Assembly (NCBI RefSeq): GCF_001194135.2
Contig: NC_068983.1
Coordinates: 83,956,362-83,998,767, forward strand
Length of the DNA: 42,406 nucleotides
Direction: 5' to 3'
Source: Octopus bimaculoides
Taxonomy: Eukaryota
The position numbers and the translations under genes were made by a program. Each line of letters begins with the position of its first letter. Position 1 is the stretch's first letter. Positions 1 through 42,406 of the stretch are shown piece by piece. The notes beneath the pieces are model-generated. The model was given only the letters and a program-made list of their open reading frames with translations, was not told the DNA's origin and made no database searches.

Positions 1-465
1 GTCTATTCTGTATTTTATGTAGTTTGTTCTTAGTGCTTGCTCTTGGGCAGCACAGATTAGAGCCTCTGTTTCCGGTTTTAAATCACTTTTAGTCATCCAC
101 AGCCATCTTTTTTCTCTGTCTGTCTTATCTCCAGCATCACTATGGAATTGTCCATGCATTCCTTTCTTTACCCACCTATTTTCAGTTTCATTCGTGTTCA
201 ATTGCTTGTACAGTGCTTTATCTTTGCAATCTTTCATCCTACACAAGCCTGACCTTCTTACTTCTAATAATAGCGGTTCTGTGGCATTTTTTACATACCA
301 TGGTATGTTGTTTTCTTCTGCTCTAATGCTGTGTTCGCATCCAAAAAGTCCTCTTACCCCTCTTTTTCTTGCTACATACAATCTGTCTGTGTCACTTTTT
401 TGGTGGAGTGTCCCATATCTAGTTAGCAATTTCCTTGTCTTTCTGTCTAAGCTGTTTAGTTCGTT
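1..465 (-). mobile_element. R4/Dong-like RLE non-LTR retrotransposon (family A), 5'-truncated copy with an uninterrupted reading frame running off the window edge
   Basis: The minus strand 465->1 translates for 155 codons without a stop: NELNSLDRKTRKLLTRYGTLHQKSDTDRLYVARKRGVRGLFGCEHS...KGMHGQFHSD...WLWMTKSDLKPETEALICAAQEQALRTNYIKYRID. This matches the post-RT region of R4-clade ORFs (LDRKTRKLLT..G.LHP.SD.DRLY..R..GGRG; HGQF; LK.ETE..I.AAQEQAL.TN). It is missing from the ORF track because it has no in-window stop. Confidence 0.92.
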
Positions 466-508
466 TATTATTATTATTATAATTATTGTTGTTGTTGTTG
501 TTGTTATT
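466..508. repeat. (TAA)n/(CAA)n microsatellite (minus-strand reading) joining two family-A RLE copies
   Basis: The plus strand reads tattattattattataattattgttgttgttgttgttgttatt, between the 3' UTR of one copy and the truncation point of the next. Confidence 0.9.
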
Positions 509-2300
509 GCTATGTTTGGCCTTTGCTTTAATTGTACAAGTCACAACCAAGTCTCAAGTCTCACCCAGAGATGTCAAGAGAGAACAAGCTCTCTTACATC
601 TAAAGATGCAAATAGGTGAAATGTCATGCAATTGAAAGAACTGATATTTGTGAGCTATAAAAAAATTCTGGATAATGATAGTCTATGTAGAGCTCTGACT
701 AATAAATTAATAGTCGTACGTTATTCTTATGGCACCTTTTATTATAGTGATTGTTCTTGCTTTCAGTTTTCACATTTCTGTTATCTCTATTTCCAGATCT
801 TTGTATTCTGGTCATTTCTCCATTTCTACGAGATTCACATTATCATACGTTCAAATTGATATTTCGATTAGGAGGTGTTTCTTTTCCTAGTTTTCCTTTA
901 CAACATCACCTTGTTGATTAGTTCTGATATCTATTGTCGGTGTGCATTAACATATCTCCGAGTATATTTACTTGCCTCTTCTATGGAACTTTTCCTCGTA
1001 TATACCGATATCACATGGTTTCTTTCTTTCTTTCTTTTTTGTCATTTCACTGACATAACTTCCAGTGGGTGTAAGTCTCAATTTTTTGTACCTGGTTAAG
1101 ACTAGCCAATTATAGAAAATGTAGCTAATCGTTTCTTCTCTATCTCTACATGTTTTGCAATTGTTTTATTCCGCTTCTTTATAAGCTTTGGGTGATTTCC
1201 AATAAGGACTTTGATCCCGCATTAAGAATATTCGATCTCAACTTTCAGTCTTGCGCTCATCAGCCAGTGTTATGAGTTTTCTTTGTCTGCTGTCTTCGGC
1301 TTTTTTATGTGCTGGTCATGCAGAGGCTTTTGTTTCTGTCATTTTATCGTTACATTCATTTTTAACTTCAACTTCATCCATTTTGTAATTTCTTTTCAGT
1401 TATTCTCCTTTGTCTTGGTAACTATCTGTCGTTTCAGCCACTGTCTCGTATTTTGTTAGCTTTCTTTAAAACAGAAAACGCATTATTCTTCGGAGAGGAG
1501 AGGTGTTCGTGTTTCATGGCTACTTGTATTAGTTTTCCATTATTGTTTATTAGATATAAGACTACAGTATGTAGATGTAAGACTACAGTATGTGGTCTTA
1601 CAATTTTCCAGTTGAATAAGGCCTCTATATCACTATGCTCGTGCTAAATTGAATCCATTCCTATCTGACTCTATGTAATGTATTCTAAACGCAATCGTTA
1701 TAGTTTCTTGTTTTTATTTTCTCTCTTACCTTCTTAGTTCGTTTAGCGTCAAACTGGGGGTATTATAACTATAATTCATTAATCAGACAACTAGAATTTG
1801 ACGCCTATTTCCTTTAACTCTATTTTAAGCATTACTCTAATATGCCCTCCTGATCTTTTCTATTTTTCCATTTGTGTGTTTTGTACACTGTTCATTGATC
1901 CCAAAGTATTTCTGTATTTGTTTGGTTTAACTCTCTTATCTCAATTTCTTTATCTAGCATATTAGTGTTCTTAATTTTCTTCTTTTCGAGTTTCTTGGGT
2001 GCATTTTTATCATCTTAATTCCATATCAATTTCTCTAGTAAATCCTTGTAGTGCCGGTTGTGACGCTTCGAGTTGTTTATTGCCTTCGGTGCACAGTTCG
2101 AGTTTGTGCATATACAAAAGATGATTGGTTGTCTTACCATAGTATTAGTATCCGAGTTTATCCTAATTAAATGCCAGTTAAATGCCAGAGCTATAATTTT
2201 AAAAAATTAGTCAAGCGAGAAAGATCTCTTGCAATTTTCTAATTCTAATAGAGACGAGTTTAGTATTTTTCCGTATCTGCAAGATTGTTTACCGTTTACA
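509..2300 (-). mobile_element. R4/Dong-like RLE non-LTR retrotransposon (family A), decayed 3' part (RT end, zinc knuckle, RLE, 3' UTR)
   Basis: Minus-strand motifs appear in the expected order despite stops and frameshifts: a QGD-like motif (~2250), NHLLYMHKL (the YMDDL equivalent, ~2120), KYFGINE, RGLIQLE, KPLHDQH, CKTCRDREETISYI...HWKLC (CCHC knuckle remnant), and HLLIEISI*TYDNVNLVEMEK*PEYKDLEIEITEM*KLKARTITIIKGAI (RLE). A short UTR then runs into the AAC/AAT tail. Confidence 0.88.
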
Positions 2301-2639
2301 CATCCAGTTACAACTACCATCTTAGTACTGGTCCTGCCTTATCTATGCTAGGGTTCCCAAGGTCCACGTGTGGGAAATAGCATCAGAAGGAGTGACACAG
2401 AGACTCATATGGCTGTAAAGCTTAGTTACTGAACAACAAAGACAAACCCGAAGATTGCAGGAAAAGAAAGAGAAATCTGCTCAGATCGCTCTTTCACTTC
2501 CTACAATCTAGAAGCCACCTCTTTCTTTCAGCTGAAAAGCAGGGGAGCACCAAAGTCCTGCAAATACCCATTCGTTCTCATTCCCACTACTGTTTCTTCT
2601 GGTATATTCTTACACTGCCAATGTGGAACATTCAGTCTC

Positions 2640-2870
2640 ATCTAACCTTCCACACAATCAGCATTCCAGCTTGTTATTATCCTTCAGAGTAAAGTTCTGG
2701 TTATTTCTAATAGGTACAACCTATTATTTTTGTCGTGTTGAATGACTTCGTATAGGCTTCGTAAGCGTCTAGTCCAATTTTACTGGCTTAAATATCACCT
2801 CGAGTTATACAAGGCCTCTTCTTCCATTCTACATAGGAATATATATAATGTGATATATGTAAGATTTCGA
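2640..2870 (-). mobile_element. Highly decayed R4-like fragment
   Basis: The minus strand gives YIPM*NGRRGLV*LE, then after a frameshift KIGLDAY and VIQHDKNNRLY. This resembles the YIPR.EGGRGLIQLE...IGL..YL...HE segment. Confidence 0.45.
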
Positions 2871-4125
2871 GCGATGTAACCTACGTAAAACAAACATCGA
2901 AGAAGCTGCAAGAGCTGCTCAAAAGTTCAAAAGTATTGCAAGCTCTTCTGAATCCATTGCAATGCTGGAAACTGCTCTGTATCATCAGAGAATGGGTATC
3001 ACAAGCGTGATCACAAGCGTGATCTATATGATCTATAGGACCAATACTGATACGGGGCTAAACAACAACATCACTGTCCAAATTACCATAACCAATAACA
3101 CTTGTCAACCATGTCACCATAACTACCTCTAGTATTTGCATTCTAGATGGTGTTACATTAATGACGGCTACCGTCAGTCATAAACAACAATCCGATCTAT
3201 ACAAAGGAAGCAACTAAACGCAGTGATCAGAAAGAAGAGACAAGGGGAGGAAACGGGTTGCATTGACTGCTTGTCCATTTAAGAAGCTATCTTCTTCACT
3301 CTCTCACAGGACTAGCCTAGCTTTACCATGCACTCCCTTTTGATGCCCTTTCAAAAGATCCATTCCTATTTCTCACAATATACAAATGCCATATCAGAAC
3401 CTTGCTGCACTTCTGGATTTTTCATGTTACACTCTCCCCCTTTTTTCCACACATCACTTTGGTCCTTTTCTTTTCTCTCCCTCTCTCTCCCTCTCCCTCT
3501 CTCTCTCTCTCCCTCTCTCTCTCTCTCTCTNNNNNNNNNNNNNNNNNNNNNNNNNNNNNNNNNNNNNNNNNNNNNNNNNNNNNNNNNNNNNNNNNNNNNN
3601 NNNNNNNNNNNNNNNNNNNNNNNNNNNNNNGTGTGTGTGTGTGTGCGTGTGTGTGCGTGTGTGTGTGTGTGTGTGTTTGTTTGTGTCTTTGCTATTGAAT
3701 ATTCTATTCTTTAGGGTGTTTTCAGGGAAAAGAAGATGAAGAGAAAGAGTGAAAGAGAGAGAGTGTGAGAGAGAAAGCGACAGCAATGGAGAGGAATGCT
3801 TGAAAGCTTTTATTCATGTTAAATTTTGTTAATTTTATTTTTCTATTAATTACTTTGTTATATTTTATCATTTTCTTGATACGCGATGTATTGTATATAC
3901 ATACAGCATCACTGTATGTGTGTGTGTGACGTGCGTGTGTTTGTATGTACGTGAAAACCTGTATTTACGTGTGTGTGTGCATATATATCTGTATGTATGT
4001 GTGTATATATATATATATACATACACACACGCACTCACGTACATACACGTGTGCGTGTGTGTCTGAATGTCTTTGTATGGATATATACAAATATATTTAA
4101 ATATTATGTTCATATGTATGTGTGC

Positions 4126-4171
<46 letters not shown>

Positions 4172-4312
4172 CTGTGTATGTATGTACGTATTAATATATA
4201 TATACATACATACATGCATACATTTACGTCTATAATATATATTGAATTTATAGGGATATGTATATAAAATAAATACATATGTGTGTATGCATGTTTTTAT
4301 ATACATACATAC

Positions 4313-4352
<40 letters not shown>

Positions 4353-4844
4353 ATTTATATACGCACATATACAGGTATATACATATAATACATATGTACA
4401 AACATATGTGTACTTGTTCTCATGTGTATGCGTGCGCGTGTGTGTGTATGTGTGTGCGGGTATATGTTCATATGTATATCTGTATATAAAGTAAGTTCTT
4501 TTTTTTTTTTCCTAATATATCAAATATTTATTCTATTTCGTCTTTTCATTGGAAACTAATACTAATCAGTATTTTGGCTTATTTATTCTTTCGTTTCGTT
4601 TTGAATCATTTTTGGGTTTTTTTAACTTCGGTTTCCTCATCACCACCTTCATCACAGAATATCACACTAGTCAATACTAACAGAAGTCGTTATCTGACAA
4701 AATAAAAAAATTTTTTAAAGTTTTGGATGGGGCAAAAATAATATTAATAATATTTTCAACATAGCTATTTTAGTAAGTTTCCCAGGATATTTTTTGAGGT
4801 TTTTTTTTTGTCTTTTTGCTAAATATGAAAAGATATAAATCATC

Positions 4845-5145
4845 CTAATCATGATCACAACCACCACCATCATCATCATCATCACCATATCGATCATCAT
4901 CATCATCACCATCATCACCGTCGTCGTCGCCATCATCATCATCATCACCTGTGTCGTCATCGTCGTTCACGTCGCCATTTTTGATATTCTGTCTCAGCCC
5001 AATCATCACCGTCATAAAAGTTATCATCATCGTCATTATTCTCATGAGCGATGTCGTCGTCGTCGTCGTCGTAGTCGTCATCGTCATCATCAGCAGCAGC
5101 AGCAGCAGCAACAACAACATAATCGCCGACGTCATTGTCATTATC
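4845..5145. repeat. Mosaic trinucleotide array (CAC/CAT/CGT/CAG/CAA)
   Basis: Runs of catcatcat, cgtcgtcgt, cagcagcag and caacaacaa are directly visible. They explain the His/Ile/Val/Gln/Asp-rich ORFs called in several frames. Confidence 0.9.
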
Positions 5146-5210
5146 GTCTTCGCCTTTTTATTCTGTCATTCACATTATCATCGATATATCAGTTTCATCT
5201 CCCAAGTTGG

Positions 5211-5267
<57 letters not shown>

Positions 5268-5269
5268 CT

Positions 5270-5472
5270 GCATGTGGATTGTTGGCGATTATTTTCCTCC
5301 GTCTTTCTTTTCTCTGGGACTTTCCTCTGTCCCCTATTACTGAAGAGCTTTGCTTGAAACGTAAAACACCCTTTCTTTCCTTCCCTGAGCGTCTTTTAAT
5401 ACTTTGCATGTACCACGTCCTCGCGTTGTTGCTGTTCTTTCTTGTTGCATTTTTCTTCATTTTTTTACTAAT

Positions 5473-5475
<3 letters not shown>
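5270..5475 (+). mobile_element. Penelope pLTR/retrozyme-like short repeat with a degenerate hammerhead motif
   Basis: A ~200-bp segment lies between (TG)n arrays. Its motif TGAA-GAGC-ttt-GCTT-GAAA-CGT-A-AAACA (5341-5368) parallels the hammerhead-like motif at 28349-28385. Confidence 0.45.
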
Positions 5476-5521
<46 letters not shown>

Positions 5522-5656
5522 NNNNNNNNNNNNNNNNNNNNNNNNNNNNNNNNNNNNNNNNNNNNNNNNNNNNNNNNNNNNNNNNNNNNNNNNNNNNNNN
5601 NNNNNNNNNNNNNNNNNNNNNNNNNNNNNNNNNNNNNNNNNNNNNNNNNNNNNNNN

Positions 5657-5702
5657 TATCTTTGCAGTTTCGGCTGGTTATACTCCCGAAACTGCAAAGA
5701 TA
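5657..5702. repeat. Perfect 17-bp inverted repeat with a 12-nt loop
   Basis: TATCTTTGCAGTTTCGG (5657-5673) and CCGAAACTGCAAAGATA (5686-5702). The stem may extend into the adjacent gap. Confidence 0.95.
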
Positions 5703-6343
5703 ATCTGGAACTCGACTGACGAAAGAAAACTCCGAATGACTCGTCCGTTTTTTCATGTCCCTTTTTGTATCATCCAACTGTCTCGACATTTTGTTGTCGC
5801 CTGTCGCGTTCTTATCCCATTTTTGTATTCTTTATATACATATATCGTAAAGTATGACACGGGAAGACGTCGAAAAAACATACGGAAAACAAGAGAAAAG
5901 CACGCAAAGGACGTGTGCACGAGCACTCACCCTCGCGTGATAGCGCGAATACTTGACCAAAACTACCCAGAAGCTGGTGTTTCGCCTAGTTATGAATAAG
6001 ACCATTGCACTTAACTACATTACGATAAGGGTTAGAAATATAGGAAGTTAGAAGATTCACTAAATCTTGGTAATTAGTAAGTTTAATTGCTCTGAGGAGT
6101 GAAAATGTCATAAGTGCTTCAACATAGATTATTTAATTATTCATTTCATAGCGACTTCTAAATCACCATAAAAACCCCTCTCATGTTTCGAAATTTTTGT
6201 CCATATACCTCTCTAGCAAAACAGCAACAACTTGAATTTCTACGTCACAGTTGCTGTTATTGCAAAATCGTAATTGAATGAACTACTTCTTCGCTGTGCT
6301 CTCTAAGGTTTTATCTTTTCAATTATTATACGCTTCCTTGCAG

Positions 6344-6464
6344 CAACAGATGTTGATTCAAAATTTACATCAACGTTATATTTCAAAGAAACTAGCTTGG
6401 CGTACGCCCTAAGCTATTTGCTTTACAAACACACACCACTGAAGCACCAGTTGCTCACTTTCTT
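6344..6464 (+). CDS. Candidate internal coding exon of an unidentified host gene
   Basis: The acceptor is ttatacgcttccttgcag| and the donor is |gtaagt at 6465. One frame is open through all 121 nt (xTDVDSKFTSTLYFKETSLAYALSYLLYKHTPLKHQLLTF), phase 1 in and phase 2 out. The sequence is unique and I do not recognise the family. Confidence 0.4.
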
Positions 6465-7099
6465 GTAAGTTCTAGTTCTGGCTCACAATTTCCACTAGAC
6501 TACCATTTTCTCTTGATATGAAATACAAAGCTGAAAGTTACCTAATCACTGAAATGTTAACAGAAGATGCAGAGTGGCACAAGTTTTTGTGCGTTGGTGA
6601 TGGTGGTCATTGTGTTGGGGATGTTTTGGGGTGTGTACTATCAAATTTGGAGATGTTATATTATGATACTTCAGGAACAAACTTATTTAAAAATTAGTTG
6701 TAGTTAATAAATTTTCAAAGAATTTGTACATACAGATTTTCACTGCAAAACGCAGTGTTTATTAAAAGGGAGTTTGAAAACTAATTAGAAAGAGTTAGTC
6801 TTATATAAGTAACTGGCTGAATATCGAGAAACGAAGCAGGAAGAGGAGGAGTGAATGTGTTCGAATACTGGACGGTTTAAGAAACTAGAAAGTTAGGGAC
6901 ATTGCAGAGAGCTAGAAAGAAAGAGTACATCTTCCAGAGAGTCTCATATAAGTGAATGATAAATAGGATGTACACTGGCACAAGAGATAATGCACAAGAG
7001 ATAACAGAATAAATATCAAAGATAAGGGCAGCTTTGTGCGTGTATGTATGTAATTATATGCATGTATACATGGATGCATATGCACATGTAAATGTATGT

Positions 7100-7231
7100 G
7101 TGTGTGACAACCGGTGTTGATGTATTTACATCCCCTTAACATAGCGTTTCGGCAAAAGTGAAAGATAGAATACATACCAGGCTTTTAAAAAAACAAGTAC
7201 TGGGGTCGATTCGATCGACTAAAATTATTCA
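7100..7231 (+). mobile_element. SINE family 1, 3' fragment
   Basis: gacaaccggtgttgatgtatttacatcc...ttcggcaaaag...gtactggggtcgattcgatcgactaaaa matches the 3' half of the copies at 16236-16624 and 30592-31119. Confidence 0.75.
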
Positions 7232-7415
7232 AGGCATTGCAGTGTGGTAACAGGCTTGCTTCCCAACGATGTGGTTTTGAATACATGGTTTCGTGTTCAC
7301 TCACCACTGCGTAACACCTTGGGTAGTGTCTTCTACTATAGCGTAGGGCTGACTAAAGCCTTGTGAGTAGATTTGCTAGGCGGAAACTGAAAGAAGCCCG
7401 TTGTGTGTGTGTGTA

Positions 7416-7450
<35 letters not shown>

Positions 7451-7460
7451 GTGTGCGCGC

Positions 7461-7491
<31 letters not shown>

Positions 7492-7712
7492 TGCGCGCGC
7501 GTATGTGCGTGTGTTGTCCCCCACCCTACCACTCTACAACCGCTTTTGGTCTTTTTACATCCCCTAACTTAGCAGTTCAGCAAAAGAGACCAGTAGAATA
7601 AGAAATACAATATTTTAAAAGATATAAGTAGTCGTGTTGATTTGTTCGACTAAAACCCCTGAAAGCGATGCTGCAGAATGGCCGCATCCCAACGAGTGAA
7701 GCAAGTAAAAGA
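7232..7712 (+). mobile_element. tRNA-headed SINE family 1, full length, with an internal (TG/CG)n expansion
   Basis: It is colinear with the other family-1 copies: head, caccttgggtagtgtcttctactatag, gtagatttgctaggcggaaactgaaagaagcccg, internal microsatellite, then caagtaaaaga tail. (GACA)(GGTA)(GATA)n follows at 7741-7833. Confidence 0.85.
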
Positions 7713-7780
7713 TAGCTAGGTAGCTATCAATCTAGCTAGCTACACAGACAGACAGACAGACAGACAGGTAGGTAGGTAGG

Positions 7781-7835
<55 letters not shown>

Positions 7836-8625
7836 GGAAGGGTCGGACGGCCAATAATCACACGTACTAGTTGTTCCTTTCAGCTTAATTTTATTTTTAA
7901 CCAATTTTCATAGCATCTATATTTGATGGTCCAGTTTCTTTTTTTGTTCTATATGTATTGATATAATTTTTTTTCTATATAGAGCAACCTTCATACACTT
8001 GTTCATTTGTAAACACTATTGCAAACTCAAGATGAAATGTGTTTAGATTGTCTGTCATTGCTATTATTTTATATACGACTATTGTTGCCATTATTATGTC
8101 GACTATTATTAGTATGACCTTTCCTCATGAAAGTTTGTTTCTTGGTTTGTTTACACATATTCGACAAAGTTATAATTTTGTTCTCCCCTATCTAATCTTA
8201 TTATTTTTAACCCTTGCATGCTTTTAGATTCTTCCTTACCTACAAATCGACTTTTAAATCGTTTAACATTTTAGAATCCTCGTTCACTGTTAAATTCTTT
8301 CACATTTTTATCTGATTGTTTTACCGCGTGTTTATTTTCGGCCATGAATTGAAGACCATTTCCGCCTTCGATTTTTACTTTATCTCCTCTTGTCGTACTT
8401 CTCTTTCTTTTCTTTACATCTTTTTCTCTCTTATATCCCCCAGTTGCCTTCTTTCCTACTATTAGTTTCTTTCCTTCTGCCTTTCTTTTATCTATATCTG
8501 TCTATATAAATATTGTTGTATTTCGGGACGGTCATTTTTTTTTTTTTTTTTTTTGCTAAACAAACACACGCACTATATATTTTTTCTTCACTCGTTTATT
8601 ACTGTTCTTATTTTATTATCTTAAC

Positions 8626-8681
8626 TCGTGTCCATTGCCCGAAAATCTTTCGTCATATATCTGTGACCTCTTCAGCGACAC
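8626..8681 (-). ncRNA. Minimal type-I hammerhead-ribozyme-like motif (Penelope pLTR type)
   Basis: The minus strand reads gUGUCg-CUGAAGA-G-GUCA(cagauaua)UGAC-GAAA-GAUUUU-C-gGGCA. The CUGANGA and GAAA cores are intact, stem II is a perfect 4 bp, and stem III is self-complementary (AAGAUUUU) with a UC cleavage site. Stem I is imperfect (G.G at the closing pair). Confidence 0.55.
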
Positions 8682-9009
8682 TTTTTGTTTTTGTGTGTGT
8701 TCTTACTCCACTTACTCCAACGTATCTATATAAATTATTGAATAAAATCCGTTGGAACTCGAATGTAATCTACAACAAACTTCCGTATTACGATTTTCTG
8801 TTTTCTCTGAAACCGCTTCCAATTTTTTTTCCGTAAAGAAATTCTATGATTACCTTTCACTATAAATGTTCCTATTTTGACAAGATCGAGAGACCGAAAC
8901 AAACTGCAGTTTGTAACAAAATCAAACAATGAATAAATATTAGTTCTCAGTGTTTTCACATTTAGCGAGTACTTTTTATAGTAGCCAGAATTGATTACGG
9001 TAGTACTTC

Positions 9010-9078
<69 letters not shown>

Positions 9079-9362
9079 TGTGTATATTTGTATTTATACA
9101 CACACACACACANNNNNNNNNNNNNNNNNNNNNNNNNNNNNNNNNNNNNNNNNNNNNNNNNNNNNNNNNNNNNNNNNNNNNNNNNNNNNNNNNNNNNNNN
9201 NNNNNNNNNNNNNNNNNNNNNNNNNNNNNNNNNNNNNNNNNNNNNNNNNNNNNNNNNNNNNNNNNNNNNNNNNNNNNNNNNNNNNNNNNNNNNNNNNNNN
9301 NNNNNNNNNNNNNNNNNNNNNNNNNNNNNNNNNNNNNNNNNNNNNNNNNNNNNNNNNNNNTC

Positions 9363-9416
<54 letters not shown>

Positions 9417-9496
9417 ATATATCTACAGATAACATCCGCCTACTATATTTTCCCTTCTCATTCAGCATCGGTGTCAATTGCTGCCAAGCGTTTATA

Positions 9497-9582
9497 CAGA
9501 GTCCGCCAAAAAATGTATGCACACTTCGGGAAAGGAAAAATTTGCATAAATATTTAACTTGTATAAGTATACATATATATAT

Positions 9583-9665
<83 letters not shown>

Positions 9666-9783
9666 GATAGATAGATAGATACCGCTTTCGATGTTTTATA
9701 AAACTGCAATAACACTGAATAAAAATATTTATACAGGTTTTCCCTTTCCTTAAGTGTGTATACATTTTAGTGGGTGGACTCTG
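9497..9783. mobile_element. Tc1/mariner-type MITE (287 bp) with ~60-bp TIRs and TA target duplication
   Basis: The left end is TA|CAGAGTCCGCCAAAAAATGTATGCACACTTCGGGAAAGGAAAA and the right end (reverse complement) is TA|CAGAGTCCACCCACTAAAATGTATACACACTTAAGGAAAGGGAAAA. TA lies at 9495-96 and 9784-85. The interior is mostly (GATA)n. Confidence 0.88.
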
Positions 9784-9964
9784 TATATCGTCTCTCGGAG
9801 CGCGGATAATTTCAATGAATTAAAAATTTAAATCGTATTGCACTTAATATAATATTATTTATTTTTGTTGTCCAAATTTTTTCTGCTGACTCCTCTGATT
9901 TATTATTCTCTACTCATTTCTTCTTTATATACGTATGCATTTATCTGTGCATGTATTGCGTGAT

Positions 9965-11286
9965 TGTATGTCTGCATATATGTATGCATGTATGTATATA
10001 TGTATGTCATTATTCAATTTATTTCAAGATTTCTTGCCAATAGAGAAAAAAACCGGTTTCTAACCTAGATTCAAGGTTCCTACACTGGAACTTCAACATC
10101 AACAACAGGGTATATTTGTTTGTATGTATGTATGTATGTATGTATGTATGTATGTATGTATGCATGCATGTATGTATATGCAGATTTGTATGTTCTATGT
10201 ATGTATTGTCATGCATATAGTTACATATCTAGACATGCTCATATATATTTAAATGATAAACTTCTGGGAAGTTTTACATTGATGGATTGGATCTGTAGTC
10301 TTCGAATCAGCTTTCTTCTTTCTGGTTTTGAGAAGCCTAATTTCTCAAGATTGGTATTTAGGCAGTGTGTTACATATCCCAGGGCCCCAATAAATACAGG
10401 TATAAACCTGAACTTGTAGTTTGGATAGAGTAACTGCAGANNNNNNNNNNNNNNNNNNNNNNNNNNNNNNNNNNNNNNNNNNNNNNNNNNNNNNNNNNNN
10501 NNNNNNNNNNNNNNNNNNNNNNNNNNNNNNNNNNNNNNNNNNNNNNNNNNNNNNNNNNNNNNNNNNNNNNNNNNNNNNNNNNNNNNNNNNNNNNNNNNNN
10601 NNNNNNNNNNNNNNNNNNNNNNNNNNNNNNNNNNNNNNNNNNNNNNNNNNNNNNNNNCAGCAGTGTTCTCTTTTTCACTGATCTTCAAGCTTTATGTTAA
10701 CATCCGCTGGGCAGCTAATTTCCACAACTGTGCTCAGTTTCTCTTCTCTATCCCAAATCATTATATCAGGTCTGTTGTGCTTACATTTTATTGAGGTTTT
10801 CCCTGGTACATTCCACCAGTATTCCTTTTCATTATGAGTGGCTATGGCTTTTACCATATCGTGTTTTTTTTTAATTCTTTGTCCTCGGGATTATCCTTCC
10901 GACGGATTTCATTATAGAGTGTCCTAACTACAACGTCATGTCTCATCGGTAGATAATACCATGATGACATTTTCGGACAACTGCTTATGATGTGGGTGAT
11001 ATCTTTCAGTACGGATTCCACAAAGTCTGCATCGGTTGTCACATTTTACGGCTTTTCCTGCATCTCTATCCCTTTTGTGCATCAAGTACTTGGTTGATAT
11101 TTCCTGTTCCTGGATTGCAATCGCAAACTCTTCAAAGTAGGAGGTAGTAGTCCGGCTATTGGTCCATGATAAACTGCTTTGATGATCGATGTTACTATCA
11201 TCACGGAGCTTTCTACTAACATATCCATGCATAGTCTTGTGTTCATATAGGCTCATCTTTTCATCTGATGATATCTTGCGGTAGAG
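9965..11286 (-). mobile_element. R4-like RLE non-LTR retrotransposon (family B), 5'-truncated, with frameshifts and an internal gap
   Basis: The minus strand gives HKTMHGYV...FAIAIQEQEISTKYL...CDNRCRLCG...DITHIISSCPKMSSWYYLPMRHDVV (CCHC knuckle), WWNVP...KHNRPDIMIWDREEKLSTVVEISCPAD (PD-D/ExK-type RLE) and FRFIPVFIGALGYV...LIRRLQIQS. The 3' UTR contains a GTTAGAAACC motif and (CATA)n lies at both ends. Confidence 0.92.
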
Positions 11287-11631
11287 TATGTATGTATGTA
11301 TGTATGTATGTAGAATTTTCAAATGTATAAGAATTAGTAGAATTACCTAACAAACACGAGATTTGTAGTTCAATTCCTCTCAAGGAAGTTCCTACATGCA
11401 GGTTTTCAAATTTTGATCCGTCCTAATATAAACAGAATTATATTGTGCATATAAGAACCGAATTTTTCATTGGGTAGATGCGTGTGCTTGTGTGAGTTTG
11501 TGTGTGCCTATGTATGAGTTAGTACTGTTTCGTTCCTATGCTATTAATAACTCGTTTAAGCAGAACTATAATCATAAGCATAACAGCCATAGCTATGCTA
11601 TCTTTTATGCAGTTAACATATCTACGATTGT

Positions 11632-11850
11632 AAGGCGGTGAGCTGGCAGAAACGTTAGCACGCCGGGCGAAATGCCTAGCGGTATTTTGTCTCTCTTTAC
11701 GTTCTGAGTTCAACTTTCACCGAGGTCGACTTTTCCTTTCATCCTTTCGGGGTCGATAAATTAAGTACCAGTTGCGTACTGGGATCGATGTAATCGACTG
11801 GCCCCATCTCCTCAAAAATTTCGGGCCTTGTGCCTAGAGTAGAAAAGAAT
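11632..11850 (+). mobile_element. tRNA-headed SINE family 2, full length
   Basis: aaggcggtgagctggcagaaacgttagcacgccgggcg...gagttcaa...ggggtcgataaattaagtaccagttg...ccttgtgcctagagtagaaaagaat is nearly identical to 31194-31408. Confidence 0.9.
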
Positions 11851-11864
11851 ATATCTACAGTTGT

Positions 11865-12190
11865 GAAGGCGTGTGACTTAGTGGTTCAGGGTATTCGGTG
11901 GAGAGTTCAATTCCTGGCGACGCGTTGTGTCCTTGAGCAAGACACTTTATTTCACGTTGCTCCAATCCATTCAGCTGCCAAAAATGAGTAGTACCTGTAT
12001 TTCAAAGGGCCAGCTTTGTCACATTCTGTGTGATGCTCAACCATCCTAAGAACATTCTATGTCACGCTGAACCTCCCTGAAGGTATATGTGTCTGTTGAG
12101 TACTCAGCCATATGCACGTTAATTTCACGAGCAGGCTGTTCTGTTGATCAAATGAATTGGAACCCTCGTCGTCGTTAGCAACGGAGTGCC
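11865..12190 (+). mobile_element. CORE-like SINE (family 3)
   Basis: It has an A-box-like gacttagtgg and a B-box-like gagttcaattcc, followed by tgtgtccttgagcaagacactttatttcacgttgctcc...aaaatgagta, which resembles the CORE domain (TGACCTTGGGCAAGTCACTT...AAAATGGG). The same segment occurs at 20505-20570. Confidence 0.7.
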
Positions 12191-12665
12191 TGTTATCTTG
12201 GATTGAATTATCCAGTATGTTTCGCTATTTTTACGACAGAAGGATATAGTGTGAGGGAGTCATATCTGCTATATTTTCGTTGGAATATGTATGTGCATGC
12301 GCATCTGTTGATGTTTGTGTGTGTATATGTCTGCATGTGCATGCATATGCCCGTGTGTGTGTGTGTGTGGGAGCGTGCGTATGTGTGCACGTATACACGT
12401 GCGTGTGTTGGCTTATGCGTAGCGTGTTTATGTACCAGGAAATTTTGAGGAAATATTTCAATTCATTTAGATAAATAAATAGAATTTTTTTTTTACTAAA
12501 AATATTCTTTTGCAGCAAAACGATATTTGGTTATTTCAGTAAGAATGTAAACAACTCAGAGCTGACTAGAAATCCACATTGAGAGGAGATTAAGTAAAAG
12601 GGAATATATATATAGTCTTATATACACATATATATATAGTCTTATATACACTTATATATATACTC

Positions 12666-12703
<38 letters not shown>

Positions 12704-13024
12704 ATGTATATATAATAGGGTGTAAAGTTATGACCTTTAGAATGTTTTTGAAACTTTTGTAAAACCTAAAAGAAAATGGCTACCTTACCAGAACTTTCAA
12801 TAATGTCACCAATATAAAAATGAGATTCAAATTGAACTGAAGACTGTTAGGATCTATACTGTCCTTAGTTTTTGTTTTTTGATTGTTTGTTTGTTTTTTG
12901 GCGGAGTGTCGTGCATGTGTGTGTGCTCACGTGTGTGTGTGTGAGTACGGTTTCTAATCTTCCTTTCCTTTCATTTTTTTTTATTTCCCACTTTTATTGA
13001 ATATAAGTTTCATCCATAGACAAG

Positions 13025-13150
13025 ATTATTGTTGTTAACCCTGATGGAGTAGACCTTATAATCAAAGACATTCATGTGGCGACCATCCTGTCTCTGAAGA
13101 GGTAACTAGACTTACAATATCTAATTAATGTGCTCTTTCTTTTTGTTTTA
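13025..13150 (-). mobile_element. Short interspersed repeat family 4, 3' fragment
   Basis: aaccctgat...agacctt...tcaaagacattc...gaccatcctgtc is also seen at 34825-34940 and 37580-37670, and in the opposite orientation at 13915-14040 and 25985-26060. Confidence 0.6.
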
Positions 13151-13153
13151 AGA

Positions 13154-13341
13154 TGACTGCGGCCATGCTGGGGCACCGCTTTGAAGAGTTTTAGTCGAAC
13201 AAATCGACTCTAGGACCTGATGCTTATTCTATCGGTTTCTTTTTTTCTTGCCGAACCGCTAATTACGGTGACATGAACACACCAGCACCGATTGTCACAC
13301 GGTGGTGAGGGACAAACACAGACACAAAGACATACACATAG

Positions 13342-13393
<52 letters not shown>

Positions 13394-13557
13394 GATAGGC
13401 TTCTTTCAGTTTCAGACTACCAAATCTACTCACAAGGCTTTGGTCTGCCCAAGGCTATAATAGAAGACACTTGTCCAACGGACTAAACAGTGGGACTAAA
13501 CCTAGGAACCATGTGGTCGGGAAGAAAGCTTCTTACCACACAACCACACCTGAGCCT
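13154..13557 (-). mobile_element. SINE family 1, near full length
   Basis: This is the reverse complement of the family-1 pattern (gactgcggccatgctgg...ttctttcagttt...ctactcacaaggctttggtc...cttcttaccacacaaccacacctg), with an internal (TA)n. Confidence 0.88.
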
Positions 13558-13635
13558 ATTTATATACACAGATAAATACATACGTACATAAAACGGAGTT
13601 GCGCACATACAAATTCAGTAACAAATAATGCTTTC

Positions 13636-13815
13636 AACAATAGGCACAAGGCCTGCAATTTGAGAGGCGTGGATAGTCGTTCACATCGACCGCAATGTTT
13701 CACTGGTACTTGATTCATCGACCTCGGCGAAATTTGAACTCAAAACGTAGTGGCAGACGAAATATCTCTAAGCATTTCAACCAGCCTACTAACGATTCTG
13801 CCATCTCGCCACCTT
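13636..13815 (-). mobile_element. SINE family 2, diverged and internally deleted
   Basis: aggcacaaggcc...ggtacttgattcatcgacctcggcgaaatttgaactc...ctaacgattctgccatctcgccacctt is the reverse complement of the family-2 pattern. Confidence 0.8.
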
Positions 13816-13914
13816 AAATTCAATAATAAATAATAGTTCATAACATATCAATCGCTGAGAGCGGGCAATTTTCTTTTCTACTCTAAGCACAAGGCCCGAA
13901 ATTTTGGGGGATTT

Positions 13915-14040
13915 ACACGTCTACCATGTTAAATAAGAAGACATGATGTATTAGATAACGCTGTCCTATATACATCTAAAAGACAGGATGGTTACAATTT
14001 GCTTGATCAGGTTTAACTTCGGGCTGAACTGCAACAACAA
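13915..14040 (+). mobile_element. Repeat family 4, 3' fragment
   Basis: agacaggatggttacaatttgcttgatcaggtt...gggctgaactgcaacaacaa is inverted relative to 13025-13150. Confidence 0.55.
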
Positions 14041-14687
14041 AAACTGATGCCTACACCCATTAACTTCATCGTACATAAGTATCTCTTTATCCTGTATTTG
14101 TCTTAAGATTTTTCCTTATCATTTCCCTTTCCTTTATTCTTTATTTTACTTCTCCCGCCTTCTTTCTTTTCTCTCTTCGATTCTTTCCTACTTCATTTCT
14201 GCCTTTCTTTGTTTCTCTCTTTCTTTTTAATCTAAAATGTGCCTGACCGAGTTAGAATAATAATCAAACAATGGGAGAAATGAATTCAATTAAAGAAAAG
14301 ACAATAGCAAAATTTATGAGCATTGTCCTCTACCCCAACACCGACAATTCAGGACTTACCTGCAGAGAAATGCCCGCCATATCTTTCCCCTCTTAATAAC
14401 ATACCAGAATCTTTTCAATTATCGGTCAGGATTAACTCAGGCGGCATGCTCCTCCCGACAGTACACGGTGTTCTTTCACATCAGCAATAATAATCATCAC
14501 AGTAATTAGAATATATTGTGCTGTGTTTCAAATTTCGTTTAGTTAAGGTCGAACGACCATTGCTCACAGCTATGTTATATAATGGTTTGCATCAATATTC
14601 ACTTATAAATGTGAGTCAGGGAGTGCAAAAGAGAGAGAGGTGAGTGTTTGAGTGAGCGTATAATAATCAAATATTTTTGATACTGGA

Positions 14688-14748
<61 letters not shown>

Positions 14749-14784
14749 CACACGCGCGCGCGCATATACATATACATATATATG

Positions 14785-14815
<31 letters not shown>

Positions 14816-14931
14816 TTGTGTATACATATATATATATATATATATATATATGCATACACATATACATCTACNNNNNNNNNNNNNNNNNNNNNNNNNNNNN
14901 NNNNNNNNNNNNNNNNNNNNNNNNNNNNNNN

Positions 14932-14964
<33 letters not shown>

Positions 14965-15519
14965 TTTTGTATGTATATGCATGTATGCATGTATATACAT
15001 GACATGCAATCCATACACATGATTGAGTTATATATATACATACGTACACACATACACACATACATACACACACATCCCCACTCATAATCGTAAGATTGTT
15101 GTTTCGATTCCTAGACCGAATTATGCATTGGCTTTTGAGAACACGCTGCTCTACGCCACTCATCTGACAAAAATTGTTAATCCTATGACAGACGGGATAA
15201 TATACACAGCATCCGTTTGATGTCCCAGGAAGAACTTTTCATTCTTTTTATGTGTGCGTGTGTGTGTGTGTATAAAAGGATAAAATTATTATTATATTGT
15301 AAAATAATAATAATATGAGTGGCTAGCATGCATTAAAAACCGTAGAGGTAAAAATTAATATAAAGTTATAATTATATATAAAAATATACATAATTATAAT
15401 GTCACAGCGTCCTTCTAAGAGTAGCTTCTTCCGGTGTAAAACCTGCTGTTTCACGTGTTTACTGGTCATCTCGTTTCGGCCTGTTATTAAGTGTCAGTCA
15501 CGAGGACTCAGAAAATGTA

Positions 15520-16200
15520 AGTTATGTTGTACAAGCGTTTCTCTCTGTTAACCAATGACGTACAGATATCTGTTTATAGTTACCTCATTTGTCATTCTAT
15601 CAACTGCAATTCCTATGGCGATAGAAGAGTGGTGAACTACGCTGACCTAATCAGTTGGAAATCATGCAGATCTGTTACAGGACTGAGCAGTCATCTGAGA
15701 GAACATGGACAGGAAGTCAGAAGTGTCACTGAGGAAGCGCAACGAGGAAGCGCAAAGGCAGCAATCATCTCTAAAGAAGGAACAATTACTGCGTGGGGAG
15801 TCTTCAACTGTTGCACCTTACTATCATCGATAACCTTTCTTGGCGACCGTAAATCTTAGCTAAGCCCACATCATAAAGACAGGTCCTTCTCTTCAAAGCA
15901 AGAAAATGTCTCATCCCTTACAGTTGCTGACACTCAACTAGGCTCAAGTGCGAATCATACTGGATAACTAGTCTCATATCTAGGGCGTACATATACATCC
16001 AGAGAAGGGCCACTTGTTTGACTGGAGTTAAATCACTAACAGTCACGCACCAGCCTCTAACCCACAGGCTTCCATTCTCTTCTTGTCATTTCTGTTGCTA
16101 CTTGAAAAGTCACTATTCCTCTAAGTACGATAGTTACGTGCCTCCATTAAGCAACTCTAAGCCGCTCGTCTCTCCTTCCTCATCTTCCTTGATGCATTCA
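15520..16200 (+). mobile_element. Decayed CR1/Jockey-group LINE, RT C-terminal part
   Basis: Across frameshifts it reads FSLLTND (FLLFIND-like), DNLSWRP*IL..., LFKARKC, PLQLLTLN*AQVRIILDN*SHI*G (compare P.QLLTLYKAQVRP.LEYCSHIWG), IQRRATCLTGVKSLTVTHQPLTHR and YVPPL. Support is strongest from 15815 onward. Confidence 0.75.
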
Positions 16201-16235
16201 ACCACTCCCCAGGCCTTAAACTAACCACTATTCCT

Positions 16236-16624
16236 CTTTTACTCTTTTACTCTTTTACTTGTTTCAGTCATTTGACTGCGGCCATGCTGGAGCACCACCT
16301 TTAGTCGAACAAATCGATCCCAAGACTTATTTTTTTTGTAAGCCTAGTATTTATTCTATCGGTCTCTTTTGCCGAACCGCTAAGTTACGGGAACGTAAAC
16401 ACACCAGCATCGGTTGTCAAGCGATGTTGGGGGGACAAACACAGACACACAAACATTTACACACACATGCACACATGTTTCCGTCTACCAAATCCACTCA
16501 CAAGGGTTTGGTCGGCCCGAGGCTATAGTAGAAGACACTTGCCCGAGGTGCCACGCAGTGGGACTGAACCCGGAACCAGGTGGTTCGTAAGCAAGTTACT
16601 TACCACAAAGCCACTCCTATGTAC
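16236..16624 (-). mobile_element. SINE family 1, full length, low divergence
   Basis: It has a (AGTAAAAG)n-like tail at 16236-16260, a body colinear with 30592-31119, and a head with the B box ggttccgggttcagtcc. Confidence 0.92.
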
Positions 16625-17442
16625 CTTTTTCCTTAGAACATCACCCTCCTTCACCCTAGCATCTTCTCTCTGCTTATATCTTTCCAATAAGTGTGGATCT
16701 ACAATAATCTGTACGGGTCAACATCTTCAATCTCACTAGGCTCGAAAGGCTTACAAAGGTCATGCGCATTGCCTCTTCCTCCAACTTAGCAAGTAGACGA
16801 ATAACTATGTATAATATATATATAATTGAAAACCAAGAGGAGTGTGGAGGAGTGTGGACATTTATTCACATCCAAAACTTTTTATTAAAAAGTTTTCTAC
16901 AGCATGTATAACAATGACCAATACATGTTTCTACTGCAGCAACTACACATTGTTCTGTATGCAATTATGCATCCTAGTCGCAGCAGTTTCATCAAGGGTC
17001 TACCACTTGCGATTAGGTGGGATACTGGAAACAAAGGACACCTCATACATGCCAGTGAAACTTGCTTACATCTACCGCTCGACGTCAAGGCAAGGAGACT
17101 GTAAAACAATCAAACACACATACACACACATATATACACATCGAGTGGATCGTTGGTGTAACCATAGCGTTCTGATGATCTCATCAGCTAGCTAACTTTA
17201 TTTCCATTGATTTGTGAATATGCAACTGAATTGATAAAGCGGAGCAAACATGTAAGCATAATTTCTTTAACACTGAAGTTAATATTATATGAAGAAGGTT
17301 GCGAAACGGTTAAAACCCTTAGACTGTCACGTGATTAAATAAATATATAGTTACCTCTCATGCCTCGTGACTTTATGGTCTGTATATACACATATGTATG
17401 TGTTTGTGTTTGTGTTTGTGTGCATATTTAAATGTATCTATA

Positions 17443-18104
17443 CGAGAGTTGGCTAAAATGTTCATAGGCTGAGCTGATACTCTCATAGAATGTGGCCAAA
17501 TAAGGTTTATTTTTGAACATGGTTCCCTTTGTGGTTCACACACTTCTTCATTGGTGTTCCAGTGCTTGGATCTCGTTCGTGAAGAAACTTTTAGCTTGTT
17601 GATAAAAAAAAGTCATCAACAACAGATATGACGTCAACATCACTGCGATACTGCTTTCCCAACCACGTGTTGGAGCCAAATCAGAAGACTAGGGAAGCTA
17701 GTCAACCAATTCAACGCAACAGTCACGCACAGCAACCATTGAAACCATAGACTTGTGTGCTGGAGCATTGTCCTCATGAAACAAGATCCCTTTCGTCAGT
17801 TTTCCTGGGCATTTGGTGTTGATAGCTTTCGTAACTGCCTCAGTAAGCTGGCATTGTTCTCTCCATTGATGGCGTGGCCCTTTTAAAGATAGTCAATAAA
17901 TACAATGTTTTTTGCATCCCAAAAAACTGAGGGCATCACCTTCCCTGCCGATGAAACAACCTGGGCTTTCTTTGGAGGAGGTGAGGTGGAATGTTTCCAC
18001 TTCATGGACTGTCTCTTTGCCTCTAGCTCAAAGTGATGAAACCAATACTCATACTGGCTTCGGAAATGTCCAAGGAAACCAGATCGATTTGCCTCAGAGT
18101 CAGA
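17443..18104 (-). mobile_element. Decayed DD34D mariner transposon, 3' two-thirds with one TIR
   Basis: The minus strand reads QYEYWFHHFELEAKRQSMKWKHSTSPPPKK...AGKVMPSVFWDAK...ILFHEDNAPAHKS...*SSDLAP...IQALEHQ(W)KKCVNHKGNHVQK*. The TIR is TA|CGAGAGTTGGCTAAAATGTTCATAGGCTGA at 17441. It is cut off by the (CT)n array. Confidence 0.92.
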
Positions 18105-18264
<160 letters not shown>

Positions 18265-18309
18265 AGGTTCATGGCTACAGACGTGGGCGAGTTCGATTCA
18301 GTAGATTAT

Positions 18310-18437
18310 ATTGACGAGGTATTTTATCTACTGAAGAATGAAAGGCAAATTAGAAATCGGCTGGATTCGACAATAGAACATAAATAATCGAAACAAATAC
18401 CTCAGGTTTTTTATCCGATTCAGCCAATTCACTGCCA
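18310..18437 (-). mobile_element. Old SINE family 2 fragment
   Basis: ggtattttatc...gaatgaaaggcaaa...agaacataaa...gccaattcactgcc aligns by eye to the reverse complement of family 2. Confidence 0.5.
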
Positions 18438-18581
18438 CTACACACGCACATATACATACATATAAATACATACATACAAATATGCATGCATACATATATA
18501 CATGCAAACATATATATATATATGTATATGTTATATGTATGCATGTATACCAGCTAGTAGTTATAAAATATAAATATGCAT

Positions 18582-18613
<32 letters not shown>

Positions 18614-18963
18614 NNNNNNNNNNNNNNNNNNNNNNNNNNNNNNNNNNNNNNNNNNNNNNNNNNNNNNNNNNNNNNNNNNNNNNNNNNNNNNNNNNNNNNN
18701 NNNNNNNNNNNNNNNNNNNNNNNNNNNNNNNNNNNNNNNNNNNNNNNNNNNNNNNNNNNNNNNNNNNNNNNNNNNNNNNNNNNNNNNNNNNNNNNNNNNN
18801 NNNNNNNNNNNNNNNNNNNNNNNNNNNNNNNNNNNNNNNNNNNNNNNNNNNNNNNNNNNNNNNNNNNNNNNNNNNNNNNNNNNNNNNNNNNNNNNNNNNN
18901 NNNNNNNNNNNNNNNNNNNNNNNNNNNNNNNNNNNNNNNNNNNNNNNNNNNNNNNNNNNNNNN

Positions 18964-19008
<45 letters not shown>

Positions 19009-19145
19009 TATATATAAAACATACACACAGAGGCATATATGCATACATATACGCACAAGTACATATGTGTGTCTGTGTCTTTCTGTCTGTATGTGCTACA
19101 TATTATATGTATGTTATAGATAGATAGATAGATAGATAGATAGAC

Positions 19146-19234
<89 letters not shown>

Positions 19235-20479
19235 CGGGCGGCAAGCAAGCAGGTAGGCAGACGGACAGGCAGAAAGAGAGGTATATATAATACATATATC
19301 TATACATGCATGTACATGTATGCACGTGTGTGCGTGTGTGTGTGTGTGTGCGCGCGTTGGTGTGTTTACACTTACATTCATATGCCACATTACAATTGGC
19401 AGTTGTTTAGTTGGCAATACCATAATTTAATTTCTGTAAAAGAAATGGAAAGAAAGAAAACAAAAAGAAAATGCTAACAAATTTTAAATAAATACATTTT
19501 GAAAAAATAGCTAAATTAGAAATGCGATTAATTATTGCAATTATAGTTTATAATCTTAGAAGTGTTACAAACATAGCTAATGGTAAAATGTGCATTTAAG
19601 GCGTTAGCCTTAGATACAAGGTTTTCTCTGTTCATTGTGACTGCGCGCTACACAGAACTTAAAATATAGAGAAAAAGAAAAGACATATATATATATATAT
19701 ANNNNNNNNNNNNNNNNNNNNNNNNNNNNNNNNNNNNNNNNNNNNNNNNNNNNNNNNNNNNNNNNNNNNNNNNNNNNNNNNNNNNNNNNNNNNNNNNNNN
19801 NNNNNNNNNNNNNNNNNNNNNNNNNNNNNNNNNNNNNNNNNNNNNNNNNNNNNNNNNNNNNNNNNNNNNNNNNNNNNNNNNNNNNNNNNNNNNNNNNNNN
19901 NNNNNNNNNNNNNNNNNNNNNNNNNNNNNNNNNNNNNNNNNNNNNNNNNNNNNNNNNNNNNNNNNNNNNNNNNNNNNNNNNNNNNNNNNNNNNNNNNNNN
20001 NNNNNNNNNNNNNNNNNNNNNNNNNNNNNNNNNNNNNNNNNNNNNNNNNNNNNNNNNNNNNNNNNNATATATATACGTGAATACATATTTATACATATAT
20101 AGAAACACGGCCACTGTACAAATACATATATACATGCTCCGCAATCAGACATGCACACTCGTGCGTTTATGAAACACATCACACATAGATGCAGTTCTAT
20201 TGCTAAAGGACATGTCTTCGAAATTTTAGTTGACATTGTACTGTGAACGCTGTCGTGTCCAGCCCACTCTTTTACTCCGTCCAGCCCTTTGGCTCATGTT
20301 TTGTTTTTTTTAAAGATGAAAAAGAATTAAAACAAGCGATATTGAAGCGAAAAAATATAATTGCAAGTAAGTGTAATTAAACAAGTCTTCGTGTAATTAA
20401 ACAAGTCACTGTAATATTGATACATAAACATCCGCGCCCGCTTAAACACACACAACGCATGCATACGAATATATATAGT

Positions 20480-20740
20480 GAGTTCAATTAACCGAGCTGT
20501 GTCTAGTGTTCTTGAGCAAGACACTTTATTCCACGTTGCTGCAGTTCATTCAGATGCAGAAATGGGTTGTGATGTTATTGGTGCCAAGCTGTATCGACCT
20601 TTACCTTTCCCATGGATAACATCAGTGACATGGAAAGCGGGGGCTGGTATGCATGGGCGACTGCTGGTCGTCCATACACAACCTTGCACGGACATGTGCC
20701 TCGGAGAGAGACTTACTAGATGCAATCCATGGTCATTGCC
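20480..20740 (+). mobile_element. CORE-like SINE with a different 3' tail
   Basis: gagttcaatt...gtgttcttgagcaagacactttattccacgttgctgcagttcattcagatgcagaaatggg shares the central block with 11865-12190, and the sequence downstream is unrelated. Confidence 0.6.
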
Positions 20741-21110
20741 CTTTTTTACCCTTTACACACACACACACACACACACATACATACATACACACAGAGTGAG
20801 GGTGGGATAGAAAGAACATGAAGATACATATTAGTGTAAACAAATCCACAAAAATGTCTTGAATGCAATAATATTTATTTCAACTTCAAACTTCACATAT
20901 CGCAGCTCAGAGTTTCATGCTGTTGTGCTGCTACCTACCGCCCGAGAATCAAAAGCATGAAACTCAGAGTTCCAAGTTTATCAAGTTTCAGTTTTAATAT
21001 ATATACCTTCATATATACATAGACACATGTTCATATGTATATATGTACACATATACATAGATAGATAGACAGACAGACAGACAGAAGATAGATAGACAGA
21101 CAGAAGACAG

Positions 21111-21168
<58 letters not shown>

Positions 21169-21171
21169 TAA

Positions 21172-21224
<53 letters not shown>

Positions 21225-21341
21225 AGTATGCATGTAAGTATGTCTTTATGTACATATGTATATGCATATATACATATTAATATATATGTATACATGTACG
21301 TATATGTGTATATGTATATATATATAATATATTATATGTAT

Positions 21342-21375
<34 letters not shown>

Positions 21376-21439
21376 TCTGTGTTATCAGATGAATATTCAC
21401 CTCAAATACCATACACATACACACGTATACGAGCGTGTG

Positions 21440-21470
<31 letters not shown>

Positions 21471-22307
21471 TCAGCTTCTCAGCTTCTATGAATGAATGCA
21501 TCTGAACGGATCTGACTGAATCGGAAATATATTTTCCATTTTGATACGAATATGTTTTTTGTTTTTGTTTTTTTCTTTATTCATATTCATTACATTGTTA
21601 CAACTGTTATTGTTGCCATTATTGCAGTTGCTGTTGCTGCTGCCGCCACACATCATAAAGCATTCATTCATCTAAAAACAACCCCTTAAACACACACAAA
21701 AAAACGTCCTCAACATACTGATCTTTTTAAAAGGATACCTCTAACGGTAATCTTCACGGCTGTTTATTTGCTTGTGTGGCTGTTGTTTTTTATCTCTTCT
21801 ATATAGTTTTATTTTTTTACTGCTTTATTTACCAATTTTCTTTTCATTTCCTCTTTATTAAGGATTTTCTATTTTTTTTTTTTTTACATATTTTTATTAG
21901 TTATTTCTGTTTTCTTTTATTCATCTTTATTCCTTTATTTCTTCTTATTCTTATTCTTATTCCTTTTCTAATAGATCCAACCCTTTCGGCAAAAAAACTC
22001 TCATTGTGAAACAAAAGAAAAAGAAAGGTAAAAGAAAGAGGGGGGAAAAGCAGAACAAAAGCAAAAACAATAAAGAAAAGAGACATGAAACAAAAACTAC
22101 AAATCGAAATCAAAATTTTTCCCCTCTTGACCAGCTTCCTCTCTATAACGGAAATGCACAAGGCTACCTTCCTGTATCTTCCATCCTGTATTCACTTTAA
22201 GTATGTTAATTGATATACATGTGTTGGCTGTAAGGTATTTTAACCGAACTGCTGCGAATAAGCTAAACGTAATGAATAGTCCTGAAGTAGAATTTTTCAT
22301 ATATATA

Positions 22308-23108
22308 NNNNNNNNNNNNNNNNNNNNNNNNNNNNNNNNNNNNNNNNNNNNNNNNNNNNNNNNNNNNNNNNNNNNNNNNNNNNNNNNNNNNNNNNNNNNN
22401 NNNNNNNNNNNNNNNNNNNNNNNNNNNNNNNNNNNNNNNNNNNNNNNNNNNNNNNNNNNNNNNNNNNNNNNNNNNNNNNNNNNNNNNNNNNNNNNNNNNN
22501 NNNNNNNNNNNNNNNNNNNNNNNNNNNNNNNNNNNNNNNNNNNNNNNNNNNNNNNNNNNNNNNNNNNNNNNNNNNNNNNNNNNNNNNNNNNNNNNNNNNN
22601 NNNNNNNNNNNNNNNNNNNNNNNNNNNNNNNNNNNNNNNNNNNNNNNNNNNNNNNNNNNNNNNNNNNNNNNNNNNNNNNNNNNNNNNNNNNNNNNNNNNN
22701 NNNNNNNNNNNNNNNNNNNNNNNNNNNNNNNNNNNNNNNNNNNNNNNNNNNNNNNNNNNNNNNNNNNNNNNNNNNNNNNNNNNNNNNNNNNNNNNNNNNN
22801 NNNNNNNNNNNNNNNNNNNNNNNNNNNNNNNNNNNNNNNNNNNNNNNNNNNNNNNNNNNNNNNNNNNNNNNNNNNNNNNNNNNNNNNNNNNNNNNNNNNN
22901 NNNNNNNNNNNNNNNNNNNNNNNNNNNNNNNNNNNNNNNNNNNNNNNNNNNNNNNNNNNNNNNNNNNNNNNNNNNNNNNNNNNNNNNNNNNNNNNNNNNN
23001 NNNNNNNNNNNNNNNNNNNNNNNNNNNNNNNNNNNNNNNNNNNNNNNNNNNNNNNNNNNNNNNNNNNNNNNNNNNNNNNNNNNNNNNNNNNNNNNNNNNN
23101 NNNNNNNN
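22308..23108. other. Assembly gap (one of 11: 3531-3630, 5522-5656, 9113-9360, 10441-10657, 14872-14931, 18614-18963, 19702-20066, 22308-23108, 28585-28760, 38934-39636, 40538-41362)
   Basis: These are runs of N, and most are flanked by (TA)n, (TG)n or (CT)n arrays. Confidence 0.99.
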
Positions 23109-23257
23109 TGTGTGTGTGTGTGTGTGTCTGTGTGTGTGTGTGTGTGTGCGTGTGTATGTGTGTGTGCGTGTGTGTGTGTGTGTGTGTACACTGCAGTATT
23201 GTATTATTTATTTTGTTATTTATAATTTTAGTATGTTTCTGATATGTTTTTCCATAG

Positions 23258-23540
23258 TTACATAAATTCCGATAATTGCATGAACTATTTGGAACAAATG
23301 CTTTTCCATAAAGATGTCTTTCCTCTTATGAACCTCTGCAATTTGATTAAACCAATGATGGAGACTAGATATAACAATCAAGTCTTCCTCAAATCAAACC
23401 CTACCGTCCTTAAAAACGGCAAGACATTTAAAAATGTTGTCACAGATACCCAAAATGGCAAAACGGTCATGGAGGGAGTGCCTTTGGTCAAAGACTTCTT
23501 TAACATGGCAGCCCTGGAGCGAATCAACAACTACTACTAG
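23258..23540 (+). CDS. Candidate terminal coding exon of an unidentified host gene
   Basis: The acceptor is gtttttccatag| (phase 2), followed by 93 sense codons and a TAG stop: YINSDNCMNYLEQMLFHKDVFPLMNLCNLIKPMMETRYNNQVFLKSNPTVLKNGKTFKNVVTDTQNGKTVMEGVPLVKDFFNMAALERINNYY*. It has high complexity and many C-ending codons relative to the AT-rich flanks. Confidence 0.5.
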
Positions 23541-24189
23541 AATGTGAAGTGAAAGTGGTAGTGCAGCTTACCTTTTATTTAGTGATTATTACCTGCTGAG
23601 ACTTGTTACTCCGGAAGCATATGAAAAGCTATCTTTAAAGCGCCGATGGATGCTACGAATTACTACTTCCGGTTCAGATACTTTTTAATAAACCTTCGTT
23701 GAAGGCTGACAGTCAGCCACTTGCGATAAATAAGAGTGTACACTCTTTGTGCTTTGTATACTGAAGTTGAACGCTTTAGCCAGATAAAACGAATGATTCT
23801 CGGCTCTCGTTACGACATTATCAAAGATTAATACGTTTAACTTAAAGATCAAAACGTAGGAGCTGTTGCTAAAGTGAATCATTTAACCACTTATATCCTT
23901 ACATCGTTATGTAATCATTTTTATAACAAATGTATTATGTCATATGAAAATGATTGCAAACCGCTTTAGCCTGGCGTTTACACTGTTTTAATACTCCTGG
24001 TATTAGAATGTCAGCTACAGGTATATATGTATTTTAGGTTTCCGTAAATGCTTTTAGATAAACGTCTTTTATAATAGAATTTGCTGGAATGTTTTTGTTG
24101 ATTTAAATAATAGAATTTGCAGGAATCTAAGTACATCATATGTCACTTAAAATCTGCGGCGTATCATGCATATCATGCATATCATCACT

Positions 24190-24320
24190 GTCATATGACG
24201 TGTCATTTACTAGAAATAGCAGGCAAAAATCCATCAAATTACACCCTACTGTCTTTTAAAAAGAGAGAGAACGAACATATTGGTAAGTCTTAGAATACGT
24301 AAACAGGAGATATGTAAATA
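24190..24320 (+). mobile_element. Repeat family 4, central fragment
   Basis: actagaaatagcaggcaaaaatccatcaaattacaccctactgtcttttaaaaag; a similar tagaaatagcagccaaa occurs at ~38533. Confidence 0.4.
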
Positions 24321-24864
24321 GTTCGACAGTAGGATAAATGATATGCTGTGATGAAAAAGAGAAGTGTGCAGTTGTAGAACATCACTCGTTTCGACGAATT
24401 CTATACTGCTTTTCCAGACAAAAATATAGGATGATCATGAATTTTATGAACCTAAGCCTGCTCAATCAAGGTTCACCTAGAACTAAACAACAGCAACAAA
24501 AACAAGATGAATTTGGCTATTGAAAGAAAGTAATTTTGCCACAGACACATTACAACACTGGTGATAGAATACGAATAACCAAATCCTTGCTTGTTTATTC
24601 ATATAAAATCTGTGCTATAAACACGTTATACATTCTCTAAAATTAAGTATTTTGTGTTCTTAATTAAAGCCTACTGATAAACTTAACTTTTTATAAAAGG
24701 TTTCACAACTATATTGATGCTTAACATGAGCTCAGGACCCGAAATTTGGGTAATGGGTACAGGTGTTCATATCAACGCCATGTGTTGGTTGGAACTATTT
24801 TATCGACCACACATGGAGGAAAGCAAAGCAAAGTCAAATTTGACGAGACTTGAAAATGTAAATA

Positions 24865-25797
24865 CGTGATGCATATCCGACGTTTGAACATAAAAAATAA
24901 ACAATTTTGTACAGTTCACAATTTTTATTTAATCGCCTTCAAAATACTCTCTTTAGGAGTTCATACACTCTCCCAACAGTTTTCTCATTGCTGGTAACAT
25001 CTCTGGAACGCTCTCTCTGGAATGCTTTAGAACTCCGCTATCGCTTTTCTCATAATTTCCTCTTGCAACTTTAATCGCATCCCTTTCAGCGTGGTTTTCA
25101 ATTTGGGGAAGAGCCGGAAGTCACACGGTGCCAAGCTGGGAGAGTAGGGAGCCTGTCGAACAAGTGGTGTGTTGTTCTTGACCAGGGAATTTGTATTACA
25201 GGATGCCTTAAAAATGTATCTGACTTCATCTTTTTTTTTTCCGCCGACACTCTCCGCACGCACAAATCATACGTTAAAATGGAATGCACTGATTTTGTGC
25301 TTATTCTCACTTCATGACTACTTTTTACGGATTGTTACATGACGGTCTTCTATGACTATTCGCCGAATCTTCTCAATCCCCTCCTTGTTTCGGCTTGTGG
25401 ATGACCTGCCTGGGGGTACTTCGCTCTCCACTGAGGTGCAGCCATGTTTGAAGCGCTTTTATCACTCTTCGATCTGTGTTTTGCCCATGGCGTTATCGTC
25501 AAAGACCTACTGAATCTTCTGGATAGTTTGAGCTTGAGTATCACCAAGCTTTTGGCCAAACTTGATGCAATATCTCTGTTCGATGCGTTCTGTAATCTTG
25601 CGGGAAAACGAAAATCCGACTAGCGCGCAATACACGTTTGTACTCAAGGCCTAACAGCCGGGAACTGACAGGCCTACCGGCGTGAAAATTTTTAGACACA
25701 GTAAAGGTAGCATCACCTTCCACCCAAAAGATTTTGCCAACGCAACATAAGTTTTGGCGGAAAAAATAAAGTCGGTTACTTTTTTGAAAGCACCTCG
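24865..25797 (-). mobile_element. Internally deleted mariner element (933 bp) with both ends and TA duplication
   Basis: The minus-strand N-terminus is QRYCIKFGQKLGDTQAQTIQKIQ*VF...KRFKHGCTSVESEVPPGRSSTSRN...HSILTYDLCVRRVSA, joined to LVRQAPYSPSLAPCDFRLFPKLKTTLKG...FQRCYQQ. The ends are TA|CGAGGTGCTTTCAAAAAAGTAACCGAC (25797) and the degenerate TA|CGTGATGCA--------TATCCGAC (24865). Confidence 0.9.
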
Positions 25798-28282
25798 TAT
25801 GGCTGGGTGAGTTGTTCAGAGCGCTATCACTTGTGTCAATCTGCATCGAATTACATTTTTAAAAGAATGAGTTTTGTGCTTAAAGCAAAATTAAAACTTT
25901 TCTATCGTTAACAGCGGATCCTGGTAAAACAAAATAATTTCTAACATTGGCGTTATTCCAGAAGCAATCGATGTGATACTCACGGTTGGAATGTCTTTTA
26001 ATTATACGTCTACTTGATCTGGTCTGACCTGGAGCTACACGACAAAAGCAACAACTACACAACTTTGTCTTTTGCACTAACTCCCACATCATCCTTTATT
26101 TATCTTTTATTTCTATGTGCGTGTGTGTGTTTTCATCTATTTTTACGTGTCAAATGGTAAATGGGTAATGGTTCTGTTTTGTTTTGTTTTTTCATTGCAA
26201 TAGCTTTTCGACCGGTTGGTTAACCTAATCCATCACCTCGTTTAACACCACAACTTAACACATTGGTAATCTATTTTTAGTGAAGTCCACTTCGTTGTAA
26301 CTACTTAGACCTGGACTCCAGCCAGCAGATAACTCGATACCTTCGTACAATACAATTTACTTCAGCAACTCTTGAGTTTTAGATTTTTCCTTCTTTCCGT
26401 ACGCCATTCATGGAAGTTCTGCTAAAATTCATAGAGGCCGCTCCTCTAAGCAATAAAAAGAATTTAACTATGACTTAAAAGTATAACTTGCTTGTCAGTC
26501 AAACAGACTGAGGAGAGCAGTGGAATATCTTTAAAAATGAATGAAAACAAAAAGAAAACGTGATGAAAAACAAAATTTCTAAGAATCATTTAACCCCTTG
26601 TTTTAAAATTACATAAGTCAATAGAAATCAAATCTGATTACTAATTATGATTTGCATTTTTGTTTATTGTGTTTATTTCTTAAATTTTATATATTCTTTT
26701 TCTCTTAATTTATTTTTCTCCATAATTAACTAAAATTTGCCAGAAGAATTAGAAGAAATACACAAAAAAGAATCATTCACTTTTGAGTTATATTAATCTT
26801 TGAATTACTTTAGTCTTTTAACTTTGTAAGGAGAACGACATTAACAACTGACAATATCATATCTTAATCTCTTTAAAATGTTTGTTCGATGGCATGTCTT
26901 CAGCTCAGCGCCAATAACTGCTACACCATTAAGGCTGTATAATATAAGCTGCAGCTCTTTACTTTCACAGTGATCTCATATACATACATACATACATACA
27001 TACATACATACACACACGCACACACACACACACACGTACATACATACATGCATACATACACACATACATACATACATGCATACATGCACACATACATACA
27101 TACATACATACATACATACATACATACATACACGCGTATGTCTGTACGTATGTATGAATGTGTTTGTATATCTGTGTATATACATGTATATATATATATA
27201 TATTATATATATAGGCATGTGTGTGTGTGTAGTGTATTTTTGTTTGTATGTGTGCGTACGCGTGTGCGTGAGAGAGAGAGAAGTATAAATGATAAAAAGA
27301 AGAAAATGTTGAAGAAGTTACCTAAGACGAAGAAGAAGAGGAGGAAGAGGAAGACGACGACGACGACGAAGGAGAAGACTTAATGAAATATTAATTCCAT
27401 TATATTCAAAAATGATGATATTCTCACCAATTTTATTAAGTCTCAACTGTTTAGTTACACAAATTTAATTTACTGATTAATTTTTTCAGTTTTTTTTTCC
27501 TTGATTAGTTTTTTTATTTGCTGTTCCTTCCTTTTTTTTCTATATTTTTTCTATTTCCATAATTGTTTTATTTTTTTTATCGTATTGAGTTTTTCTTTCC
27601 TTTTCTTTTCAATACTATTTTCTTCATTTTGTACAAATTTTAAATCATTGTTGTGCGTTTTTTATTAAAATTTTCTTTCTGGATTTGTGTAATTTTCTTG
27701 TTTATTGTTTCAGTTATTTTTCTCACAAATCATTTGTTTTGTTGTTGTTGTTGTTGTTAATGATTTTTGTTATTTTTTTAATTTGTTAGTTATTTATCAG
27801 TTTGAGGGCAATTGTTCATTAAATCTTGGCTTAAGTGATTACTTTATTAAAGAACCATATAGACGGTAAACTGGAACGAAAGTGAAGAGAGAAAGTGCTG
27901 TAAGAGCACTGCTAATGGTAATTTCGACGACAACGATGTGGATGATGATGATGATGATGATGATGAACAAAGAAGTTGTTTTGCATGGTAATCCCTTTGG
28001 TAGTACTTATTCTGTACATATACTCTCACATATTTATTAAACCCGCTTACTCACATAGCAAACGTAGATGAATCATCCACCAATTTAGACGATGAGTATT
28101 TCGGTCGGTCGTTAAACTGAATTATCACCTTATTGAATTATAGTTTAAGTAACAGAGTATATCACACACTCTGGTACTCATTACATAATATCCTGGTAGA
28201 CTCGGCGTGGCAATGTGCATGAGAAGGATACACGAGCATATGCATGAGTGTCTGTATATACATATATATTATATATATATAT

Positions 28283-28478
28283 GGCAGACGCCATGATAGA
28301 TCGCTGACCAAACCATTCAATTTTTTTTCTCCGTGTTTTTCTCCGTATTCTTTCTGTTGAAGAGCGTAGCTCGAAACGTTAAAGACTTTCTATATTCCCG
28401 AGCATTAAACTAATACATCCTTTTGTTGTTTACACCACCTGTCCTCGTCTGTTGTTGTTTTTTTTCGTAAATTCTCCC
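28283..28478 (+). mobile_element. ~196-bp Penelope solo-pLTR/retrozyme-like element embedded in (TA)n
   Basis: It is bounded on both sides by TA-rich microsatellite (28255-28282 and 28479-28512), contains the hammerhead-like fold at 28349-28385 and has no ORF. Confidence 0.55.
28349..28385 (+). ncRNA. Minimal type-I hammerhead-like motif with an A6->U core variant
   Basis: UCUUU-CUGUUGA-A-GAGC(gua)GCUC-GAAA-CG-U-U-AAAGA gives a perfect 5-bp stem I, a perfect 4-bp stem II and a palindromic AACGUU stem III. The core is CUGUUGA instead of CUGANGA. Confidence 0.55.
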
Positions 28479-28760
28479 ATATATTATATATATATATATA
28501 CATATATACATATTATTAATTTGGGTCTTTTTTTTTTTTGTTAATTTTTGCTTTCTTACAAGAAAGGTAAATATTTCGAAGATANNNNNNNNNNNNNNNN
28601 NNNNNNNNNNNNNNNNNNNNNNNNNNNNNNNNNNNNNNNNNNNNNNNNNNNNNNNNNNNNNNNNNNNNNNNNNNNNNNNNNNNNNNNNNNNNNNNNNNNN
28701 NNNNNNNNNNNNNNNNNNNNNNNNNNNNNNNNNNNNNNNNNNNNNNNNNNNNNNNNNNNN

Positions 28761-29000
28761 AATGATAATCTGGATAAACTGAGATTTTCAGAAAAAGAAA
28801 TCGACCAGCTAATTCGCACATTACAAATATAATCTGTAAGCGGAAGACTAAAAATATGCGAGACTTTTCTCAGATTCAAAACGTAAATCTGTTTTCGTTA
28901 TCAACATTCTAGCACTGGATCTTTGTATCTTTGTTAGAAACCAACTCCTTCCTTGCAGAAGAAGTCCAAATAATTAAAAATAGAAGACAGCACATACGCA

Positions 29001-29032
<32 letters not shown>

Positions 29033-29065
29033 TACATACATACATACATACATACATACATACAT
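28761..29065 (+). mobile_element. 3' end of an R4-like family-B retrotransposon
   Basis: NDNLDKLRFSEKEIDQLIRTLQI*SVSGRLKICETFLRFKT* parallels NTNLEKLGFSKPERRKLIRRLQIQSIN...CKTSQKFII* of 9965-11286. The shared UTR motif GTTAGAAACC is at 28933-28942, and the element ends in (CA)n(CATA)n. Confidence 0.8.
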
Positions 29066-29797
29066 AAATATATGTGTTTGTTTGTGTGGAAGGGTCTCCG
29101 TCAGTTTCGCGATGAAAATGCATTAGTTTGATGAATTGAATTATCTGCACATTGAGTTTGTGTGTAAATGGCTTAGTATTCCACATAACATGGTCCCTTA
29201 GCGTAATTCTCAGGCATAATAAATATAATACAGTACGGGATACGGTTATATCTTTGAATTACAGATACACTTCATCTGAAGGGTTTCATTATAGTTTTCA
29301 TCTGCCGAATTTCTCTCGCAAAGGTGGGTCATCCAGAAACATCCTCCGAATTTCAAGCTTTGTGCCTATAGTAAAAAGATTTATTATTATTATTTACGAA
29401 TTATCTAATAATAATTCTGCTTGTCACTGCGTTACTTAGCCCGTCGGTAACGCTTTGATGTGATTGATTAAAGAAAAAGAGGAAGAGAGAAGCGTCCATG
29501 ACGTGAGGTAGGGGGAATGTAATTGTAACGCCTTCATGTGATTAGTTGAAGAGAAAGAGAGGAGAAAGAAAAAGGAAAGAGAAAAGATGATAAGGCGGAG
29601 AGAGAGACAGAAAGAGTGAGAACGGAAAAGAAGGAAAAAGAAAAAGAGGGAGAAAGAAGCGTCCATGACTTAAGGTAGGGGGAACATAATATTTATTACG
29701 TGGTTAAAAAAGTTAGTTGAGGGTACTGATATAGAAAGAGCTAGAGATATAATTTTAGCATAGGGGTGATTTTCTGATGATGAGGTTAAAGAAAGGT

Positions 29798-29989
29798 AGA
29801 GAGAGAGAGAATGGAGAGAGCGAGAGAGAGAGAATGGAGAGAGCGAGAGAGAGAGAATGGAGAGAGCGAGAGAGAGAGAATGGAGAGAGCGAGAGAGAGA
29901 GAATGGAGAGAGCGAGAGAGAGAGAATGGAGAGAGCGAGAGAGAGAGAATGGAGAGAGCGAGAGAGAGAGAATGGAGAGAGCGAGAGAG
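29798..29989. repeat. 23-bp minisatellite AATGGAGAGAGCGAGAGAGAGAG, ~8 copies
   Basis: AATGG recurs at 29810, 29833, 29856, 29879, 29902, 29925, 29948 and 29971. Confidence 0.95.
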
Positions 29990-30159
29990 GAGGGAGAGAA
30001 GGAGAGAGGGGAAGACAGAAGAGGGAGAGAGGAGGGAGAGATCGGGAGTGAGAGGTGGTGGTGGTGGTTCTGCTGCTGCTGCTGGTGGTGGAGGTGGCGG
30101 TGGTGATTGAGTAGTGAAAAGTGCATTTTTTTTTTATTGAGCTAAGTTTTTTTTTATAT

Positions 30160-30567
30160 TAGCTATCACTTAATGCATGCGCATAAGTGCAATTCCGTGA
30201 AACATTCACGCTTATTTGCGTGGCAGATATATGCAGTTTAACTAAAGGTTGTATCCTATGTATGGAATTTGTTCTTTTTTATTTCGTTTTTGGGGAAAAT
30301 GGTAAAATAAAAGTGAATATTTATTTTATAAATGCTGTGTATTAAGTCTATAAAATTGTGCATAAAGTATATAGAATGTATATATGAAGTACATTAAGTA
30401 ATCATCGTATTCCAATTTCTTTCACTTTTCTATGAGTAGCAGATATGTGACTACCTTTCCATACAGACACAACACAAGCTACGCTTTCAAGTTTTTTGGA
30501 TAAAGTTTTCAGAAATAATCCAATAGGCTTACCATTAATTCCGTGAAATATTCACGAGTCCCGCTAG
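30160..30567 (+). mobile_element. Possible non-autonomous Helitron-like element
   Basis: The 3' hairpin CGTGAA-ata-TTCACG (30542-30556) is followed 7 nt later by CTAG (30564-67). A second copy of the hairpin lies at 30191-30210, next to another hairpin (30167-30189). The base after CTAG is A rather than the canonical T. Confidence 0.35.
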
Positions 30568-30591
30568 ATTTAAAATATTTTTTTTATATAA

Positions 30592-31119
30592 GCGCAGGCA
30601 TGGCTGTGCGGGAAGAAGCTTGCTTCTCAACCACATGGTTCTGGGTTCAATTCCACTGCGTGGCACCTTGGGCAAGAGTCTTCTACTATAGCTTCGGGCC
30701 GACCAAAGCCTTGTGAGTGGATTTGGTAGACGGAAACTGAAAGAAGCCTGTCATATATATGTGTATGTGTCTTTGTGTGTGTTTGTCCCCCATCACCGTT
30801 TAACAACCAGTGTTGGTGTGTTTACGTGTTCATAACTTAGCAATACAGACCGATAGAATAAGTACGGCTGGGTGGAATTGCGCGAAAAATTACACAGATC
30901 CGATGGTGTTGCTGGGCTTTGTATTTTTTCATAGCTCCCATTGTTACCGAGATAATCTACTATAACAATACTCTTGTGTTTATGAATAAGAAAGGAAGGG
31001 GTGATAGAGGAATAAGGAAGGAAAGGGTGATGTCCTGGGGTCGATTTCTTCGACTAAAACCCCTCAAGGCGGTGCTCCAGCATGGCCGCAGTCAAATGAC
31101 TGAAACAAGTAAAAGAATA
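30592..31119 (+). mobile_element. SINE family 1, full length, carrying a ~165-bp foreign insertion
   Basis: It has an A-box-like tggctgtgcgg (30601), a B box ggttcaattcc (30644), the family-1 body and the tail gaaacaagtaaaaga. It is interrupted at 30866-31031. Confidence 0.92.
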
Positions 31120-31193
31120 TTATCAAAAGTAAGATATTAAATGTTCAGTAACCACTGCTATAATTTTAATACTTCAATATTGATGACTTATGA

Positions 31194-31408
31194 AAGGCGG
31201 TGAGCTGGCAGAAACGTTAGCACGCCGGGCGATATGCTTAGCAGTATTTCGTCTGTTTTGAACGTTCTGGGTTCAAATTCCGCCGAGGTCGACTTTGCTT
31301 TCATCCTTTCGGGATCGATAAATTAAGTACCAGTTGCATACTGGGTCGATCTAATCGACTGGCTCCTCCTCAAAAATTTCAGGTCTTGTGCCTATAGTAG
31401 AAAAGAAT
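31194..31408 (+). mobile_element. SINE family 2, full length
   Basis: Nearly identical to 11632-11850. Confidence 0.92.
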
Positions 31409-31409
31409 C

Positions 31410-31592
31410 TTTAGCACGCCGGGCATTTCGTCCATCTGTACTTCCTGAGTTCAAATTCCGTCGTGGTCGACTTTGCCTTTCATCCTTTCGAAGTCGATAA
31501 AATAAGTACCAGTTGAGCGCTGAGACCGATATAATCCACTTACCCAGGAATTGCTGGTTTTGTGCCAAAATTTGAAACCAATATTTATGGCT
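31410..31592 (+). mobile_element. 5'-truncated family-2-related SINE with a different tail, directly in tandem
   Basis: ttagcacgccgggc...gagttcaaattcc...ggtcgactttgcctttcatcctttcg...aagtaccagttg...gtgccaaaatttgaaacc. Confidence 0.75.
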
Positions 31593-31808
31593 TATCTATG
31601 TGACTCGTTTATAATTAGATTCTTTGTTCCTTCTTTCATTTGATACTCATCTATTGTTTTATTAGTTTCCGTAGTCTGGGTTAGTCTCTGATATAATTAT
31701 TACTTGATTCGATTTCCAAAGACACATCTCTGAAATAAAATCACTGAAAATATTGAGAGAATAGTCTCAGCGCCTTGATATCTTATATACCCTTCTTTTT
31801 TATTTCTT

Positions 31809-31906
<98 letters not shown>

Positions 31907-33425
31907 TATCTATTTATCTATATATTTGTCTGTCTGTCTGGCTGTCTATCTATCTATCTATCTAACTATCTGTCTGTCTGTCTGTCTGTCTCCTATCCTC
32001 TTTCCCTTCTGTCTATGTTGCTTTTAACATGTTTCTATTTGAAGTATTCTGCCCTACAAGTGGCTTATTAAATATACAGTTGCTTGCATTAACTAGGTCA
32101 TATATAGAATAACAAAATCGTGCAAGGGTGCGTGTGCATATGTATAAGAACAAAAGTGCAAAAGGTGAAAAGAAAGCGAACGGATAAATGAAAGCAACTA
32201 AAGTGTTTATCAGCAATGTAATTTAAACGTTTCTTCCTTTTTCCCTTTTCAACAGAAACTGAAAATAGATTTTTATTTTGGTAAAACTCAGACAGCATTT
32301 ATTGTCTATAAAAATCGTATTGAATTAGTCAATTTGTCATTGTTTGAATCATGTTTATCATGTATTCCATATCTTTCAAGAGATGCTGCTATTAAAAGAG
32401 TGTTGGAAAATACACGGGGAGAATTTCATTGTAATTTTCGGGGTTAATAGAGGCTAGGATTTATTCAAGATGGAAGGCACTAAGTACTGATATTTAGGTT
32501 TGCTTGATAAAGATAATATAATGATACTTTCCTATTAATGAGGTTAAACTAACAATGGAGTCGGCATGAGCTGCTGCAGTCACACACAAAAGCCATATAA
32601 TGGACGAAATAATTCTGATTTCAACGGTTGTTGAAATACGTAGATATAATTAGAAGAAAGCATCCTGAAGAAGGAAACTCAATAGCATTTCAGATATTCC
32701 CAAACAAATTCTAGAAAGCCTCTGGTGAAAATTCAGAGTAAAATGTAAGGCTTTGTTTTTCCGTTTTTGCAAACAATCAATGTAAGATGACTGACGGTTG
32801 TAATGGCAATGTGTAATTGCAAAGCTGTAGGAGTGTGTGAAGAATTATATAATATTATCAGCTTATGGCAAAATGTGTTGGCTGTCAACTGTAAATATGT
32901 TTAACACGAGACAGCAGTTGACTGAATCATAGCTATCATCTACATGGTGAGGTGGAAGTGTAAGCAAAACCTTTCATTAGAAAGAGGGAAGCTCAAAGAT
33001 AAGTTAGAAAAGGAAGTAGTAAATGGGATTGGAAAATGCCAAAAAGGAAAGTATCCATTAAATTGAAAGAAGGTGAATGAGAAAAGCTTTTATTGAAGTT
33101 GCTATTAACACCAAATTGTGTGAAGAAACAGTGACAATAAAATAAAGGAGAGAGACCTTGGAGTAGCTACAACATCTTGATCTAATTTTTAAAGATGTCC
33201 CCCAGCAACTACAACAGTATTCAACTTAATTAGTCAAGTCTTACGTCATGATGAAATAAGTCCTTTCAAGTTAGGTGGGAAAAAGAGAGGACATGACAAT
33301 TTATATTCAGATGCAACAGCAACACTGATGGGAAATCTACTTTGTTTAGTTTTCGTTTTCTTGCAAATGGAAAACGAGTAGTAAACTTTGGATAAATAAG
33401 AATGCGTATATAGTTTGTTTCTTAG

Positions 33426-33609
33426 ATGTCTCAATCAATAAGATTGTAGCACCTACTACGGAGCTATGTTTACGTATGGTACTATATGAAGATGTCACGT
33501 TATTGGAGTGGATGTTAATTACTACAGAACAAATGCCTGTAAACTATTACCGGGATGTTCATCAAACCAGAATGATTGAACCTTGTACTCAAAACTTAAC
33601 ATTCTCGAC
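33426..33609 (+). CDS. Candidate internal coding exon
   Basis: The acceptor is tagtttgtttcttag| and the donor is |gtaagt at 33610. One frame is open over 184 nt: xVSINKIVAPTTELCLRMVLYEDVTLLEWMLITTEQMPVNYYRDVHQTRMIEPCTQNLTFSx. Confidence 0.38.
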
Positions 33610-34242
33610 GTAAGTAAAAAAAAAAAGAAGCAATTTCTAGATTTTACAATTTATGCAAAGGATGAAATCAGTACATTGGCCATATGTACGGTAGTAAATC
33701 GTAAGGCTTATATCGATAACTGATAGTAGTATCATATTATCCTTGTATTTCTTCAAGGTACCTTAGGATAAATTTTTACCAGTTATTTTTCTATAATACT
33801 GATAAACATAGTTGTATTTATAAATCAGATCTTGAATATATTCCTTATACATCTAATTTAGCTTTACGTCTTAAACTTTCTGGAAAAAACGTTTTTTCTT
33901 ACTAGTCAACACTTCAATGTAGCATTGCCCATTCGGGACATATGTTGAATTTTGATATGTTCTGGCACGTCATTACTGCTGGGAGATTTATTTTGCCTCT
34001 TATTAGTTATAGAGCTATAATTGATAACATTTGTAAAGAATGGGCACAAATTAAAAACATGCAACAGACAGGACAAATGATAAAACAAAAATATAGCCTT
34101 CATCAGCTATCTCACCAATGAGTCTATCAGTTTCAGCGCCTTGAGATATAACTACTTCCTTAGTGACGTCACCAGCAATAGGGTACAGTTATTAGGAAAT
34201 TAATATAGTAAAGACGTGACACAAAAACACGCTAGTTCAATT

Positions 34243-34480
34243 TGAGTTCAATTCTCAAACTGGACGCCCGTTGTGCCGTTCTGTAAGGCAATTCATTTAA
34301 TCTTACTTCATTCTCCTTTCATCAGCTGAAAATAAGTACCAATGACATGGTGGGATGTAACCTGGTGACAGAATGGTGTACAGGGGGGAAATATTGTGTT
34401 CTCAGTCGCTTAAACACCACGAAAACTGAGACAAGCACTGACCTAGTAGGTATGTAGGCTCAAGAGAGACTTCGACTTTT
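34243..34480 (+). mobile_element. Old SINE (central domain resembling MetaSINE-type elements) followed by (GGAA)n
   Basis: It has a B-box-like gagttcaattc, then gtaacctggtgacagaatggtgtacagggggg...ctcagtcgctt...gaaaactgagacaagc...aggctcaagagagactt. The resemblance is recalled, not aligned. (GGAA)n lies at 34482-34542. Confidence 0.4.
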
Positions 34481-37194
34481 TGAAGGAAGGAAGGAAGGAA
34501 GGAAGGAAGGAAGGAAGGAAGGAAGGAAGGAAGGAAGGAAGGATTGCTAGCTAACCAATTCTTCTCTCAAAATCTATTAATAAATACTTCTGCGAACTTT
34601 TCTATTTTGAGACTTCGTCCACACTAAGCTACTTATTCACGCCTAAAAGACGTACGTGTATTGCTAGGGTGAGACGTGTGCGTTACTTCAGTTAAGTGAC
34701 TCACGAAAAATTTGTTTTGACTGTTGTTTTATGCAAATTTTTAGAAGACAGAAAAATATTGACCTGGAAATCAAAGATTGGCCAAGAGAAAACGCGGTGA
34801 TGTAGTTGTTTTTATTTAGTTCCAGGTTAACCCTGATTGAGCAAACTTCTAATGAAAGATGTTCTAGCCATGGACATCTTGTCTTGATTCATAGTGTATC
34901 TATGACTGCATATTCAATGTAGCCTTAGCCTTCCTTCTGTAATATGTTAAGCCAGATTTTGACAGATTTTAGTTTTATTTAGATCAGGTTGAATGACCAA
35001 CTAGAGGCCTCTAGTTGGTTCATTGAGAAATGTGACTAGGGAGTTTAAGTGGAGATAATGCACAGAAATTTCCTAATTTATTTCATTTAGAGACACCTTG
35101 GGAAGATGAAGCCTTAATGCAATGTATCTAGGGTTATATAACCTGACAGATTATCTCCCAGAAACACCCGAGAAAGAATTTTGTATCAATTTGATGTGCC
35201 TTTGCCATTTATTTATTTTACCTTCTTCCTGCAAGGTAGACAAAACCATTTGAAAGTTAAGTGTCTCAGAAGACATTATCGTTAAAGTAGAAAAAGTAAA
35301 TAAAGGATTTACCTACGTTGATAGTGTATTTATACTGTTGGTAGATTAAGAAGGTGAACCTACCTACTATTAAATATTTGAAATTTGCACATTTATTTCT
35401 ATATTTTGGAGCTAAGGTTAGTGAAACAGAGCGTACATTTTGTAGAGTAGATAGCACTGAAGTTGGTTTGTTGAATCACCAACTGCTGTAATTAGTCTAT
35501 AATTTTTATACTTATACCTACAATATTATATTAGCTGACCTATACTAGTCTTTTACACAACGATTTTGTGTTCCATTAGAATAGAGTTATTGACATTTGA
35601 AGTAACACGAAGTAAACAAAAGAAAACATCAAAGTAAGGCCCTGAAAACAGTAGAAAATATTATATACTGTTTTTTGAGAGTGTTCGTTTTGCTATATGT
35701 AATAATTGATCACTATTTATTCTGTTTGATCTTTACCAATGCCATTCAAATATCAGTAGACTAGATCTGACAGCAATTAGCATCGTTAGGAACGTTTTGC
35801 AGAAATCATGTCACTAAATATTATTGAATTCATTTTTATCTTGCTATGAAACTCTCAGAAGTTCTGCTAATTGATACACATACATATATACGCGCGAGCA
35901 TGCATAATGTTTTTTTCTATCACAACCATATATGAATATGTATTTACATAAATAAATATATGCACGCAAATATATAGCACATATATATTTATATACTTAT
36001 GTATGATGTTTACATGTATATGTCGAAGTTTTCAGAACTGTGGAGCTACTGGCTTCAGCGTAATCAATGTGTAGAAAAGATTTCATATCAACATAATACT
36101 ATAGCTAATCTCAGTGCAATGTTTTAATATCTCAGCTGGATTTCACCTAGTTTAAGTTTTAGTTTTGAACATGAGAGCCGATGAATTTATTGTTATTTTC
36201 GTATATTCGAAGGTCAACTTTTAAAACAATAATAGAGATTTCTAAGATAACATAAAATGGAGAACGAGAATCGCCGCTCATATCATGTCCAGTGTTTGAC
36301 TCATTCCTATTTTATCTATCCCAAGGGGTTCATAAAGGAAATCGGTGGTCCGGTATTGGATGAATGAAAAACAACCTCGACACCGACTTTTTTTTAACTT
36401 TTTTTTTATCGTTTTACATCCATATTTTCCAGTCTATTTGAATGGTGATGATTTTTGACTGATAGAATAAGAGTAAAGTATTGCGAAAAATAAACGCATC
36501 AAAAATAGAAAGAAAGACAATGAAGTAAAATGAAGCATGAGCAGCATAAGTTCCCATATTTGTGTGTGTGGGGGGTGGGGGTGTTTGTGTGTCTGTGTTC
36601 GCGCGCGCTCGAAGAAGTTCCTCGACTAATGATTAAATAATTGATGCTTCTTATAATGTCTAAAATTTTCGTAAATTTCTGGCCTAGTATTCAACTAGAC
36701 ATCATGGTTATGTAGATTTTTTTTTAGAATGAGATATTTTCTGTTGTGAAAAGATCACGTTTTCTTTTCCATTGTTGAAACAACACTGATCATTCAATAA
36801 TTCTCGTTTTGGTATTGCAATTAGACGCTTTTCTTTTAATTATACCAGATATAGTCGGTTAATTTTGACGAGCTTTCCTTTCGACATGTCGGGAAAAAAA
36901 TACAGTCGTAGATATCTTTGCTTGAATTCTGCTTAAAATATCCTATGTATCATTTAAGTTTTAAGTTGCAGTTTTGTTCGCGAAGAAAAATTCTACTTCG
37001 AAAATGATTTCTTCGTGGTAAGACATAGCTGATATTTTTGCATTAGCATACGGTCTCAGATATATTTAGAGTGAGACTGTAGTATTACGTTCTCTAATTT
37101 TCTCTTTTTATTCAGAAATTTGTAACTGCATGATAACAAAGTGAACTTCTTAGACAATTAGCCATGCTGTGTTCATATATGTATATATCATATT

Positions 37195-37440
37195 GGAGCA
37201 TGAGGGTAATGGTCTCAGAGTTGATAGAGGGAAGCTTATTCAGGACGTTGTTGAAATGCTCTTCCCACCTTTGCAGGACTGCATTTTCGCCAGTGAGGAG
37301 AGTGGTCCCGTCAGCACGAAGCAGTTCCGGAGGACTGTGGTCCGTTAATGATTTTCAGGGCATCGTAGAAGCGCTTGGAATTGTTGTTGTCAGTGTACTT
37401 CTGTATCTCAATCGCCTCTTTGTAGAGCCAGTAATCTGCA
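37195..37440 (-). mobile_element. RTE-clade (BovB-like) LINE fragment, EN-RT linker
   Basis: ADYWLYKEAIEIQKYTDNNNSKRFYDALKIINGPQSSGT /frameshift/ LRADGTTLLTGENAVLQRWEEHFNNVLNKLPSINSETI matches the RTE motifs EIQ.YAD....K.FYDALK.VYGP...LLSADG.TLITD...IL.RW.EHF..VLN. Confidence 0.88.
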
Positions 37441-38306
37441 CCTTGACCGGTTACCTAGTGGTTAGATTTCAAATCACCGCTAATGAATTTGATAGATGTA
37501 GTGTGTGTGTGTGTGTGTGCATGCATGCGTGTGTGTGCATATTTATACATACATATATCTATATATGTACCTGTGTGTGTATGTAGACTTGTGAGTAAAG
37601 GCATTCTACCTCTGACCATCCCGACGTTTTGTACATCTAGGACTACATTGTCCAATATGTTCAGAAGGGATGATTTTGAGGAAGATTTGACTGTTATTTC
37701 CAGCAGAAGTGCGACTACATAGAGGTTCTCTCATTAGTTCATATCTACTACTGAGATGTAATACTGGAAAAGAAGTTGATAATGATGGTGTTGATGATAT
37801 TTCCGAGAGGGGATAATGATGCTATAAGCTTGTCGTTGGCAGAAGTGAGTTAGAAGGCGACCTCAAATTTAAACAGAGACCTTGTTAAAGAGCCGTAATC
37901 AGCATATTGGTTTAGCTCATGTATCACTTGCAGGCACTGTGTGTGGGCTTTTTAGCAAAGGAGGAAAATAATTCTTCTAATATTTACCATCTGTCGCAGA
38001 TCTTCAAATATTTCACCAACTTCCTTGAAATAGGGGGAAAAAGCCGGGGGTAATAATGACTGAAAAATTGTCAACATAAGGTCGGAACTTAAACTACCAT
38101 TTCACTATTTCACTGTCTCTGTATATCTATTCTTCTTTCCTTCAGTCTCTGTTGTTATGATTTTGTACCTCTCTCCTTCGCCCTCTTTTTCTCTGTATGT
38201 GTGTGTGTGTGTGTGTGTGTGTGCGCGTGCGCGTACGTATGTGTTTGTGCGTGTGCATGTATGTACGTATGTATGTGCGTGTATGCATGTCTCTTAAATT
38301 TGTGTA

Positions 38307-38455
38307 TAGGTGCAAGCGTGACTTTGTGGTAGGAAGCTTGCTTCCCTACGACATAGTCCCGGGTTCAGTCCAACTGCCTGGCACCTTCAGCAAGTGTCAT
38401 CTATTATAGCCTTGTGGGTGGATTTGATAGACGGAAACTGAAAGAAGCCCATCGT
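38307..38455 (+). mobile_element. SINE family 1, 5' half
   Basis: gtggtaggaagcttgcttcc...cgggttcagtcc...ggcaccttcagcaagtgtc...gatagacggaaactgaaagaagccc, ending in (TA)n. Confidence 0.85.
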
Positions 38456-38486
<31 letters not shown>

Positions 38487-39636
38487 TTAAAATTTAGGGT
38501 TTAGCAAGTACTGCTTCCCCACACACCGAAAATTAGAAATAGCAGCCAAAACTACTAAAATACGACTCCCAAAAGCAGTAATACTCGCAAACTACAAAGG
38601 CAAAAAAGGAAAAAATAATGAATCTACCCGACCTTGATTAATTGTGGACGCATTTCTAGATCTATGAAATGTAAAAAAATTAATTGTTAATTTTTACCCT
38701 GTGTGTGTGTGTGTGTATATATATATATACATATACATATAGGGAGTAATAAACAGTCGACAACTGTGGAGGGGTTAGACTTCTTTTGATATTTTGCCCT
38801 GTATTTATGTTTCGTGTTTACGTATATAGATATACAAGTATGGAAGCATTCGGTGAAGTCGATTTCACGTGAAAAGCGATTACACACACATCTCTGTTTT
38901 ATATATAGTATATATATATATATATATATATATNNNNNNNNNNNNNNNNNNNNNNNNNNNNNNNNNNNNNNNNNNNNNNNNNNNNNNNNNNNNNNNNNNN
39001 NNNNNNNNNNNNNNNNNNNNNNNNNNNNNNNNNNNNNNNNNNNNNNNNNNNNNNNNNNNNNNNNNNNNNNNNNNNNNNNNNNNNNNNNNNNNNNNNNNNN
39101 NNNNNNNNNNNNNNNNNNNNNNNNNNNNNNNNNNNNNNNNNNNNNNNNNNNNNNNNNNNNNNNNNNNNNNNNNNNNNNNNNNNNNNNNNNNNNNNNNNNN
39201 NNNNNNNNNNNNNNNNNNNNNNNNNNNNNNNNNNNNNNNNNNNNNNNNNNNNNNNNNNNNNNNNNNNNNNNNNNNNNNNNNNNNNNNNNNNNNNNNNNNN
39301 NNNNNNNNNNNNNNNNNNNNNNNNNNNNNNNNNNNNNNNNNNNNNNNNNNNNNNNNNNNNNNNNNNNNNNNNNNNNNNNNNNNNNNNNNNNNNNNNNNNN
39401 NNNNNNNNNNNNNNNNNNNNNNNNNNNNNNNNNNNNNNNNNNNNNNNNNNNNNNNNNNNNNNNNNNNNNNNNNNNNNNNNNNNNNNNNNNNNNNNNNNNN
39501 NNNNNNNNNNNNNNNNNNNNNNNNNNNNNNNNNNNNNNNNNNNNNNNNNNNNNNNNNNNNNNNNNNNNNNNNNNNNNNNNNNNNNNNNNNNNNNNNNNNN
39601 NNNNNNNNNNNNNNNNNNNNNNNNNNNNNNNNNNNN

Positions 39637-39695
<59 letters not shown>

Positions 39696-39797
39696 CATAC
39701 ACCACCACCCCCCACACACACACATCTATCTACATAACAGCCCACTAACTATTCTACTTTACCTGTGTAAGTTGTGGGTATGGGGGTATGATATCTA

Positions 39798-40400
39798 TCA
39801 TGTATATTTCCTATTTAGTATTGGAGAAGTTTCATTTATGAGGACGTACTTCTGTATTTGTCTGAGTGTTGGGGCCTTTGGGTGCTTGGATAAGATGCGA
39901 ATGTCAAGTTGACCCAGGTAGCCTCCGTGTTGGTCCTTGGCATGTTGGTAGAGTATGGAGGACTGTTTTTTGTCGTCATATTGTGTCAAATGTTCATTTA
40001 GTCGTTCCGCAATGCTCCTGGATGTCTCCCCTATGTATGTCATGTTCATGTCTTTACAAGCACCTTCTATGCATCTTATGCTGTAAACTATATTTCTAGT
40101 TCTACAGTTAAAGCCAGGGCTAATCCTACGTGCCATGCAGTCATCATTGGTGTATATGGTATTCTCAAAGGGATACGTCCTACATAGTTGTGATATGATG
40201 GAGTTCCCTGGCTTTTCAACAATCTTAATGTTGAGTTTGGACTCCTTCAGAGCTTTTCTAAACCAACGCGCTTGTTCTCCATGGGCTATGGCCTCTACAA
40301 ACATCACTCCTTGATATTTGTCGGTTTTATACCACGTGTTCGCCCTGCTTGCTTTGTCACAAGTTCTTTGTATCCTATTTCAGTCTCTGTTTCTTATAAG
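39798..40400 (-). mobile_element. Penelope-like element, 3' part with GIY-YIG endonuclease
   Basis: ORF 39798-40307 reads NCRTRNIVYSIRC...YIGETSRSIAERLNEH...LYQHAKDQH...LRQIQKYVLINETSPILNRK. The same frame continues upstream as RNRD*NRIQR...TWYKTDKYQGVMFVEA. The conserved E before 'LIN' appears lost. Confidence 0.93.
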
Positions 40401-40504
40401 GCACCAAAAGAGAATGACTCTCCCCAGACACAACAGAATATGCTTCAACACACGAACTCACATAAAGAATCTTGCAAACCAAATCCCAAAACGAAATAAA
40501 TAAG

Positions 40505-40536
<32 letters not shown>

Positions 40537-41977
40537 TNNNNNNNNNNNNNNNNNNNNNNNNNNNNNNNNNNNNNNNNNNNNNNNNNNNNNNNNNNNNNNN
40601 NNNNNNNNNNNNNNNNNNNNNNNNNNNNNNNNNNNNNNNNNNNNNNNNNNNNNNNNNNNNNNNNNNNNNNNNNNNNNNNNNNNNNNNNNNNNNNNNNNNN
40701 NNNNNNNNNNNNNNNNNNNNNNNNNNNNNNNNNNNNNNNNNNNNNNNNNNNNNNNNNNNNNNNNNNNNNNNNNNNNNNNNNNNNNNNNNNNNNNNNNNNN
40801 NNNNNNNNNNNNNNNNNNNNNNNNNNNNNNNNNNNNNNNNNNNNNNNNNNNNNNNNNNNNNNNNNNNNNNNNNNNNNNNNNNNNNNNNNNNNNNNNNNNN
40901 NNNNNNNNNNNNNNNNNNNNNNNNNNNNNNNNNNNNNNNNNNNNNNNNNNNNNNNNNNNNNNNNNNNNNNNNNNNNNNNNNNNNNNNNNNNNNNNNNNNN
41001 NNNNNNNNNNNNNNNNNNNNNNNNNNNNNNNNNNNNNNNNNNNNNNNNNNNNNNNNNNNNNNNNNNNNNNNNNNNNNNNNNNNNNNNNNNNNNNNNNNNN
41101 NNNNNNNNNNNNNNNNNNNNNNNNNNNNNNNNNNNNNNNNNNNNNNNNNNNNNNNNNNNNNNNNNNNNNNNNNNNNNNNNNNNNNNNNNNNNNNNNNNNN
41201 NNNNNNNNNNNNNNNNNNNNNNNNNNNNNNNNNNNNNNNNNNNNNNNNNNNNNNNNNNNNNNNNNNNNNNNNNNNNNNNNNNNNNNNNNNNNNNNNNNNN
41301 NNNNNNNNNNNNNNNNNNNNNNNNNNNNNNNNNNNNNNNNNNNNNNNNNNNNNNNNNNNNNNGACCGTTATTAAGACAAAAGAGCTATTAGAATGACCGC
41401 TAAGTGAGGGGAGGGAGTAAAAATGTCCATAGTATTCGCATAAGCGCACCAGTCCATACATACACATGCGCGCCCGCATACCCACGTACATGCGCCTATA
41501 TGTATATACTCATTCACCCTCGCTTGAAACGCACACATACTCACCCGCACATTCACCAAAAAAATATATATATCGCATATACACTCACACACACACGCGC
41601 GCAACACGCTCGCACCCACACACACGCGCGCAAAAAAGGTTCATACACACGTCAATATACGCACATGCCCAAGAAAAACTGGGCTAAAGGCAAAATACAG
41701 TAAAAAGTGTAAAAAAGTGTGAAAAAGCCATAAGGGCAAAACACGTCTATGTGCACACATTCTCGCATGCACGCACACACATCTATATATACACGTACCC
41801 GCGCACACGCACACATCCACAAGTGCGCACAAAAGGTTCCATGTACACGTCTATAGACGCACAGGGAAAAAGCAGGGTGGAAGAGAGAATACAGAAAAAA
41901 TATGTGTAAAAAATATACAAAACAATATCTATAAATATGTAAAAAAAATATATTAAAAAATATATAAGAAATTTAAG

Positions 41978-42388
41978 TCAAAAGTATAGAGAGATAAAAA
42001 GCTTGTACATAGACACAATATAGAAAGCAAGTCCTATCAGTAATCTCGGGGGGGACCAAAAATGTAGCAAATATTTAGTCACATGTGGACATGATCCGAA
42101 AAGTTCAGTTCTTGAATTTAGACATGTGCCAGGGTCTAAGCTGCCTTTCCAGATGAGCCATCTTTCCATATCACAAAGACCGCACTTTCCGCTGCCGTTG
42201 GTGTAGGGTTTACACTTGGCTAAGATCTTCCGATGGATGTTATAACTGACACCTTTATGTTTTAAGGACCATATATGACTGGATAATTTGGTTGTTTTCC
42301 TTTTATCCCAGTGCCTGAAGCTGAAGGTGTGATTATTGAATTTGGCCTTGATATTACACTCTATAAGGCCCACGTATAAGAAGATAAG
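41978..42388 (-). mobile_element. Penelope-like element GIY-YIG C-terminus, probably Naiad-like
   Basis: LIFLYVGLIECNIKAKFNNHTFSFRH...TTKLSSHIWSLKHKGVSYNIHRKILAKCKPYTNGSGKCGLCDMERWLI...LNSRTELFGSCPHVTKYLL shows the YVG motif, NNH..SF, LS.HIW.LK, CxxC and LN.R.EL...C.H..K.LL signature. Confidence 0.88.
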
Positions 42389-42406
42389 TTTGTATATAAA
42401 TATATA

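What the first reader, a model, noticed from the sequence alone, without database searches (positions are those of the whole stretch)
9965..11310. A second RLE retrotransposon family bounded by (CATA)n at both ends: candidate tetranucleotide-microsatellite-specific element
Seen: the 5' truncation point (11286) abuts a pure (TATG)n tract (11287-11310). The 3' UTR contains (CATA)n and ends in a degenerate CATA tail. An independent copy at 28761-29065 also ends in (CA)n(CATA)n. The protein is clearly divergent from family A. Inference: two coexisting RLE lineages partition microsatellite targets (TAA versus CATA) and may both use and seed these arrays. I know TAA and TA targeting in this clade but cannot say whether CATA targeting is described.
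Basis: partly seen in the sequence, partly recalled or inferred. Interest (0 to 1): 0.7.

Follow-up and report, generated by a model that had tools for sequence, protein, structure and literature searches.

The report
CATA-microsatellite-targeting RLE retrotransposon, dead copy
This is a broken, front-truncated copy of an R2-like jumping gene whose lineage sits inside (CATA)n microsatellites at both ends, so it looks like a tetranucleotide-specific cousin of the (TAA)n-specific Dong elements.

Summary
On the minus strand, 9933-11312 is a 5'-truncated, frameshifted copy of a non-LTR retrotransposon that encodes a restriction-like endonuclease (RLE). Its 5' break abuts (CATA)6.8. Its 3' UTR ends in a degenerate (CATA)n tail. 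A second, diverged copy (28761-29070, plus strand) ends in (CA)n(CATA)n.

The assembly gap hides only about 6 codons, and its two sides are collinear on homologous proteins.

The host is an octopus: the nearest named protein is from O. bimaculoides.

The decisive evidence comes from relatives (44-57% amino-acid identity) in other assemblies:
- Two intact full-length copies (single ORFs of 1134 and 1161 aa) and one truncated copy have (CATA)n on both sides.
- A sister group shows the same anatomy with (CTTA)n at 10 of 11 5' junctions.
- The window's "family A" lineage shows it with (TAA)n.

Fourteen 5' junctions at different truncation points abut the tail repeat in the tail's orientation, and a tail cannot explain that. 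Chance in this window is about 0.25-0.65%.

A predicted structure matches R2 proteins (Foldseek E = 4e-11). A covarying 3' UTR hairpin is conserved.

I found no published (CATA)n or (CTTA)n target for RLE elements. Repbase and Dfam could not be checked. Only one octopus 5' junction was seen.

The parts
11286..11312 (-). 5' flanking microsatellite: (GTAT)6.8 on the plus strand, which is (CATA)n on the element strand. It directly abuts the 5' truncation point.
   Evidence: TRF gives 100% matches; sequence read. The DNA beyond it (11313-11500) is not a detectable 3' UTR of another copy (51 of 300 shuffles reach the score).
10658..11285 (-). Coding remnant, part 1. It corresponds to about aa 852-1049 of the intact 1134-aa relative. 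It holds the linker, the CCHC zinc knuckle (CDNRCRLCG at 11017-11043, ITHIISSCP at 10974-11000) and the RLE core (RPDIMIWD at 10750-10773, VVEISCPADVN at 10696-10728). It is read in three frames, with frameshifts near 11015 and in the T9 run at 10866-10874, and an in-frame stop after ...KLEDQ.
   Evidence: homologs aligned
10441..10657 (.). Assembly gap of 217 N. By homology it hides only about 6 codons of the same element.
10239..10440 (-). Coding remnant, part 2. This is the C-terminal region with the FIGALGYVT motif (10368-10394), ending at the TGA stop at 10239-10241.
10207..10238 (-). Start of the 3' UTR. Its ATGTCTAGA motif is shared with the start of the L002 3' UTR.
10117..10206 (-). 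(TACA)n tract inside the 3' UTR, specific to this copy. It is either an expansion within the UTR or the old tail onto which a 109-nt 3'-end-only copy was added. This is unresolved.
   Evidence: TRF gives 23 copies at 78% matches. The tandem arrangement in L002 is the precedent for the second reading.
10008..10116 (-). Conserved 3' UTR of 109 nt. It equals the whole UTR of copy 2 and contains the covarying hairpin at 10050-10079.
9933..10007 (-). Degenerate (CATA)n 3' tail, or the downstream half of the target array.
   Evidence: TRF rows 9933-10007 and 9965-10007
28761..28886 (+). Copy 2: C-terminal coding remnant, with a premature TAA at 28830-28832 and the true stop at 28884-28886. Everything upstream is lost in gap 28585-28760.
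28887..28991 (+). Copy 2: 3' UTR, with the hairpin at 28918-28947.
28992..29070 (+). Copy 2: (CA)n(CATA)n tail.

Best explanation
Copy 1 (9933-11312, minus strand) is a dead, 5'-truncated insertion of a single-ORF non-LTR retrotransposon. The ORF order is a roughly 400-aa N-terminal region, reverse transcriptase, a CCHC knuckle and a C-terminal PD-(D/E)xK restriction-like endonuclease. The lineage integrates by target-primed reverse transcription inside (CATA)n microsatellites.

Shown:
- The protein is R2-like.
- The element RNA ends in a conserved 3' UTR with a covarying hairpin, followed by (CATA)n.
- Copies truncated at different points, as well as intact full-length copies, have the same repeat in the same orientation on both sides.
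- Sister lineages do the same with (CTTA)n and (TAA)n.
- Very short 3'-end copies and head-to-tail tandems accumulate in these arrays.

Inferred:
- The RLE nicks the (TATG)n strand.
- The (CAUA)n at the RNA 3' end pairs with the nicked repeat and sets the register for priming.
- The hairpin is the site where the reverse transcriptase binds.
- Early stops of cDNA synthesis give the 5' truncations.
- Each insertion splits an array and adds repeat units, so the element both uses and renews its target.
For: Identity of the protein:
- Homologs carry CCHC, KHN(R/K)PD...E(I/V)SCP.D.N...K and IGALGYV motifs.
- The AF2 model of P0003 has pLDDT 91.
- Its top Foldseek PDB hits are R2 proteins 9nl3, 9dou, 9nl2 and 8gh6, with E from 4e-11 to 8.5e-7 and TM-score (query-normalised) 0.65-0.72.
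- The intact L015 ORF matches R2 chains by sequence at E = 3.5e-27.
- Pfam finds RVT_1 in both intact ORFs and a sub-threshold zf-RVT match in L017 (21.5 bits against a 27.5 cut-off), and nothing in the N-terminal region.

(CATA)n on both sides:
- Window copy 1.
- L007: (ATAC)65.8, then a truncated copy, then (CATA)56.5 with unique DNA beyond.
- L015: (CATA)26, an intact 1134-aa ORF, then (ACAT)28.
- L017: (CATA)19, an intact 1161-aa ORF, then (ATAC)8(ACAT)9.

(CATA)n seen at the 3' end only: window copy 2, L005, L018, and L010 where CATA turns into GACA.

(CTTA)n sister group:
- L003 is a clean case, with unique flank, (TTAC)20.8, a truncated copy, (ACTT)5.8 and unique flank.
- The others are L002 (two copies), L004 A and B, L008 (two copies), L011, L013 and L014.

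(TAA)n lineage: window 1-465 (minus strand) and L009.

Other points:
- Full-length 5' ends share a motif (GCAG.CG...GGACGTG) directly after the repeat.
- The 3' UTR hairpin is 89.9% paired against 67% in shuffles (0 of 500) and 27-45% when slid, and 9 of 10 pairs show compensatory changes.
- The chance of abutment in this window is 0.25-0.65%.
- An element-free (CATA)n/(CA)n array at 26980-27132 shows that such targets exist without the element.
Against: Only one 5' junction comes from octopus DNA. The other octopus fragment (L001) is not next to a microsatellite, but it has also lost its 3' end.

One short copy (L004 C) abuts the inverse repeat (TAAG)51.

The hosts of the relatives are unidentified eukaryotes in metagenome assemblies. 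Several contigs end in the repeat, so the DNA beyond it is unseen.

No empty site was compared, and there is no biochemistry. Some 5' repeats are clearly the tails of upstream copies (L002, L004, L008, L011), which fits targeting but also fits template jumping.
Confidence: 0.8

Rival explanations
1. Specificity lies in the RNA and not in the nuclease. The RLE nicks loosely, or existing breaks are used. Insertions then succeed wherever the (CAUA)n end of the RNA can pair, so the 'target' simply follows the tail.
For: Lineages with the same protein architecture and about 45-55% identity use three different repeats, each identical to its own tail. Tails can drift within a copy, as in L010 (CATA to GACA) and copy 2 ((CA)n then (CATA)n). 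5' arrays are also mixed, as in L004 and L008.
Against: The tail type is stable within subclades of the protein tree. That fits co-evolving protein specificity equally well. No data here separate the two ideas.
Confidence: 0.2
2. The repeat is only a tail made by the element, as in RTE, CR1 and L2 LINEs, and insertion sites are not specific. The 5' repeats are tails of older upstream copies, or are produced by the reverse transcriptase jumping onto another RNA's tail.
For: Head-to-tail tandems and copies consisting only of a 3' end are common (L002, L004, L008, L011, L007).
Against: L003 and L007 have a pure repeat with unique, non-element DNA upstream, and window copy 1 has non-element DNA beyond its 5' repeat. 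In L015, L017, L013 and L014 the conserved full-length 5' end directly abuts the repeat, although those contigs begin in the repeat so the DNA further upstream is unseen. With random insertion, tandems would be rare. Fourteen of fifteen informative 5' junctions lying in the right repeat and orientation is not expected.
Confidence: 0.07
3. It is chance adjacency, or microsatellite growth after insertion, in a genome that is very rich in microsatellites.
For: The window is crowded with simple repeats (193 TRF rows). A (TACA)n tract also lies inside the copy 1 UTR.
Against: Chance is 0.25-0.65% per junction, before requiring the right orientation. The same pattern recurs in genomes with far fewer repeats. 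Different truncation points cannot each seed the same repeat.
Confidence: 0.03

Closest known systems
Dong (Bombyx mori; also DongAg and DongBg), R4/Dong clade
   Same: It is an RLE-type single-ORF non-LTR retrotransposon. It inserts in a microsatellite that matches its own 3' repeat, and it shows 5' truncations (PMC3812793, PMC3774820). The window's family A and its relative L009 behave like Dong, with (TAA)n. Family B shares the CCHC, RLE and IGALG C-terminal layout with family A.
   Different: Family B uses tetranucleotides, (CATA)n or (CTTA)n in sister lineages, and not (TAA)n. It is only 24-31% identical to family A proteins over the C-terminal region. Rfam did not find the 5' HDV-like ribozyme that Dong and R4 have. 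That negative result is weak.
Waldo (WaldoAg1, WaldoAg2, WaldoFs1), R1 clade
   Same: Its target is (ACAY)n, which includes the same ACAT/CATA repeat (PMC3812793).
   Different: Waldo has an N-terminal APE endonuclease and belongs to the R1 clade of insects. The element here has a C-terminal RLE of R2 type. The shared target is therefore convergent.
Togen (fish, near NeSL) and the microsatellite-specific HERO families of the leech
   Same: These are RLE-type elements specific for microsatellites: (TG)n for Togen and unspecified repeats for HERO (PMC4640811).
   Different: The repeats differ. Whether family B falls in HERO or in R4/Dong could not be tested without reference RT sequences.
R2
   Same: The RT, linker, zinc knuckle and RLE fold are the same, and R2 is the closest solved structure. 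R2 also uses a structured 3' UTR as the RT-binding signal. That is established for R2 and inferred here.
   Different: R2 has N-terminal zinc-finger and Myb domains and one fixed 28S rDNA site. Pfam finds no such N-terminal domains here, and the target is a microsatellite.

Membership tests
RLE-type (R2-superfamily) non-LTR retrotransposon | Reverse transcriptase domain in a single ORF | tested here: met
   Pfam RVT_1 at E = 4e-26 and 2e-25 in the intact ORFs of relatives L015 and L017. phmmer against PDB R2 chains gives E = 3.5e-27. The window copy itself is truncated downstream of the RT; it covers about aa 852-1134.
RLE-type (R2-superfamily) non-LTR retrotransposon | CCHC zinc knuckle followed by a C-terminal PD-(D/E)xK endonuclease fold | tested here: met
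   The motifs are present in the window at 10974-11043 and 10696-10773. The AF2 model of homolog P0003 (49% identical) has pLDDT 91 and matches R2 proteins by Foldseek at E = 4e-11, TM-score (query-normalised) 0.72. A sequence profile against PDB found nothing.
RLE-type (R2-superfamily) non-LTR retrotransposon | Hallmarks of target-primed reverse transcription: variable 5' truncation, a fixed 3' end, no LTRs | tested here: met
   At least 10 different 5' truncation points share the same 3' UTR followed by the repeat.
R4/Dong clade | RT-domain phylogeny groups it with Dong and R4 | not testable with these tools
   No Repbase or Dfam reference sequences were available, and the supplements of PMC4640811 hold no RT alignment. 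Published octopus annotations list Dong-R4 as the abundant RLE class and Hero and R2 as minor ones (PMC13282606, PMC10294476).
R4/Dong clade | No N-terminal zinc-finger or Myb DNA-binding domain (from my own knowledge of the clade) | tested here: inconclusive
   Pfam finds no domain in the first roughly 425 residues of the L015 and L017 ORFs. The absence of a Pfam hit is weak evidence.
R4/Dong clade | HDV-like self-cleaving ribozyme at the 5' end (PMC3774820) | tested here: inconclusive
   Rfam at permissive thresholds finds no ribozyme at the 5' ends of L004 A, L015 or L017. These ribozymes are often missed by covariance models. A conserved 5' motif does exist.
Dong proper | Insertion in (TAA)n | tested here: not met
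   Family B is flanked by (CATA)n, or by (CTTA)n in the sister group. Only the window's family A and L009 show (TAA)n.
Waldo (R1 clade, ACAY-specific) | N-terminal APE endonuclease | tested here: not met
   The endonuclease is a C-terminal RLE, and Pfam finds no APE domain in the intact ORFs.
Microsatellite-specific retrotransposon (functional class) | The same repeat in the same orientation at 5' junctions, where a tail cannot explain it | tested here: met
   CATA group: 4 of 4 informative junctions (window copy 1, L007, L015, L017). CTTA group: 10 of 11. The octopus fragment L001 is uninformative because it is truncated at both ends..
Microsatellite-specific retrotransposon (functional class) | Empty alleles show an uninterrupted target array; the nuclease cleaves the repeat | not testable with these tools
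   No second octopus individual and no biochemistry were available.

The most novel reading that the evidence does not exclude
Family B and its sisters form a clade of R2-like elements whose address is written in the RNA. The short repeat at the 3' end of the template ((CAUA)n, (CUUA)n or (UAA)n) selects the genomic microsatellite by base pairing. A change of tail then retargets the element with little or no change in the protein, which would make it a naturally programmable RLE retrotransposon.
Probability: 0.2. Interest if true: 0.8.

Novelty: new variant of a known kind. Interest (0 to 1): 0.5.

Why it matters
Microsatellite-specific RLE retrotransposons are known for (TAA)n (Dong) and (TG)n (Togen), and for some HERO families. 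(ACAY)n is known only for the unrelated APE-type Waldo.

Here, related lineages with one protein architecture occupy three different microsatellites: (CATA)n, (CTTA)n and (TAA)n. Two of the three co-occur in one 42-kb octopus window. Intact full-length ORFs of the CATA lineage are also in hand (L015, L017).

This gives a natural series for asking how R2-like elements change their address, by protein or by RNA tail. That question matters now that R2 proteins are being developed for site-specific gene insertion.

It also offers a concrete source for part of the dense tetranucleotide arrays of cephalopod genomes. Each insertion renews the array, and copies made only of a 3' end pile up inside it.

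Tried and rejected
1. I asked whether the DNA beyond the 5' (CATA)6.8 (11313-11500, minus strand) is the 3' UTR of an upstream copy, which would make the repeat just that copy's tail. The local alignment score is no better than shuffled sequence (51 of 300), and the hairpin motif is absent. Rejected.

2. Pfam on the four window peptides gave nothing meaningful.

3. phmmer with P0005 and an HMM profile of 18 homologs against PDB sequences gave no significant R2 hit. Structure prediction with Foldseek, and the full-length ORF, were needed.

4. The octopus locus L001 holds a fragment 82% identical to copy 1, but it is truncated at both ends and gives no junction information.

5. Rfam found no HDV-like ribozyme at full-length 5' ends. 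It found no Rfam family in the window at gathering scores. The mir-297 hits in L015 and L017 are only the (TATG)n repeat.

6. Clade placement by RT phylogeny was not possible, because no Dong, R4 or HERO reference sequences could be obtained.

A 9-sequence alignment worked.

8. NJ trees agree that the tail type is constant within subclades. They disagree on the deep branching, so I make no claim about how many CATA/CTTA switches occurred.

9. I could not settle whether the internal (TACA)n at 10117-10206 is an expansion within the UTR or the junction between two insertions.

10. An apparent shared 'ATAT' start of the 109-nt pieces in the window and in L002 proved to be an alignment artefact, because the distances to the hairpin differ.

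Full report
**What is in the window.** The window is AT-rich (36% GC) and full of simple repeats. It has 11 assembly gaps. The nearest named protein to the finding is an Octopus bimaculoides 'uncharacterized protein' (P0002, 72% identical, on chromosome record CM046628.1). The host is therefore an octopus.

**Anatomy of copy 1.** The element lies on the minus strand. Read 5' to 3', its parts are:
- (CATA)6.8 at 11312-11286, pure by TRF.
- A coding remnant from 11285 to 10658, read in three frames.
- The gap at 10657-10441.
- More coding sequence from 10440, ending at a TGA stop at 10241-10239.
- 32 nt of 3' UTR.
- A (TACA)n tract at 10206-10117.
- A 109-nt conserved 3' UTR at 10116-10008.
- A degenerate (CATA)n tail at 10007-9933.

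The peptides carry a CCHC knuckle (C..C...H....C, split by a frameshift) and an RLE core (RPD...E.S...K).

**The gap, tested first.** On homologs P0007 and P0001, the residues just before and just after the gap are collinear, and only about 6 residues lie between them. Both sides therefore belong to one element in the right order. The true gap is probably about 18 nt if the copy is undamaged there. The 217 N tell us nothing about the reading frame.

**Copy 2 and family A.** Copy 2 (28761-29070, plus strand) keeps the last 41 codons, a 105-nt UTR and a (CA)n(CATA)n tail. Its 5' part is lost in a gap. The two copies are old and independent: blastn finds no DNA match between them. Their UTRs still align significantly (0 of 300 shuffles). 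It is only 23-28% identical to family B proteins, and its 5' truncation abuts (CAA)8(TAA)7.

**Is the abutment more than chance?** Six perfect ACAT-class tracts of at least 4 units cover 0.48% of the read bases. Three of them belong to these two copies, in the element's orientation. A random point lies within 3 bp of a tract boundary with probability 0.25%, and within 10 bp with 0.65%. The DNA beyond the 5' repeat is not a recognisable UTR of another copy. The tract at 26980-27132 is a (CATA)n/(CA)n array with no element next to it, so such arrays exist as free targets.

**What the protein is.** Pfam sees nothing in the window pieces. A protein search found 30 relatives. Aligned, they share C(R/K)LC...ED..HIIS.CP, KHN(R/K)PD, E(I/V)SCP.D.N...K and IGALGYV.

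An AlphaFold model of P0003, which is 49% identical to the window copy, has pLDDT 91. Its best PDB matches are R2 retrotransposon proteins from zebra finch, turtle and silkmoth. The E-values run from 4e-11 to 8.5e-7 and the query-normalised TM-scores from 0.65 to 0.72, over about 250 columns.

Two contigs from a JGI metagenome carry intact single ORFs of 1134 and 1161 aa. Pfam finds RVT_1 in both and a sub-threshold zf-RVT match in L017, and no domain in the first roughly 425 residues. The L015 ORF matches R2 chains by sequence at E = 3.5e-27. The window copy corresponds to about residues 852-1134 of that ORF.

**The junction test, run on relatives.**

In the CATA group:
- L007 is a long-read contig. 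It has (ATAC)65.8, then a copy truncated inside the knuckle region, a 555-nt UTR, (CATA)56.5 and then unique DNA.
- L015 has (CATA)26, the conserved 5' end GCGCGCAGTCGC..., the intact ORF, the UTR and (ACAT)28.
- L017 has the same layout, with (CATA)19 and (ATAC)8(ACAT)9.
- L005 and L018 end in (CATA)n. L010 ends in CATA that turns into (GACA)n.

In a sister group the repeat is (CTTA)n:
- L003 is the cleanest case. It reads unique flank, (TTAC)20.8, truncated copy, UTR, (ACTT)5.8 and unique flank.
- L002 has a copy truncated at a different point, followed by a 109-nt 3'-end-only copy, each followed by (CTTA)n.
- L004 and L008 each have a full-length copy after the repeat and a truncated copy after the next repeat.
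- L011, L013 and L014 have the conserved full-length 5' end directly after (CTTA)n.

For family A, L009 lies among (TAA)n tracts spaced about 270 bp apart.

In total, 14 5' junctions at different positions in the element abut the tail repeat in the tail's orientation. One short copy (L004 C) abuts the inverse repeat. The octopus fragment L001 has lost both ends and is uninformative. Tails cannot produce this pattern. Insertion into the repeat can.

**3' UTR.** The last roughly 110 nt are recognisably conserved between the octopus copies and relatives at 45-50% protein identity. RNAalifold predicts one hairpin, at window 10050-10079 and 28918-28947. Of its cells, 89.9% are paired, against 67% in shuffles (0 of 500) and 27-45% when the partner is slid. 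Nine of its 10 pairs show changes on both sides. Only seven sequences went into this. By analogy with R2, this is the likely RT-binding signal. That is inference.

**Mechanism.**
- Shown: R2-type protein architecture, a fixed 3' end made of UTR plus repeat, variable 5' ends, the same repeat on both sides, and accumulation of tandems and of copies made only of a 3' end. In L007, 13-nt end snippets are interspersed in the 5' array.
- Inferred: the RLE nicks the repeat, the repeat at the RNA 3' end pairs with the nicked strand, reverse transcription starts there, and it often aborts.
- Open: whether the protein or the RNA tail sets the address. The tail type is constant within subclades of the protein tree, but the deep branches are unresolved.

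**Comparison with what is known.** Published microsatellite targets are:
- (TAA)n for Dong.
- (ACAY)n for Waldo and (AC)n for Mino.
- (TC)n for Kibi and (TTC)n for Koshi. All of these come from PMC3812793.
- (TG)n for Togen and some leech HERO families (PMC4640811).

Waldo shares the repeat but has an APE nuclease, so the resemblance is convergent. Dong-R4 elements are known to be abundant in octopuses (PMC13282606, PMC9115989, PMC8967140, PMC10294476). None of those papers addresses target sites.

I found no description of a (CATA)n or (CTTA)n target for an RLE element in seven completed literature searches. Repbase and Dfam could not be consulted. Placement in R4/Dong as opposed to HERO is untested. 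No HDV-like ribozyme, which Dong and R4 have, was detected by Rfam. That negative result is weak.

**Verdict.** The window copy itself is a dead fragment. The interest lies in the lineage, which is a tetranucleotide-specific variant of the Dong-like way of life. It has sister lineages on other repeats, and intact copies are available for experiments.

Noticed in passing
window 1-509: Family A: a 5'-truncated fragment of a Dong-like RLE element on the minus strand (1-465) runs off the window start. Its 5' end abuts (CAA)8(TAA)7 at 465-509. Relatives (P0021 group) sit among (TAA)n tracts in L009.
   Followed up: partly
window 39798-40307 (minus strand): A 169-aa ORF with a GIY-YIG nuclease domain (Pfam E = 5e-5), probably the C-terminus of a Penelope-like element. 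It lies next to gap 38934-39636.
   Followed up: partly
window 26980-27132: A long (ATAC)n/(CA)n array with no recognisable element UTR beside it. It is a possible unoccupied target of the CATA family.
   Followed up: partly
window 7746-7834, 9575-9681, 19116-19232, 21053-21168: Seven perfect AGAT-class tracts make (ATAG)n as common as (ACAT)n in this window. They may be the tails or targets of another repeat family.
   Followed up: no
L007 1992-2283: The 5' (CATA)n array is interrupted several times by a 13-nt snippet (aatgaatgtaaag) that resembles the extreme 3' end of the element. It looks like repeated abortive insertions.
   Followed up: partly
L004 8836-9039: (TAAG)51, the inverse complement of the usual (CTTA)n, lies between the 3' UTR of copy A and a roughly 100-nt 3'-end copy. 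It is the only junction in the wrong orientation, and I cannot explain it.
   Followed up: no
L015 116-160, L017 100-145, L014 101-130, L013 57-95: Full-length copies of the CATA and CTTA lineages share a 5'-terminal motif (GCAG.CG...GGACGTG) directly after the repeat. It could be part of a ribozyme or a promoter. Rfam finds nothing there.
   Followed up: partly
P0008; L010 15-48: One homolog is deposited as a protein of a Pseudomonadota MAG, so a eukaryotic retrotransposon contig has probably been binned into a bacterial genome. Contig L010 starts with what looks like a sequencing-adapter sequence.
   Followed up: no
window gaps 3531-3630, 5522-5656, 9113-9360, 14872-14931, 18614-18963, 38934-39636, 40538-41362: Most assembly gaps are flanked by dinucleotide or other simple repeats (TG, AT, TC). 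The gaps therefore probably mark collapsed microsatellites and not missing unique sequence.
   Followed up: no
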